A stretch of 64,000 nt of DNA, taken from contig OZ241837.1 in NCBI GenBank assembly GCA_965202615.1, positions 2,370,894 to 2,434,893 of the forward strand, in the 5' to 3' direction. The stretch's first letter is position 1, and every line of letters starts with the position of its first letter. This stretch comes from Arenicellales bacterium. GTDB lineage: Bacteria; Pseudomonadota; Gammaproteobacteria; Arenicellales; JAJDZL01. Below the pieces are notes generated by a model, which was not told the origin of the DNA, searched no databases, and saw only the letters and a list, made by a program, of their open reading frames with translations. Shown here piece by piece: positions 1 to 64,000 of the stretch. A program made the translations under genes and the position numbers.

Positions 1-2
1 TC

Positions 3-866
3 CCCCGCACAGGTGATCTGAGAATCCTAGACAACATGTACGACCAGTGGTGCGAGCACGGTGCCTCAATTGCACGGCAGCAGTACCCTGCCTTGCGACA
101 TGAAGAGCGCTACCGTACCAATGGCAAACCCGCTCAGGATCAGTATGGAGAGGTTGTGGCTTGGCTCCGTCTTGGTCGATCACTACCAGGCCGCCGCATA
201 AGCACCCTGACAGCCTGTTTCAAGGAAGCGATTCTGAGCCAGCACCAGAAAATTCATGGCGAACCTCCACGAATACTCCATGGCCACGGCTTTCGTGGAC
301 GAGGCTATGAGATTGCCAGATACCTTGCGCTTCCAGATGTCGGTTTCGAGTACTCGCGCGGTCAGATTCTCGGACTAGCTCTCTGGTTGCCTCGGACACC
401 CGATTCCATAACTCGTCAAAAAGCACGGGACGCAGCCTACGCAATCCGTCGCCTTGTCGCACCAGGTATCGAAGTTGATGTCTATCCCCGGGACCAAGCT
501 ACAGAACGTCCGTTTGCGACCAATCCGAGACGGTGGGTTCGCTACTCTCGGATCTGGGCGACCGCAATACCCGCTATTCATGAAAGACATTGCACTCTTG
601 ATCTCCCGGAACTTGCCCGGTGGTGTCTACATGCAGGTTTGCCGGAGCCGGTTGCGTTCCGTTCGACCCGCACACCAATTGTGCCAGGTGCTCTGGATCT
701 TGCCCCCGTGGAGGTAAAGCGGCCGGGAAGGCCTGGCCTCCCATATTCCCATGTGGAGCTTCACTTTGCGGAAGCCGTTGCTGGTCCGGTGGTTATCGGT
801 TCCGGTCGCCAAAGGGGATTTGGGCTATGTTTGCCGGTTGGGGAACCGTCAACAACTGTCAAATGA
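3..866 (+). CDS. csb2: Type I-G (I-U) CRISPR protein Csb2 (Cas5/Cas6 fusion), 5' truncated by window edge
   Basis: Frame is open to the window edge. Contains YLALPDVG and the C-terminal Cas6-like G-rich loop GPVVIGSGRQRGFGLC. Stop overlaps the cas3 ATG (ATGA). Confidence 0.85.
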   Translation, partial: PRTGDLRILDNMYDQWCEHGASIARQQYPALRHEERYRTNGKPAQDQYGEVVAWLRLGRSLPGRRISTLTACFKEAILSQHQKIHGEPPRILHGHGFRGRGYEIARYLALPDVGFEYSRGQILGLALWLPRTPDSITRQKARDAAYAIRRLVAPGIEVDVYPRDQATERPFATNPRRWVRYSRIWATAIPAIHERHCTLDLPELARWCLHAGLPEPVAFRSTRTPIVPGALDLAPVEVKRPGRPGLPYSHVELHFAEAVAGPVVIGSGRQRGFGLCLPVGEPSTTVK

Positions 867-3640
867 ATGTGCCCATGCCATCCTTCTCGGAATTTTACCG
901 GGCGGTCAATGACCGCGATCCATTTCCGTGGCAAATACGACTCGCCGATTGTGTCGCTAGGACGGAACAGTGGCCAAAAGAAATTGGAGTGCCGACCGGG
1001 CTTGGTAAAACCGTATGTTTGGAAATTGCAGTCTGGTGGCTTGCTTCTCAGGCGAATCGTGCGCCGGCTGAAAGAACTGCTCCAACTCGAATCTGGTGGG
1101 TGGTCAACCGTCGATTGCTGGTAGACTCTACTACGGAACAAGCGGAGAAACTCGCCGATTTGCTCAATGGATGTAGTTTGGCAGGGATCACGGCTCATAA
1201 TCAACTCATCCTTGCCCAGGTGGCTAACCGACTGCGCTCTCTCTGCGCTGATCCGGAAATGCTGCCCCTGGAAGTCATTTCACTGCGTGGCGGAATCTCC
1301 TCGCGAACTCCTCTCGATCCGTCGCAACCTGCAGTGATTCTGTGCACACTCCCAATGTATGGTTCACGGCTTTTGTTTCGAGGCTACGGGTCTAGACTCC
1401 GTCCCGTGGATGCTGCAATGGCTGGAACCGACAGTTTAGTGCTGCTTGACGAGGCTCACCTCGTGCTGCATTTAAATTCACTTATTGATGCCTTAGCCGA
1501 TTGTATGCCCCATTCTCATTTGCCCCTTAACGGTCAGCGTTCGACGGTAACGCTGGTTGAGATGACTGCCACAGGTAACCCCGACACGAAGATGCGGTTC
1601 GACCTGGACGACGCTGACTACAAGAACAGGGAAATCCGAAAGCGTTTAGATGCGGTAAAGCTTTTGGAGCTGCGACACGTCAAATCAGAGGACCCCGCCC
1701 GACATCTGTCCGATGCAACTCTCGATCTAATGCGCCGAGCAAGCGCACCAAGTACATTTTTGGTTTTCGCCAATACACCAAAAAATGCCAGAGCTGTTTT
1801 CGATCTGCTCTCGAAGGCAACAGCAAACATGGACCCCGAGGTGAATCTCCTTCTTCTGACCGGCCTCACAAGGGAGCGAGAAGCAAACCGTATACGAGCA
1901 CAAATCCTCGACCCTGAACATGGAATGGCCGCGGCGCGACCCAACCAAGACAGGAATCGGCAACTGGTTGTAATTGCCACGCAGACACTGGAAGTCGGAG
2001 CGGACATTGATGCCGAATACCTTGTTACCGAAGCCTGTAGTGTCCGCGCACTCACACAACGCCTAGGAAGGCTGAACAGACTTGGAAAGTACAGCCACAC
2101 ACGCGCCATATATGTTCACCTGCCGCCGCCGAAGTCGCATTCGGGCACCGGAAATGAGGAGAAGTACTGGCCTGTATACGGCAATGAGCCGGCCGTGGTG
2201 CTTGAACGACTTGAGAATGCCAGGCAAAATTCTGACAAAACCATCAATCTTTCCCCGAGGTTGGTGGCTGGAATTCTCGGACCACCAAGGGAAGATTCTG
2301 GACGTGCTCCCGAGGTCCTCCCGGGCATACTGTGGGAGTGGATCAAGACCACCACGCCCCCCGAGGGAGAGGCACCAGTAGAATCGTATTTCAATGGAAT
2401 TGCAAGCCCTCGGTACACCATCTCAGCGATCTGGCGAACATATGTACCGCAGTTGAATGAACGATTATGGCCACGGCCTACCGACCGTGAAGCGGTCGAT
2501 ATTTCTATCAGGGAGTTTCAGAAAGCACTGGGCGATGATGTCATTTGTCGGCTCGCTGGTGACGGGGTGACGACAGAAGAAGTTCCGGTGGCCGAACTTC
2601 GTTCTGGCGACAGGGTCGTGTTACCCACCGACCGCGGGCTGCTTGACCAGTTTGGGTGGAATATTGCCTCGACCGACCCAGTTGTGGACATGTCCCTTGC
2701 TCAAAACGGTCTTCCTCTGGACTCAAAGGCGATCATAAGGCTTTGCGGTATCAACCTCGCCGAATCTGTCCGAAAAGCGCTCGGAAACAGCACAGATGAA
2801 TCGGACGAGATAGATGATATCGAACGGGAACAGGCAGCCCATGATGTCGTCGAGGCGATACAGGACGCGGAACCACCGGATGGATGGGACCCGGTGGAGT
2901 GGTACGAATTCACAAGTTCACTGGAGCCTCGAATTGTGCAAGTGCGAAGGGAAGTGGCGAGACTGGAAGTTAGCAACCCGAAACGCGAAATACGAATCGA
3001 GGAATTCGACGAAATGTCACTTGGTGATTTGGCTACGTTGGACGGCCATGGGAAAGCAGTCGGTGTTCGAGCAAAGGCAGTGGCCGAACGTATTGGTCTA
3101 CCTGCCAACCTAGTCGAAGTGATCGAGCTCGCGGGTAGGTTGCATGATATCGGCAAGGCTGACCGGCGTTTCCAGTTGTGGCTCGATCCCAAATGCGAGG
3201 GTGGATCGTTAATGGCGAAGTCGAACACTCCGCGCCATCAGTGGAATGCAATGCGAGTATCAGCCGGATGGCCAAGAGGTGGCCGCCATGAAGATTTATC
3301 GGCCCGACTGGTTCGTGCGTGGCTGAATGAAAAACCCCATTGGGGTGAGAGTATTGATCGAGACCTGCTGGTCCACCTCGTCATCAGCCATCATGGGAAG
3401 GGTAGACCCCTAGTACCACCAGTGGAGGATGGTACGCAGGAAACCATACAACGTGTGGTTTCAGGCACCTGTGTTGAGGTCTCAGCCGATCTCGCTGAAG
3501 TCGACTGGAACCAGCCCACAAGGTTTCGGCGACTCAATGACCACTTCGGTCCGTGGGGGCTGGCGCTTATGGAGGCAATTGTCAGGCGGTCTGACCACGC
3601 TGTTTCGGCCGAGGGTGTCAAAGACCAAAGTGTACCTTGA
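863..3640 (+). CDS. cas3: Type I-G Cas3 helicase with C-terminal HD nuclease domain
   Basis: PFPWQ, PTGLGKT (Walker A), DEAH, ATQTLEVGAD and QRLGRLNR motifs. C-terminal HD elements LHDIGKAD, SHHG and RSDH. Start placed at ATG 863. Confidence 0.93.
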   Translation: MNVPMPSFSEFYRAVNDRDPFPWQIRLADCVARTEQWPKEIGVPTGLGKTVCLEIAVWWLASQANRAPAERTAPTRIWWVVNRRLLVDSTTEQAEKLADLLNGCSLAGITAHNQLILAQVANRLRSLCADPEMLPLEVISLRGGISSRTPLDPSQPAVILCTLPMYGSRLLFRGYGSRLRPVDAAMAGTDSLVLLDEAHLVLHLNSLIDALADCMPHSHLPLNGQRSTVTLVEMTATGNPDTKMRFDLDDADYKNREIRKRLDAVKLLELRHVKSEDPARHLSDATLDLMRRASAPSTFLVFANTPKNARAVFDLLSKATANMDPEVNLLLLTGLTREREANRIRAQILDPEHGMAAARPNQDRNRQLVVIATQTLEVGADIDAEYLVTEACSVRALTQRLGRLNRLGKYSHTRAIYVHLPPPKSHSGTGNEEKYWPVYGNEPAVVLERLENARQNSDKTINLSPRLVAGILGPPREDSGRAPEVLPGILWEWIKTTTPPEGEAPVESYFNGIASPRYTISAIWRTYVPQLNERLWPRPTDREAVDISIREFQKALGDDVICRLAGDGVTTEEVPVAELRSGDRVVLPTDRGLLDQFGWNIASTDPVVDMSLAQNGLPLDSKAIIRLCGINLAESVRKALGNSTDESDEIDDIEREQAAHDVVEAIQDAEPPDGWDPVEWYEFTSSLEPRIVQVRREVARLEVSNPKREIRIEEFDEMSLGDLATLDGHGKAVGVRAKAVAERIGLPANLVEVIELAGRLHDIGKADRRFQLWLDPKCEGGSLMAKSNTPRHQWNAMRVSAGWPRGGRHEDLSARLVRAWLNEKPHWGESIDRDLLVHLVISHHGKGRPLVPPVEDGTQETIQRVVSGTCVEVSADLAEVDWNQPTRFRRLNDHFGPWGLALMEAIVRRSDHAVSAEGVKDQSVP

Positions 3641-4536
3641 TGGAAAAATATATTTGTAAAGGGGTGCCGGCTTGGTGGGTCAACGGATGGCTCGCCGCAG
3701 TCGGGGCCACAGTTCTCGATTCCCGTCTCCGTCTTCACTGGACAGAGAGCGATAGTCTAGCGGTTCTATCTGCAGACGACTGCGACCCTGTTGATGTTCT
3801 CGTCGAATCCTGGCCTAGTTATGAGCTGCTGTCCGACCTGCCAATTTCAGTTGACTGGAGGAATACAGCAGTACTTAAACGGAAAGTCAACTTAGACTCA
3901 TTTACAGCACGGGCTCGGGCAGCAAGAAGGCACCCGCAAATTTGGACCCTGTCTTCTACAATGACTGATTTGTGTGTCGATGGGAATGGTGAGGTCGCAC
4001 ATGCGCCTTTCGATCCTCCTGGTCCTGGCACTATTAAGTGGTTGCACTATAGGTTGTTGAAAGTTCACCGGAATGTCTCCGAACCATCTGCGGAACGGAT
4101 AAAGGCTTCTTTGGCAGGTGAGGCACCGAGGGTTCAGGATAATGGACTCGGTTTCGACCAGGCGAGAATTGGGTCGCAGGCGGATAAAACCAATCCAAGG
4201 ATAGACCCTGTAGTTGAAGTGTTGGCGTTTTTCGGACTCGCTCTCCTGCCCATGCGCGGTCTTGGTATTGACGGTATTCAAAACGTCCGATTTAACGATG
4301 CACGTCAAAGGGGATGGAGAAGTTCACCGGAAGACAGGAAAGCCAATTATTTTTATTGGCCTGCTTGGGGAGAACCATTAGATTCCAATGGTATTGATGC
4401 GCTACTGGATCTTTGGAATCCCACCAAAGTCAGTGAATGGAAGACCTTAGGCATTAGAACCGGTTGGAAAAGTGCCGCATTCGAGACTGGCCGCTCAAGT
4501 GATCGGACACGTGCCTACGGAGCTGAGCGATTGTGA
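3637..4536 (+). CDS. Putative type I-G large subunit (Csb3/Cas8g-like)
   Basis: Lies between cas3 and cas4 with overlapping start/stop codons. NGWLAAVG, PVVEVLAFFGLALLP and FYWPAW segments resemble Cas8u/Csb3. Confidence 0.7.
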   Translation: MMEKYICKGVPAWWVNGWLAAVGATVLDSRLRLHWTESDSLAVLSADDCDPVDVLVESWPSYELLSDLPISVDWRNTAVLKRKVNLDSFTARARAARRHPQIWTLSSTMTDLCVDGNGEVAHAPFDPPGPGTIKWLHYRLLKVHRNVSEPSAERIKASLAGEAPRVQDNGLGFDQARIGSQADKTNPRIDPVVEVLAFFGLALLPMRGLGIDGIQNVRFNDARQRGWRSSPEDRKANYFYWPAWGEPLDSNGIDALLDLWNPTKVSEWKTLGIRTGWKSAAFETGRSSDRTRAYGAERL

Positions 4537-6152
4537 ACATCGAGCCTGTTGTTCCAATTTCCGCCATTGAGCATTTTGCCTACTGCCCGAGGCAATGTGC
4601 GCTGATTTATTGTGACGGCATCTGGTTTGACAACAAGTATACAGTCAAGGGAACACGGGCTCATCGCCGCGTCGATAGCGAATCGCATCGCCGGGAACGG
4701 GGGCGCACGGTGCTTCGCGGTATACCACTCTGGTCGGAATTGTTGGGACTGTCCGGGCGTGCCGATGTAATCGAAGTCGATGATGACGGGGTGCGACCTG
4801 TTGAGTACAAGTCAGGTGTGCGGCATGGCGATTCGGCAGACTTGCAGTTATGCGCCCAGGCTCTTTGTCTAGAAGAGATGCTCGCGATTGAGATTCCAAA
4901 AGGATTCGTATGGTACAGCGGACCAAGGCGCCGCTTGTGTGTTGAATTTACTGCAAGTCTTCGTAATGAAGTATGCAGGATCGTCGAAACTATCCGCAAA
5001 CAACTATTGACAGGGATGCTGCCCGATGCAGTGGACGACGAACGCTGTAATCACTGTCAACTGTTGCATCATTGCGTCCCCCACCTTTCAAAGCACCTCG
5101 GAAAGTACACCAATATCTGGATGACGTGGTTTTCGGATGCGATATTTAAATACAGTCTACGCCTTAACCACCAAGCCCGGGTGAAAACACGGACCGGTTC
5201 CCTGCTAGTATCATCACCTGAAGGTAGCCAGCGCATCCCGCTTGAAGCTGTTGACGCTCTAGTTCTGATGGGTGGCGCTCAGGTCACAACGCAAGCACTG
5301 GATGCCTGTGTGCGTCGAGGCGTACGCGTGTCCGCACTAACCAAAGGCGGTTCCGTGCGGTTCACCGTCAACGGAACAACGGGAGGAAACGTACATTTAC
5401 GCATTGCATTGTGTCAAACTTCCATGGACACAGGACGGTCATTGTCGCTGGCGAAGACCATCATTGCCGCGAAGTTGCAGAACAGCGGAATTGTTGTTGG
5501 GCGTTGGTCGCGGGATAATCAAAATTTAGCAACCAAAGAACGGTTGGCGACTCGAAGTGAACAAATTCGAGCGCGGATTCCTCGACTTGCCAATGCTGAA
5601 ACGGGTGATCATGTCCGTGGTATTGAGGGCGACGTCGCAAGAATTTACTTTCGCGCGGTAAATGAAGTGCTATCATCCTGTCCGCTTGAATTTTCCAGAA
5701 GAACCAGAAGGCCGCCTCAAGATCCAGTCAACGCCATGCTTGGTTTCTGTTATGGATTGCTCGTGACCGAATGCATCGGTGCCTTGGAAAGTGTGGGGCT
5801 TGACTACCAGATGGGGTTCTTCCATCGACCCCGCTCAGGCCGACCTTCTTTGGCACTCGACCTCGCTGAAGAATTTCGGGCTCTGACTGACCGGTTTGTA
5901 GTATCTTTAGTGCGTCGGCAGCAACTGAATCCGGACGACTTCGAACACACGCCGGGCGGAGGTGTCTACCTGAGTGAAAATGGACGCACGCGTCTATTGA
6001 CAGTTTGGGAAGAGCACAAGAACACTGAAGTTCAGCATCGACTACTTGGCAAACAGGTAGGCCGTTGGGCACTTCCATCAGTTCAGGCTACATTGCTTGC
6101 AAGATTTCTACGTGAGGATCTCCCTGATTATCCTCCTTTCGTACTGCCTTGA
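4533..6152 (+). CDS. cas4/cas1: Cas4-Cas1 single ORF (fusion possibly created by two frameshifts, see findings)
   Basis: Cas4 part: YCPRQ, PVEYK, QLCAQALCLEEM, CxxCxxxxxC. Cas1 part: RGIEGDVAR, RRPPQDPVNAML, LALDLAEEFR. Confidence 0.9.
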   Translation: MNIEPVVPISAIEHFAYCPRQCALIYCDGIWFDNKYTVKGTRAHRRVDSESHRRERGRTVLRGIPLWSELLGLSGRADVIEVDDDGVRPVEYKSGVRHGDSADLQLCAQALCLEEMLAIEIPKGFVWYSGPRRRLCVEFTASLRNEVCRIVETIRKQLLTGMLPDAVDDERCNHCQLLHHCVPHLSKHLGKYTNIWMTWFSDAIFKYSLRLNHQARVKTRTGSLLVSSPEGSQRIPLEAVDALVLMGGAQVTTQALDACVRRGVRVSALTKGGSVRFTVNGTTGGNVHLRIALCQTSMDTGRSLSLAKTIIAAKLQNSGIVVGRWSRDNQNLATKERLATRSEQIRARIPRLANAETGDHVRGIEGDVARIYFRAVNEVLSSCPLEFSRRTRRPPQDPVNAMLGFCYGLLVTECIGALESVGLDYQMGFFHRPRSGRPSLALDLAEEFRALTDRFVVSLVRRQQLNPDDFEHTPGGGVYLSENGRTRLLTVWEEHKNTEVQHRLLGKQVGRWALPSVQATLLARFLREDLPDYPPFVLP

Positions 6153-6155
6153 GAA

Positions 6156-6446
6156 ATGGATATTCTCCTCACTTATGATATCGCCGATACTGACGGAGCT
6201 GGCGCTTCACGGCTCAAACGAAATTCAGAAATTTGCGAAAAGTACGGTCAGCGCGTTCAGTTTTCAGTTTTTCAGTGCAGGCTTTCTCCGACACGATTAA
6301 CTCGATTGATCGGCGAAGTCGAAGACGTGATTGATCGCAAGCAGGACAAAGTTAGCATTTATCGATTCTCCAACGATATCGAAAAGGCAGCGATTCATCT
6401 TGGCTGCCAGCAGGAAAGGAAATTAGGCCAGCCGTGGATAGTCTGA
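6156..6446 (+). CDS. cas2: CRISPR-associated endonuclease Cas2
   Basis: LLTYDIAD and YGQRVQFSVFQC motifs, 96 aa, directly after cas1. Confidence 0.95.
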   Translation: MDILLTYDIADTDGAGASRLKRNSEICEKYGQRVQFSVFQCRLSPTRLTRLIGEVEDVIDRKQDKVSIYRFSNDIEKAAIHLGCQQERKLGQPWIV

Positions 6447-6616
6447 AGTCCTGCGAACCTCTGGTGATTCACCAAATAAATGGTAAAATGAATTTCGAAT
6501 TTATGGAATCTCGTCCTCAGATCCGTTATTCGCGGGATCATTTTGTGTTTTGTAATCAAATTTCCAACTTAAACCTGCTTGAGAGTTTAAGTTTCTTGTC
6601 AAAATGATAATTAGGG
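6447..6616 (+). promoter_or_regulatory. CRISPR leader
   Basis: AT-rich non-coding stretch between cas2 and the first, most conserved repeat. Confidence 0.7.
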
Positions 6617-7089
6617 GTGTTGCCGGGGTTTGTGCTCCGGCCTTTGTTGAGCGTGCGGAACATCCTCGTCACTCGCCAATGTCAGCGCCGTGTTGCCGGG
6701 GTTTGTGCTCCGGCCTTTGTTGAGCGACCCAGGGGCTGGCGCGGCCGAACAGCGTGACATGCGTGTTGCCGGGGTTTGTGCTCCGGCCTTTGTTGAGCGA
6801 TCGGGTTTTCGGCTGGCGCAACCAGTCTGAAAATGTGTTGCCGGGGTTTGTACTCCGGCCTTTGTTGAGCGCGGACGATGACCGGACCACTGCCGACGCA
6901 GGCCATGGTGTTGCCGGGGTTTGTACTCCGGCCTTTGTTGAGCGTGCACGAACGGAATGGTTGTTGGCGACATCAGCCGTGTGTTGCCGGGGTATGTACT
7001 CCGGCCTTTGTTGAGTGCCGGTATGTTTTCGCAAATCGCCAAGAACCGGTACATGTTGCTGGGTTTTGTATTCCGGCCTTTGATAAGTG
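6617..7089 (+). CRISPR. CRISPR array: 7 repeats of 37 bp (GTGTTGCCGGGGTTTGTGCTCCGGCCTTTGTTGAGCG) and 6 spacers of 35-36 bp
   Basis: Repeats start at 6617, 6690, 6763, 6835, 6908, 6981 and 7053. Internal GCCGG..CCGGC hairpin. Repeats degenerate toward the distal end. Confidence 0.97.
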
Positions 7090-8073
7090 ACTACGACAGA
7101 CCAGTTGACTGGACCGGATCAGATTGGTGTTGTAGGTTTTTGATCTGGCTGTATAGCGATAATCAAGATCATTCTAAATTTACCTTGATTATTCTGTAAT
7201 TGGACTATTCAGTAATCGTGTCGTAAGTGTCTATCTTGCATGGCTTCAAGTAAAAGAACACGAGAAATTCTTGCATCGTAATTTTATTCTGAAAATTTCA
7301 TGAATTATTTTGCGATACGGAGAAATACTTGAGTTTACAAGACAGTTATTTTTTAGCACGTGCCAGAGTCGGTTCCGCTATAGTTCGCTCGCGGAGGACA
7401 TTGATGACTTTGTGTTGTTTCTCAAATCAGGTCAATCAAAAGCCTGCTGGAATTCTTACAATAATTCGCTGATGCTGCTGCAAAAAAACGGTAATACCAC
7501 GACTTTGACAAATTCAGGTGCGTCGCTTCCACGCGGTGCATGCTTTGTCTGTGTTTTTAAAGCAAAAAAACGCCGCCGTACTGACCGCTCTGCGTCTCAG
7601 CCAACTTGGCAATCTTTGCAAGTCGGTTGGCAAACGAACCGAAATCCTTAACGACCTAGCATACCGCACAACGGGTAGCTTATCGCTACTGCAACCGCAA
7701 TCGTATACTTGTAAATGACCAGTCCTGTATAAGCTACCGTATTGGTACGATTGGTTCGTTGCGTTGGTTAGATTCTACTATGAATTTTCATGCCTGTTTC
7801 TCCATGTCGGACAACAAAAACTGAGCAAATTAAACTTTTGCTCACCCCGATTATCGCGGCGTACAGGTTAAAACACCGAGTCTAAAATACATCAACGGTT
7901 TTGTATTCCGATTCGCTTGCTAACTGTCTAGAAGTTGGTTCAGGCGACTGCTGGGTATATGCTTGATTTAATTCGCCTTGCACATGTCTAAAGAAATAGA
8001 ATCTCTTCGAAAAAATAAATAAAATTAGACGGTGCTAATTTCTTTTCCGCTCAACTATTTCATTTAGTAAATC

Positions 8074-8949
8074 ATGATGACAAAGTTTCCGCTGACAAAC
8101 GAACAAGTCCAACACTTTCACGAATTTGGATATCTTGTCTCGAACTCTGGACTTGATGAAGATGCGCTGGCCAGTCTGGACAAGGAGATTAAGGAATGGA
8201 TGGATCTTTGCCGACACCATGATTCAAATTTTGGTGAGACTTTCGATGGCAAGGCTCGATTTGATCTTGAAGCCGGTCACACTCGAGAGAACCCTAAACT
8301 CAGACGTGTCGCCAATCCTGTCGATGTCTCAGAAGCATATCAAAGGGTGCTGTGGGACAGTCCGATGGTTGACATGGTGGCTCAACTCATTGGCCCGAAC
8401 GTTCGATTCCATCACTGCAAGCTGAATATCAAGCTCCCGAAGATGGAAACGCAGGTTTACTACCATCAGGACCATTCGTTTGATCCCCATACAAACGACG
8501 ATATGCTCGCAATTCTGCTGATGCTGGATGACACGAGCGAGGCGAACGGATGTCTGCGAGTGGTGCCCGGTTCACACAGAGAGCGTTATTCCCATTTTCA
8601 TGATGGACAATACGTCGGTGCGATTGATTCTTCATACAACAAGGAGTTTGACAAAAAGGCCGTTTCTATCGAAGCGAAGCGCGGAGATGTCTGTTTCATG
8701 CACACTTGGACCGTCCATGGTTCGGAAGCGAACCAATCCGACGGGCCTCGCAGGCTGCTGATATGCGACTACACCTCGGCGGATGCATTCCCGCTGCTGT
8801 CACCCGTGCTGCCTTCTCAATATACCGGCAGGATTGTACGAGGTACATCGAGCCCCGTTGCCCGGCTGAGAACCGATGAGATCGAAATGCGCACGCCGTA
8901 TTCGGATGATTCATTTTTTTCGGTTCAGGGGCAGCCGTCTGCAACTTGA
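8074..8949 (+). CDS. Phytanoyl-CoA dioxygenase (PhyH)-family Fe(II)/2OG oxygenase
   Basis: YHQD (HxD), NGCLRVVPGSH, HGSEANQS and RR motifs. Confidence 0.88.
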   Translation: MMTKFPLTNEQVQHFHEFGYLVSNSGLDEDALASLDKEIKEWMDLCRHHDSNFGETFDGKARFDLEAGHTRENPKLRRVANPVDVSEAYQRVLWDSPMVDMVAQLIGPNVRFHHCKLNIKLPKMETQVYYHQDHSFDPHTNDDMLAILLMLDDTSEANGCLRVVPGSHRERYSHFHDGQYVGAIDSSYNKEFDKKAVSIEAKRGDVCFMHTWTVHGSEANQSDGPRRLLICDYTSADAFPLLSPVLPSQYTGRIVRGTSSPVARLRTDEIEMRTPYSDDSFFSVQGQPSAT

Positions 8950-8965
8950 TTCAGTTTTTTCGACC

Positions 8966-9646
8966 ATGACGTTTTCGATTGTTGCGTTTGATTCCGACAG
9001 CGGCAACGTCGGCATTGCGATTACGACGTCCAGTATCGCCGTCGGCAGTCGTTGCCCGTGGGTTCGTGCAGGAGTCGGAGCAGTTACGACTCAGAACATT
9101 ACCGATCCCAATCTGGGCTCGATGATGCTTGATCACATGGAAGCAGGCAACAGTGCCAGCACGGCAATCGAAAAAGTTGTAAAGTCGCAAAGGAACATTG
9201 AGTATCGCCAGTTGACCGCGGTTGATGTACATGGAGGTGTGGGACACTTCACTGGAGAGGAAATTTTGGGTACAAATGCCGTCGCAGTGGGTGACTCCTG
9301 TGTTGCTGCCGGGAATCTTCTTGCCAGTGAGTCAGTCCCGCAAGCCATGGTCAAGTATTTCGAAGAACGCGATAAATCTGTCCACTTGGCTGAGAGTTTG
9401 GTGAACGCATTGCAGGCTGGAATCGATGCCGGCGGCGAAGAGGGTACAGTGCACTCAGCGGCTGTGTTGGTCGCCAGCCGTCATGCATGGCCTGAAGTGG
9501 ATCTCAGGGTTGACTGGGACGAAGAAGCTCCCGTATCTCGCTTGCATTCACTGGTTTTAGCCTACGAGCCACAGCGCGAAGATTATCTGCTGCGGGCTTT
9601 ATCTCCGGGTGATGCTCCGTCTTACGGAGTGCCCGGCGATTTGTAA
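8966..9646 (+). CDS. DUF1028 (Ntn-hydrolase-like) protein
   Basis: Starts MTFSIVA. Contains AVGSRCPW, GAVTTQ, AGNLL and DLRVD. Confidence 0.88.
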   Translation: MTFSIVAFDSDSGNVGIAITTSSIAVGSRCPWVRAGVGAVTTQNITDPNLGSMMLDHMEAGNSASTAIEKVVKSQRNIEYRQLTAVDVHGGVGHFTGEEILGTNAVAVGDSCVAAGNLLASESVPQAMVKYFEERDKSVHLAESLVNALQAGIDAGGEEGTVHSAAVLVASRHAWPEVDLRVDWDEEAPVSRLHSLVLAYEPQREDYLLRALSPGDAPSYGVPGDL

Positions 9647-9686
9647 ATCAGACTCGGACCAAACGCTAAAATCGTTAGGTCAGCCT

Positions 9687-10508
9687 TTAGGTTGAACGCC
9701 AGTCAGGGCGCCCTGACCGAATCAGTTGCAGGCATTCCTGGTGGAGAGTTCGATTCGACGCCGCCAAGACCCAAGGTCCGGAATTGAGAGTCAAGCGGTC
9801 GCCGTCCCAATCTGTAATTGCTCCGCCGGCGCCTTCAATAACCGGCACCAGCGCCATCATATCGTAGGGCTTCATATCCGATTCCATCACGACATCAACC
9901 CAGCCAGAAGCAAGCAACCCGTAAGCGTAGCAGTCGGCGCCAAAGCGCCGCTCCTTGGCGTTTAGTGAAATTCGGTCAAAAATTTCGCGCTCCGCTTCAG
10001 TAAACATGTCCGGCGATGTTGCCAAAACAACCGCTGTTGCGAGCGATTGTTTTGAATTTGTCTTGCAACGCTGTCCCTGCCAGGTCGAATGTTCATTTTG
10101 GGCTCCGCACCATCGTTCCTTCACGGCGGGCGACTCGATTATTCCAACAATTGGTTCAGCATTCTGTGTCAGCGAAATCAGCACTCCGAACGTCGGCAGT
10201 CCATACACGAATGGCATTGTTCCGTCAATGGGGTCAAGACACCATTTAAGTGAGGCAGAGGATTCTGAATCACCATATTCCTCACCGAAAAACCCGTGAT
10301 TCGGATAGCGTTCGTTCACCATTGATCGGGCCATTTCCTCAATTTTGCAATCCGCTTCGGTCACCCATGTATCGTCCGGTTTCATCCACTGCTGTTTCGC
10401 CTTGTGATAGTACTGAAGCGCAATTTCGCGAGCGTTATCAGCCATGGCGTTGGCAAATTCCACGTATTCAGCGATATCCTCTTGACTGGATTGCAGATGA
10501 TTTGCCAT
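9687..10508 (-). CDS. hisN: Histidinol-phosphatase / inositol monophosphatase family
   Basis: GEEYG, LDPIDGT, DCYAYGLLASG and KPYDMMAL motifs. Confidence 0.78.
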   Translation of the reverse strand: MANHLQSSQEDIAEYVEFANAMADNAREIALQYYHKAKQQWMKPDDTWVTEADCKIEEMARSMVNERYPNHGFFGEEYGDSESSASLKWCLDPIDGTMPFVYGLPTFGVLISLTQNAEPIVGIIESPAVKERWCGAQNEHSTWQGQRCKTNSKQSLATAVVLATSPDMFTEAEREIFDRISLNAKERRFGADCYAYGLLASGWVDVVMESDMKPYDMMALVPVIEGAGGAITDWDGDRLTLNSGPWVLAASNRTLHQECLQLIRSGRPDWRST

Positions 10509-10627
10509 GAATATTCACCTGGCTCGGTAAAGTAAAATCACAATTCAAATTTCAGCGTCACAATAGACGCAATAGTGCGTTGCGAATTTTATGCTGAAAT
10601 CGAATTCTAAATTTCAGAGGTTGTTCT

Positions 10628-11716
10628 TTGTCTCGCTCCAAGCCTTTGCTCTTCACGCCGATTTCATTTCGCAATCTGGAATTGCAAAATCGCATTGTTG
10701 TCTCACCGATGTGCCAATACTCATCGAATGAGGGCTGTGTTTCTGACTGGCATATGATGCACCTGGGTCAGTTCGCTGTCGGGGGAGCAGGTTTGCTGAT
10801 TGTCGAGATGACCAATGTCGAATCCAGGGGGAGAATCAGCCCGCATTGTGTTGGCCTGTATAACGACAAAAACGAAGATGCGTTAAAACGTGTCGTAGAA
10901 TTTTGCAAAACATACGGCAGCACGCCGATTGGAGTTCAACTTGCGCACGCCGGACGCAAGGCGTCAACTCGGCCGCCGTGGCAACAGCGTTCCTATGTAA
11001 CGCCTCAGGAGGGCGGTTGGATACCTGTGGCACCATCGGCCATTCCAGCGACTGAGAATGGCGCGGTTCCGAATGCGCTTGAAGAACGGGAAATTGTCAA
11101 TCTGATCGATGCATTTTCGAAATCTGCTGAACGGGCGAATCGGATTGGCTTTCAGGCCATCGAACTGCATGCAGCACACGGATACCTGCTTCACCAGTTT
11201 CTGTCTCCCTTGTCAAATCAAAGGAACGACCGGTTCGGGGGATCTTTGCACAATCGCATGCGGGTTCCGCTTCAGGTATTCGAGGCCGTTCGAGCAGTTT
11301 GGCCGGAGGACAAACCGATTGGTGTGCGAGTTTCGGCAACAGATTGGGCGAAAGGCGGATGGCGCCTGGAAGACACCGTAAAATTTGGGATTGAGCTTAA
11401 GAATCTTGGCTGCGACTGGATGGACGTCTCAAGTGGAGGATTGGTAAACCATCAGGAAATTACAACCGGTCCGGGCTACCAGGTGCATCTGGCGCGTGAA
11501 ATCAGGGAACAGGTCGGGATACCGACGATTGCGGTTGGATTGATCACGGATCCTCACCATGCGGAATCTATTATTGCGAAAGGAGATGCCGATGCCGTGG
11601 CGTTGGCGCGCGGTATGCTTTACAACCCGCGTTGGGTGTGGCATGCGGCTCAGGCTCTAGGTGCGCAAGTGGAGTATCCGAATCAATACCTGCGTTGTCA
11701 CCCATCAGTGATTTAG
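10628..11716 (+). CDS. NADH:flavin oxidoreductase (Old Yellow Enzyme, YqjM/NamA-like)
   Basis: SPMCQYS, QLAHAGRKAS and HAAHGYLLHQFLSP motifs. Confidence 0.92.
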   Translation: MSRSKPLLFTPISFRNLELQNRIVVSPMCQYSSNEGCVSDWHMMHLGQFAVGGAGLLIVEMTNVESRGRISPHCVGLYNDKNEDALKRVVEFCKTYGSTPIGVQLAHAGRKASTRPPWQQRSYVTPQEGGWIPVAPSAIPATENGAVPNALEEREIVNLIDAFSKSAERANRIGFQAIELHAAHGYLLHQFLSPLSNQRNDRFGGSLHNRMRVPLQVFEAVRAVWPEDKPIGVRVSATDWAKGGWRLEDTVKFGIELKNLGCDWMDVSSGGLVNHQEITTGPGYQVHLAREIREQVGIPTIAVGLITDPHHAESIIAKGDADAVALARGMLYNPRWVWHAAQALGAQVEYPNQYLRCHPSVI

Positions 11717-11724
11717 AGGCAGTC

Positions 11725-13017
11725 TTGCATTATCGAAAACACATATTCTGCTGCGTAAACGAGCGCATACCTGAGCACCCGCGCAGCTGCTGCAGCGCTC
11801 GCGGATCAATCGAATTGCGCAACTACATGAAGTCCCGCGCCAAGGAGTTGGGCATTGATGGCATCAGGGTCAATAATTCAGGCTGCCTGGAGCGTTGTGA
11901 ACTCGGCCCTGCGATGGTGATTTACCCGGAAGGCGTTTGGTATCACTACGACTCCACTGAAGATGTCGATGAGATTCTTCAAAAGCATGTCCTGGAGAAT
12001 CAACCTGTCAAACGGCTGATGCTTGAGGATGGTCAGCAGTTTCCCGAACATGGCGGTTTCGATCGTTTGCGTCTTCGCGTCTCCGCAATGGACAAGATAA
12101 GCAGCGAGGTGCTCCGGATCGAATTTGTCAATGCCGACTCCGGAAAATTGCCGAGTTTTACCGCGGGGTCTCATCTGGATTTGCTGATTGATAACGACCG
12201 AATTCGCCGCTCATACGCCCTGATGAATGACCCGCGCGAAAGAACTCGCTATGTCATTGGAGTTCAAAGCAGCAGCAACAGGGGCGGTGGGGCCGATTGG
12301 ATCCATTCCGAGCTTCGTCGCGGCGATTTCATCCAGGCGCGCTATCCACAGAATATTTTTCAGCTTGAGGAGTCGGCGACGAACCATCTACTCATTGCGG
12401 AAGGAATCGGCGTTGCGCCAATTCTGTCAATGAGCTATCGGCTTAGAGAGATTCAGGCAGAATTTCGGGTTCATTATTTCGCGCGCTCGACTGACTGCAC
12501 CTATTTTGTTGATGAACTTCGCAATGTATGTGGGCGCCGTCTCATGATTCACCGCAATGATGGCGATATAGATGTTGAAAATGCACTTGGCAGCGAACTG
12601 AGTGACCGACCGGAAGGAGGGCATCTTTATATGTGCTGCTCAAGGCAGTTGATGTCTAATGTCACGCACGCCGCACACAGTTGGCCGACAGACGCAGTTC
12701 ACAGACTCCACTTTTTTGCGGATTCCACTGAACTATCCAACCCCCGAGCATTCAACGTTTCGCTTGCTCGCCGTCAGAAAACGCTTCGGGTTAGCGAACG
12801 GCAAAGTATTCTCGACGCGTTAAGAGACGCTGATATGCCAATAGATTATGCCTGTGAGGAGGGATTGTGCGGTGCCTGCAGAGTCGGAGTGCTATACGGA
12901 CAAGTCGAACATCTTGATTCTGTATTGACTGAAGACGAAAAGTCGAGCCAGTGCACAATGATGGTCTGCAAGTCTCGGGCTGCAATTGGTGAGTCAAGAC
13001 TGATTCTCGACATTTGA
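11725..13017 (+). CDS. Thioredoxin-like [2Fe-2S] ferredoxin fused to PDR/VanB-type flavin oxidoreductase
   Basis: N-terminus HIFCC..SCC..GCLERCELGP. Middle RRSY and GIGVAPILSM. C-terminus CEEGLCGAC...C. TTG start preceded by GAGG. Confidence 0.82.
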   Translation: MHYRKHIFCCVNERIPEHPRSCCSARGSIELRNYMKSRAKELGIDGIRVNNSGCLERCELGPAMVIYPEGVWYHYDSTEDVDEILQKHVLENQPVKRLMLEDGQQFPEHGGFDRLRLRVSAMDKISSEVLRIEFVNADSGKLPSFTAGSHLDLLIDNDRIRRSYALMNDPRERTRYVIGVQSSSNRGGGADWIHSELRRGDFIQARYPQNIFQLEESATNHLLIAEGIGVAPILSMSYRLREIQAEFRVHYFARSTDCTYFVDELRNVCGRRLMIHRNDGDIDVENALGSELSDRPEGGHLYMCCSRQLMSNVTHAAHSWPTDAVHRLHFFADSTELSNPRAFNVSLARRQKTLRVSERQSILDALRDADMPIDYACEEGLCGACRVGVLYGQVEHLDSVLTEDEKSSQCTMMVCKSRAAIGESRLILDI

Positions 13018-13047
13018 ATTTTCATAGCAGGAAACCCAACAAATAAA

Positions 13048-13845
13048 TTGAGTGAAGCACAGATGGATTTAACTGGCAAATATGCACTGGTTACCGGTGG
13101 TGGTTCGGGAATCGGACTGGCGACCGCCCAAACTCTTGCTGCGTCAAATGCAACAGTATGGGTGTGTGATGTTGATCGTACAACAATTGATGCGATAGAT
13201 AAATCTGCTCCAGGAGTATCGGGCGTGGTAGCCGATGTGGGTCGGGAAGCCGATGTCGACCAATTGTTTGACACGGTTCTCGACAGCAGCGGAGGTCGGC
13301 TGGATATCCTTGTCAACAATGCGGGGATATCAGGCCCTAACGGCGCGTTGGAGGATCTCGAACTTGACGATTGGGAATCCACACTTCGCATCAATGTGCT
13401 GAGTGCATTCTTATGCTCGCGGCGTGCCTTGCCTGTGATGAAGAAACAACGCGGCGGTTCCATTGTAAATCTGTCGTCAACGGCAGGCGTTCACGGCTAC
13501 CCGCTTCGCACTCCCTACGCCAGCGCCAAGTGGGCAATCGTTGGCCTGACCAAGTCACTGGCAATGGAGGTTGGACAATACGGAATACGGGTCAACGCAA
13601 TCTGTCCCGGAGCGGTCTCCGGGGCTCGCATGGATCGAGTCATTGCAGCCGAGGCCAAGACCCGAAACATGAATCCCCAACAGGTGCGGGACCAGTTCGT
13701 CAGTCAAACCTCGCTCAAATGTTTCGTCGATGCCATCGATATCGCACAAATGGTGCTCTTTGTTTGCTCGGAAAACGGTGCCAGAATCAGCGGACAGGCA
13801 TTGTCTGTCGACGGTAATACGGAATCTTTGTCACTGCTGGATTAG
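13048..13845 (+). CDS. Short-chain dehydrogenase/reductase
   Basis: TGGGSGIG, NNAG and YASAK motifs. Confidence 0.93.
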   Translation: MSEAQMDLTGKYALVTGGGSGIGLATAQTLAASNATVWVCDVDRTTIDAIDKSAPGVSGVVADVGREADVDQLFDTVLDSSGGRLDILVNNAGISGPNGALEDLELDDWESTLRINVLSAFLCSRRALPVMKKQRGGSIVNLSSTAGVHGYPLRTPYASAKWAIVGLTKSLAMEVGQYGIRVNAICPGAVSGARMDRVIAAEAKTRNMNPQQVRDQFVSQTSLKCFVDAIDIAQMVLFVCSENGARISGQALSVDGNTESLSLLD

Positions 13846-14038
13846 GTGCGTCGATATTCAGCGGGATTTGGATTGAAATTGGCGCGGACAGCAAAAAAAA
13901 TAGACTTTCTTATCCGTCTTTGGTAAATTAGCCAATCTTGACGCTTTCACCTCAGGTTTCATTTGCAGTCTGACCCGTGGAGAGCGGCTTGATAGTTGAC
14001 ATTCCAACACAAAGATAGAGCTTTATGGAGAATTACGA

Positions 14039-15070
14039 ATGAAAAAAACATTGAACCAAATGTTGATTGCGGTTTTTGCATCAGTATTGACTGGATTTGG
14101 TCTCTTGGCATCAACGACGGTTAGCGCTGGAAACGGCCCGGGAGGATATCCCAACCGACCGATCACAGTAATTTGTTGTTACGGAAAAGGTGGCGGTTCA
14201 GATCAGGCAGTCGATGCAATCGTAGGCCCTGCGGCCAAAATCATGAACGCGAAAATCAACAAGATCAATATTACCGGAGGCGGTGGATTGAACTGTCTTC
14301 CCGAATTTTTGCAAGCACCAGCGGATGGCTATACGCTGTTGCAACACATCGATACATTGCCTTCGCGCTACGTTGAGGGACGAATCGACTTGAATCCTGT
14401 TACCGATGTTGAATCTCTCGTCATCATGAATGTTGCCCCGACAATGCTGTTCATTAATGGTGAGGACGAACGATTTCAAACCGATGGCGTGGCTGATTGG
14501 GACAAAGTGGTTGAATATGCCAAACAAGGAGAAGGCAATTTGACCGTATCGAACATCAACATTCCGATGGAACTGGTCAGCATGGCCGTCGTGGAAAATC
14601 ATTTTGGATTCAAAGCCAAACAAGTGCTGACGGGTAAGTCTGGCGAGCGCTTTGGTGCGGTCATTGGCGGACAGCTCGATGTCCTGATGGAACAGCCGGG
14701 CGATGTGTCCAAATACGTCGAAGCCGGGAATCTGAAACCGGTTCTTGCATTGTGGCCGACGCGATTTGAAAATTTTCCGCAGGTCAAGGCACTCGGTTCA
14801 GACTATGGTCTTGACTGGGAACCCCTGTTGAGATTCCGCGGCATGTTCACCAGACAGGGGACACCGCCGGAAATCGTCGATTACCTGGCTCAAGTTTTTG
14901 CCGAGGCTTACAATTCAGAAGAACATCAGGATTTTGTCAAACGCAAGAGTCTTGACATTGTCGACTCGTTTCGAAGCCGGGCAGATACCACGAAAATTAT
15001 TGAAGATTCAGTCGGTGTCTATGTCGGCGCCTTTCGTGAATTAGGGCTTCCGATTCGCGAAGGATTGTAA
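14039..15070 (+). CDS. tctC: Tripartite tricarboxylate transporter substrate-binding protein
   Basis: Signal peptide, YPNRPIT..GGGSD and ADGYTL motifs. Lies upstream of tctB and tctA. Confidence 0.88.
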   Translation: MKKTLNQMLIAVFASVLTGFGLLASTTVSAGNGPGGYPNRPITVICCYGKGGGSDQAVDAIVGPAAKIMNAKINKINITGGGGLNCLPEFLQAPADGYTLLQHIDTLPSRYVEGRIDLNPVTDVESLVIMNVAPTMLFINGEDERFQTDGVADWDKVVEYAKQGEGNLTVSNINIPMELVSMAVVENHFGFKAKQVLTGKSGERFGAVIGGQLDVLMEQPGDVSKYVEAGNLKPVLALWPTRFENFPQVKALGSDYGLDWEPLLRFRGMFTRQGTPPEIVDYLAQVFAEAYNSEEHQDFVKRKSLDIVDSFRSRADTTKIIEDSVGVYVGAFRELGLPIREGL

Positions 15071-15092
15071 TCCGCCTCGTTTTACGCCAATA

Positions 15093-15129
15093 CCGTCAGC
15101 AGTTTCGGAGTATTCGAAACTGCTGACGG
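15093..15129 (+). terminator. 15-bp perfect stem-loop between tctC and tctB (mRNA stabiliser or attenuator)
   Basis: CCGTCAGCAGTTTCG-gagtatt-CGAAACTGCTGACGG. Confidence 0.7.
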
Positions 15130-15136
15130 CTATTGT

Positions 15137-15709
15137 TTGCAATCCCAACAAATCACAAAATTCTTGATCGTGTCCACTCCGCAAGCAACTGTCTTCAAAC
15201 GTTATTCTCACCTAATCGAAGGATTGTTGTGGTTGCTCTTTATTATTTTGGCAGCGATTTACACGTTTGATTTTGACGATCCACTGCCGGTTTACGAATG
15301 GGGTCCGGCACATTGGCCGAGAGTCGTTTTATTTGGCATGTTTGTTGCGTCCTGCTGGCTGATATTTATCGAATTTCGCAAAGGCCGAAGATCCGAAGGT
15401 CAATCAAAGGACAGTAAGGCGCTTGAAATGCCGATGTCTGTCCGGGTTCGCATGGTCTTTATTTTTACCGTTCCTGTTGTTTATGCGTTCCTGATTCACA
15501 AAATGGGTTTCTTGCTGGTTACGCCATTTTTCCTGTTTGGCTACATGTGGCTTATGGGCGTACATCGATTGCGGACGCTGATCATTATGACGCTCGGAAT
15601 CTACTCTGCCATTGTCATTATTTTTGTCAAGTTGATTTTCACTTACCTGCCGCCCGGTGCAGGCATTTTCAACACGATTAATGGAATGATCCTGGGACTG
15701 TTGCAGTAA
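15137..15709 (+). CDS. tctB: TctB small membrane subunit
   Basis: About 4 TM helices, GPAHWPR and YLPPG motifs. Start uncertain (GTG 15170 is possible). Confidence 0.82.
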   Translation: MQSQQITKFLIVSTPQATVFKRYSHLIEGLLWLLFIILAAIYTFDFDDPLPVYEWGPAHWPRVVLFGMFVASCWLIFIEFRKGRRSEGQSKDSKALEMPMSVRVRMVFIFTVPVVYAFLIHKMGFLLVTPFFLFGYMWLMGVHRLRTLIIMTLGIYSAIVIIFVKLIFTYLPPGAGIFNTINGMILGLLQ

Positions 15710-17220
15710 TGGAAAATTTTTTAATCGGTACTGCGCAGCTGTTTACCGATCCAATCGGCATTCTGATCTTTGTGGTCGGATTGGTTGGAGGGTTGGTGTT
15801 TGGTGCAGTTCCCGGGTTGAGCTTGCTGACCCTGGCAGCCGTGTTGTTACCATTTACAGCCTACCTTTCTTCAACCCATGCAATTATGTTGTATGGCGTC
15901 ATCTATGTTTCCGGTGTATACGGGGGTGCGGTGACGGCAATATTGTTCAACATTCCAGGCTCCGTGGAGAATGCGCCAACTGCCTTTGACGGCTATCCGA
16001 TGACCCGCCAGGGTCAGTCAGGGAAAGCGATAGGCTATGCGGTTACCTGCTCTGCGTTTGGAGGCACGATCGCCGCGGTCGCAATGATGGCGTTTACCGG
16101 TCCGGTCGCAAATTTTGCGATTCGAAATTTCGGGCCTGTCGAGATATTCGCACTGGTTTTTTTCGGCCTGGCGGTGGTTGCTGGTATCGGCACCCAGTCG
16201 ATCGCAAAGGGGTGGCTGTCGCTGCTTGTCGGATTGCTGATCGGTTCGATTGGAAGCGATCCGGTTGGCGGTATACCCAGATTTAATTTCGGCACTCTTT
16301 ACCTGCATGGCGGGGTCCACTTTATCCCGCTAATCCTGGGATTTTTCGCGGTTGCAGAAGTGTTTGTGCAAGGGCTGCGATTGGCCCGCGGGGAGTATGA
16401 GGCGCCCAAGGTGTCGGTTTCGTATCCGACATTCTTTGAATTTTGGAAGATGAAATTCATCGTTGTGCGCTCTGCGCTTATTGGGTTTTTCTGTGGAGTA
16501 CTGCCCGGAATTGGCGCTACCCTGGCTGCGTTCATGTCGTACAACGAAGCGGTTCGATGGTCGAAGAACCCCGAAAAATTCGGAAAAGGGGAACCTGAAG
16601 GAGTCGTCGCGCCGGAAACCGCAAATAATGCCGCGACGGGCGCAGCCATGATTCCTTTGCTGGCACTCGGGCTTCCCGGTGGCGCACTCACTGCCATGAT
16701 GATCGGAGTATTCAATCTTCACGATATGGACGTGGGGCCTCTGATCATGCTTGAGGCACATGACCTTGTGTGGGTGTTGTTTGCCTCAATGTTTTGGGCC
16801 AGCGTTGCAATTTTGCTGGTCGGGGTTGTTGAAGCCAAGGGCATCGTCAATCTTCTGAGGATTCCGTTTCCGATCCTGGCACCGGCAATTTTGATTTTTG
16901 CAACCATTGGCGCATTTGCCCTTCGAGGAAACATCCTGGACGTGTATTCGATGTTTGTCGCGGGCGCGCTTGGTTTCCTGATGAGGAAAGGCGACTATTC
17001 GATTCCTGCTCTGGTGATGGGCGTGATCCTCGGTCAAATTGGTGAAGATACATTTTCCAGATCAATGGTATTGCTGGACTACAACGTATTCGCACTGTTT
17101 ACGACGCCAATCAGCGCAATATTTGTGTCGGCCGGATTGATCACAATTACGATGAATATTATTCGTCACAGAGAATTGTTTGGAAGTTACTACGCGGATT
17201 TTGAAGACGAAAACGCCTGA
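15709..17220 (+). CDS. tctA: TctA large membrane subunit
   Basis: NIPG, DGYPM, PETANNA and LGLPG motifs. Confidence 0.92.
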   Translation: MENFLIGTAQLFTDPIGILIFVVGLVGGLVFGAVPGLSLLTLAAVLLPFTAYLSSTHAIMLYGVIYVSGVYGGAVTAILFNIPGSVENAPTAFDGYPMTRQGQSGKAIGYAVTCSAFGGTIAAVAMMAFTGPVANFAIRNFGPVEIFALVFFGLAVVAGIGTQSIAKGWLSLLVGLLIGSIGSDPVGGIPRFNFGTLYLHGGVHFIPLILGFFAVAEVFVQGLRLARGEYEAPKVSVSYPTFFEFWKMKFIVVRSALIGFFCGVLPGIGATLAAFMSYNEAVRWSKNPEKFGKGEPEGVVAPETANNAATGAAMIPLLALGLPGGALTAMMIGVFNLHDMDVGPLIMLEAHDLVWVLFASMFWASVAILLVGVVEAKGIVNLLRIPFPILAPAILIFATIGAFALRGNILDVYSMFVAGALGFLMRKGDYSIPALVMGVILGQIGEDTFSRSMVLLDYNVFALFTTPISAIFVSAGLITITMNIIRHRELFGSYYADFEDENA

Positions 17221-17374
17221 TTTTCAGGTGTCTCAATAAATATTTTGTTGCCTGTGCTCGATAATATTCGAGACTTCCTTTTGTGTTGGATTCGAAGCAC
17301 AATAAAATCACTTTCTTGAAATAGCGAGCCGGCAAATTTGTATCTCGACCGGGTTTGAATAAAGGAGCGAAACG

Positions 17375-18616
17375 ATGATTGATGAATTAAGGATCAATGG
17401 CGACAGGCTGTGGGAATCTCTCATGGAAATGGCAAAAATCGGCGCAACCGAGAAAGGCGGAGTCTGTCGGCTGGCATTGACTGATCTGGACAGGGAGAGC
17501 AGGGATTTATTGACCGAATGGGCGAAGCAAGCAGGTTGCACTCGCCTGGTCGACCCGATGGGAAATATGTTTTTTCGTCGACCGGGGAGGTTGTCAAGCA
17601 GCAAGTCGGTCGCATCGGGAAGTCACCTGGATACTCAGCCGACCGGTGGCAAATTTGATGGTGTTTACGGTGTTCTGGCGGCCCTGGAAGTGATCCGAAC
17701 ACTGAACGATGCAAATATTGAAACGGACTTGCCGGTTGAAATGGTGGTCTGGACCAACGAGGAGGGTGCGCGTTTCCCGCCCGCAATGATCGGTTCGGCA
17801 ATTTACGCGCATGCGTTTGACCTTGATTATGGACATTCTCGTGCGGACCTTGACGGAAATACGATCGGCGGCGAGCTCGAACGCATCGGTTATCACGGTG
17901 ATCCCTTGCCGGAAGAACATGGTTTTTCCGCTTTCTTTGAAACGCATATCGAGCAGGGTCCGATTTTGGAGGAGATGGAACGCACGATCGGTGTCGTAAC
18001 AGGTGTGCAAGGCGTGCACTGGTATGATGTGACTGTGGTGGGTGAAGAATCTCACGCGGGACCCACTCCAATGGCAACCCGGCGCGATGCTTTAAGAGGC
18101 GCGGTGGAACTGGTTGGAAATCTGTATCCGATCGCTGAAAATTCCGGATTCGATGCCCGGCTCACAGTGGGTGAGTTCAGAACCTACCCGGGCTCGCGCA
18201 ATACTGTGCCATCTCGAGTCGAGTTTACGATTGATATCCGTCATCCTGACGTTGAGGTGTTTGATGAAATTCATGACGAGATCGTCGCGATGGTACAAGA
18301 GTTTGATCGAACGTCTGAACTGCAGGTTGAAATCAACTCGATCTGGCGCGCGGCTCCGGTTGAGTTTGAAAACTCATGCGTCGACGCGGTCCGCAACAGC
18401 GCTAAAAAATGCGGTTATGGTTTCAATGAAATGGTCAGTGGTGCGGGTCACGATTCGGTGCACATCTCAACGGTCGCGCCAACTTCAATGATTTTCATTC
18501 CTTGCGACGGAGGCGTGAGTCACAATGAATCCGAAAACACGTCCAGCGAGTTTTGTGAAGCCGGAGCGAATACTCTGCTGCATTCAATGATTGAAAAAGC
18601 GGGAATCGCTGCATGA
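17375..18616 (+). CDS. M20 Zn-dependent N-carbamoyl-amino-acid / allantoate-type amidohydrolase
   Basis: GSHLDTQPTGGKFDG, NEEGARF, HIEQGP and SGAGHD motifs. Confidence 0.9.
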   Translation: MIDELRINGDRLWESLMEMAKIGATEKGGVCRLALTDLDRESRDLLTEWAKQAGCTRLVDPMGNMFFRRPGRLSSSKSVASGSHLDTQPTGGKFDGVYGVLAALEVIRTLNDANIETDLPVEMVVWTNEEGARFPPAMIGSAIYAHAFDLDYGHSRADLDGNTIGGELERIGYHGDPLPEEHGFSAFFETHIEQGPILEEMERTIGVVTGVQGVHWYDVTVVGEESHAGPTPMATRRDALRGAVELVGNLYPIAENSGFDARLTVGEFRTYPGSRNTVPSRVEFTIDIRHPDVEVFDEIHDEIVAMVQEFDRTSELQVEINSIWRAAPVEFENSCVDAVRNSAKKCGYGFNEMVSGAGHDSVHISTVAPTSMIFIPCDGGVSHNESENTSSEFCEAGANTLLHSMIEKAGIAA

Positions 18617-19578
18617 ACAAGGTTATCGATGTTCTGGGCATCGGTAATGCGATCGTCGACATTCTATGCAGCGTCGATGATGACGAGTTGCAGCAAAAAG
18701 GACTGATCAAGGGGTCCATGGCGCTCATTGACGACGAGACGCGGGCATCACTGGACTCAACAGTCACGCCAATTTGTCGGCAATCAGGAGGGTCAGTCGC
18801 GAATTCAGTGGTGCATGTTGCCGAGCTCTCGGGAGGCAGTCAATATATCGGCAAGGTTGCAAATGACACCACGGGACGGCAATTCATTGACGACATGGGT
18901 CGTTCCGGCGTCATATTCAATTCGACCGTATTGAATTCGGGTGCGTCTACCGGACGATGTTTCGTTTTTGTGACGCCAGACGGTCAGCGAACCATGTGCA
19001 CCTATCTCGGGGCATGTGTGGACCTGGGCATTGATGATGTCGATGTCGCTGCGATCAAGCGCTCCAAAACCCTGTTAATCGAAGGATACCTGTGGTCTTC
19101 TTCGAGTGCAAGAGAAATGATTTTGAAGTCTGCTGCAATTGCCCAGGAAAGTGAAACGCTGGTCGCGTTTTCATTGTCAGACCCCTATCTGGTTGATGGT
19201 TACCGTTCGCAGTTGCAGGAATTTGTCCAAAATCATGTGGATTTGCTGTTTGGCAACGAACGCGAGATGGAAGAACTTCACCAGACTCATGGATTGGACA
19301 ACACCATCGTGGCGCTTAGTCCGCTCGTCAGCCACCTGGTTATCACTCGAGGGGAGCTCGGGTCAGTTGCGGTCGTCAATGACGAAATGTTCAAATGTTC
19401 CGCTGCGCCGGTCGAAGATGTTGTGGATACCACCGGAGCAGGAGACGCTTACGCGGGCGGATATCTTTACGGGTTTGCCCGGGAATTTCCAGTCGCGAAA
19501 TGCATGAGTATTGCGTCCGATGTGGCAGGTCGGGTGATCGGTCATTTTGGTGGACGCAATATGCAGAAATTTGCTTGA
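18613..19578 (+). CDS. PfkB-family sugar/adenosine kinase
   Basis: GNAIVD, SGGSVAN and DTTGAGDAYAGG motifs. Confidence 0.9.
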   Translation: MNKVIDVLGIGNAIVDILCSVDDDELQQKGLIKGSMALIDDETRASLDSTVTPICRQSGGSVANSVVHVAELSGGSQYIGKVANDTTGRQFIDDMGRSGVIFNSTVLNSGASTGRCFVFVTPDGQRTMCTYLGACVDLGIDDVDVAAIKRSKTLLIEGYLWSSSSAREMILKSAAIAQESETLVAFSLSDPYLVDGYRSQLQEFVQNHVDLLFGNEREMEELHQTHGLDNTIVALSPLVSHLVITRGELGSVAVVNDEMFKCSAAPVEDVVDTTGAGDAYAGGYLYGFAREFPVAKCMSIASDVAGRVIGHFGGRNMQKFA

Positions 19579-19639
19579 CGTAATGCGGAAGCACCAAATT
19601 CAATGAACAAAGTACAGTTGGCGCAAAATCCGTGAACTG

Positions 19640-19855
19640 CAACGATCATTGACTTTGCGGATAGGAGTTTTCTGCCATGGCCGTCGAGTCGCTGCCTTTT
19701 CGGGGCTCGCGCAATCCGCTTCACGAAAGCTTCACCAACTGGATGCTGCCTCGTGCATTAACGATTTGGTGAGACCAGGCAATCGGCTGGAGGCGCTTAA
19801 GGGTCAGATAAACGGGCAGTGGAGCATCCGTATCGACCTGTTTCAGGTGAATTGA
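19640..19855 (+). pseudogene. higB: HigB (RelE/ParE) toxin 5' remnant, frameshifted and truncated
   Basis: RKLHQLDAA...[10 protein letters not shown]...GQWSIRID is present. The QWRICF..DYH C-terminus is missing. Confidence 0.8.
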
Positions 19856-20019
19856 AAGAAACATCGGTCCAACTGAGCAGAATCAACTGTTCTATTTCTG
19901 ATTAGGAAACTGAACTCATGTTCATATTAATTGGAATTCAATATTTGTTCACGCCAAGTATCGAATTTTTGGTTTCGAGCGACAATAACCTCGCCAACAG
20001 TCTCTGAAGTAAAAAACAG

Positions 20020-20107
20020 CTGACATGAGATAAAAATTCCCTATATAATCATTCGCAATTCATCCCCGTCGGACCTGCCGCAAGGCCTTCGCCGGGGTTA
20101 TTTTTTT
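20020..20107 (+). promoter_or_regulatory. Sigma70-like promoter, GC hairpin with GCAA tetraloop, and U-tract ahead of the NYN gene
   Basis: CTGACA 20020-25, TATAAT 20044-49, hairpin 20064-20097, then TTATTTTTTT. Confidence 0.55.
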
Positions 20108-20117
20108 GTCCTTTGCC

Positions 20118-20290
20118 ATGCCCAAAGAACCGAACGTAAAGCGGGCTATTTCGTTCATTGATGGACAGAACCTGTTTCAGCGCTCCAAGCAAAGCCACAC
20201 GATTCGGACGCAAGAGCCTTTGTTGCAGAGCTTGTCTATGCCAATACCCGGGGGAACTTAATCCCAACCCGCGTCAAAATTAAATTAATG
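20118..20290 (+). pseudogene. NYN-domain (PIN-like RNase) N-terminal remnant
   Basis: Translates as MPKEPNVKRAISFIDGQNLF (FxDGxN motif), then frameshifts and truncates. Confidence 0.7.
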
Positions 20291-20325
20291 ATTCAGTTGA
20301 CTGGGTAAATTAGCGGAACCTTTCG

Positions 20326-20763
20326 ATGAGCACGGTTCTTCAAGATGTCATAAGCAAAACAATCGATGCGGAGTACATACAGCGCCGCGTCAACGATTGG
20401 AATGAGCGCGTGAACCAGTTGTATGCCTTGATCAACGACTGGCTTCCGGAGGGATGGGAGGCCAAGCAAGGGCCCCCGGTCGTCATGCACGAGGATTTGA
20501 TGCGGAAACACGACGTTGGTGTGACACAGATACCGACGCTCGAACTTAACGACCGTGTAGGCCATGTTGCCAAGATCGTTCCGCGCGGACTGTGGATTAT
20601 CGGCACCAATGGCCGTCTGGATCTGAAGCGGCAAGGGCACCACTACCTGATCTTCGATATGGCCGAGAGTTTCAACGTGCCCGATTGGCAGGCTTCGAGC
20701 GCTAAACAGAGACAAGTCCTCAAGGCTGTAAACGAAGATTGGCTGAAGCGCATCCTGCAGTGA
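20326..20763 (+). CDS. Hypothetical protein (145 aa)
   Basis: Intact ORF coupled by GTGA to the downstream HEPN-like gene. No family recognised. Confidence 0.65.
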   Translation: MSTVLQDVISKTIDAEYIQRRVNDWNERVNQLYALINDWLPEGWEAKQGPPVVMHEDLMRKHDVGVTQIPTLELNDRVGHVAKIVPRGLWIIGTNGRLDLKRQGHHYLIFDMAESFNVPDWQASSAKQRQVLKAVNEDWLKRILQ

Positions 20764-21218
20764 CCAATCTTGAGGTGATTGCCGCCCTGTTTCAGCAGAT
20801 TGACGAATAGCTGGAAGAATTGCGCGAGAAACACGACGCAGTCGGCAAAGATGATGAGCGCGATGGTGTAGCGCGCCAACAGATACTGAATGAGCAAGCC
20901 CTTTTTGTACTGGCGTGGGGACAGCTGTAAGCGGATATCGACGATGCGTGCCGCGCCGCAATCGAAATTGGGATTTCACACGATGACTGGCGACAACGAC
21001 GGACGTGGATCGTGTACAACGAGGACTTCGAGAGGCTGAGTTTCAAGAAACGTCTGACACTTGTTCTCGACCGGAGCAGTGATGAGTGGCGGAAGGCCGT
21101 GGAGCATCAAGAAGCCCGCAACCAGATTGCGCATGGCGACCTTTCCTACACAGGTATAGAATTTCCGAACTTGATTGAGGATTTTCGCCGCATTCAGTCT
21201 TCGCTCGTGCGGGAGTGA
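20760..21218 (+). pseudogene. HEPN-domain protein with two in-frame stops
   Basis: One frame from GTG 20760 with TAG 20808 and TAA 20928. Contains the RNQIAHG (RxxxxH) motif. Confidence 0.7.
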
Positions 21219-21888
21219 GCAAGCGGGCAGGATCTAGTTGTAGGTTGCGATGGTGTCGGATTCTCACGGGAGGAGCACCAAGACCCGTTAGCCGATGCCG
21301 CCGCACAGGTGATGTCGTTCCGGTTTGCCAATTGCCCTAATCCGAAAATAGAGCTCACGAAAAAGGTAAAAGCCTTGTATAATCAATCAATTATAACAAC
21401 AATGAATATCACCCAATGGGTGACAAATCTCAAGATATATACAAGGCTATGAACATTGTAAACTACAAAACCTCCGACAGCAGTCACACCAGCAATTCGA
21501 ATTATTGAATTAAGGGTTCACCGTCAACTCCAAGTGAGTAATTTTTCAGTTCGTCAGTTAGATTTTCTTAAGCGTTATTTGACCCCTAAGGCGGCGAAAA
21601 AGCCTTGGCGATGGGACGCGCCTCCGGGTAAGCGATTTGTATCAGAAGATCGCACCAGTTATCAAAGTACCACCATTCGGTCAACACGTCCATGGTGTAG
21701 AAGAATCGTTTTCTGCGCGAGCATCTCTGACGGGCTTTATACCAAAGTGCGCACAATTGATCACAGGCCCCATGGAAAGCGAATGCGATCAGATTGAGCG
21801 TCAGCAATGTGTTCGCCAATCCGTTGTCACCGTGTCCATAGCAGTGTTCGATGTTATAGCCCTGGTTCTTGAGCAGGTTAAATCCCTC

Positions 21889-21986
21889 TAATGTTGACAG
21901 AAAAATAATGTTGCAAGTTTGATCCAACTCCCCGCTGCAACTGCGGATCCGTCAAAAACTCGCAACATAATATTTTGCATTGGACT
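21889..21986. repeat. RIT left inverted repeat (98 bp)
   Basis: Exact reverse complement of 25223-25320. Contains TAATGTTG twice and CAACATAA. Confidence 0.95.
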
Positions 21987-22032
21987 GTGTCATCATGGTT
22001 GTTTTTCTGATATTCACTATGGAGAATCAACC

Positions 22033-23286
22033 ATGTTTGAAGACCTTTTCACACGTGTAGCCACGATTTCCGAGTATCGGTCACTACCGATGCTTGATGA
22101 ACGTTTGCGCTACCTTTCTCATTGCAAAGATCATGGCGCGCCAAAATACACGTTGCGCGCCATCGCGTTTAATCAACGATATCTGATTGATGTTCTTGGC
22201 TGGTCGGATGAAACAACGCAGATTGATTACTCCCAGGTGGAAGTCGCTGCGCGAGAATGGGCCCGACCCAGATCACATCGTCAATACCGTCACGCGGCAC
22301 CCAGAAAGATCAGGGACTTCATGAATCGCTCGCTCAGATGGCTGCGGTTCATGGACAGATTGACAGAGCTGCCGACACCTGCTCACCGCTACCAGGAACA
22401 GATTGGAGAATTTGAAGCGTGGATGGAACACGAATGCGGATACTCTCAACAAACCATCGCATTTACCGTTCGCGTCACAAAGCACCTTGTTGATGCGCTT
22501 GAAAAACGCGGCATTGCACTGGATTCGGCAAACATCGAACAGATCGAGCAGATTTTAGCGAATGATCAGTCTGTCAGTCAGCGCAGTGCCGTAACCACTC
22601 TTGGATATGTGTCCCGCCTACGTGTTTTTTTTCGATTTGCGGAACAAAAAGGATGGTGTAAAGCAGGAATTTCAAAGGGCTTGGCAGCTCCTCGACATTA
22701 TCCCCGGGAGACGGTGCCCAAAGGGCTTGACCGCAAAGAAATCAATGATCTGCTTGCCGCCACTGAAGGTGACAACCCATCGAAAGTGCGCGACCGGGCG
22801 ATTCTAATGATTCTCATCACATATGGGTTGCGTGCCGGTGAGCTCAGCGCTTTGAAACTCGATGATATTGACTGGCATAACGACACATTACGAGTGTTCT
22901 GTCCCAAAACCGGAGCCACCCAGAATTTTCCGTTATCCGCCAGTGTCGGAGAGTCGATTGTTCAATATGTCTGTCACGTTCGATTTCCTTCTCCCCATCG
23001 AAATGTCTTTCTAACCCTGCACTCACCGTGTCGTCCACTTGACGGAAAGATTCTCAGCGCGATCGTGGCTCGCAGAATGAAAGAAGCTGGAATTTCTGGC
23101 AGACGCAACGGCACCCACGCACTGCGACATACAACCGCCCAACATCTGCTTGATAACGGTTTTTCGATGAAAGCGGTCGGTGATTATCTCGGTCATCGCA
23201 GCATCAACACTACATCAATCTATGCGAAGGTTGACCTGAAAACGCTTCGTGAAGTGGTCGAAACGAACTTGGAGGTGCTGCAGTGA
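22033..23286 (+). CDS. Tyrosine recombinase RitA
   Basis: YGLRAGE, HALRH and LGHRSINTTSIY motifs. RBS GGAG precedes ATG 22033. Confidence 0.92.
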   Translation: MFEDLFTRVATISEYRSLPMLDERLRYLSHCKDHGAPKYTLRAIAFNQRYLIDVLGWSDETTQIDYSQVEVAAREWARPRSHRQYRHAAPRKIRDFMNRSLRWLRFMDRLTELPTPAHRYQEQIGEFEAWMEHECGYSQQTIAFTVRVTKHLVDALEKRGIALDSANIEQIEQILANDQSVSQRSAVTTLGYVSRLRVFFRFAEQKGWCKAGISKGLAAPRHYPRETVPKGLDRKEINDLLAATEGDNPSKVRDRAILMILITYGLRAGELSALKLDDIDWHNDTLRVFCPKTGATQNFPLSASVGESIVQYVCHVRFPSPHRNVFLTLHSPCRPLDGKILSAIVARRMKEAGISGRRNGTHALRHTTAQHLLDNGFSMKAVGDYLGHRSINTTSIYAKVDLKTLREVVETNLEVLQ

Positions 23287-24233
23287 AACTTCGAGAGGCC
23301 ATTGATCTTTATGTCGCATGGCGACAGCTCAACGGGGCGTTATTCCAGAACAGTGCGCTTATGCTCTATCGATTCTGCCGCACATTAGACGTCGGCATTG
23401 AATGTGATGCTGTCACCCGGCAACAGGTTTGCAGATTTCTGAAGGGCAACGGTAAACTGACCCGTTCCCGTGGTTATCGCTACGTTACTTTAGCCGGCTT
23501 TTTCGACTACGCCGTTATTCGCAGTTATGTCTCCAGTTCACCCATGCCGGTGCGCGGTGAAGAACCCCGGTCTCCGGATTCTCTGCCGCCGTATGTCTAT
23601 ACCCGCGATGAAGTGGAAGTGCTGTTTCGCGCGGCAGAGACTTTTCACAGACGCGAATGTCAACTTGACAGCCTGACCTTCAGCACTCTGCTACGGTTGC
23701 TTTACGGCACTGGCCTGCGGGTCGGTGAAGCAATCAGCCTGACACTTGCAGATGTGGCGCTTGATGCCGCTGTCGTGACGGTGCGCAATGCGAAATTTTT
23801 CAAAAGCCGGCTCGTTCCGATCGACAGCAGCCTGGCCGAAAAATTGGACCGCTATCGGAAGCAGCGCACACTCCGACCACTACCCAACGGTGAAGAGTCC
23901 ACTTTTCTCGCCTACAGTGACGGTAGTCCTTTGATCTACAACACTGTATACGGTGCTTTTTGCAAACTGCGAAATCAAATCGGACTTAACGAAACGAATG
24001 ACAATGGACGCGCACCCTGTCTTCATGGCTTGAGGCACGCGTTCGCGGTGCATCGATTGACCGCATGGCATCGGGAAGGAGCCGATATTCAACGACTGTT
24101 GCCAGCACTGTCAACCTGCCTTGGCCACGCTGATTTGGAAGGAACTCGGGTCTATCTGACCATGACTCCTGAGCTTTTACAAACCGCATCTGAAATTTTC
24201 GACCGTTATATCAATGGAGAACAAAATGGCTGA
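23283..24233 (+). CDS. Tyrosine recombinase RitB
   Basis: TGLRVGE, KFFKSR, HGLRHAFAVHRL and LGHADLEGTRVY motifs. Confidence 0.92.
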   Translation: MKLREAIDLYVAWRQLNGALFQNSALMLYRFCRTLDVGIECDAVTRQQVCRFLKGNGKLTRSRGYRYVTLAGFFDYAVIRSYVSSSPMPVRGEEPRSPDSLPPYVYTRDEVEVLFRAAETFHRRECQLDSLTFSTLLRLLYGTGLRVGEAISLTLADVALDAAVVTVRNAKFFKSRLVPIDSSLAEKLDRYRKQRTLRPLPNGEESTFLAYSDGSPLIYNTVYGAFCKLRNQIGLNETNDNGRAPCLHGLRHAFAVHRLTAWHREGADIQRLLPALSTCLGHADLEGTRVYLTMTPELLQTASEIFDRYINGEQNG

Positions 24234-25224
24234 TATACAAAAACTGTCTGCGTGGCTGACGCGGTTTTTCACCGACTTCGTCAGCTCCGAGAGAAATTAC
24301 TCGATCAATACCAAACGCAGTTACCGCGACACTTTCATCATACTTTTACCCTACGCAAAGACAAAGGTCCGCAAATCACCAGAGAATCTGTCGGTTACGG
24401 ACCTGAGCCCCAAACTCGTGCGTTCGTTTCTCGATCATGTTGAGGCTGAACGCGGCTGTTCGGTGGAGACTCGCAACATACGGCTTGCCGCGATTCGCTC
24501 ATTTGCTCGTTTCGTCAGTTCCCGAGAACCGGCTTATAGCGATTGGTGCGCTTCGCTTTGTGCCATCGGAACCAAAAAAACGATTCGACAAAAACCGCTG
24601 GACTGGTTCTCGAAAGAGGAAATGGAGGCCATCTTTCAGGCTGTTGACACCAGCAAGCCTCAAGGTAAAATCGAACATGCGCTTTTGGTATTTCTTTTCA
24701 ATACCGGTGCACGCGTCTCTGAAGCTATTGAGGTGAAAGTAAGTGATTTGCAGCTGCATCAAAACAGCAGCCGACATGCGATTGTTACGTTGCATGGCAA
24801 AGGAGGCAGAGTGCGGCAGTGCCCAATTTGGCCTAAAACTGCCGAATTGCTGGCCGGACTGATTGAAGACAGAGTCGAGACCGACCCTGTCTTTGTAAGT
24901 CAGAGACGCCAGCCTTATTCTCGATATGGCGTGTATCGTCTGGTACAACGCTGCAATGCGAACGTACCATCGCTTTCAGGTCGTCGGATTACACCTCATT
25001 CCATCCGGCATTCATGCGCCTGCAACCTGCTCAAATCCGGTGTTGATTTAAATACGATCCGAGCCTGGTTGGGTCACGTCAATTTGAATACAACCAACAT
25101 CTACGCACAAGTTGACATGGAATTGAAACTGCGGGCAATGCAGCATTGCGAAGCTGTGACGACACAACAGCCAAAGTCATGGAAGCAGGACGATCGAGTG
25201 ATGGACTTCCTTCATTCTCTGTAG
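24226..25224 (+). CDS. Tyrosine recombinase RitC
   Basis: SYRDTF, NTGARVSE, HSIRH and LGHVNLNTTNIY motifs. Confidence 0.92.
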   Translation: MADIQKLSAWLTRFFTDFVSSERNYSINTKRSYRDTFIILLPYAKTKVRKSPENLSVTDLSPKLVRSFLDHVEAERGCSVETRNIRLAAIRSFARFVSSREPAYSDWCASLCAIGTKKTIRQKPLDWFSKEEMEAIFQAVDTSKPQGKIEHALLVFLFNTGARVSEAIEVKVSDLQLHQNSSRHAIVTLHGKGGRVRQCPIWPKTAELLAGLIEDRVETDPVFVSQRRQPYSRYGVYRLVQRCNANVPSLSGRRITPHSIRHSCACNLLKSGVDLNTIRAWLGHVNLNTTNIYAQVDMELKLRAMQHCEAVTTQQPKSWKQDDRVMDFLHSL

Positions 25225-25351
25225 TCCAATGCAAAATATTATGTTGCGAGTTTTTGACGGATCCGCAGTTGCAGCGGGGAGTTGGATCAAACTTGCAACA
25301 TTATTTTTCTGTCAACATTAGAGGGATAATGTGCGACGCACATTATCCCTC
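25223..25351. repeat. RIT right inverted repeat plus terminal palindrome GAGGGA-TAATGTGCG-A-CGCACATTA-TCCCTC
   Basis: Read directly: IR at 25223-25320 and palindrome at 25321-25351. Confidence 0.95.
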
Positions 25352-26420
25352 ATTTTCACAGCGCCACCTTGCGCGTCCGCAAGCGACGATTTCAGCGACC
25401 GTGTCAGCGGTGGGTTTTATCGAAGTGATAAAGCGGAAGACTGAGCCTTTGGATTTGCTGCCGACGCTTTTAATGCACAGTTCCGCATAGTAGACTTCAA
25501 GCGCGTCTTTTTGTGCGGTCAGCGGCAGTTTGTAATTCGTCCAGCGGTAATGAAATTCCTTGTTCGGTGATTTGCGCCCCGGTGTTCTTTTAAGGACGGT
25601 TCGGTTCGGCCAGTCAATGCCGTTGAGGTAATCGAACAGCGTTTTGTGGTCGTTGACTTTGACCCGGAAGATAAACTGCGCACCGGACTCAATGACCTTC
25701 TCACACATCGGCTGTTTGGCATACAGATCATCGCCCAGATAAAGTGGATTGAGATCTGAGTAGCGTTTTGCATTTTCATCGAACCACCGATAAGCGGCCT
25801 TGGTTTCACAATCCTGTTTTTTATCGCCATCCTGGGGGGAGATGAACTCGGGCCGAAGCGGCACCGCAAAGGGGTGGTCGGGACCGACCAGCACTGCCGC
25901 CAGCACACTGTGGTAGTATTCGGTGTATTCATCCTCAGTGTCTTTGTTTTTCACTCGCCACTGACACTGATTACAGTGAATCTTGCGAGAGTTATGGAAC
26001 TCGGTTCCGTCCAGTGCGATCAGTGTGTGATTTCCGAGCACGGTGAAAGGCCGAAGTTTTTGAAATTGTTTGAGTTTGTCAAGTGCGATGTCAAAGCCAT
26101 CATAGATTTCGGTGCACTCAATGCGATCCAATTGTTTTCGAATGTGAGTGTCGGTGGGCAGTTGCTCAACGCCAAACAGTGAGCCGCAGGCGTTTTTGCC
26201 ATTGACCCGGTGAAAGGCGCGCTGGTGATCCAGAAACGACGGCGACTGAACGAAGAATGCTGAAAATGCAGACATCAGAATGTCGCGGAAACGGTATTGC
26301 TTGTTCTGGCCGTTGCGGGGGTCGCCGACCGTGGCGAACAGCTCTCCAAGCGAACCGATCAGCGCCTCGGCAAGCAGTGTTTGACCCCGCTTAATGATCC
26401 CCATTGCAGGTCCTTTGTAC

Positions 26421-27143
26421 TTATGCATCGTTGCATTCCTGCGCTTCAGCCGCCATGATCTCTGCCAGCACTGCGACTCTTTCCTTGTGCGGCATTGCGC
26501 GGTAACGCCGTCCCCAGTTTTGCGCCTTGCGCCGGATGCGCTGGCGGTCGGTGAAATTGCGACCCGCATAGCGACACCAGTGCACCCGGTCGGGCGTGAA
26601 GTTGAACCACACCCTTTCGGTCACCACCCCGGCCTGGTTCATCACCTGCAGCGCCAGGGTGTTCCAACCCGACAGCAGGTCGTCATAAAGCTCACAGCCA
26701 TAACCGGAGATCATCACCTGGCAAGGCAGCGACTTCAAGATCTCAAGCAACTCGACATGGTCCTGGTCCTCGTAGTCGTAACGATAGCGATAGCGCTGCG
26801 GGTCTTTGCGGGTGCTTCGCACATAAGGCGGGTCGGCGTACGCCAGTTCTGTGCCGTCCCAGTCAAAGCTTTTCAGATAGTCATGACAGCATCCGTGAAC
26901 CAGCTCGACCGGATAGTCACAGCTGAAGTTGGTAATGGCACGGGCATCCGCATCAATGCCGATGTTTCGAAGCGCCGGCGGCTTCCTCTGCATGATCTTG
27001 CCATTGCCCAGGTGCAACTCCAGATAGGTTGCGTGCGGCGGCATCAAAGCGATCAGAGGCTGACACAATCCACTGGTGGCCTTGGAGCCGAAAAACAGGT
27101 TGCCCATGAAAAAAGTTCCGTCCCTGGTGTCGAATTGATGCAA
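26421..27143 (-). CDS. DNA adenine methyltransferase (Dam/D12-like) inside the IS
   Basis: GSK..., YLELHLGNG (motif I variant) and YADPPY (motif IV). Start may be 27107. Confidence 0.85.
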   Translation of the reverse strand: MHQFDTRDGTFFMGNLFFGSKATSGLCQPLIALMPPHATYLELHLGNGKIMQRKPPALRNIGIDADARAITNFSCDYPVELVHGCCHDYLKSFDWDGTELAYADPPYVRSTRKDPQRYRYRYDYEDQDHVELLEILKSLPCQVMISGYGCELYDDLLSGWNTLALQVMNQAGVVTERVWFNFTPDRVHWCRYAGRNFTDRQRIRRKAQNWGRRYRAMPHKERVAVLAEIMAAEAQECNDA

Positions 27144-29441
27144 ATATTAGCACCGTGAGTCTATATTGTCAAGTGCCGAGGGCAAAAAAACGGACAGAGA
27201 CAGGTGGGAAATGCCTCGAAACTGGCATCGCGAACGAAATTCAGCGATTTTTAACCGTCAATTGGGCGGCTTGAGTGGAAAAAGTGAATTTGCGGCTGGC
27301 TTGGTATTTTCCTGAAGACGAAAATAGGATCATTAATACAATGACTTGCAAATCGTCTGCCGTCGCACGCCTACAAAATCAAGCCATAATTCGAATTGCT
27401 GCAGTCACACCTTGACCTCCCGCACCGGCCTGGTGGTGCTCGGTGAGCTTCTCAAGCGCTTGAAGCTGAACGATCTGATCGAGCGGCTGATGCCTAAAGC
27501 CCAGCGCAACCGTGCTTATCGGTCCAGTACCGTTTTCAACACTTTCATGCTGATGCTGCATGAAGGAGCCAAGTGTCTCGACGATGTGCGTCTGTTACAG
27601 CAAGAATCCGCACTGATGGGGATGTTAGGCATCAAGCAGTTGCCCAGCGCCCACACCCTGGGCAACTGGTTGCGTGCTGTGGGTTCAAATCAAGGCGCCA
27701 TGCGGGCGCTGGACGAAGTCAACCGACAGTTGCTCAAAGCCGCGTTGCATGGTCGCAAGAAGGTGGTGCTTGATATTGACGCCACCGTCATTGAGGCACA
27801 CAAAAAGGATGCCAAGTACACCTACAAGAAACACCCGGGGTACGTTCCGATGGTGGGACATATAGCCGAGACCGATCAAGTGGTGGCGACTGAGTTCCGG
27901 GCGGGCAATGTGCCGCCGAACAAAGCGAATCTGGAATTCATCCAGCGCTGTGAGCAGGCGTTGCCGGAGGGGGTGTCGGTGAGCCGGGTGCGAATTGATG
28001 CGGCGGGCTACCAGGCTGCCCTGATCAATTATTGTGAGGGCAATGACATAGGCTTTGCGATTCGGGCCAAGATGGATAAGTCGCTCAAGGAGTCGATGAC
28101 TGCAATCAAGGACTCGCAGTGGCAGGCGCTGGTTCGATCAGACGGTTCGGTGAGTGAGACCGAGGAGGTGGCTCGCACCTTGCATACGATGGTCGAAACC
28201 GAGCTGGCATTCACAGTGGTGGTTCAGCGTCAACTGATCGGTGAGTCGGAAAAAGACCCGCAACAGGACTTGTTGCCCGGATTGCTGGGCGATGTGGATG
28301 AAGAAAGTGCCAGTTGTGGCGTGTACATGTACCGGGCGATTGCCACCAATCTGGACGGGGATAAATTGACTGATCATGAGGTGGTGCAGTTTTACAACCA
28401 GCGCGCTGACGCATCCGAAAATCGCATAAAAGAGCTGCGCAGCGACTTTGCCGGCGCCCATCTGCCGTGTAGCGACTTTGATGCCAATGGGGCTTATTTC
28501 AAGCTGTCTGCGATAGCCTATAACCTGTGGGCACTGATGCGTATGATCCTGCCTGTGAAATGGGAGCGATGCCGCGCTACAACGGTGCGCTATCGTTTGT
28601 ATGCGAGTGCCGGGCAGATCGTTCGTCATGCGCGTCAATGGACGCTAAAACTCAATGCCAGTCGAAGAGGTCAGATCGAGGAGGCCATCTGGTCGATCCG
28701 CAACTGTGTTCTGACATGAGACAGCCGCCTTCGGCGGCCTCTGTTCAATCCAGTCGACTCAATTCCTGGCGTTCGGAAGGACTCGTCACGTCTTGAACAC
28801 CGTTGCCTGCCTGTCATTACCTGGTTAATCCGCTGCGATCAGTTTCAGGGGTGCCGAATCACGCTGATTTCTCCTGCACAGGTGAAACTCAGACGAAATC
28901 AACCTGGCAAATCGTTGCCGATCACGGTAGCGACCAATTGATGGCCTCCTAATTTCGGATTACGGAATTGAGACAGCAAGAATCTGGCTGGCCTCATATG
29001 GTATTGAGTTCTATGCTCCAAGTTCAATTGAACTGTCGCTCTGACAAATGAATGGAGAGTTAGATTACTGACTCCGAATCAATACTCAAAATCAGATTCA
29101 TCAAATAAATATGCCGGATTTGCCGACATGATTAAACACCTTGGAAAAAATCGACAAGTGTTCTGCCAGAGGCAAATTACCGAAGCCAGGAGTTCCCGAA
29201 ATTTGAGTAATTTCGGTTGAATTTTTTGTATTCCAGATGCTACATTATGAATTAACATAGCCGTCACGCCTCTTAACAATGCGTAACTTGACGGCTTTTT
29301 TGTACTTCAAGACCTCTCGGCGCTTGAAAACTACACAAAACCTCCACTTCTATATCTTCTAATTTGACTTGATCGAACATCATCTATTCAGGTCGCTTCA
29401 ATAATGCAAATTTCCAACTTGTTCACAGCTAGGGAGGCACT

Positions 29442-29655
29442 ATGAAAACAAGCGACTTTATCCAAATTTACGATAGTCTACATCAATCGTCACTCGAAAA
29501 CTTCGAGTGTACGGTTGAATAGGCTTTGCCTTAGCGGTTACATCGTTCCATGGTTTGGAGATTGCGACCTCGACAAGGTTAACCGCACGCAGGTTGTTGA
29601 GCTTCATTCGCGATTTCAATCTCACCCTTACATGGCCAACAGTACAATGCCGTAG
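29442..29655 (+). pseudogene. Tyrosine integrase N-terminal (SAM-like) remnant
   Basis: AGGGAGG RBS. Frameshifted MKTSDFIQIYDSLH / SKTSSVRLNRLCLSGYIVPWFGDCDLDKVNRTQVVELH...PYMAN resembles an integrase core-binding domain. Confidence 0.6.
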
Positions 29656-29724
29656 GCTGGAGATTCATTTGACAAAGTGCCACTTTTCATCAATCGGGGC
29701 CGAACCGCTCCATTGGCGGTTGAT

Positions 29725-29770
29725 TGGTGCCGGTGAGAGGACTTGAACCTCCGACCTGCCGATTACGAAT
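29725..29770 (-). pseudogene. 3' half of tRNA-Thr(CGT), att-site remnant
   Basis: Minus strand reads ATTCGTAATCGGCAGGTCGGAGGTTCAAGTCCTCTCACCGGCACCA. No D-arm or 5' acceptor strand upstream. Confidence 0.85.
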
Positions 29771-29800
29771 TAGTCGATTACCATGAAGAGGAACATTTTC

Positions 29801-30106
29801 ATGAGAGAACCGATTCATCCAGGTGAGATACTGCGCGACGATCTTGACGCTCTCAATATGAGTGCGTCGGGGTTGGCTCGACAACTTAATGTGCCAAGCA
29901 ACCGTATCACACAGATTCTGAATGGCCAACGCTCAATAACTGGTGACACCGCTCTGCGACTGGGCCACTTCTTCAGTACGTCAGCCCAGTTTTGGCTCAA
30001 CCTCCAGGCGCTCTACGAACTGCGGTGCGCGGACCAGAAAAATGGAATGAGCATTGCCCGGCTGCCAACCCTGGAATCCAGTAGCGGTCTGAAAGCACCT
30101 GAATAA
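29801..30106 (+). CDS. higA: HigA antitoxin (XRE HTH)
   Basis: PIHPGEIL, ITGDTALRL and FWLNLQ motifs. Confidence 0.92.
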   Translation: MREPIHPGEILRDDLDALNMSASGLARQLNVPSNRITQILNGQRSITGDTALRLGHFFSTSAQFWLNLQALYELRCADQKNGMSIARLPTLESSSGLKAPE

Positions 30107-30387
30107 AAAGTCTGCGATACGATGATGACGGAAAAGATCTTGATCGTCGCAACATTCGTAAGTTCGACCCCGACCGGCAGTCGATACTGATTGCAAGGCG
30201 CACCACATCGCGCACCATGCGCTTTGTGCTCCTCCAATGAGAATGAGAGCAACCGTGCATATCAATGATCCAAAACCAAATTTGCCTTCCTGAATGGAAT
30301 GATCTTCCACCTTGGAGCAATTTGCGAACCAATTACGAAATCTATCGGTAAGATATTGATTCAGAATAATCAAATATATTTCTGTAA

Positions 30388-30879
30388 TTAAAGCAATTTC
30401 ATTATGGTTTCTGCGTCGCTTACTTCCAGTTCTCCAGGCGCTTCCCGGTTGTAGGCTTTTATGACACCGTCTTCTACGATCATGGCATATCGGTCTGATC
30501 GAATTCCCAACCCCCTTGTGGTGAGATCAAGCGTGATCCCAAGCATGGTGGTTAAATCGGCAGAACCGTCCGCCAGCATCATCAGTTTCTCAGCATTCTG
30601 ACTTTTTCCCCAAGCGTCCATCACGAAGACGTCATTGACAGCTAAACAGACAATTGAGTCCACGCCTTTGGCCAATATTTCATCGGCGTGAACCACGTAT
30701 CCAGGCAAATGAGCCATAGAACAGGTGGGAGTAAACGCACCTGGAACCGCAAAAAGAACAACCTTTTTGCCATCAAATAATTCTGTCGTGGTAATTGCGG
30801 CAGGCCCATCGTCAGTCATGTAATGCAACTCTGCTTCGGGTATGCGATCACCAACTTTCACTTCTCGTGCTTCTGACAT
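30388..30879 (-). CDS. Peroxiredoxin (Prx5 type)
   Basis: VPGAFTPTCS and VNDVFVM motifs. Confidence 0.93.
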   Translation of the reverse strand: MSEAREVKVGDRIPEAELHYMTDDGPAAITTTELFDGKKVVLFAVPGAFTPTCSMAHLPGYVVHADEILAKGVDSIVCLAVNDVFVMDAWGKSQNAEKLMMLADGSADLTTMLGITLDLTTRGLGIRSDRYAMIVEDGVIKAYNREAPGELEVSDAETIMKLL

Positions 30880-31091
30880 TTTTTTCTCCTATGTACTCAA
30901 AATCTCAGCGATTGAAGCGATATATCATACTACCATCGAGTATTATCCTGTCCGAATTAATCCGTTTAATTTGATAATTGATTGCTTCTATCGTATCTGG
31001 AAACTCATGTCGCAGCGTGAGTACTGAAATCGTATCGGTTATTTGTAACTGATGAATTTTCCCAATCACGAAAATCCAGCTGGTCAAAAAC

Positions 31092-32441
31092 ATGAATAAG
31101 GATCTTGAATCACTTTTGAGTCAATACCCTCAAGTAGAGTTCATTGACGCAATTATCCCGGACCTTAACGGTTACATTCGGGGCAAGCGTTTCCCGATTA
31201 AGGATGCTGGCAAGATATACACCTCAGGTGTTCAAATTCCCGAAAGCACGGTGCTGCTCGATTATTTCGGCGATAGTTCAGACCCCTGCGGCCGGGGCTT
31301 CTCGGACGGAGATCCCGATGGTACGTTGCGCCCAATCAGCGGCACAACCAAATATGTACCTTGGGGAGACGGCAAAAAGGCACAGGTTCTTATGCGATTC
31401 GAATCCGATGACGGCTCGCTTTGTCAGGTCGATCCGAGAGCTGTCGCTTCCGGGGTGGTTGATCGATTCAATAGTTTGGGTTACCAGTCGAATATGGCAT
31501 TTGAGCTGGAATTCTACCTGCTTTCGGCGAAACTGGATGGTCGAGGACGACCGCAGCTGCCAAAATTGAGCGGTGCCGCGCGTTCAGTTGATGAGACCCA
31601 GGTTTATTTGCTGGAAGACCTGGACCTCCACGATGATTTCCTGCAAAGGGTGCGCGAAGCCTGCCAAGTTCAATGTATACCGGCTTCAGTCATTACCTCC
31701 GAGTTTTCCCCTTCGCAGTACGAAATCAATTTAAATCACGTTAAAGATCCTTTGTTGGCGGCAGACCAATGTGTTCTGCTCAAGCGTGTCATCAAGGGTG
31801 TTGCGTCCGATTTCGGCATGCAGGCAACATTTATGCCCAAACCTTTTCCCGAAAACAGTGGCAGTGGCATGCACATCCATTTAAGTCTGGAGGACGACAA
31901 GGGACACAACGTGTTTATAGACCCACATGAACTGGGCAGCACATTGATGCGATATGCGATCGGCGGATTGCTTGTTTCCATACCAGATGTATTTGCGGTG
32001 CTTGCACCTGGGCGAAATTCCTACAGGCGCTTTGTACCAGACATTTTTGTACCGGTGAACAAGACTTGGGGCTACAACAATCGCTCTGTAGCGGTTAGAA
32101 TTCCAGCAGGCGACAAAAATGCCCGAAGGCTCGAACATCGAGTCGCCGGTGCAGATGCAAATCCCTATCTTGCATTGGCCGCTGTGCTGGCAGGTGTTCA
32201 TCATGGGATCACCAATTCGGTTGACCCGGGAGAGCCGTCTCCTTTAGTCAATGTGAGCGGCGAACTTGACGAGGATTTTCCTCTTGAATGGAGCAGGGCG
32301 ATTTCGGTCTTTCAGAATTCCTCATTTGCAAGATCTTACTTCTCGGACCAGTATGTGGACATATTCTGTTCCCTGAAACAAGCTGAGTACCAACAGTACG
32401 AAGATCACATTACCGACCAGGAATATCTGTTGTATTTGTGA
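31092..32441 (+). CDS. puuA: Glutamine-synthetase-family gamma-glutamyl-polyamine ligase
   Basis: ELEFYL, QYEIN, GSGMHIH and EHRVAGADANPY motifs. Adjacent to a puuB-like gene. Confidence 0.78.
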   Translation: MNKDLESLLSQYPQVEFIDAIIPDLNGYIRGKRFPIKDAGKIYTSGVQIPESTVLLDYFGDSSDPCGRGFSDGDPDGTLRPISGTTKYVPWGDGKKAQVLMRFESDDGSLCQVDPRAVASGVVDRFNSLGYQSNMAFELEFYLLSAKLDGRGRPQLPKLSGAARSVDETQVYLLEDLDLHDDFLQRVREACQVQCIPASVITSEFSPSQYEINLNHVKDPLLAADQCVLLKRVIKGVASDFGMQATFMPKPFPENSGSGMHIHLSLEDDKGHNVFIDPHELGSTLMRYAIGGLLVSIPDVFAVLAPGRNSYRRFVPDIFVPVNKTWGYNNRSVAVRIPAGDKNARRLEHRVAGADANPYLALAAVLAGVHHGITNSVDPGEPSPLVNVSGELDEDFPLEWSRAISVFQNSSFARSYFSDQYVDIFCSLKQAEYQQYEDHITDQEYLLYL

Positions 32442-32454
32442 GGGAATCGTAGTC

Positions 32455-33762
32455 TTGCCAGCCCCCGGCCATGTTAACTCGTACTACGCGGCCAGTCAGA
32501 CTGGCCTTGTGAATTACCCCAAGATTTCCGATTCCGAGCGATGTGACGTTTGTGTCATTGGCGGTGGCTATACGGGGCTTTCCACGGCACTGAATCTGGC
32601 GGAACTGGGGTACGACATCGTTCTGCTTGAAGCCAGGAAGATTGGATGGGGCGCTTCAGGTCGAAATGGCGGTCAGGTAGGATCAGGCTTAAGGTGGTCG
32701 CAGGCGGAGTTGGAAAAGCAATTTGGCCCTGAAAAAGCGCAGCTGTTTTGGGACCTTACGGAAGCGGCCAAGCGCGAGGTGATTAACCGGATTGCCCGCC
32801 ATGGCATTCCCTGCGATTTCAAGCACGGCGTTCTGACTGCAGCGGTAACGAAAAAATGCGCGCAATCGCTGGAGACTGAGGTTTCCCATATGCACGAGCG
32901 CTATCACCATCATGCAGAACGCTACATCACGCGTGAGGAAATGCAATCTTTACTTGGAACATCGATCTACTACGGAGGCACGCTGGACACGAGTTCAGGG
33001 CATCTGCACCCACTGAATTTTGCAATTGGACTTGCCAGTGCGGCAACGGACGCGGATGTTCGAATCTATGAGGACTCAAAAGTGTGCAGCTACCGAAAGG
33101 ATCGACAAACTTTTGTTGTCGAAACCATTCAGGGCGCAACAGTTCGGTCCAAACGCATTGTGTTCGCTTGCAACGCCTACATTGACCGGCTGTCGCCGCG
33201 TCTGAGCCAGTACATCATGCCAATTGAAAGTTTCATTGCTGCGACTGAACCCATGCATCCGGAAATGGCAAAGCAACTGATTCGGGACGACATTGCTGTT
33301 TGTGACACAAAATTCTGTCTTGACTACTACAGGCTGTCGACAGACAAGCGATTGCTGTTTGGCGGGGCTGAAGCGTATATCCCAAACAGACGGGTGGACG
33401 TTGCCACACAAATTAAGCGCAGAATTCGCAAAGTATTCCCTCAGTTGGAAAACTTAAGGATTGATTACGCATGGCGGGGGAAGATAGCGGTCACACTGAA
33501 TCGTTTGCCTTCGATCGGATGTATAGACGCGGAAATCTACTATGCTCAGGGATTTTCCGGTCATGGTGTTGCCCTTACCAACATGGTTGGAAAAATTCTT
33601 GCGGAAAAAATCGATGGATCAACCGAGAGATTTGATCTCATGGCATCGATTCCCCACAAAACCTTTCCGGGCAGACATTTTCTGCGTTGGCCAATTCACG
33701 TTCTCGGCATGAACTACTATGCCATGGCTGACAAAATCAAGCTTTGGACCGCGGCCAGGTAA
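32455..33762 (+). CDS. puuB: Gamma-glutamylputrescine oxidase-like FAD oxidoreductase
   Basis: SYYAAS, GGGYTG, GASGRNGG and GFSGHG motifs. Confidence 0.8.
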   Translation: MPAPGHVNSYYAASQTGLVNYPKISDSERCDVCVIGGGYTGLSTALNLAELGYDIVLLEARKIGWGASGRNGGQVGSGLRWSQAELEKQFGPEKAQLFWDLTEAAKREVINRIARHGIPCDFKHGVLTAAVTKKCAQSLETEVSHMHERYHHHAERYITREEMQSLLGTSIYYGGTLDTSSGHLHPLNFAIGLASAATDADVRIYEDSKVCSYRKDRQTFVVETIQGATVRSKRIVFACNAYIDRLSPRLSQYIMPIESFIAATEPMHPEMAKQLIRDDIAVCDTKFCLDYYRLSTDKRLLFGGAEAYIPNRRVDVATQIKRRIRKVFPQLENLRIDYAWRGKIAVTLNRLPSIGCIDAEIYYAQGFSGHGVALTNMVGKILAEKIDGSTERFDLMASIPHKTFPGRHFLRWPIHVLGMNYYAMADKIKLWTAAR

Positions 33763-33859
33763 ACTCGTATTTGGTTTGATCACGTTGTCGCCTCAACGAA
33801 ATTTCATGCTTTCGTGGTATAAATTGTCAATCAGGTACTGACAAAGTAACGAGAGGTAG

Positions 33860-35257
33860 TTGGAGATGTCAAGTATTGCGCAGTCCATTCAACCGTCTGG
33901 TGCAATTGAGGAGCTGCAGGAATTATTCGGGAATCGGATCCAGGTTTCCAAGAGTGCCTGTCGAGAATACGGCACGGACGAATCATTTCACGGAAGTTAT
34001 CCGCCGGATGCGGTATTTTCGCCAAATACAACCGAAGAAGTGGCGCAGGCCGTGCGCATTTGTGCAAAGCATGAATTTCCGGTCATCCCCTATGGAACAG
34101 GCACCAGCTTGGAAGGGCATATCTGTGCGCTTCATGGCGGACTTTGTTTGAATATGATCGAAATGAACCAGGTCTTGCAGGTCAATGCGGAAGACCTGGA
34201 TGTCGTGATACAGCCCGGTGTGACGCGCAAGCAACTGAATGAATATCTAAAGGATACGGGGCTTTTCTTTCCAATCGACCCAGGTGCAGATGCATCACTT
34301 GGAGGGATGACTGCAACTCGGGCATCGGGCACCAATGCGGTTCGATATGGCACCATGCGGGAAAACGTACTGTCGCTGACTGTTGTGATGGCTGATGGCC
34401 GAATAATCAAAACGGCGAAAAGGGCAAGAAAATCATCAGCCGGGTATGATCTCACCCGACTGTTTGTCGGATCTGAAGGCACCCTCGGTGTAATCACGGA
34501 AATTACACTGCGAGTCTACGGTATTCCTGAAAAGATTTCTTCTGCGGTTGTCGCGTTTTCGGAACTTGACCGCGCGGTGCAAGCTGTCATTACAACCATC
34601 CAAATTGGCATTCCGATCGCCCGGATTGAATTGCTTGATGATTCCATGATGGAGGCTTTGAACAAGTATTCCAAACTGGATTACCCCGAGGAGCACACTT
34701 TATTTCTGGAGTTTCATGGCACTGAAAATTCTGTACAGGAACAGGTTGAAACGGTCCAGATGATTTGTGAAGAATTTGGTGGGGGAAATTTTCAGTGGAC
34801 CGTCTATGCCGAGGATCGAAACCGGTTATGGCAGGCACGACATGACGCAGCTTATGCCGCCAAAGCGATGCGTCCGAATGCTCAAATTTGGGCGACAGAT
34901 GTGTGCGTCCCGATTTCTCGACTGGCTGAATGCATTATGGAAACTAAGCAGGATATCGAAGCATCAAATTTAATCGCTCCAATAGTCGGTCATGTTGGAG
35001 ATGGTAATTTTCACTTAGTGTTGCTGGTGGATCACACGGACTCGGAAGAGGAGAAACGCGCACAGGCGTTGCACGAAAGAATGGTGATGCGAGCGCTTGA
35101 GATGGAAGGCACCTGCACAGGAGAACACGGAATCGGCTACGGCAAAATGGATTTTCTCATTGCCGAACACGGTGAGTCTGTCGCCGTCATGCGGACGCTA
35201 AAGAAAGCACTTGATCCGGCAAACATCATGAATCCCGGAAAAATTGTGCGAGTTTAG
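33860..35257 (+). CDS. FAD-linked D-lactate/2-hydroxyacid dehydrogenase
   Basis: GTSLEG, GSEGTLG, HVGDGNFH and GEHGIG motifs. Confidence 0.9.
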   Translation: MEMSSIAQSIQPSGAIEELQELFGNRIQVSKSACREYGTDESFHGSYPPDAVFSPNTTEEVAQAVRICAKHEFPVIPYGTGTSLEGHICALHGGLCLNMIEMNQVLQVNAEDLDVVIQPGVTRKQLNEYLKDTGLFFPIDPGADASLGGMTATRASGTNAVRYGTMRENVLSLTVVMADGRIIKTAKRARKSSAGYDLTRLFVGSEGTLGVITEITLRVYGIPEKISSAVVAFSELDRAVQAVITTIQIGIPIARIELLDDSMMEALNKYSKLDYPEEHTLFLEFHGTENSVQEQVETVQMICEEFGGGNFQWTVYAEDRNRLWQARHDAAYAAKAMRPNAQIWATDVCVPISRLAECIMETKQDIEASNLIAPIVGHVGDGNFHLVLLVDHTDSEEEKRAQALHERMVMRALEMEGTCTGEHGIGYGKMDFLIAEHGESVAVMRTLKKALDPANIMNPGKIVRV

Positions 35258-35333
35258 CAGTCGCGCAATTCCGCAATCGAACGGCTTTGCTGAACACGCA
35301 ATTGGAAATGAATCTATTTGTTGCCTGAGACGG

Positions 35334-35627
35334 TCAGGCTGCGGTATCTTGAGAATCTTGTGATGGCGGGCTGGTGTTGTAGTAAATTTCGGCAGCAGGG
35401 TCATCTTCGTCTTTTTGAAGCAAACCTTTTTCTACAAATAAACGTAATGTATTGTTTACTGTGGCACGAGAAACCGGAGGCCAGGGGCCATTTACATTGC
35501 GATAGACTTCCTCGGCAGACATGTGATCAGCTTTGTCCAGAATAACTCTCGCAATTCGGAGTCTTTGTTGAGATGGCATAATACCGTTGTCTCTCAAATA
35601 GGCGTCGAGGTCAATGTTCGTCATCAT
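35334..35627 (-). CDS. Fur/Irr-family regulator, C-terminally truncated
   Basis: QRLRIA, HMSAEEV and VSRATVNNTL motifs. Lacks the HHH dimerisation domain. Confidence 0.7.
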   Translation of the reverse strand: MMTNIDLDAYLRDNGIMPSQQRLRIARVILDKADHMSAEEVYRNVNGPWPPVSRATVNNTLRLFVEKGLLQKDEDDPAAEIYYNTSPPSQDSQDTAA

Positions 35628-35835
35628 TTCTGAAATAACACCAATTTGTGATTTTAGAAGTCGGGGAATCCTGTTAAGTATAGCAAATATCAGCGTAAAA
35701 GTCTAATTTGGAATGCTCGTTGGGTGTGCGTCAGGTTTTTAAAATTTTCACTATGATAAGGTATGTAGCAAGCATTAGCGATATGTCTGTAATGTATAAT
35801 ATACATTACATGAACTCCCGCCCAATGGTACGCCG

Positions 35836-36213
35836 ATGGACACTATCAAACTCCTCGAATCTCAGCGAAACGACCTTCTACAGCAAATCTCCGAAATCGG
35901 AGAGTTGCGACCGGGCAACCTGTCCGCCTTTCACCGCAAGTGTTACAGACCCAATTGCCATTGCGCCAAACCCGGCGACCCCGGCCATCTGGGCTGGCAA
36001 CTGACCCGTAAAGATGAACATCAAAAAACCATCCGTCACAACATCCCGAAGCACGCACTTGAAACGACTCGCAAACAGGTTGAGGAATACAGCCGTCTCA
36101 AGACACTGGTCGGACAGTTTGCTGAAATCAATGATCAACTGTGCCAGGCACGCCTTCGAGCCGGTCAGGCTGAAAAAAAAACGCTGCGTCAAACCTCTCG
36201 CAAGAATCGCTAG
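35836..36213 (+). CDS. ISKra4 OrfA (DUF6788-like Zn-binding protein)
   Basis: RKCYRPNCHCAKPGDPGH motif. Ends after an A9 run. Confidence 0.8.
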   Translation: MDTIKLLESQRNDLLQQISEIGELRPGNLSAFHRKCYRPNCHCAKPGDPGHLGWQLTRKDEHQKTIRHNIPKHALETTRKQVEEYSRLKTLVGQFAEINDQLCQARLRAGQAEKKTLRQTSRKNR

Positions 36214-36245
36214 CCGGCGCACTTGCACTGGAAGCGGCGCAGGAG

Positions 36246-37559
36246 GTGACTGCGCTTTTTCAGTCGCACTCGGGCCGTGCAAGAATTGATTTGGAGGCCC
36301 TTGAGGTGGCGGTGAAATCAACCATGATGGACTTGGGATCCGCCTTGATGTCGATGTGCATCAATGCCGACCGAAGCGATGGCGAGGCGGCTGAGTTGAG
36401 CTGCCAGTGCGGGGCTGTGGCAAAGCGTTGTGGGCGGCGCCGGAAGAGACTGGTTTCAGCGTTGGGTGTGCTTTCGTTAAAGCGCACCTATTATCACTGT
36501 GATGACTGTGGTGGAGGATTTTTCCCCAAGGACCGGCAGTTGGGGATTGAGGGTCAGTCGATTTCTCAGGCGGTGATGCGGATGATTGGTCGCACTGCGG
36601 CTGAGCTGAGTTTTGCCGGAACGCAGACATTGCTGCAGCTGCTGGCGCAGGTTGGCGTCAGCGTCAAGCAGGTTGAGCGGGTGGCAGAGTCGCTGGGACG
36701 TGAGATCTGTGAGCACGAGCTTGCCAATGAGGACCGGGAAGCCTGCCAGGCTGGGACGATGTATCTGGGTATCGATGGCACTGGAGTGCCGGTGATTCCC
36801 AAGCACACAGACGGTCGCAAGGGCAAGCAGGCAGACGGCAGTGCGAAGACGCGCGAGATGAAGCTTGCGGTTGTCTGGACAGCTGAGCGCAAGGATGACG
36901 AGGGTCGGCCAAGGACTGATGCCGGCTCTGTCAGCTACAATGCTGCGATTGAGACTGCGAGCACCAAGGATAGCGCAACAGAGTTGTCGCCGTTTGTACA
37001 GCGTGTGTATCGGGAGGCGTTGCGTCGTGGATTTTACCAGGCCCCCCGGCGAGTGGTGATCGGTGATGGTGCGCGCTGGATCTGGCAGCTCAGCGCCGAG
37101 TTGTTTCCGGGTGCCATAGAGGTGGTAGACATATTTCATGCGAAGGAAAAACTCCATGACGTGAGCAAGGCCATTTACGGCGCTGATTCCGATTTGGCCG
37201 ACAGGTGGGCAGAGTTGCGTTGCGAGGAGTTGGCCGCGGGCAACATTGAGGGATTGATCACAGAGCTGAAAAAAGCATCCGACGGCTCTACATGTAAGCT
37301 TGCAACTCAGGCGGTTGGGTATTTCAGCACGAACATCAAGCGTATGCGCTATGCACAGTTTCGTGCTGAGGGAATCTGTATTTCAAGCGGCGTTGTTGAA
37401 GCCGGATGCAAGGATGCGATTGGCGCACGACTCAAGCGCAGCGGAATGCGCTGGTCGGTTGATGGTGCCAATGATATTGCTGCATTGCGGTGCTACGTGA
37501 AAAGTGAACGGTTCGATGATTTCTGGTATGACAGAGCTATGAAATTGCAGGCACAATAA
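36246..37559 (+). CDS. ISKra4 transposase
   Basis: IDGTGVP, GDGARWIW, DIFHA, SGVVEAGCK and RLKRSGMRW motifs. Confidence 0.92.
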   Translation: MTALFQSHSGRARIDLEALEVAVKSTMMDLGSALMSMCINADRSDGEAAELSCQCGAVAKRCGRRRKRLVSALGVLSLKRTYYHCDDCGGGFFPKDRQLGIEGQSISQAVMRMIGRTAAELSFAGTQTLLQLLAQVGVSVKQVERVAESLGREICEHELANEDREACQAGTMYLGIDGTGVPVIPKHTDGRKGKQADGSAKTREMKLAVVWTAERKDDEGRPRTDAGSVSYNAAIETASTKDSATELSPFVQRVYREALRRGFYQAPRRVVIGDGARWIWQLSAELFPGAIEVVDIFHAKEKLHDVSKAIYGADSDLADRWAELRCEELAAGNIEGLITELKKASDGSTCKLATQAVGYFSTNIKRMRYAQFRAEGICISSGVVEAGCKDAIGARLKRSGMRWSVDGANDIAALRCYVKSERFDDFWYDRAMKLQAQ

Positions 37560-37685
37560 AATTTTGGCGCACACCCATGCTCGTTCAACACATAAACATG
37601 TACTGGTTGGATGTTTGTGCGTCGCCATTCAAAAATGGCAACATTTAGGTGCAATTGGGTGCGTTTAAAGTGATTTGCGTGTTGT

Positions 37686-38243
37686 ATGAATCGTGATTTA
37701 ACTGAAGTAGTGACAAATACTTTGGAACAAAACAATAGCGGAGTCGGTGAAGTTGTGTCGGCGTTCGTCTCAATGGTACGAAACGGATTGATTTTGCTGA
37801 TTGGTGATCGTGCACATCACTACGAAAACGAAGTGGTTTCGGTCATGGACCCAATGACGAGGCTAGTCGTCAATCTTTATCCAGATACAACTGAATCAAA
37901 ATTCCAAGATCATTCGGAGCACGATTTGAGAGTTGCGGTTCATCGGCAGAACCCAGAGGAATTTCTCAATGACGTCAGACATCATTTTTTGAACCTGGTG
38001 GTTACCGACTGTGATTTCAGTGAGCACCTTGCTCAACGGATTACATCAATGTTGTTGGAAGGCGCTTGCTGGTTGATTCTCAATACTTCGGATTTCGCTG
38101 ACGTTTCCGAACGTACAGCACGAGAATCATTTCATGTCGCAAATCTTGGTTCGTGCTTATTGTTAGTGAAAAAAACCGAAGCTCAGTCAGCCGTCCGAAA
38201 AGGTGGTCGGCGCGCCCGGTTGGCCGGAGGCATCCAATCGTAA
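37686..38243 (+). CDS. Hypothetical protein
   Basis: 185-aa ORF upstream of the alkB-like gene. No family recognised. Confidence 0.5.
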   Translation: MNRDLTEVVTNTLEQNNSGVGEVVSAFVSMVRNGLILLIGDRAHHYENEVVSVMDPMTRLVVNLYPDTTESKFQDHSEHDLRVAVHRQNPEEFLNDVRHHFLNLVVTDCDFSEHLAQRITSMLLEGACWLILNTSDFADVSERTARESFHVANLGSCLLLVKKTEAQSAVRKGGRRARLAGGIQS

Positions 38244-38884
38244 GCACTCAGACTGTCGAAATCGACGACTCTTGTCAATTGACAAACAATCTGCGTCGTG
38301 CAGGTTTTGAGCAGCACTGTATCGAAAACGGCACTTTGTGGCTGAATCAGAGTTTTATCCCTTGTGCGAGAGCAACATCGTTATTGCAGACATTGATCGT
38401 CGAAACTCAGTGGACACAGCCGGTGGTACGAATGGGCGCAAAAACGCTTTTGTCACCAAGATTAGCCGCCTGGCATGGTGACCCTGACGCCGTTTACACT
38501 TATTCCGGAGTAAGCAACACTCCATCTTCATGGACAGAAACACTCCAGCAAATACGCGCTCAACTGGAACGTTCTGTTGGCGTTCAATTCAACAGCGTGT
38601 TGCTCAATTATTACCGGAACGGCGAAGACAGCATGGGCTGGCATCGCGACAATGAGCGGGAGCTCGGACCGGAGCCGCTTATCGCTTCAATCAGCTTGGG
38701 ACAGACAAGACGATTTTCAATGCAGCACGTTAAACACAAACATCTTCGCTGGAAAGCAGATCTTGAAAGCGGCTCAGCATTGATCATGGCCGGGCAGACT
38801 CAAAAGAATTGGCGCCATAGCCTGCCTAAATCGAAGTCCCGGAATCAACCGCGAATCAATTTGACGTTTCGTCGGATTTTTTAA
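38237..38884 (+). CDS. AlkB-like 2OG-Fe(II) oxygenase (start uncertain)
   Basis: YTYSG, LLNYYRNGEDSMGWHRD, WRHSLPK and RINLTFR motifs. Confidence 0.88.
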   Translation: MVSTQTVEIDDSCQLTNNLRRAGFEQHCIENGTLWLNQSFIPCARATSLLQTLIVETQWTQPVVRMGAKTLLSPRLAAWHGDPDAVYTYSGVSNTPSSWTETLQQIRAQLERSVGVQFNSVLLNYYRNGEDSMGWHRDNERELGPEPLIASISLGQTRRFSMQHVKHKHLRWKADLESGSALIMAGQTQKNWRHSLPKSKSRNQPRINLTFRRIF

Positions 38885-38933
38885 AGCACTCTGACCGACA
38901 GTTCTGCTGGTCATTCAACTGAATTGAAATTGA

Positions 38934-39722
38934 CTACCAGCTGTTCCTGAGCTCTCGCAAGTGCAGAAAGACTGTTTTACGGTCCGGATTGTCTGGCAAA
39001 TCTGGAAACGCTTCGCGCAGCCTGGCAATCACGCTAGGACTGCTCAGTCTAAAGAACGTGTTGAATTGTCGTTCTTGGGCGAGTGTTGTAACCATTGCGT
39101 TGTTTGTATCCTGAATCTTGACTTTCTTGAGAAGCTTGGCGGCAACTTCGTTGTCCGGTTCCCGATCCAGGGTGAATTCAAGATTATTGGCGATATAGTC
39201 ATGCCCGGGGAATATCCGGGTGTTTTCGGGCAGCCGGTCCAATTGATTCACAAAGGTTTCATACAAATGGTGCGGATGTCCGCCATTGTGGCAGTTGCCG
39301 GCGCCGGCGTTAAACAGGGTATCACCGCAAAATAAAGCAGGGTCGTCTCCGTGAGCCAGCAGGCAGATGTGGCTCATGGTATGTCCCGGGGTGTCCAGCG
39401 CCTGAAGTTCCAGTTTTCCGACTCCAACAATATCTCCGGCACAGATTCCACGGTCTACGCCCGGTATCTGGTCGACGGCGTTGTGGTGGGCGATTAAAGT
39501 TGCCCCTGTTGCCTTGATTACCTGACTGTTTCCGCCAGTGTGATCCAAATGCTCATGAGTGTTCAGAATGCTGGTAATTTCCCAGCCGTGGTGTTTGGCT
39601 CGGTCAATGCATTTTCTGTGATCCAGCGGATCAATCGCAAGCGCTTCTCCAGTATCTGGACAAGCGATGAGATAGTTGAAATTTCTATAGGCGTTGTTGG
39701 TCCAAATTTGTTCGACAATCAT
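38934..39722 (-). CDS. gloB: Hydroxyacylglutathione hydrolase (glyoxalase II)
   Basis: THEHLDH, TPGHT and GDTLF motifs. Confidence 0.85.
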   Translation of the reverse strand: MIVEQIWTNNAYRNFNYLIACPDTGEALAIDPLDHRKCIDRAKHHGWEITSILNTHEHLDHTGGNSQVIKATGATLIAHHNAVDQIPGVDRGICAGDIVGVGKLELQALDTPGHTMSHICLLAHGDDPALFCGDTLFNAGAGNCHNGGHPHHLYETFVNQLDRLPENTRIFPGHDYIANNLEFTLDREPDNEVAAKLLKKVKIQDTNNAMVTTLAQERQFNTFFRLSSPSVIARLREAFPDLPDNPDRKTVFLHLRELRNSW

Positions 39723-39726
39723 TGGT

Positions 39727-40257
39727 TTACTGTTTTGATTTTTCGATTTCTCGTGCGGGGTTGGTAATGTGTTTGATCTCGTTCATCGAATCTCCCGATA
39801 TTCGATAAGCCTGGCCAAAGCCTTTGACAAAGACGCCTTGGCTTGGGTTAAGAGAATACAGATTGAAATCCGCGAGCTGCAGCATGGTATCGACGATCGC
39901 ACCAAAACGCTCTCTGTATGGCTTTATCCAACGTGCAAACTCGTCGCTGTTCCGGTCGAGTCGGGTTGCCGTACACTCAAGCACCAGCCGGTTGCGGGCA
40001 AAAAGGTTTTGAGACATCGATTCGTCTTCTATGACCATGGCGGAAACATTTGAATTCGCAGATATGTTGGCGGTGTGTTGCGCCAGATCACTGAGAAAAA
40101 CGTAAAACGTCAATTCTTCCCCGTGAGCGTAAGGAGCATAGCTGGCACAAGGAATCCCTTCGTTTGAGGCCGTTGCAAGTTCCAGTGTCTGGCACTGCGC
40201 AATCAGACGCAGGATTTCCTGTTTAATTTGTGAAGTCGAATCTTCCATCTGAATCAA
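39727..40257 (-). CDS. HutZ/HugZ-like pyridoxamine 5'-phosphate oxidase family protein
   Basis: SYAPY, SDLAQHTAN, LFARNRL and FVKGFGQAY motifs. Confidence 0.85.
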   Translation of the reverse strand: MIQMEDSTSQIKQEILRLIAQCQTLELATASNEGIPCASYAPYAHGEELTFYVFLSDLAQHTANISANSNVSAMVIEDESMSQNLFARNRLVLECTATRLDRNSDEFARWIKPYRERFGAIVDTMLQLADFNLYSLNPSQGVFVKGFGQAYRISGDSMNEIKHITNPAREIEKSKQ

Positions 40258-41486
40258 CCATTATTCATTGCTTCAAACCCGACTTCAAGGTTTGCAATAA
40301 GATCGTCAGTATCTTCCAGCCCGACGTGCATTCGCAGAGACGGCCCCTTCGCATCCCACTTTGTTGCCGTTCGGGTCGGGCGCGGGTCAAAGGGAATCAG
40401 CAAACTCTCAAATCCTCCCCAGCTGTATCCCATGCCAAACAGTTCAGTTGTGTCGAGTAATCGTCCCAGTGCGGCTTCGGATACGGGATGAAGTTTGAAT
40501 GCAAACAAACCACTCGCCCCCAGAAAGTCCCGTTTCCACAAATGATGCCCCGGATGGTTCGGCATTGCCGGATGGATGACGCTTTCAACTTCCGGTCTTT
40601 GGGAAAGCCATTCGGCAATCACCAAACCAGACTTCCAATGTCTTTGCAGACGAGTCGGCAAAGTGCGCAAACCGCGTAAGCCCAAAAAAATCGGGTCAGG
40701 TCCGGCACATTGTCCGCTCAGACGGACCGTGTCTCTTATTTGATCATAGCACTCCTCAGTACTGGAGATGATTCCCAGCATTGTGTCCGAGTGCCCCGTG
40801 ATGTATTTGGTGGCTGCATGAACTGACACATCGACCCCCAATTCAAACGGTTTCAAATAGAGCGGTGAGGCCCAGGTATTGTCAAGGATTGTAATGATGT
40901 CATGTTCTCGAGCGACCGATGTGATGGCAGGCAGGTCCTGAATTTCAAACGTCAGGGAGCCCGGGGATTCGAGAAAAATGACGCTGGTATTGGATTTGAT
41001 CAGGTCCTTGATCTCATCACCAATTAGAGGGTCGTAGTAAGTCGTTTCGACACCAAATCGCTTCAGCACGCCATCGCAGAACTTGCGGGTTGGATTGTAC
41101 ACACTGTCGGTAACGAGAATATGGTCTCCCTGCTTGACAAATGCAGTTAGCGATTCAGTGATTGAAGCAAGTCCGGAAGAAACCGTAATTGCGGCGCTCG
41201 CACCTTCGAGTTCCGCAACAGCCGACTCAAGAGCAAAGCTCAGGGGTGTTCCGTACCTTCCATAGAGAACCTGGTTTCTTAGTTTACGTCGATTCTCGGA
41301 TTCAAGGAAATCTTCATATGTTTCGTATAAAACGGTTGATCCGTGGTAGACCGGTAGATTGACAAAGCCGTGGCTGTCGTCCTGGTCCCTTCCAAGGTGT
41401 GCGACTTTTGTGGCGGGAGACAGCCTTGAATTCTTCATCGGGTTCCTTGCATAAAGTGGAGATTCGGTCGGCCTCGAATCGGTCAC
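40254..41486 (-). CDS. metC: Cystathionine beta-lyase
   Basis: YGRYGTP, ESPGS, DNTWA, AATKY and GYSWGG motifs. Confidence 0.92.
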   Translation of the reverse strand: MTDSRPTESPLYARNPMKNSRLSPATKVAHLGRDQDDSHGFVNLPVYHGSTVLYETYEDFLESENRRKLRNQVLYGRYGTPLSFALESAVAELEGASAAITVSSGLASITESLTAFVKQGDHILVTDSVYNPTRKFCDGVLKRFGVETTYYDPLIGDEIKDLIKSNTSVIFLESPGSLTFEIQDLPAITSVAREHDIITILDNTWASPLYLKPFELGVDVSVHAATKYITGHSDTMLGIISSTEECYDQIRDTVRLSGQCAGPDPIFLGLRGLRTLPTRLQRHWKSGLVIAEWLSQRPEVESVIHPAMPNHPGHHLWKRDFLGASGLFAFKLHPVSEAALGRLLDTTELFGMGYSWGGFESLLIPFDPRPTRTATKWDAKGPSLRMHVGLEDTDDLIANLEVGFEAMNNG

Positions 41487-42079
41487 AGAATTTGAAAATG
41501 AGCATCTTTAATTTTGCCGTCCAGACCGTTGGTCGGCAAAATATCATTTGGACAGGCTGAAAAGGCGAATATGCAATCCATCAATGCGCGGAACTGAACG
41601 TAATCCCCCGGCTTTGTTTGAGGCGGCTCAAACGATAATTCGCCGTTTTCGGTCCACGGAATATTCATAAATACATTGATCGGAGAGGGCGTTTCCGGAA
41701 CATCAAACCCGAGCTCTTTCATGCTGTTTGCGAGATTGTCAGTGCAGTTGTCGTGATATTCGGTACAGCCGAGCAGTTCATATCGGTAGGTGTCGCAAGC
41801 GGCCATCAGCATATCGTGTATCCCGGGCGAAGTATCTTTCTCCACTTCCACAATTGGCTGTCGCTTATTGGTATAAAGTAAATCGCCGGGTCGGAAAATC
41901 ATGTTCAGCAGTGTCGGCCGCGTATGCTCGTTTGACTGAAATTCATTCAGGTCATTCTGGTTGAATATCCAGGTGTCGACCACCTGACTGCCGTAGGTGT
42001 CAATGACTCGAATGGACTGTCCTTCATTCAGGAAAACGGCTTTTCCTTTCCTTGCTGGAATTATCGACTTGTCTGCCAT
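41483..42079 (-). CDS. Urea-carboxylase-associated DUF1989 protein
   Basis: GSQVVDTW, HDMLMAAC, NCTDN and SACPND motifs. Confidence 0.85.
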   Translation of the reverse strand: MADKSIIPARKGKAVFLNEGQSIRVIDTYGSQVVDTWIFNQNDLNEFQSNEHTRPTLLNMIFRPGDLLYTNKRQPIVEVEKDTSPGIHDMLMAACDTYRYELLGCTEYHDNCTDNLANSMKELGFDVPETPSPINVFMNIPWTENGELSFEPPQTKPGDYVQFRALMDCIFAFSACPNDILPTNGLDGKIKDAHFQIL

Positions 42080-42267
42080 CGTGTTTTTAACCTGGTTGTT
42101 GCGTAGTGAGTGAAAGACTGCAGATGCTGAATTGTATAATACGGGCTAATCAGCGTTGCTCAGGGATGAATCTATTCCGGATATTGCCGAATTCAAGAAT
42201 AGCAAATTGAGTTAGATAAGTAAATCTTTTATTATCAATGCTATAAAGTTTATATATTACGTAAATC

Positions 42268-43713
42268 ATGAATCTGTCTTTTGAACTCTCCAAACTGCTG
42301 CCAGAGATTGTTGTGAGTATCGTGGCGTGCACGATTCTTATTCTCGATCAGACTGCACTGAAGAAGTTCAAGGAGTTGCCGTTCGCACTCACTTTAGGAA
42401 CCCTCGTTGCCGCCTGCATTATATTGGGAAACAGTATTTATCAGGATTCGACGGTGGTGATGGAGGGCATGTTCGCCGCCGATTCTTTCGGGAGTTTAAT
42501 CAAGTTTGCAATTTGCCTGATCACAATTTTTGTATTTGGATATGCGAGAACATACTCGGTAGCACGCGGAATTGCCGGCAGCGAATTCTACGTGTTAGGA
42601 CTTTTCGGTGTGCTCGGCATGATGGTCATGGCATCGGCCGATCATTTGCTGGTCGTTTATCTTGGACTGGAACTGATGTCGCTTTGTCTGTATTCAATGG
42701 TCGCGTTTCAGCGGGATTCGGCTAATGCGACTGAAGCGGCAATGAAATATTTTGTGCTGGGTGCGATCGGTTCGGGTTCGCTGCTTTATGGTCTCTCGAT
42801 CATCTACGGATTGACCGGTACGCTCGAAATCGCAGTGATTAACAGTCAGCTCGCAGGCGCTTCGGCAGACAATCTGCCGTTGATTCTGGCGATTGTTTTC
42901 GTAGTCGTTGCGTTGGCATTCAAGCTAGGCGCAGCACCGTTTCATATGTGGGTGCCGGATGTCTATCACGGCGCTCCCACTTCGACTACGATCTATCTTG
43001 GTACCATTCCAAAAATAGCCGCGTTTGCGATGGTGATTCGACTGTTGATCGGCGGTTTGGGTGAATTGCAGCATTTATGGCAGGATATGTTCATCGTTAT
43101 CGCCTTGCTATCCATCGTAATCGGAAACATCATTGCCATCGTGCAGACAAATCTCAAGCGCATGCTTGCGTATTCGACAATTGCCCACATGGGGTTCATG
43201 CTGCTTGGGATTCTCAGTGGAACGGACGATGGGTTTACCGCGTCATTGTTCTATGTCCTGGTTTATTCCGTTATGAGTCTTGGCGCCTTTGGCATCATCC
43301 TGATCAGCGCCAGGAAGGGCGAAGAACTGGACCTTATCAGTGACTACAGCGGGCTGAACGGTCGGGACCCGTGGATGGCGTTTTGGGTGTTGCTGCTGAT
43401 GTTTTCTTTGGCAGGTGTCCCCCCGACTGTCGGCTTCTATGCGAAACTGGCTGTGATTCAGGCGGTTGTGGAGGTTAAACTGGTATGGGTTGCGGTTATC
43501 GCCGTGTTGTTTGCCGTCGTCGGAGCGTTCTACTATTTGAGAGTGATCAAGGTTGTTTATTTTGATCAGCTCGAAGAGGTGCCGGATTCTTTCAATCGAT
43601 TGCCGGCATCGCGGATGCTTCTTGGATTGAATGCGATGGTGCTGGTGGCAATTCTTCCGTGGGTTGGCAATGTGTTGGCCATTTGCGAAACCGCCATTGC
43701 AAGCTTGAGATAG
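42268..43713 (+). CDS. nuoN: NADH-quinone oxidoreductase subunit N
   Basis: LELMSL, EAAMKYFVLG, FKLGAAPFHMWVPDVY and KRMLAYSTIAH motifs. Confidence 0.93.
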   Translation: MNLSFELSKLLPEIVVSIVACTILILDQTALKKFKELPFALTLGTLVAACIILGNSIYQDSTVVMEGMFAADSFGSLIKFAICLITIFVFGYARTYSVARGIAGSEFYVLGLFGVLGMMVMASADHLLVVYLGLELMSLCLYSMVAFQRDSANATEAAMKYFVLGAIGSGSLLYGLSIIYGLTGTLEIAVINSQLAGASADNLPLILAIVFVVVALAFKLGAAPFHMWVPDVYHGAPTSTTIYLGTIPKIAAFAMVIRLLIGGLGELQHLWQDMFIVIALLSIVIGNIIAIVQTNLKRMLAYSTIAHMGFMLLGILSGTDDGFTASLFYVLVYSVMSLGAFGIILISARKGEELDLISDYSGLNGRDPWMAFWVLLLMFSLAGVPPTVGFYAKLAVIQAVVEVKLVWVAVIAVLFAVVGAFYYLRVIKVVYFDQLEEVPDSFNRLPASRMLLGLNAMVLVAILPWVGNVLAICETAIASLR

Positions 43714-43836
43714 GTTTTTTTGCAGTTCATGGCAACGTTTACAGATTCATACGGATTTATTTCACGCTGTGCAGCAAAATTTGGTGTCGTTGAAATTGTC
43801 GAATTCGGCAAATTCCTGTAAAATAGAAAATTAAGT

Positions 43837-43913
43837 TGCGGGGTGGAGCAGTTCGGTAGCTCGTCGGGCTCATAACCCGAAGGACGTAGGTTCAAATCCT
43901 ACCCCCGCTACCA
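43837..43913 (+). tRNA. tRNA-fMet (CAT)
   Basis: 77-nt cloverleaf with CTCATAA loop, three G-C pairs in the anticodon stem, 1:72 mismatch and CCA end. Confidence 0.95.
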
Positions 43914-43919
43914 GACACG

Positions 43920-43957
43920 CCGGCATTCCGTTCAGGGATGTCGGCTTTGTTTTTTTT
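43920..43957 (+). terminator. Rho-independent terminator after the tRNA
   Basis: CCGGCATTCC..GGGATGTCGG hairpin followed by a T-tract. Confidence 0.7.
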
Positions 43958-44017
43958 AAGGGCACAAGGGACGGAGTCAGCAAATAGCTGGCCGAACAGC
44001 ACAAGGGGGATCAGACA

Positions 44018-45769
44018 TTGGCAGCAGAGATATCAAAAGATTCAAGCAACATTCGATATGAGGTCAATGACCGCCCGCCGAGCGCACTTGCCAGCGGTCT
44101 CGGAATCCAGCTGGCTGTCCTGACCATCGCGGGTATTGTGCTGACACCGGCCATTGTGATCACGGCGGCCGGCGGAGACAAATCCTACATCACGTGGGCA
44201 GTGTTTGGCGCGGTTCTCGTCAGCGGGGTAACGACCGTGATTCAGGCCGTTCGAGTGGGTCGAATTGGCGCCGGGTATGTGCTGGCGATGGGCACTTCGG
44301 GCGCTTTCATCGCGGTATGTGTTGCCGCAATCGCTCAGGGAGGGCCTGCCATGCTTGCCACCCTTGTCGTGATTTCTTCTATCTTTCAGTTCCTTCTGGC
44401 ATGGCGTCTTTCTTTATTTCGCCGGATTTTCACGCCAGCAGTAGCAGGTGCAGTGATCATGCTGATCCCTGTTACCGTCATGCCAATCGTGTTCGGTATG
44501 CTGAGCCAGGTCCCTGCTGATGCTTCACCGGCATCGGCACCGGTCTCAGCGCTCGTAACGGCACTGGTCATTTGCGCGATTGCTTTGAAAGCGAGAGGAA
44601 TTTTTCGTCTTTGGGCCCCGGTCATCGGAATTGTCTGCGGTTCAGTGATTGCTGCCCAATACGGCCTCTACGATTTCAGCAGCATCGCACAAGCAAGTTG
44701 GATCGGTATTCCCGATTTCGCCACCTGGCCGGGATTTGATCTGAACTTCGGACCGGTATTCTGGAGTTTGCTGCCGGCATTCGTGTTCGTGACCCTGGTT
44801 GGGGCAATTGAGACGATCGGCGATGGCGTCGCGATTCAACGGGTTTCGTGGCGGTCACCCCGCGCAATCGACTTTCGCGCGGTGCAAGGCGCGGTCAACG
44901 CCGATGGCCTCGGAAACCTGCTTTCCGGAATTATGGGAACAGTGCCCAATACAACTTATTCTACGAGCATTTCGGTAACCGCAATGACAGGCGTTGGCGC
45001 TCGCAGTATCGGTGTCGCTCTCGGAATTACATTTGTGGCCGTTGCTTTTCTTCCTAAAGTTCTGGCTGTCGTACTCGCGATACCCGGTCCGGTTGTCGCA
45101 TCGTACGTCACGGTGCTGCTGGCGCTGTTATTCGTGGTGGGCATGCGGATTGTGATTCAGGATGGAGTTGACTATCGCAAAGCGCTGATCGTCGGAATTG
45201 CATTTTGGGTTGGAGTCGGATTTCAGAATCAATTGATTTTTCCTGAATATACCGCACAAATCGCAGGTGGACTGTTGAACAATGGAATGACTGCCGGGGG
45301 GCTGACCGCGATTTTTCTGACTCTTTTTGTGGAATTGACGGCCCCGCGAAGGCGACGGCTCTCTGCCTCATTGGCGCTTGAATCCATACCTGACATCAGA
45401 ACGTTTCTGGAGTCATTTGCGAAGTCCTCCAAATGGAACGAATCGACCGCAAACAGACTCACTGCGGTTGCGGAAGAAGCGCTATTGACGCTGTTGAATC
45501 ATAACGACGAACTAGACGACGACTCGCGTCGACAGCATCTGTTGCTGACCGTTCGCAAGGATGGCGGGAGTGCAATCGTTGAAGTGATCGCCGCACACGG
45601 CAAGGATAATCTTGAAGATTGCATTGGACTGATCAGTGATCACAACGATGATGTTTCTGTTGAACGCGAAGTGTCTTTGCGTATTCTGCGACATTATGCG
45701 TCCTCGGTTCAGCATGAGCAGTACCACGATACCGACATTATCACAATTACGGTCGATTTGCAGCATTGA
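44018..45769 (+). CDS. NCS2 (xanthine/uracil) permease with extra C-terminal soluble domain
   Basis: ETIGD, ADGLG and PNTTYS NCS2 motifs, plus a ~140-aa hydrophilic tail. Confidence 0.85.
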   Translation: MAAEISKDSSNIRYEVNDRPPSALASGLGIQLAVLTIAGIVLTPAIVITAAGGDKSYITWAVFGAVLVSGVTTVIQAVRVGRIGAGYVLAMGTSGAFIAVCVAAIAQGGPAMLATLVVISSIFQFLLAWRLSLFRRIFTPAVAGAVIMLIPVTVMPIVFGMLSQVPADASPASAPVSALVTALVICAIALKARGIFRLWAPVIGIVCGSVIAAQYGLYDFSSIAQASWIGIPDFATWPGFDLNFGPVFWSLLPAFVFVTLVGAIETIGDGVAIQRVSWRSPRAIDFRAVQGAVNADGLGNLLSGIMGTVPNTTYSTSISVTAMTGVGARSIGVALGITFVAVAFLPKVLAVVLAIPGPVVASYVTVLLALLFVVGMRIVIQDGVDYRKALIVGIAFWVGVGFQNQLIFPEYTAQIAGGLLNNGMTAGGLTAIFLTLFVELTAPRRRRLSASLALESIPDIRTFLESFAKSSKWNESTANRLTAVAEEALLTLLNHNDELDDDSRRQHLLLTVRKDGGSAIVEVIAAHGKDNLEDCIGLISDHNDDVSVEREVSLRILRHYASSVQHEQYHDTDIITITVDLQH

Positions 45770-45894
45770 ATACCGCGATGCGTTGGAGACATGCCGCGCA
45801 CGGCTTCTTGGCGTTGATTGTTTTTCGCGAGTTGTTGAGATGAAAGATCGCGCTTTGCGGTAACGAAGTTTTTTGATTGTCGCCAGTCCAGTAG

Positions 45895-48432
45895 TCAAAA
45901 GCCCAGGCGCCAGCCCGCCAGTATGCTGATTGTCGGTTCGGCAGCATCACTGTGCCCCGGATGAAACGACAAACCGGCCGCCAGACGAAAATCTCCGTTG
46001 CCAGAGGGCAGGGCACGGCGCCATTGCATCGCCAGGTCAATCTGTCTTCCCGAGGGCTTGAGATCGGCTGAATAAGAAGATTTGAGCACGTCTCCTTCAA
46101 CTGTACGGCCGACCGGTATCGTATATTCGGCGCGGCCGGATTCGATGCGCACCGGTTGCGACAAGGCAAAATTCAACGTGTCGCGCTCATTGAGTTTTGT
46201 CCGGGCACGAAAAGCGAAAGCGCTGGTGGTCAGCGGAGACTTTACCGAAAGCAAACTCTCATCAATGTTGGCGATGGCTGTGCCGACTTCGGCGCCAGCG
46301 CTCAGGTGCCACGAACCGACTTTCAAGTTGCCTTCGAGTCCGGCGAATACCGAGTTGCCTGACATTCGGCCGAAAGCTCCGGCAGCAGAACTTCTGAGCA
46401 ATGACTGGCGTTCAGCCACGACACCGCTTCGCAATGCGATGTTTCTTTTGGAGGGTCGCGATACGAACTCCATGCCAGCGACTCTCGCCTGGTCTCCGTT
46501 GCCTTCGCTTGAGAACAGACTGAAGCCCAATTTGTCCGAAACCGAACGGTTGAGTGCAATTGCCCGTCCCAGCAAGGAGAGATGGCCGCCATCGTTGACG
46601 AGGTCGGGTGTATCCATGAGTTCCAGGCTGAATCGGTTTGAATTCAAATTGGAATGTTCTGCAGGAAGGGCGCCGAGTGTCGGCCGGAAGATTCCGAATT
46701 CACGATCGTTTTCTGTCAAACTCATGAATTTTGTCAACCGCGATTGAATGGACGGACCGGACCGAGTGCTTGCCAAACTGTCAAGCGAATACCAGAACGG
46801 CGCCCCCAATTGATCAAATGCAACGATTTCCTGATTCGCGAACGATCGAGTCAATCCGTCTCCGAAAGCGGCACCCAGGTTCACAGAAGTGCCGTCCAGA
46901 GATATGCCGCCATCATTGACCCGGTTTCCCGAGGCTACGAATGTGATGCCGTCAGGTGTGACGGCTGCGTTGAGGTCCATCAGCCCCTGTCCGTAGATGG
47001 ATTTGTTTGCGTGAATTCCAGTTTTTTTCGCAGTTTTATAGAGTCGCTCGACCAGTTTGGCATTCGAGAGTTGACTCCGAAAGAAGTGTTTCATTACAGC
47101 CAACCCGCCAGTCACCATTGGGGCTGCGAATGATGTCCCGGAGGGTCCGTATGATCCGCGTTGGGCATTTTGCCCTTGGTATGGTCCAAAATATGCAGAT
47201 CGGATTTGGACGCCGGGGGCAGCAATACACCAATCTGCCGCAATTCCGCAGCGGTTGGAGAAGCTCGCGATATCTCCATTGCGGTCAACAGCAACGACGG
47301 CAATGTGGTTTTCTCTTAACTCTGGAATTCTGACTGGAAGTCCAGCCAAAACTCCGGGTGATACCGCATTGACTTTCCCATTGACGTCGCAAAGATTCTC
47401 GTGGCCGGCGGGGAAGTCATTTCGATCACAGTCTCGACCGTGAGAATTGCCGGCCGCCCATACAAAAACAGTTTTGCTGCTCGAGCCGCTCTGCTTTAAC
47501 GCATCGATGTGATTGCCAAGATTGGAGGCAAGGTCTGACTTGCTGTACATATTGATGATTGACCTAAATCCGAGGCTTACATTCACGAAGTCCAATGATC
47601 GTCCGTTGCTTGACCATCCGGTGGCTGCTTTAATGACTGAAGGTTGTCTGGCCGGGTTGTCCCAATATTTCAGACTGGTTAACGCAACTGGAACGAAACC
47701 GCCTCCCCCCGAACCGGCTCGTATGGCAAACATCGTAATATCTGCGCCCCAGGCTACGCCAAGGGCGCCGTCTGTTCGGGTAACGAAATCTAGATCGGGA
47801 TTTGCGACCATTACGCTTGCAACCGCCGTGCCGTGAGAACTACTGCTGCCATCTTCTTTAGTGGCGTCCAGCAGAAGTTCTTCGGTAACCGTTTTGCCCG
47901 CGAAAACCGGATGATTCTCATCGATGCCGGTATCAATCGCGCCGGGAGTAATGCCATCACCGGGGGGCACTGTGTCCGGACCATATTTGAGTTGCAATTG
48001 GGACCAGGCATCGGCCGCTTTGATTTTGTCCAATCCCCATTGATTGGAATATGCCGGGTGGATTGTGTGTACTGTTTTGATTGCTTGGAAGAGATCTTTG
48101 TACAGAACTTCCGTAAGGCAACCTGCGAATGTTGAAAAGCAAGGTTCCGGCGGTTGGGAAGACTGCTGATTCGTCGGTTGGGAAGGCTGCCGAACTGGCT
48201 TCTGGGGAGGTTGCTGAACGGTCGGTGGCGGTTCATCCTGCGGCGGCAATTCATCATCCTGCGGCGGAGGCATTTCATCCTGCGGCGGAGGCATTTCATC
48301 CTGCGGCGCGGGCGTTGATGCTCCACCACCTCCACCCCCGCAGCCGCTTAGTGTCAGACTCACCAACAACAGCAGTAGAAATATTACCTGGGGTCCGGTG
48401 CCAAATGATCTATCGATCCTTGAAGAACGCAT
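45895..48432 (-). CDS. S8 subtilase lipoprotein with C-terminal beta-barrel, copy 1
   Basis: Lipobox LSGC. DTG/HGT/GTSFAAP catalytic triad. Ends WRLGF. Confidence 0.9.
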   Translation of the reverse strand: MRSSRIDRSFGTGPQVIFLLLLLVSLTLSGCGGGGGGASTPAPQDEMPPPQDEMPPPQDDELPPQDEPPPTVQQPPQKPVRQPSQPTNQQSSQPPEPCFSTFAGCLTEVLYKDLFQAIKTVHTIHPAYSNQWGLDKIKAADAWSQLQLKYGPDTVPPGDGITPGAIDTGIDENHPVFAGKTVTEELLLDATKEDGSSSSHGTAVASVMVANPDLDFVTRTDGALGVAWGADITMFAIRAGSGGGGFVPVALTSLKYWDNPARQPSVIKAATGWSSNGRSLDFVNVSLGFRSIINMYSKSDLASNLGNHIDALKQSGSSSKTVFVWAAGNSHGRDCDRNDFPAGHENLCDVNGKVNAVSPGVLAGLPVRIPELRENHIAVVAVDRNGDIASFSNRCGIAADWCIAAPGVQIRSAYFGPYQGQNAQRGSYGPSGTSFAAPMVTGGLAVMKHFFRSQLSNAKLVERLYKTAKKTGIHANKSIYGQGLMDLNAAVTPDGITFVASGNRVNDGGISLDGTSVNLGAAFGDGLTRSFANQEIVAFDQLGAPFWYSLDSLASTRSGPSIQSRLTKFMSLTENDREFGIFRPTLGALPAEHSNLNSNRFSLELMDTPDLVNDGGHLSLLGRAIALNRSVSDKLGFSLFSSEGNGDQARVAGMEFVSRPSKRNIALRSGVVAERQSLLRSSAAGAFGRMSGNSVFAGLEGNLKVGSWHLSAGAEVGTAIANIDESLLSVKSPLTTSAFAFRARTKLNERDTLNFALSQPVRIESGRAEYTIPVGRTVEGDVLKSSYSADLKPSGRQIDLAMQWRRALPSGNGDFRLAAGLSFHPGHSDAAEPTISILAGWRLGF
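48232..48308. repeat. 21-bp coding tandem repeat (PPPQDEM)
   Basis: CATTTCATCCTGCGGCGGAGG repeated units. Confidence 0.85.
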
Positions 48433-48887
48433 TCAATCCTTGAATAATTCATCTGAAAGAACAACAATATAAATTCTAAAAATGAATAAAAACGTAACAT
48501 AATCATGTGAAAAAAGTGATGAACGTTAAAAGTCCGAGGGTCCCAAATATTTCAGTTCGCTGTGTTGCTCAGAAGCGTAACAATTTGACAAGTGAAATTG
48601 AGTCATGCAATTAAATTAGTCCTGCCAAGGATTATCACAAGGTAATTCGATTTCTTGTATTCGTACGCATTTCATTGCATGTTCTGCGACATTAGGTGTC
48701 CTCGGTTCAACATGAACAGTTCCACGATATCGACATAATTTCAATAACTGTCGATTCACAGTGCCGGAAACATCGAAACTCAGAAGACATACCATGCAAG
48801 ACTTCTTTGCGTTGGTTGTTTATTTTCGAGTTGATGGGATGAAAGATCGCGCTTTATGGTGACGATTTTTGTCATTGTCGCCGGTGG

Positions 48888-51482
48888 TCAAAAGCCCAGG
48901 CGCCAGCCCGCCAGTACGCTAATTGTTGGTTCGGCGGCATCACTGTGCCCCGGATGAAACGACAAACCAGTCGCCAAACGAAAGTCTCCATTGCCGGAGG
49001 GCAGGGCACGGCGCCATTGTGCCACCAGGTCAATCTGTCTCCCAGAGGGCTCAAGATCGGCTGTATAGGAAGATTTGAGCACGTCTCCGTCAACTGTACG
49101 ACCGACCGGTATCGTATAGTCGGCGCGGCCGGATTCGATACGCACCGGTTGAGATAAGGCAAAATTCAAAGTGTCGCGCTCATTGAGTTTTGTTCTGGCC
49201 CGAAAAGCGAAAGCGCTGGTCGTCAGCGGAGACTTTACCGAAAGCAGGCTCTCATCAATGTCGGCAATGGCTGCACCGACTTCGGCGCCGGCGCTCAGGT
49301 GCCACGAACCGATATTTGAATTACCTTCGAGTCCGGCGAATACCGAGTTGCCAGACATTCGGCCGAAAGCTCCGGCAGCAGAACTTCTGAGCAATGACTG
49401 GCGTTCAGCCACGACACCGCTTCGCAATGCGATGTTTCTTTTGGAGGGTCGCGATACGAACTCCATGCCAGCGACTCTCGCCTGGTCTCCGTTGCCTTCG
49501 CTTGAGAACAGACTGAAGCCCAATTTGTCCGAAACCGAGCGGTTGAGTGCAACTGCCTGTCCCAGCAAGGAGAGATGGCCGCCATCGTCGACGAGGTCGG
49601 GTGTATCCATGAGCCCAAGGCTGAATCGGTTCGAATTCAAAGTGGAATGTTCTGCAGGAAGGGCGCCGAGTGTCGGCCGGAAGATTCCGAATTCACGACC
49701 GTTTTCTGTCAAACTCATGAATTTTGTCAATCGCGATTGAATGGACGGGCCGGACCGAGTGCCTGCCAAACTGTCAAGCGAATACCAGAACGGCGCCCCC
49801 AACTGATCAAACGCAACGATTTCCTGATTCGCGAACGATTGAGTCAATCCGTCTCCAAAAGCGGCGCCCAGGTTCAGAGAAGTGCTGTCCAGAGATATGC
49901 CGCCATCACCGACCCGGTTTCCCAGGGCCAGTGTAGAGAATTTGATTGGTGAGACGGCTTTGTCGAGGTCCATCAGCCCTTGACCGTAGATGGCTTGATC
50001 TGCGTACTTTCCGGATTTGTTCGCAGTGGCATAGAGTCGCTTGACCAGATCGGCATTCGAGAGTTGACTCCGAAAGAAATGTTTCATTACACCCAACCCG
50101 CCAGTCACCATTGGGGCTGCGAATGATGTCCCGGCGTATGACCTTGAACTGCGGATGCCTTGCCCTTCGTCTGGTCCGAAATGTGCAGTCCGGATATCTT
50201 CACCTGGAGCAGCGATACACGATTCCCGTGCAATTCCGCAACGGTTGGAGAAACTTGTGATATCTCCATTGCTGTCAACAGCAACGACGGCAATGAGAAC
50301 TTCTTTTAACTCTGGGAATCTGACTGGAAGTCCAGAAAGAACTGAGGCTGATACTGCATTGACTTTCCATGTAACCATCCCTTGATTATCAATCTCTTCA
50401 ACGCAAAGGTCCTTGTGGCCCATGAAGAAGTCAGACTTATCACAAGCGGCACCGTGACCATTGCCGGCCGCCCATACAAAAACTGTTTTGCTGCTTGATC
50501 CGCTCTGCTTTAGCGCATTGACGGTATTGCTGAAATTGGTTGTAAGTTCCGACTTGGTGTACATATCGATAATTGAGCTAAATCCCAGGCTTACATTCAC
50601 GAAGTCCAATGATCGTCCGCTGTTTGACCATCCGGTAACTGCTTTTATGATTGCAGGCCATCCGAGCAGATGGTCCCAAATTTTCAGACTGGATAACGGA
50701 ATTGGAACGAAATTGCCTGCTCCCGAACCGGTTGGTACAGCAAACATCGCAATATCTGCGCCCCACGCTACGCCACGGGTGCCTGTTTTTTGGGTAATGA
50801 AACTTTGACTGGGATTTGCGACCATTATGCCTGCAACTGCCGTGCCGTGCGAACGACGGCTGCCATCTTCGTCTTTCGCGCGTCGCAGTAGTACTGTGAT
50901 GAATTCTTCGGTGACAGTTTTGCCTACGAAAGCCGGATGATCTTGATCTATGCCGGTATCAACCGCACCGAGAGTAATGCCATCACCGGGTGCTGTGCCC
51001 TTACCATGTTTGAGTTCTAATTTGGCCCAGGCATAGTGTGCATTGATTTCTTTCAGTCCCCATAGGTTGGTGAATCCATCGTCGCTTTCGTATGGTGTTT
51101 TAAGTGCTTCGACGTGTGTTCTGTACGCAGTTGCCGTAAGGCAACCTTCGGATGTTGAAACGCAAGGTGCCGGCGGTTGTCGAGACTGCTGAACCGTCGG
51201 TTGTCGAGGCTGCTGAACCGTCGGTTGGGAAGGCTGCTGAACCGTCGGTTGGGAAGGCTGCTGAACTGGCTTTTGGGAAGGTTGCTGAACCGGCTGTTGG
51301 GGAGGTTGCTGAACGGTCGGTGGCGGTTCATCCTGCGGCGGCATCTCATCTTGCGGCGCGGGCGTTGATGCCCCACCACCTCCACCGCCGCAGCCGCTTA
51401 GTGTCAGACTTACCAACAACAGCAGTAGAAAAATTGCTTGGGGTCCGGTGCCAAATGATCTGTCGATCCCTGAAGAACGCAT
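48888..51482 (-). CDS. S8 subtilase lipoprotein with C-terminal beta-barrel, copy 2
   Basis: Same architecture as copy 1, with near-identical N- and C-termini. Confidence 0.9.
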   Translation of the reverse strand: MRSSGIDRSFGTGPQAIFLLLLLVSLTLSGCGGGGGGASTPAPQDEMPPQDEPPPTVQQPPQQPVQQPSQKPVQQPSQPTVQQPSQPTVQQPRQPTVQQSRQPPAPCVSTSEGCLTATAYRTHVEALKTPYESDDGFTNLWGLKEINAHYAWAKLELKHGKGTAPGDGITLGAVDTGIDQDHPAFVGKTVTEEFITVLLRRAKDEDGSRRSHGTAVAGIMVANPSQSFITQKTGTRGVAWGADIAMFAVPTGSGAGNFVPIPLSSLKIWDHLLGWPAIIKAVTGWSNSGRSLDFVNVSLGFSSIIDMYTKSELTTNFSNTVNALKQSGSSSKTVFVWAAGNGHGAACDKSDFFMGHKDLCVEEIDNQGMVTWKVNAVSASVLSGLPVRFPELKEVLIAVVAVDSNGDITSFSNRCGIARESCIAAPGEDIRTAHFGPDEGQGIRSSRSYAGTSFAAPMVTGGLGVMKHFFRSQLSNADLVKRLYATANKSGKYADQAIYGQGLMDLDKAVSPIKFSTLALGNRVGDGGISLDSTSLNLGAAFGDGLTQSFANQEIVAFDQLGAPFWYSLDSLAGTRSGPSIQSRLTKFMSLTENGREFGIFRPTLGALPAEHSTLNSNRFSLGLMDTPDLVDDGGHLSLLGQAVALNRSVSDKLGFSLFSSEGNGDQARVAGMEFVSRPSKRNIALRSGVVAERQSLLRSSAAGAFGRMSGNSVFAGLEGNSNIGSWHLSAGAEVGAAIADIDESLLSVKSPLTTSAFAFRARTKLNERDTLNFALSQPVRIESGRADYTIPVGRTVDGDVLKSSYTADLEPSGRQIDLVAQWRRALPSGNGDFRLATGLSFHPGHSDAAEPTISVLAGWRLGF
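51170..51325. repeat. 24-bp coding tandem repeat (QQPSQPTV)
   Basis: TGCTGAACCGTCGGTTGGGAAGGC-type units, about 6 copies. Confidence 0.85.
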
Positions 51483-51805
51483 TCAATCCTTGAACAATTC
51501 ATCTGAAAGAACAACAATATAAATTCAAAAAATCAATAAAAACGTAACATAAACATGTGAAAAAAGAGATGAACGTTAAATGTCCGGGGGTCCCAAATTT
51601 TTCAGTTCGCTGTGTTACTCAGAAGCGAAACAAATTGACAAGTGAAATAGAATCATGCAATTGGATTAGTCCTGCCAAGGACAGTCACGATGTGATTCGA
51701 TCTGTAAAATCTCTAGAATTTGCACGCATTGCGGGTTGGCGCATCGAATCAATGATGAATGCAGCCAATGAATTAAAATTGGAAACATGACAATCCTGAA
51801 TCAAG

Positions 51806-52441
51806 ATGATTAGAACAGCCACAGGCACCGTAAAACTGGCAAGTCTGTCCCATGCGAGACTGGATGGGTTGCTTGAGATTCTGTGTGCACTTCAAGGGCA
51901 ATTTTTTCCGTATAAGATTGCCGGCAAATTATCCGGATGTGTCGTACAGGCGAATTCACTGACCGAGACTCGCAACAGCGAATTGGGTCGAAACGAGTTG
52001 AATCGAATGGAGTCGGCGCATCCTGTCCAAAGCGGTCAAAAGTTTGAACTATCGCACCAAATGATCACTTTGTTCGCAAATGAATGGCAGCGGGTGAGTG
52101 CGCGCGAGCGCAGCAAATTGCATGAATTGACTGCCGCTTTGGCAAGACAGTCCACCGCGTACGATATCGACAATCTGAACATTCTTCACTTGGTTGAAAA
52201 CCGCAAGTTAAGCCGCTCAATACTCGAATCGAAGCGGGGAACAATTCTGGATATGGTGACCTCCAAGGCTGAAGGTGCAGGTGGGAATGTTGGAAAAATT
52301 GACCCGCAAGACATGTCGCAACCGTGTTCCTGCCGTGGTTCGAAGCCAGGTAAGAAACTGGCTCTGTCTGTTCGGACGTGTAGGCATGAGTTTTCGAATT
52401 TGAAGACGTCGGGATTTCAATTGGCGGTCCTCGCTGCGTAG
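51806..52441 (+). pseudogene. Degenerate IS200/IS605 TnpB C-terminal region
   Basis: LHELTAAL..IDNLNI..NRKLSRSI..KAEGAG..DPQDMSQPCSC..LALSVRT follows the TnpB RuvC/Zn-finger order with residues lost. Confidence 0.65.
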
Positions 52442-52601
52442 AACACTGCACCTTGGATCATCGATGACACTATTCCCTCTTGGGTCGTCCATCAATTATT
52501 CTGTGCATGCTGTTGCTTTGGCGAATCGAGCTTTGCGCAAGATTTTTGTTCGCTGGATTCATTGGAAGGTTTGGAAAACATTTTGACGAGTCGATTTTAA
52601 T

Positions 52602-53117
52602 ATGACTGAATTTGAAGAGATATTTGATGTCGTTGATTCGGACGATCAGGTCATTGGACGTGATACACGCTCGGAAGTTCACAGAAAGAACCTGTTGCAT
52701 CGATCGGTTCACGCCATCGTAATGAACGAATCCGGACAGGTATTCTTGCAACTTCGCGGCCCGCACCGGGATAACAATCCCGATCTATGGGATTCGTCTG
52801 TTGCCGGACACCTGCAATCCGGCGAAGATTACGATCAGGCAATGATTAGAGAAACCGAAGAGGAAATAGGAATTCGGCTGGAGAGACCACCGAAGAAGCT
52901 GTTTAAACTCAAAGCCAGTCCAACAACCGATTACGAGTTCTGCTGGATTTACAAAATTGTGAATGAGGGGCCGTTTGAAATTGATCCCGATGAAGCTGTA
53001 GAAGGGCGCTGGTTTACTCCACAGGAGCTGGATGACTGGATGAAAGCATCTCCGGAAGAGTTGACCGGTTGCTTCAGGTTGATTTGGAAGTTATTCAAGG
53101 AAAAAGAAGAAATATGA
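52602..53117 (+). CDS. NUDIX hydrolase (Idi/YfcD-like)
   Basis: HRSVH motif and Nudix box GHLQSGE..AMIRETEEEIG. Confidence 0.9.
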   Translation: MTEFEEIFDVVDSDDQVIGRDTRSEVHRKNLLHRSVHAIVMNESGQVFLQLRGPHRDNNPDLWDSSVAGHLQSGEDYDQAMIRETEEEIGIRLERPPKKLFKLKASPTTDYEFCWIYKIVNEGPFEIDPDEAVEGRWFTPQELDDWMKASPEELTGCFRLIWKLFKEKEEI

Positions 53118-53872
53118 GAAAACCGTTAATTGGCATAACCAGCTATCACCGAAACGAGGAAGACAGATTCACGATTCCGGCAAAGTATCTGGAGGTCATT
53201 GAGCGCGCGGGCGGTATTGCGGTCGTAATCGCCCCGACTACCGAGGATTTTGACGAGCTCATTGATCGGTTGGATGGTCTGGTATTGACAGGTGGCGCCG
53301 ATATTGATCCGGCTGAGTACGATGGAGAGCAAAAAGAAACGGTGTACGGAATAAACCATGAGCGAGATCGCTATGAGCTGGAATTGGTTCGTCGCACACT
53401 AAAGGTACACTTGCCCACTTTGGCAATCTGCAGAGGATTGCAGCTATTGAATGTCGCACTGGGCGGAACTTTGGTGGAGCACATCCCCGACGAATACGGA
53501 GAGGAAGTCATTCACCGCGGAACGAATCTCAATAAGGTAGAGCATTCGGTTTCGCTTAGTCCAGACTCCCGGTTGGCATCGATCATTGGATCAGCCGAGT
53601 TTGACTGTCCTTCCTATCACCATCAAGCCGTGAGAGATATAGCGTCCGGGTTTCGCGTTGTTGCGCAGTCAAAAGACGGTGTCATTGAAGCAATCGAATC
53701 TGACGAATACCCCGAAGTGATCGCGGTACAGTGGCATCCTGAGTATACTGCGCACACCGACTACTACCAACAGCGGCTATTCGACACCCTGGTTCAATGG
53801 TCTCGAGATCGTGTTCCTGGGACTGGGATGAGCGCTCAAGAGAATTTCGATCGCCCCAAGGTCGTTGCCTGA
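53114..53872 (+). CDS. puuD: Gamma-glutamyl-GABA hydrolase (peptidase C26)
   Basis: LTGGAD, ICRGLQ, HHQA and QWHPE motifs. Confidence 0.85.
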   Translation: MRKPLIGITSYHRNEEDRFTIPAKYLEVIERAGGIAVVIAPTTEDFDELIDRLDGLVLTGGADIDPAEYDGEQKETVYGINHERDRYELELVRRTLKVHLPTLAICRGLQLLNVALGGTLVEHIPDEYGEEVIHRGTNLNKVEHSVSLSPDSRLASIIGSAEFDCPSYHHQAVRDIASGFRVVAQSKDGVIEAIESDEYPEVIAVQWHPEYTAHTDYYQQRLFDTLVQWSRDRVPGTGMSAQENFDRPKVVA

Positions 53873-53911
53873 CGAATCGCGATCAGCGAATCGCCAAACA
53901 TCGCAACATTT

Positions 53912-55195
53912 TTAACCCTGAGAAACTGCGGTGTACTGACTTGATTCAGCGAATGCTCTGCCGACTTCTTCAGCAATGATTTCGATTCCTTTTCTGACCA
54001 TATCTTTATCGCCGGCATAACTGATCCTGATACATTCGTATCGATGGTCCCAGTCTTCGTTCAAGCCGGGAAAGAAATGCCGTCCTGGCACGATATACAC
54101 GTTGCGTTTCTTGAGTCGCTGATAGAGTTCTTCGTCTGAAATTGGCAAGCCTGGAAACCATAACCAGACAAAGAACGCACCTTCCGGGTCATGCAGTTTA
54201 TATGGGATGCCCTGCATTTGCCGGTGAATCACACCGGTCACGTAGTCCTTGAGGTCTTTATAGAAGGGTTGAATAACTTCGTCACTCAGTTTCAGGATCT
54301 CACCGCTTTCGACTGCATTGAGGGCCAACACTGATCCAAAGTTTCCGCTCGCCAACGTCAATATCGCATTGCCGCAGGTAAAAAGTTCAATCACTTCCTC
54401 TGCTGCAATGACGATGCCGGTTCGCGTTCCCGGCAATCCAAGTTTCGAAAGGCTTAAACTCAAGATGATGTTTGGACCCCACTGTACCGTCGCGTCTGTA
54501 AAGACCAGGTTCGGAAATGGCAAACCGTAGGCTCCGTCGATAATCAGCGGCACATCTTGATGCTGTGCCATTGACGCCAGTTGTTGCAGTTCGTTGTCCG
54601 TAATCATGTTGCCAGTTGGATTGGTCGGGCGTGATATACAAATGGCACCGATTTCGTCGGTCATCTGTATCTCGCTGAAATCAACCTTGTATTTGAACGC
54701 GTGTCCGGAAGTTTCGACAATTTTCGGGCGGACTGAACGAAATCGAGGCGCTTCTTCGTCTGCCTCGTTGTAGCCAATGTACTCAGGTGTCATCGGAAGA
54801 AGGATCTGTTTCTGCAAATCGTCTGCATAGCGACCGGAAAAAAGCCGAAACAGGATGGTAAAAGCCATCTGGCTGCCGTTGGTCACTGCGATATTTTCCG
54901 GGCCGATATCCCAGTTGTAAGTATTACGAAGCAACGTAGCAAGCGAACTGGAAAACCTGTTGAGTCCTTTCGGGCCTGCGTAGTTTCCAACCAGTTTCTC
55001 GAATCGGCCCGATTGCATGACCTCGTCCATTTGAGCGCGAAAAAAACGCTCAACTTGCGGGATGTGAGCCGGATTTCCACCACCCAGCATATAGAGTGGA
55101 CGACCCTCCTCAGCAGACGCGTTCCCCAGGTCTTTCATGAGACTGATAATTCCGTATTCGCGGTGAATTCGATCCGCCCAGTTTGAATATTCCAT
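53912..55195 (-). CDS. avtA: Valine--pyruvate transaminase
   Basis: MLGGGNPA, TNGSQ, SRPTNPTGN and SLSKLGLPG motifs. Confidence 0.9.
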   Translation of the reverse strand: MEYSNWADRIHREYGIISLMKDLGNASAEEGRPLYMLGGGNPAHIPQVERFFRAQMDEVMQSGRFEKLVGNYAGPKGLNRFSSSLATLLRNTYNWDIGPENIAVTNGSQMAFTILFRLFSGRYADDLQKQILLPMTPEYIGYNEADEEAPRFRSVRPKIVETSGHAFKYKVDFSEIQMTDEIGAICISRPTNPTGNMITDNELQQLASMAQHQDVPLIIDGAYGLPFPNLVFTDATVQWGPNIILSLSLSKLGLPGTRTGIVIAAEEVIELFTCGNAILTLASGNFGSVLALNAVESGEILKLSDEVIQPFYKDLKDYVTGVIHRQMQGIPYKLHDPEGAFFVWLWFPGLPISDEELYQRLKKRNVYIVPGRHFFPGLNEDWDHRYECIRISYAGDKDMVRKGIEIIAEEVGRAFAESSQYTAVSQG

Positions 55196-55219
55196 GCTAG
55201 TCTCTTTCAGGGAGAGTGA

Positions 55220-57373
55220 TCACGACTCTTGCCCGATTTTTGTGTCGGACACATCAAGCGTAATCAGGTCTGTGAGAATGTTGACGGCTTCATCAACAAA
55301 TACATCACCTATCTGTTCGGATGGATACACTTCGTTTGAAACGGAATCTGCCGGTTCAAGACCAAACAAAGATCGCAGCTCATTGATATAGGCAAGCTGC
55401 TCTTCGCGATCTTCGTCAAGCGTATTCTTTCGCAGCTCCTCGTTCAGACTGACAACTGATGCCGCGGAGCGGTGGAATGTCAACTCGTCTCTTTCAACCA
55501 AAACATTCATCAATGGATTGAGTTCCATACGTATACGATTCAGTCGTCTCAATTCCGGAATTTTGTTTTCGATCTTGTCTTTTTGATGCCACGGATTCGT
55601 CTGTTTTGAAGGTTCGATCACGGATCCCAGAAGGGCGTTTTCCAACGCACGCTCTCCAGAATTCGCAACGGACGCATTGGTGGGGAAAATCACATCCGGC
55701 ACAATGCCGAGATGTTGCGTACTGGTCCCATTGACTCGAAAGAATTGAGCAGTTGAAATTTTCAGTGCACCCAAGTCAATGTCATCATTTCTTGCCAACT
55801 GGTTGAGTGGCCAAATGTTCTGTAAAGTACCTTTGCCGAAGGTTGTTTCTCCTACAACTACGCCGCGACCATAATCCTGTATGGCACCGGCAAAAATCTC
55901 GGAAGCGGAGGCGCTGCGACGATCAACCAAAACCACGAGCGGGCCTTCATAAATGACTTCAATATTGGTATCTTCATACACGTCGAGATTGTTTTCCGAG
56001 TCTTCCACTTGCACGACAGGACCGGAAGGGATGAACATTCCGGTCAGTTGAACTGCCTGCTGAAGAGCGCCGCCACCGTTGCCGCGAAGGTCAATGACCA
56101 CTCCGTCGACTCCCTGATCCCTCAGTTCCGTCAAATGTCTTCTGACATCGCCGGCAGAAGAACTGCTGGTCCCGTCAGAATCAGAGGTGCTCATGAAATT
56201 CGAGTAGAAAGCAGGCAGTTGAATGATTCCGAGTTGCAGAATTTCTCCTTCAGCTTCAATTTCAACGGTCGACTTTTTGGCCATTTGTTCTTCGAGTTTA
56301 ACCTTTTGTCGAACCAGTGCTATGCTCTCGGCACCCGCACCTGGCACTGCATCCTTACGTAGCACTTTCAAATAAACGGTCGTCCCTTTCGGGCCTCTAA
56401 TCAGGTCGACAACATCCTCAAGTCTCCAACCAACGATATCCCTGAAATTGCTTCCATCGCCGTTGCCAACCGCGACAATCCGGTCTCCAACTTGCAGACG
56501 CTTGCTTAAATGTGCCGGTCCGCCAGCGATGATGTCCTGCACAACCGTGTGCTCCCTTTCATTTCTCAGCATCGCGCCAATCCCCTCGATTTCCTGAGAA
56601 ATGCTGATTTTCAGGTTGCTGGAACTGTGCGGAGAGAAAAACTCCGAGTGCGGGTCCAGTTCTTTCAGGTAAGAATTCAAGAATAATTCGATGACGTCAA
56701 AAGCATTGGACATCGCAATCGAGTTTCTGAATCGCTCGTATCGTGAACCAAGGATTTCACTGATCTGCTCTTCCGATTCACCATTGAGCCTCAAGGTCAG
56801 AATGTCATCTTTGACCAGGTGCTTCCAAAGATCGTCCTGTTCTTCTTGATCAAGTGACCAGTTTGAATTGGAACGATCGAGCTTCAGTTCTTGATCCAGG
56901 CTGAAATCGAATGAATAGTCGAGCAAGGAAATCGCGTAATCCGCCCGTTCCTGTACGCGCTGCTGGTAAACCGTGAAGACCTTAAACACTTCATTGAGTT
57001 TGCCTCCCTTCAAATAGTTATCGTAATAGAGGCGGTTGGATTCAAACTCAACGATGTCTGAAGCAAGAAAGTATGCTTTCTGTGGGTCCAATGTCGCAAG
57101 ATATTCCTGCAGGATTTCCTTCGAAAATTCGTTGTTCAGCGGTTTGTTGCGGTAATGGAATTTGTCGGCCAATTTAACTGTTGCCGCGACAACTGATTGA
57201 TGGTGCTTCGTGGTGGCGAGCAAATTTTCAGCTGAAGAAGAGGCGATCGACTGTGTCTCGCTTTGCTGGGATACGGTAATGAAAGTGAAATAGCCGACAA
57301 GTAGCGCGGCAAGCACAAATGCACCGAGATATTTCTTCGAGTTTGTGGGCTTGAGTCGAGTCTGCTTGCTCAT
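55220..57373 (-). CDS. prc: Carboxy-terminal processing protease (Tsp)
   Basis: DPHS, PDZ region GIGA, DLRGNGGG, SASASEI and GKGT motifs. Confidence 0.92.
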   Translation of the reverse strand: MSKQTRLKPTNSKKYLGAFVLAALLVGYFTFITVSQQSETQSIASSSAENLLATTKHHQSVVAATVKLADKFHYRNKPLNNEFSKEILQEYLATLDPQKAYFLASDIVEFESNRLYYDNYLKGGKLNEVFKVFTVYQQRVQERADYAISLLDYSFDFSLDQELKLDRSNSNWSLDQEEQDDLWKHLVKDDILTLRLNGESEEQISEILGSRYERFRNSIAMSNAFDVIELFLNSYLKELDPHSEFFSPHSSSNLKISISQEIEGIGAMLRNEREHTVVQDIIAGGPAHLSKRLQVGDRIVAVGNGDGSNFRDIVGWRLEDVVDLIRGPKGTTVYLKVLRKDAVPGAGAESIALVRQKVKLEEQMAKKSTVEIEAEGEILQLGIIQLPAFYSNFMSTSDSDGTSSSSAGDVRRHLTELRDQGVDGVVIDLRGNGGGALQQAVQLTGMFIPSGPVVQVEDSENNLDVYEDTNIEVIYEGPLVVLVDRRSASASEIFAGAIQDYGRGVVVGETTFGKGTLQNIWPLNQLARNDDIDLGALKISTAQFFRVNGTSTQHLGIVPDVIFPTNASVANSGERALENALLGSVIEPSKQTNPWHQKDKIENKIPELRRLNRIRMELNPLMNVLVERDELTFHRSAASVVSLNEELRKNTLDEDREEQLAYINELRSLFGLEPADSVSNEVYPSEQIGDVFVDEAVNILTDLITLDVSDTKIGQES

Positions 57374-57374
57374 C

Positions 57375-57959
57375 TTAAGTTCTACCAGATTCTAACGATT
57401 GATACGATGCAAGCTGCCCGACCATGTGCAAATCGTGGTCTCTGATTCCTATTGATTCGAGCGTATCGAGTGTTGACATGACGTACTCGATATTGCTGCC
57501 CCGTTGCCCTGTCGCATTTGCAACGATGTCAGCTCTCTGCTCCACACTCAGGTGTCTGACATAGGCAGAATGATGACGTTTGACGACAAACGCAAGTGCC
57601 ATGACCCGACGTCCGTCGTCCAGTTCGATCTTTCTGATGGAAGGTCGGTAGATGTCATTGAGCATCTCGCGGTCTTGCAGATAATCCGCAACGCGGCGTT
57701 GCTGGGATGGTTCGATAAGGTATCCCATTCCGGTGCAGGAACCGCCCAGATCAAGTCCCAGAACCAGTCCTGGCTGTTCTTCAGTCCCTCGATATCGGAC
57801 TGAGTGGATGCATAGCGAACGGTGAAGCCCGTAGATTCTCGCTCGCCGCGATTCGTGATAGGGAAATCCGGGGTTCCACATGAGGGACCCATACCCGAAT
57901 ACCCAGAAATTCTCCAGAGGGAGACTGAATTTCTCATAAATTGTTTTGTCAGCAGGCAC
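57375..57959 (-). CDS. chaC: Glutathione-specific gamma-glutamylcyclotransferase
   Basis: WVFGYGSLMW and RGT...PGLVLGL motifs. Confidence 0.9.
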   Translation of the reverse strand: MPADKTIYEKFSLPLENFWVFGYGSLMWNPGFPYHESRRARIYGLHRSLCIHSVRYRGTEEQPGLVLGLDLGGSCTGMGYLIEPSQQRRVADYLQDREMLNDIYRPSIRKIELDDGRRVMALAFVVKRHHSAYVRHLSVEQRADIVANATGQRGSNIEYVMSTLDTLESIGIRDHDLHMVGQLASYQSLESGRT

Positions 57960-59133
57960 CGATTGAACCTGATATGCTGCGGTCGTAAAGATGCTCGAAA
58001 CCCTCTTGGGACATCACTACCGGGTTGGTGGCGGTCGACGGATCAATCATCGCCATCGAAGCGAATTGATTGATATGGGAGTCATTCACACCCAATTCGG
58101 CCAGAGTATGCGGAATGCCAATTTTTTTGCGCAAATCCAGCACCCAGTCAATGACCGCGTCCGCAGAAGGATTCGACAGGTCGAGATAGCGCGCCAACGC
58201 AGTCAGTCTGTCTTCGATTGACTGACAGTTGAATTCCAGAACGTACGGCATGACGACTGCATTCGTGGTTCCATGATGCGTTCCCAGAATGGATCCGCAA
58301 GGATGACTCAGACTGTGCATGGCACCCAATCCCTTCTGAAAAGCGGTTGCACCCATGGAAGAGGCGACCTGCATTTGCGCGCGTGCCTCAATGTTGGCGC
58401 CGTTCGCACAGGCCGGCTCCAGCCAGTCGCGAACAAGACGCATCCCTTCCAGTGCGATCCCTTGTGCAAGCGGGTGAAAAACCGGACTGCAGTAGGCTTC
58501 AAGATTATGGGACAGCGCATCCATTCCGACCCCGGCTGTCAGTGCAGGCGGCAGGCCCACGGTCACCTCGGGGTCAAGAATTACACAGACCGGCAGCATT
58601 TTCGGGTGAAAAATTATTTTTTTGGTTTGATCGGCGCCATCCGTGATTACCGAAGCCCGACCGACTTCGGAACCGGTGCCGGAAGTCGTTGGTATGGCTA
58701 CGACCGGTACGATGGCATCGGAATTGGCGCGTGTGTACCAGTCCTCCCGGTCCTCGAAATCCCAAATTGGCCGTGTTTGGCCGACCATGAGCGCGATTGC
58801 CTTGGCAACGTCCAGCCCGCTTCCGCCTCCGAGCGCAATGACACCGTTATGAGCATTTTCGCGAAAGGCTTTCACCCCTTCATTGACATTTTCTTCTACC
58901 GGGTTAGGCTGCAAATTTGAAAAAACCGTACAGTGTTCGAGTTCTCGCTGGCATTGATCAAGAATTTGCTTGACCATAGGCAGATTGACCAGACCCGGGT
59001 CTGTCACCAGCAATGGACTGTCGATGCCGAACTCCCGGCAGATTTCCGAGATTTCCGAAACACGACCGGAACCGAATCGCATTGCAGTGGGGTAATGCCA
59101 GTTGTTTACGGAAGAATCACTCCGATAAGTCAT
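57949..59133 (-). CDS. Iron-containing alcohol dehydrogenase
   Basis: GGGSGLD, PTTSGTGSE, DALSH and HHG motifs. Confidence 0.92.
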   Translation of the reverse strand: MTYRSDSSVNNWHYPTAMRFGSGRVSEISEICREFGIDSPLLVTDPGLVNLPMVKQILDQCQRELEHCTVFSNLQPNPVEENVNEGVKAFRENAHNGVIALGGGSGLDVAKAIALMVGQTRPIWDFEDREDWYTRANSDAIVPVVAIPTTSGTGSEVGRASVITDGADQTKKIIFHPKMLPVCVILDPEVTVGLPPALTAGVGMDALSHNLEAYCSPVFHPLAQGIALEGMRLVRDWLEPACANGANIEARAQMQVASSMGATAFQKGLGAMHSLSHPCGSILGTHHGTTNAVVMPYVLEFNCQSIEDRLTALARYLDLSNPSADAVIDWVLDLRKKIGIPHTLAELGVNDSHINQFASMAMIDPSTATNPVVMSQEGFEHLYDRSISGSIGAC

Positions 59134-59463
59134 CTGTTTTGTGCCTAATGTTGTTGAGGTCGGGAGATTGTGTTCGCAACAAATCTCAAAAAATTCCATA
59201 TCAGCTCAACTGTGCAATTGAGCAAGGTAGTTTCAATCTTTTTTTCCCAAGAATAAATAAATGGGACTTATATACTTCATTACGCAGATGCCATTGGATA
59301 GACGGCAAGAAACTCTCTCAAGTCAGTTCAACCGGTCAAACATGAGCGCGCGAACCGTCCGAATCTGCAACATATTCTAATAGAACTTCCCTCCAAAATT
59401 CTCCCCGTTTCCTGCAAACGGTTCACACGCGATCAGATCCTGCAAATTGAGAAATATTTTTTA

Positions 59464-59490
59464 GGGGTGGCTCACCCTGTGAGCCACCCC
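59464..59490. repeat. 12-bp perfect hairpin, probable IS200/IS605 left-end structure
   Basis: GGGGTGGCTCAC-cct-GTGAGCCACCCC, upstream of the tnpB fragment. Confidence 0.6.
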
Positions 59491-59546
59491 ACCTGGATAA
59501 TGGTTGTGTAAGTTAAACAAAAGGACTTGATTTCTCAGCTGCACGG

Positions 59547-59876
59547 ATGATCGCAGACGCCAAACAGACTTATCGCACCGTTCGCTACCGGGTTCGCGCG
59601 AACTCCCGAACAAAATACCACCAAATGTACGGCCTTGCAGGCGCATGCCGCTACGCCTGGAATCACTTTGTCGGAAAACTCCGTGACGAATATGCCTCTT
59701 TTGGTCATTGTCGGTTCGGTTATTTTGACATTTCGAAGCAGTTCACTTTGCTGCGCCGCCATTGCGACCAATGGCTGCAGGAGTATTCATGCAATATCGT
59801 CCGTTTTTCACTCAAACCGATTGAAACTCAGTATAAGAAGTATTTCAATAAATGTGCGCCGCACATATTTCGGTGA
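59547..59876 (+). pseudogene. TnpB N-terminal fragment (HTH_OrfB_IS605-like)
   Basis: RTVRYRV..LAGACRYAWN..QFTLLRR..WLQEY pattern, truncated at 109 aa. Confidence 0.7.
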
Positions 59877-60110
59877 AACGTCAAAAAGAACTTAACAGCA
59901 CGCTTGATGTAGCGTTGCGTAATTAAGTATATAAGTCTCAAATATATTTCAAACTGCGGCTACACTGCACTTGATTCGTTGAAAAAGTCAATTCAACATC
60001 CAGCCTGATGATTTGCTTGGCGGTGAGTGGTATTCGGTAAAATTAGATGGTTATTTGTAATCGGAATTCAAGAACAATCAGAACTGTTAATAGATTGCTG
60101 GTCTACTGCT

Positions 60111-61298
60111 GTGCATATACACATTGACCCAGTTGGTGGGATTGCCGGGGACATGTTTGTCGCCGCGATGCTAGATCTGTTTCCGCATCTTGAAGACGGG
60201 ATGCTGGAGAATCTGCGATGTATCAAACCCCTGCTTGCTGTCGACGCCAAAAGTTGTCTGTACAATGACAGCGTTCTGACCGGCAAAAAGTTCACAGTCG
60301 AAGGGCCCAATCTCGGTCATCAGCACAGCCGTTATGTTGAGTTGGTGTCTTCCGTCAAGGAATCGTCGATGAATTCACGGGTTAAAGATCGCGCATGCGA
60401 GATTTTGCAGCTGCTGGCTCAAGCTGAGGCAACAGTGCACGGTATCGAACTTGAAAAAGTAACGTTGCATGAAATCGGTTCACCGGATTCCCTTGCGGAC
60501 ATCGTCTGCAGTTCTTATTTGATTGACGCGGCACAAGCGACGTCGTGGTCAAGTGGATCTTTGCCCTCCGGCAAAGGCAGCATACAGACCGCTCATGGAG
60601 AAATTCCGTTGCCCGCACCTGCGGTCGTACAGCTCCTGAAAGGATTTCCAGTCCACACTGACGACCGGGTTGGCGAACGTGTTACTCCGACCGGAGCGGC
60701 GATTATCCGCTACCTTAACCCTGAATTTGAAGGTCGACGGGGTGCAATGACGCTGTCTGGTGTGGGCTATGGATTCGGCACTCGGAAATTGACTGGCATC
60801 AGCAATGTTCTGCGATTGACCGCATATGAACAATCTCCTGAATCCGCGAAATTTGAAAAAATTGCCATAATGACGTTCGAGGTAGACGATCAGTCGCTTG
60901 AGGACTTGGGTATCGGGCTTGATCGACTGAGGGCCAGTCGCGGTGTGTTGGATGTCATTCAAATGCCGGCCACTGGCAAGAAAAATCGAATGACAGTGCA
61001 TGTTCAGGTTTTGGCGGAACTTGAATATATTGACGATGTTGCGTCCCGGTGTGCGATGGAAACATCAACCTTGGGAGTTCGCATCCAGATCGTCGAACGG
61101 ATGACAGTTCCTCGCGCGGCGCATCACTATGAATTGGAAGGCTGCGCTGTTCCGCTTAAAGTTTCACAACGGCCCGACGGAACGCACACTGCAAAAGTGG
61201 AAGCCGACCACTTGCAACAAGCAGGTCAGTTCAGTGAGCGAAAGCGAGTCAAACAGAAAGTTGAAACTGAAATTGAGCGCAATCCGCCAAAAACCTGA
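60111..61298 (+). CDS. larC: Nickel-pincer cofactor nickel insertase
   Basis: GIAGDM, AEATVHG, HEIG, HGEIPLPAPA and TPTGAA motifs. Confidence 0.92.
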   Translation: MHIHIDPVGGIAGDMFVAAMLDLFPHLEDGMLENLRCIKPLLAVDAKSCLYNDSVLTGKKFTVEGPNLGHQHSRYVELVSSVKESSMNSRVKDRACEILQLLAQAEATVHGIELEKVTLHEIGSPDSLADIVCSSYLIDAAQATSWSSGSLPSGKGSIQTAHGEIPLPAPAVVQLLKGFPVHTDDRVGERVTPTGAAIIRYLNPEFEGRRGAMTLSGVGYGFGTRKLTGISNVLRLTAYEQSPESAKFEKIAIMTFEVDDQSLEDLGIGLDRLRASRGVLDVIQMPATGKKNRMTVHVQVLAELEYIDDVASRCAMETSTLGVRIQIVERMTVPRAAHHYELEGCAVPLKVSQRPDGTHTAKVEADHLQQAGQFSERKRVKQKVETEIERNPPKT

Positions 61299-61305
61299 CT
61301 TCAAT

Positions 61306-62154
61306 ATGCCGTCGGTTCGTAACAAAGCACCTCATTCTCTGGCTGATTCCACGCAATCCAAGCTGGATGAGTTAAAAACAATATTGCAGCATCTGAATTC
61401 AATCGTCATTGCCGTGAGCGGCGGGATTGACAGCACACTGCTCGCGGTAATCGCCGGCAGATTGAGAGACCTGGACCTACACGTCTTCCACGCAGTTTCG
61501 CCTGCTGTCCCTCCCAGTGCGACTCAGCGGGTCCGGCAGTATGCTCAATCCGAGAACTGGAATTTGACAATCTCCGATGCGGGCGAGTTCCGGGATGATC
61601 GATACATGAGCAATCCAGTGGACCGGTGTTACTTCTGTAAAACCAATCTGTATTCACGCGTCGCTTCGAAATTCACAAACCAGATTGTCTCCGGAACCAA
61701 TTTGGATGATCTGAGTGATTATCGCCCCGGCCTGAGTGCCGCAGAAGAGCATTCGGTTAGTCATCCTTACGTTGAGGCAAGAATTACAAAGTCTGATATT
61801 CGTTCGATTGCGAACGGCCTGAATCTCGTCGACCTCGCTGAGCTTCCGGCGTCGCCTTGTCTGTCCAGTCGGGTGCAGACTGGAACACCGATCAATGCGA
61901 CTTGGCTCCACGCGATTGATCGGGTCGAAATTGAAATACGAAAGCGATTGAAAGCGCAGGTTGTGCGTTGTCGCGTACGAAATAACGCCATTGTTATCGA
62001 ACTTGACCAAGCAGCGCTTTCCGGAATCAATTCTGAAGCACGCGCGCAAATAACCGATTGGGTCAATGCATACTTTCCCGAAGAGGTTGATACGCGCTCG
62101 GTGTCGTTTACTCAATACAAAATGGGCAGCGCCTTTGGACCGGTAGTCAATTGA
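61306..62154 (+). CDS. larE: Nickel-pincer sulfur transferase
   Basis: SGGIDS PP-loop, RCYFCK, DYRPG and PCLSSR motifs. Confidence 0.9.
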   Translation: MPSVRNKAPHSLADSTQSKLDELKTILQHLNSIVIAVSGGIDSTLLAVIAGRLRDLDLHVFHAVSPAVPPSATQRVRQYAQSENWNLTISDAGEFRDDRYMSNPVDRCYFCKTNLYSRVASKFTNQIVSGTNLDDLSDYRPGLSAAEEHSVSHPYVEARITKSDIRSIANGLNLVDLAELPASPCLSSRVQTGTPINATWLHAIDRVEIEIRKRLKAQVVRCRVRNNAIVIELDQAALSGINSEARAQITDWVNAYFPEEVDTRSVSFTQYKMGSAFGPVVN

Positions 62155-62840
62155 TGGCATTTTCTGACTTCAGGCCAGATACCGATCGTTTGCGCAGAAT
62201 CGGAATTGAGGAAGCGGTATTTTGCGCGAGCAAGAATGTGAGCCAAATCGACGCGATTGTGACCGATGCCGGTGAAAATCAACGCAATTTGCTCCTGACC
62301 CGGCTCGACGAGTCAAAATTTCGCGCTTTGCGTAAAGAAACCCAGTTAGCGATTGACTACGAAGCCGTGTCAGCGACCGGCATTTTTGGTCAACCAGACT
62401 TGCCAGCGGAACCACCGGATGTCGCGGTTGTCACCGCGGGGACCTCTGACTTGAGTGTTGCACGGGAAGCCGAGCGAACGCTGCGTTATCACGGGATCGA
62501 CTGTGATCAGTTCTACGATGTCGGCGTTGCCGGACTTTGGCGAATATTGAGCATTGAGCAGGAACTGCGAAACTATGCGGTGGTGATTGTAGTTGCAGGA
62601 ATGGATGCAGCGCTTGCGTCGGTAGTCGGCGGATTGATTCCTTCGGTGGTCATCGCGGTGCCCACGTCAGTTGGCTATGGCGTGGCCGAAGGCGGCAGGT
62701 CGGCGCTTGAGTCGGTGTTGACGAGCTGTGCACCTGGATTGGCGACGGTCAATATAGACAATGGATATGGCGCTGCATGCCTTGCTATTCGTGTTCTCAA
62801 TTTTCATAAAGAAGCGCATGTTACTGAATCGGAAACTTAA
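62151..62840 (+). CDS. larB: Nickel-pincer NaAD carboxylase/hydrolase
   Basis: TAGTSD, DVGVAG, PTSVGYG and NIDNGYGAA motifs. Confidence 0.92.
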   Translation: MMAFSDFRPDTDRLRRIGIEEAVFCASKNVSQIDAIVTDAGENQRNLLLTRLDESKFRALRKETQLAIDYEAVSATGIFGQPDLPAEPPDVAVVTAGTSDLSVAREAERTLRYHGIDCDQFYDVGVAGLWRILSIEQELRNYAVVIVVAGMDAALASVVGGLIPSVVIAVPTSVGYGVAEGGRSALESVLTSCAPGLATVNIDNGYGAACLAIRVLNFHKEAHVTESET

Positions 62841-62974
62841 TCCGCAAGTGCACCTCGATAGAGTGTTGCAAGATTCAGGTGCGGGACCGATGGTAGCCTG
62901 GTGTTCTAAAAACCGTCCGATTATGTCCCGTCTTGTTCCAAACAATTGTGTAGCATCTGAGACGAGGTAATACG

Positions 62975-64000
62975 GTGGTTGCGGTTGCAGCTGATTTTGG
63001 GGCTGACAAGATTTCAATTGATGTTCCGGATCATTCGACGATCATTGAATTTCAGAACCCGCTGTTTCTTGATCAACCCGAAACTTCGGTCATTGCGGCT
63101 CTCAACAACCCTGTTGCAAGTCCGCCGCTGGCCGAACTGCTGAGGCCCGGGATGACAGTTGCCGTCGGCTTCGATGATTTAACGCGCCCGCCATTGCCGT
63201 GGCAGACAATTTTACCTTTGGTCATTGATTGTCTTGCTCGGGACGGTATCAAAGATCGAGATATCTCTTTGATTTGCGCCAACGGTGCGCATCGAAAATG
63301 GACACCCGATGAATTGAGGAACTTTCTCGGTGTTGAACTGTTTGACAGGTTCTGGCCAATTGGGCAGATTGTCAATCACGATTGTCAAAATCCGAGCGAA
63401 CTGACCTACCTGGGCACGACAGAGCGCGGGGGATACGTTGAACATAACCGAAGATTTGTCGAGGCTGATCTTTCAATTTATGTGGGAACGGTCTCCGCGA
63501 CCTATGTTGGCGGTTATTCCGGTACCGGCGCCGTAACCGGACTTGCATCGGCGAACAGCCTTGCGTCGCACCATGCCCATCGATTCTGGCATAGCCCAAA
63601 ATCGACGACCGGTGATCATCGCACGATGATGTATCGCGGTATGAAAGCGCAGGTGCATGACCATATGGAAAAAGCGATGGGAAAGCGAATTTTCTACGTC
63701 AATTCTGTTGTCGGAGTCGGCGGGAGGATGGCTGGCGTTTTTGCAGGTTACTCCCCGCAGATAGAGCAACCATGCTGGGATTTGGCCGATACGTTCAATA
63801 TTTATCCGGCACCGCAAGCGGATGTACTGATCATTGGTCTGAGCAATTGGTTCGCTTACGGGGAGTCTGACAATACACTGATTGCCGCGATCGGCTGTCT
63901 GAATCCACCGCGAATCTGGCTGAATCGCCCGATTTTGAGGGAAGGCGGTGTGGTGATTGGACTCAACCCCTCGTCTGGGCGAATTAATCCAGAAATGTAT
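62975..64000 (+). CDS. larA: LarA-superfamily nickel-dependent racemase/epimerase (3' truncated by window edge)
   Basis: GAGG then GTG start. ALNNPVASPPL, DDLTRP, ANGAHRK, NHD and GGYSG motifs. Frame is open to the end and is missing from the ORF track. Confidence 0.85.
   Translation, partial: MVAVAADFGADKISIDVPDHSTIIEFQNPLFLDQPETSVIAALNNPVASPPLAELLRPGMTVAVGFDDLTRPPLPWQTILPLVIDCLARDGIKDRDISLICANGAHRKWTPDELRNFLGVELFDRFWPIGQIVNHDCQNPSELTYLGTTERGGYVEHNRRFVEADLSIYVGTVSATYVGGYSGTGAVTGLASANSLASHHAHRFWHSPKSTTGDHRTMMYRGMKAQVHDHMEKAMGKRIFYVNSVVGVGGRMAGVFAGYSPQIEQPCWDLADTFNIYPAPQADVLIIGLSNWFAYGESDNTLIAAIGCLNPPRIWLNRPILREGGVVIGLNPSSGRINPEMY

Follow-up and report, generated by a model that had tools for sequence, protein, structure and literature searches.

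The RIT element and its genes

The window, a stretch of 64,000 nt from an Arenicellales bacterium (contig OZ241837.1), contains a mobile unit of 3463 bp at 21889-25351 that interrupts the transposase gene of an insertion sequence (IS). The unit is a recombinase-in-trio (RIT) element. It carries three adjacent tyrosine recombinase genes on the + strand, the first being the longest, as in other RITs: ritA (22033-23286; 417 aa from ATG 22033), ritB (23283-24233; 316 aa) and ritC (24214-25224; 336 aa from ATG 24214, or 332 aa from ATG 24226). The longest ritA ORF begins at TTG 21919, within the inverted repeat (IR), and gives an alternative of 455 aa. A GTGA overlap is shared by ritA and ritB, and ritB and ritC overlap by 8 nt with ATG 24226 or by 20 nt with ATG 24214. 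Short overlaps of this kind are a feature of RITs, for which the portion of the literature consulted gives 4-8 bp (PMC3414803).

All three products match PF00589 (RitA with an E value of 2.8e-31). The preliminary description held that the R-H-R-H-Y residues are kept in all three, and the box-I Arg (GLRAGE/GLRVGE/GARVSE), HxxRH and GH...Y were indeed found in each, the motifs of RitA being GLRAGE, HALRH and GH..Y. Judged by sequence, the Rit proteins are Xer-like. The best solved relative of RitC is XerD (1a0p, E 3.3e-19), with an alignment that runs through the catalytic motifs. The top NCBIfam matches of RitA are XerC/XerD models, with scores under the model cut-offs, and about 125 additional N-terminal residues lie ahead of its Xer-like part. 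The identification as a RIT is borne out by the three PF00589 genes, their order and overlaps, the catalytic residues and the ends. The size of 3463 bp, the 98-nt IRs, the palindrome at one end and the several identical genomic copies are also those of a RIT.

The whole IS including the RIT spans 21490-27401. BLAST of the flanks against the own genome places the C-terminal part of its DDE transposase gene at 21490-21888 and the N-terminal part at 25346-27401, both on the - strand. The ORF at 25343-26569 (-) stops at a codon supplied by the element. The flanking TCCCTC had been described as codons E-G of the transposase ENEG motif; it is the reverse complement of these codons, and the minus-strand ORF ends ...CENEG and resumes EGFNLLKNQGYN.

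Ends of the element and the terminal palindrome

On the left, the flanking 6-mer TCCCTC (21883-21888, +) is the attL core and is here the same as the element's own core. It is followed by the left IR of 98 nt (21889-21986, +), found by repeat search. Each IR contains three Rit half-sites. In the left IR, TAATGTTGAC (21889-21898, +) and TAATGTTGCAAG (21906-21917, +) are direct, whereas GCAACATAATA (21962-21972, +) is inverted. The right IR (98 nt, 25223-25320, +) is 100% complementary to the left IR and, on reading the sequence, terminates with GTCAACATTA at 25320. Outside it lies the internal 6-mer GAGGGA (25321-25326, +), the core of a complete internal site GTCAACATTA-GAGGGA-TAATGTGCG. The terminal palindrome (25327-25345, +) consists of the inverted half-sites TAATGTGCG (25327-25335) and CGCACATTA (25337-25345) around a central A (25336). 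The last component is the right 6-mer TCCCTC (25346-25351, +), which is carried by the element and also equals the host core at the window site. The order at the ritC end is thus half-site / GAGGGA / half-site / A / half-site / TCCCTC.

The repeat search reports IR arms of 105 nt at 100% identity (21882-21986 / 25223-25327), made up of the 98-nt IR, the core and one additional base, and a palindrome at 25321-25335 / 25337-25351 with arms of 15 nt and a spacer of 1 nt. The earlier reading of the junctions, the TCCCTC flanks and the internal GAGGGA is exact to the base, and the stated 98-bp identity of the IRs was reproduced. The IR length had been regarded as exceptional, whereas relatives span 14-1139 nt and 17 of 34 elements have IRs of about 78-98 nt.

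As a single strand, the palindrome folds at -15.1 kcal/mol, compared with -2.8 +/- 1.65 for 200 shuffles, none of which was as good. A stable hairpin just past ritC, followed by ATTTT at the first genomic copy, could be a terminator or regulatory hairpin of ritC without a role in recombination, or the palindrome could be an artefact of assembly. This explanation is barely credible. The palindrome lies upstream of ritA in 15 of the 31 related insertions described below, its arms resemble the IR half-sites, the outer 6 nt covary with the flank, and GTAATC in place of ATTTT follows at the third copy. The palindrome is not an artefact of assembly: contigs of two independent isolate-type runs from two studies (X14, X15) confirm it; they cover 25298-25351 and 25322-25600 with no differences, and their loose ends carry the flanks of other element copies.

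Genomic copies and the empty site

Three copies of the element, 100% identical, are present in the genome. Copies 1 and 2 occupy the same spot in two IS copies and have identical flanks; both IS copies may derive from duplication of a single IS::RIT composite instead of representing independent hits. Copy 3 lies in an unrelated ORF. Its left flank is GATTTC, and its right side still reads ...CATTATCCCTC, that is, the palindrome and TCCCTC. By coordinate arithmetic, deleting exactly 3463 nt from copy 3 rejoins two ORFs in frame. Since copy 3 keeps the right 6-mer and the palindrome beside a GATTTC left flank, both travel with the element.

The empty IS site is found in contigs of runs X1 and X2, from two metagenome studies, which hold a single ATCCCTC. 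They join 21881 to 25345 and skip 3463 nt with 7 ambiguous letters; the shorter side of the joint has 23 letters, and sides of fewer than 30 can mislead. The earlier view that TCCCTC is host sequence duplicated at both flanks does not survive copy 3 and the single copy at the empty site. Together, these show that the right 6-mer is carried by the element and that the left 6-mer is the host's matching core.

A related proposal is that the flanking TCCCTC pair is a target-site duplication like that of DDE transposons, with the internal copy a coincidence or a relic. Identical flanks at copies 1 and 2 and in 17 of the 31 insertions are what it would produce, whereas the flanks differ in 14 of the 31, copy 3 included, the enzymes are tyrosine recombinases and, in 22 of the 31, the internal copy is complementary to the flank beside it. 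Copy 3 already contradicts the proposal, and we regard it as very improbable. A DDE transposon with always-repeated target flanks was rejected on the same differing flanks, at copy 3 and in the 14 of 31.

Covariation of the 6-mers among relatives

RitB relatives occur in 15 of 61 related genomes, and the RitB search found trios of recombinase genes on 81 plasmid records. The insertions scored number 31 and come from the same genus, two MAG/Caballeronia loci and six named plasmids of Sagittula, Rhodobacter, Cupriavidus, Pseudomonas, Salmonella and E. coli; the six plasmid elements have the same gene order and ends as the window RIT. Six of 20 genus regions were dropped for want of an IR of at least 25 nt, as were L011, L091 and L068, which lack a clear half-site palindrome. 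Of the 12 plasmid loci, five (L094, L095, L098, L099, L102) were unscored as fetched, the L094 element being read later by eye in the wider locus L116.

Each of the 31 insertions shows a pair of half-site-like arms at about 10 nt from the dyad centre and then a 6-mer, which is the half-site / 6 nt / half-site geometry of a Xer/dif-type core. The covariation between the internal 6-mer and the flanking core that the preliminary description anticipated was found: the internal 6-mer is the reverse complement of the palindrome-adjacent flank 6-mer in 22/31 and matches both flanks in 14/31, with the reservation that many scored insertions are kin and the counts are not independent. At least two of the three 6-mers are alike in 28/31. 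The 31 insertions contain 23 different internal 6-mers, and the chance of a match is 1/4096 per comparison. A 32nd case, Aminobacter pAA02, has GACCGA three times when read by eye.

A strict requirement for a core match does not hold. The three 6-mers are not all alike in 17/31 and the internal 6-mer does not pair with its neighbour in 9/31, so strict homology is not the rule. The distal flank is mismatched in 8/31, and the internal 6-mer is unlike both flanks in 3/31, so that the 17 insertions with identical flanks comprise the 14 with all three alike and these three. In the 17 insertions with unlike 6-mers, regular sharing is confined to the 2 nt beside the IR half-site (12/17).

These counts bear on strictly DNA-programmed targeting, in which the internal 6-mer would be a dedicated guide and editing it alone would redirect integration. 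The agreement of all three 6-mers in 14 insertions despite 23 cores, and the native TCCCTC of the focal target at the empty site, speak for it. Against it stand copy 3, an identical element at GATTTC, the mismatched distal flanks and odd internal 6-mers, the sharing of only 2 nt among the mismatched cases, and a recombining site that would be the one at the junction and not the internal one. A dedicated guide is accordingly improbable.

The target arms at the focal site, compared by eye, show no likeness to the half-sites (2/9 and 2/10 positions), although homologous genes are hit repeatedly at one and the same codon by related RITs. Some further targeting cue would thus be at work.

Exchange of 6-mers and circular permutation

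Differences between closely related insertions are concentrated in the 6-mers. Two insertions of one genome (G009, L111 and L112) are 98.7% identical over 5486 nt, and 6 of their 70 mismatches fall within the 12 nt of the two 6-mers. IS copy 2 holds a second RIT 32 nt away, with CCACCT on both flanks and TAACAT inside. The window IS copy has TAACAT at the exact place of this second RIT, and a sister RIT copy has CCACCT inside. Around this site the IS copies differ at 7 more positions within a 45-nt patch, and because of these the TAACAT/CCACCT difference may instead be a native allelic one. Taken together, the sequences provide evidence that 6-mers are exchanged with targets. With mismatched targets tolerated and 6-mers exchanged, the element shows ordinary overlap homology set in an unusual layout of two sites, and not a separate programmable guide.

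The palindrome is on the ritC side in 16/31 and on the ritA side in 15/31, and wherever a palindrome or loop is asymmetric, its orientation with respect to the rit genes is constant. In one genome (G005), L063 and L065 share paralogous flanks (97%), and their bodies, 99.97% identical, lie in opposite orientation; their imperfect palindrome reads identically relative to the rit genes. In another (G015), L069 and L070 are 100% identical over 3435 nt and carry the palindrome on opposite sides with the same TTTT loop. Between the plasmid elements of Salmonella (L100) and E. coli (L101), the flanks are homologous but their order is reversed. Both inverted sites are apparently in use, given that the palindrome occurs on either side in identical or sister elements. 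This pattern indicates circular permutation through either of the two sites, and the constant orientation of the palindrome argues for permutation and not inversion in place. The suggestion that the two sites permit inversion found no support among these insertions, none of which was inverted in place.

Proposed mechanism

The recombination-site layout that we consider likely combines joined ends, a doubled inverted core site and a swappable 6-mer crossover. Outside the ritC-side IR, the element carries a 6-nt core, then a palindrome of two half-sites, and then the core once more. Joining of the ends would create a'-TCCCTC-IRL, a complete core site (half-site / 6 nt / half-site) of the dif-type Xer geometry, and 1 nt away would lie an identical inverted site, IRR-GAGGGA-a. 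The junction predicted earlier, a palindrome of two inverted sites with the same core, is thus supported: read from the sequence, the joined ends are a perfect palindrome with 113-nt arms.

The 6-mers would be the crossover (overlap) regions, cleaved on either side in a circular or otherwise joined intermediate. The joined form could integrate via either site, which would yield the two permutations with the palindrome on the ritC or the ritA side. A target 6-mer equal to the element core would be favoured and mismatches tolerated. Integration would leave the target's 6-mer at one flank, and later excision could equip the element with a new core, so the 6-mer would serve as an address tag that is inherited yet changeable. 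The sequences themselves show the anatomy and boundaries, the empty site, the covariation, the permutations and the clustering of differences in the 6-mers; the joined intermediate, the cleavage positions, the assignment of Rit proteins to half-sites and the use of double-stranded rather than single-stranded substrates are parts of the model that we infer. The assembled contigs, in which rare forms would not be visible, showed no circle junction. Overlap-region matching is a general rule of tyrosine recombinases. The term DNA-programmed therefore overstates the case, since overlap homology is ordinary and the special features are the doubled inverted site and the exchange of 6-mers.

The same ends could alternatively be read as a folded single strand, in which the apparent pair of sites represents both strands of a single site. 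IRL would pair with IRR, and a' plus the core with core' plus a, followed by one strand exchange with the target that is fixed by replication. The internal complementary stretch would pair with the termini and splint the two ends into a single duplex core site. Repair within the long stem would preserve the identity of the IR arms; CTX phage attP(+) and integron attC are comparable. In attC and CTX, unpaired or bulged bases mark the reactive strand. The palindromes of the scored insertions have loops of 0-6 nt without bulges, that of the window being perfect, and thus lack asymmetry of this kind.

The perfect palindrome of the joined form suits folding, as do IR arms that are 91-100% identical within an element and 24-44% different between non-sister elements, IRs of 1139, 1135 and 1122 nt with 100% identical arms in three hosts, and the Xer-like Rit proteins. 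In the accessible parts of the reports, RIT DNA was exonuclease-protected, a circle junction was not found and hairpin intermediates were proposed (Nielsen 2017, PMC5737581), and SE elements form single-stranded circles (PMC10214605). On the other side, both permutations are nearly equal (16 vs 15), the internal and adjacent 6-mers would not pair in 9/31, the sequence fits a cruciform or ordinary duplex equally, and a perfectly palindromic duplex junction would likewise escape short-read mapping. Folding is the less probable reading. It is a tentative idea that RITs move via a folded single-stranded copy with IRR-core'-a as a built-in splint for both termini, which would restore the recombination site and copy the core and IR arms anew in every round. 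RITs would then parallel, as bacterial DNA elements, the DIRS design with its internal complementary region. If true, the idea would account for IRs that always stay near-perfect at lengths of up to 1.1 kb, for the absence of circle junctions, and for a 6-nt address that is overwritten from targets and passed on.

Significance

RIT elements are widespread in bacteria. The layout of the present element recurs in most relatives examined. The layout with joined ends and a doubled core site offers a testable model for an uncharacterised mode of movement, specified at base level for the element ends, the doubled inverted core site, the swappable 6-nt tag and the predicted joined-end junction. Circle junctions may have been missed in mobilome data because the junction is a perfect palindrome of more than 100 nt per arm. 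Should the 6-nt core turn out to be what chiefly directs integration, RITs would amount to compact, self-sufficient integration modules that could be retargeted by editing 6 nt at two places.

Comparison with known systems

Known RITs (Van Houdt 2009/2012, Ricker 2013) likewise have three overlapping same-strand genes in the order ritA-ritB-ritC, a size of about 3.4-3.5 kb, identical copies within a genome and insertions into transposase genes. In the portions of the earlier texts available, the ends are described as an inverted repeat with an 'overlapping palindromic sequence' (PMC3414803; PMC2864759), the repeats are judged not convincing as binding sites (Van Houdt 2012), and target specificity and movement are listed as not tested, with IRs of 34 bp (Idola 2023). 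The base-level ends, the palindrome as half of a doubled core site, the 6-mer covariation and the permutation go beyond these portions. Ricker 2013 (Plasmid 70:226) may already describe part of these findings.

XerCD/dif and the elements that exploit it (IMEX; CTX phage, VGJ phage) also have two partly symmetric half-sites around a 6-bp centre, and among models and structures the best matches of the Rit proteins are XerC/XerD and XerD, respectively. The RIT half-sites may resemble dif arms in sequence. CTX phage uses a folded single strand made from two inverted sites. In contrast to IMEX, RITs bring three recombinases of their own, insert at many sites other than dif and carry several extra half-sites in long IRs. 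The part consulted of one account describes dif as a 6-bp central region, the place of strand exchange, flanked by two 11-bp half-sites (PMC5357621).

Mismatched RIT insertions, with one flank from the target and one carried by the element, recall the 'coupling sequences' of Tn916/CTnDOT. The first strand exchange by IntDOT needs short homology, and mismatched RIT insertions regularly share only the 2 nt by one half-site. Tn916 and CTnDOT differ in having a single integrase, arm-type sites and an excisionase, and neither an inverted second site copy nor long IRs.

The DIRS1-type tyrosine-recombinase retrotransposons of eukaryotes combine inverted terminal repeats with an internal complementary region, which matches their joined ends in reverse complement. 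In the RIT, IRR-core'-a is likewise the reverse complement of a'-core-IRL. DIRS1 is a retroelement with a reverse transcriptase and one recombinase, and the likeness is one of design, without a claim of homology.

In SE, GInt and Tn554, several tyrosine recombinase genes act together, as in RITs, with the different gene sets IntA/Tfp/IntB/Srap and TnpA/B/C. According to the portion of the report consulted, which does not describe long IRs or a terminal palindrome, these elements carry a 6-bp unit from one donor flank to the new site (PMC10214605). The RIT differs from them in that its carried 6-mer has a complementary copy inside the element.

Structure of the focal element

The focal element is a RIT, and the structural reading of it in the preliminary description proved right and extends to its relatives. 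Its layout was confirmed exactly. In a repeat search, the inverted arms cover 21882-21986 and 25223-25327 (105 nt, 100% identical), which corresponds to the 98-nt inverted repeat (IR) plus the 6-mer and one base, while the arms of the terminal palindrome lie at 25321-25335 and 25337-25351. Past IRR, the right end reads GAGGGA-TAATGTGCG-A-CGCACATTA-TCCCTC. Each IR contains the direct half-sites TAATGTTGAC and TAATGTTGCAAG, 17 nt apart, and one inverted half-site close to its inner end, and the palindrome supplies two further half-sites beyond those in the IRs.

Three ORFs lie on one strand between the IRs, and all three match PF00589. The catalytic residues are kept in the three recombinases as previously read, with the box-I Arg, HxxRH, and GH...Y motifs in each. 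The likeliest start of RitA is the ATG at 22033. The ritA/ritB overlap is GTGA, and that of ritB and ritC measures 8 or 20 nt. The best alignment of RitC is to XerD (1a0p, E 3.3e-19), and the best NCBIfam scores of RitA, RitB, and RitC are with XerC/XerD models, all below cut-off.

The host gene, on the minus strand, encodes the DDE transposase of an insertion sequence (IS) with limits at 21490-27401; its reading stops at ...CENEG followed by an element-supplied stop, and resumes at EGFNLLKNQGYN. Either side of the IS, window 21335-21490 and 27401-28037 match a paralogous stretch of the same genome (G000, contig C1, 4190282-4191061), where the two matches overlap by 11 nt (4190907-4190917). 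This stretch looks like an empty IS site with an 11-bp target duplication.

Copies, boundaries, and the empty site

The genome is a single 4.25-Mb contig in which the focal RIT is present in three 100% identical copies. Copies 1 and 2 occupy the same position in two IS copies with TCCCTC on each side. Copy 3 lies in an unrelated ORF, has GATTTC as its left flank, and its right end reads ...CGCACATTATCCCTC and then GTAATC; by coordinate arithmetic, the removal of exactly 3463 nt fuses two ORFs in frame. The flanks and the in-frame fusion at copy 3 together establish that the palindrome and the right-hand TCCCTC are part of the element. Thus, the description of TCCCTC as host sequence duplicated at both flanks holds for the left side, which is the host core, and fails for the right, where the 6-mer is carried by the element and is kept at copy 3.

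A search of the own genome found no intact IS copy; its N-terminal part occurs twice, with the interruption at one and the same position. When 31 genus genomes were searched at the DNA level for an orthologue of the gene hit by copy 3, a short repeat at the beginning of the query was the sole match, so an empty site for copy 3 was not found. The empty IS site was instead found in metagenome contigs of runs X1 and X2, each from a different study, where 21881 is joined to 25345 and 3463 nt are skipped. At this joint, seven letters (ATCCCTC) fit either side and a single core is present, so the host core and the element core are the same at the focal site, with the caveat that the shorter side of the joint is just 23 letters long. 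The depth in X1 was 44.9 at the joint, 28 in the RIT body, and 72 in the right flank. Compared with window 21600-25600, these sponge metagenomes contain a variant RIT body (47 and 54 differences across 3296 nt). As the uninterrupted IS site is present too, each sample holds a mixture, either of occupied and empty sites or of related strains.

In contigs of two isolate-type runs (X14 and X15), the palindrome recurs together with the flanks of every copy, so an assembly artefact is ruled out. No circle, inversion, or excision joint was present in the X14 and X15 assembled contigs, which say nothing on rare forms. An X14 contig joining 25128 to 25228 with six other letters was taken as a paralogous RIT and set aside.

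Relatives of the focal element

RitB-like genes are present at E <= 1e-30 in 15 of 61 related genomes; 13 of the 30 other genomes of the same genus have one. They are also present on 81 plasmid records. The regions fetched comprised 20 from the genus, five diverged RITs of the own genome, genome-contig loci, 12 named plasmid loci, and two loci of genome G009. Of the 20 genus regions, 14 contain an ungapped IR of at least 25 nt, and so does each of the five own-genome RITs; L051, L053, L057, L060, L062, and L067 have none, nor do L013, L014, L017, and L020. IR lengths range from 14 to 1139 nt with clusters at ~30-38 and 78-98 nt, so the focal IR of 98 nt, which had been thought longer than is usual in RITs, is ordinary. 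Loci left out were L015, L018, and L019 (too short), L095 and L099 (no convincing IR), and L098 and L102 (long IRs with outer ends unlike half-sites). Before the 6-mer count, L011 and L091 (IR including the core, half-site palindrome absent) and L068 (different layout) were also left out.

L011 (a MAG from Alphaproteobacteria) and L091 (Mesorhizobium sp. NZP2077 plasmid) have IRs of 91-93 nt with the core ACGGTA / TACCGT and lack the terminal palindrome. Reverse-complemented, the right flank of L011 equals the left flank of L012, a relative with the palindrome. L011 and L091 may have become immobile, or may have arisen by recombination with a distant site. In L114 (G005:C1:1538500-1548500), a 1687-nt perfect IR at 1269-8013 surrounds a RitB-like gene (32% identity), and the outer ends of this IR are unlike Rit half-sites. 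The own genome contains at least five RIT lineages, each with its own half-site sequence and core, and eight RitB-like matches (E <= 1e-30); RIT matches on C1 include ~1375913-1379185, 2201249-2203265, and 2705606-2706505.

The doubled site and covariation of the 6-mer

In all 31 scored insertions, one end carries two half-site-like arms round a dyad with a loop of 0-6 nt, and the 6-mer starts ~10 nt from the dyad centre and is followed by the IR half-site. Three 6-mers were compared per insertion: the distal flank (opposite the palindrome), the reverse complement of the internal 6-mer, and the proximal flank (beside the palindrome). The triplets of L100, L101, L111, and L112 were read by hand. 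Many of the scored insertions are kin, and the figures are counts rather than independent trials. All three 6-mers are alike in 14 of the 31 insertions; the distal flank is odd in eight, the proximal flank in three, and the internal 6-mer in three, and all differ in the remaining three. The internal 6-mer pairs with the adjacent flank 6-mer in 22/31, which is the covariation with the flanking core that the preliminary description had proposed as a test. A 32nd case read by eye, Aminobacter pAA02, has GACCGA three times. Since 23 different internal 6-mers occur among the 31 insertions, the 6-mer is not a protein-recognised consensus. A rule of two element cores plus one target core fits 25/31 insertions, and was rejected because neither L112 nor the three all-different cases obey it.

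Among the 17 insertions that are not all alike, 12 have the same bases in all three sites at 6-mer positions 5-6, beside the IR half-site, and only five at positions 1-2. In IntDOT and Tn916, the first strand exchange needs a couple of matching bases and the second tolerates heterology. The agreement at positions 5-6 fits a first exchange of this kind followed by a tolerant second one. The earlier proposal of 'DNA-programmed' targeting, in which the internal 6-mer dictates the target or is rewritten, stands insofar as a match between core and target is usual and the core is rewritable; the match is not obligatory, and what is left is the ordinary overlap rule of tyrosine recombinases.

Related RITs at L054 (genome G030) and at ~1375.9-1379.2 kb of the own genome occupy the same position in homologous flanks with different cores, GAAGTA against AAAATA. 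L058 and L059 (genome G025) likewise share one position of homologous flanks, with TCGTCA and one flank of CAGGCA. These RITs with different cores at the same position point to a targeting cue beyond the 6-mer.

Probable exchange at the 6-mers

The IS::RIT composites L111 and L112 lie on two replicons of G009 and are 98.7% identical over 5486 nt, and six of their 70 mismatches fall in the 12 nt of two 6-mers. A second RIT in the own genome, unrelated to the focal RIT (RitB 37% identical), lies at C1 1410629-1414173, in the same IS and 32 nt from focal copy 2. It has half-sites of the ATGCCGAC type, CCACCT on both flanks, and TAACAT inside, and the window IS copy reads GGGCTA-TAACAT-CGAAC at its insertion point. 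The surroundings of its sister copy near C1 421973 are different; there the three 6-mers vary slightly, and the one inside is CCACCT. The two IS copies, otherwise 99.9% alike, have 11 differing positions in ~45 nt round this insertion point, and the CCACCT/TAACAT case is to be read with caution as they differ at 7 further positions in that ~45 nt. The patch of divergence lies at window ~21828-21868, against C1 1414176-1414200 and the 32 nt that separate the second RIT from focal copy 2. The G009 RITs are inserted at the same G-Y codons of a homologous transposase as the second RIT, and the 6-mers they carry, TAACCT and CAATCT, encode identical residues with synonymous codons, suggesting that the cores were acquired from different alleles of one target. 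These alignments point to the 6-mers as the probable place of exchange.

Permutation and inversion

Of the 31 insertions, 16 have the palindrome at the ritC end and 15 at the ritA end. In genome G005, L063 and L065 have paralogous flanks in common (97% over 1478 nt and 160 nt) and bodies that are 99.97% identical and reversed relative to the flanks, and, with the rit genes as reference, L063, L064, and L065 all have the imperfect palindrome ctatgtCctgcagAacatag in one and the same reading. L069 and L070 of genome G015 are 100% identical over 3435 nt, lie in different places, and have the palindrome on opposite sides, with the loop reading TTTT in rit orientation in both. The Salmonella and E. 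coli plasmid elements L100 and L101 have homologous flanks in reversed order and the loop AC in both. This is the pattern of a single circular map that is opened at one or the other of two inverted sites, and it provides indirect evidence for a joined-end intermediate.

The two inverted sites had also been proposed as possibly permitting inversion. Inversion in place, with the left junction and the internal site as partners, was first invoked for L063/L065 and for CCACCT/TAACAT. It would flip the loop relative to the genes; no such flip was seen among the scored insertions, and the asymmetric palindrome shows whole-element flips. Moreover, the internal 6-mer of L112 is not from the target because it would create a stop codon. 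Owing to the whole-element flips and the L112 6-mer, inversion was dropped as a general explanation.

Proposed mechanism

In the proposed mechanism, the joined element would carry two identical core sites (half-site / 6 nt / half-site), inverted and 0-6 nt apart, and integration via either site would yield the two permutations. A matching target 6-mer would be preferred and give the all-alike insertions, whereas a mismatched target would leave one flank with target sequence. Later excision could pass the new 6-mer to the junction site, generating elements with two different cores, which would account for the internal-odd cases. The assignment of Rit proteins to the eight half-sites, the positions of the cuts, and the nature of the substrate, duplex or folded single strand, are matters of inference.

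The rival model, in which the substrate would be a folded single strand rather than a duplex, has real support. IR arms are 91-100% identical within an element and 56-76% between non-sister elements, and three hosts have perfect IRs, of 1139, 1135, and 1122 nt. Excerpts of Nielsen 2017 (PMC5737581) report RIT DNA as exonuclease-protected, with the circle junction not found. Since a palindromic junction would defeat short-read mapping too, this missing junction does not decide between the folded strand and the joined duplex.

The three long perfect IRs (100%) belong, in the same order of length, to L092 (Sagittula sp. MA-2 p4), L093 (Rhodobacter xanthinilyticus pEJ01), and L116 (Aminobacter aminovorans pAA02), and a toprim-domain ORF lies in each IR arm. 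The Aminobacter element (~8.7 kb) has potassium channel and SLC13 permease genes between ritC and the IR, and is a RIT with cargo.

Comparison with known systems

RITs were described in 2009-2013. In the part of Van Houdt 2012 considered here (PMC3414803), a 28-9 bp inverted repeat and an overlapping palindrome are judged unconvincing as binding sites. Excerpts of Idola 2023 (PMC10214605) list the target specificity and movement of RITs as not tested, with no transposition reproduced. In the pertinent section of Smyshlyaev 2021 (PMC8138268), RitA, RitB, and RitC are placed among the simple, Xer-related recombinases. In the portions of the RIT literature examined, neither the doubled core site nor the covariation of the 6-mer is described, and nor are the permutations. 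The value of the present analysis is a concrete and testable site model for a widespread element. The geometry of the RIT core site is that of dif, which, in the account excerpted from PMC5357621, consists of two 11-bp half-sites round a 6-bp central exchange region.
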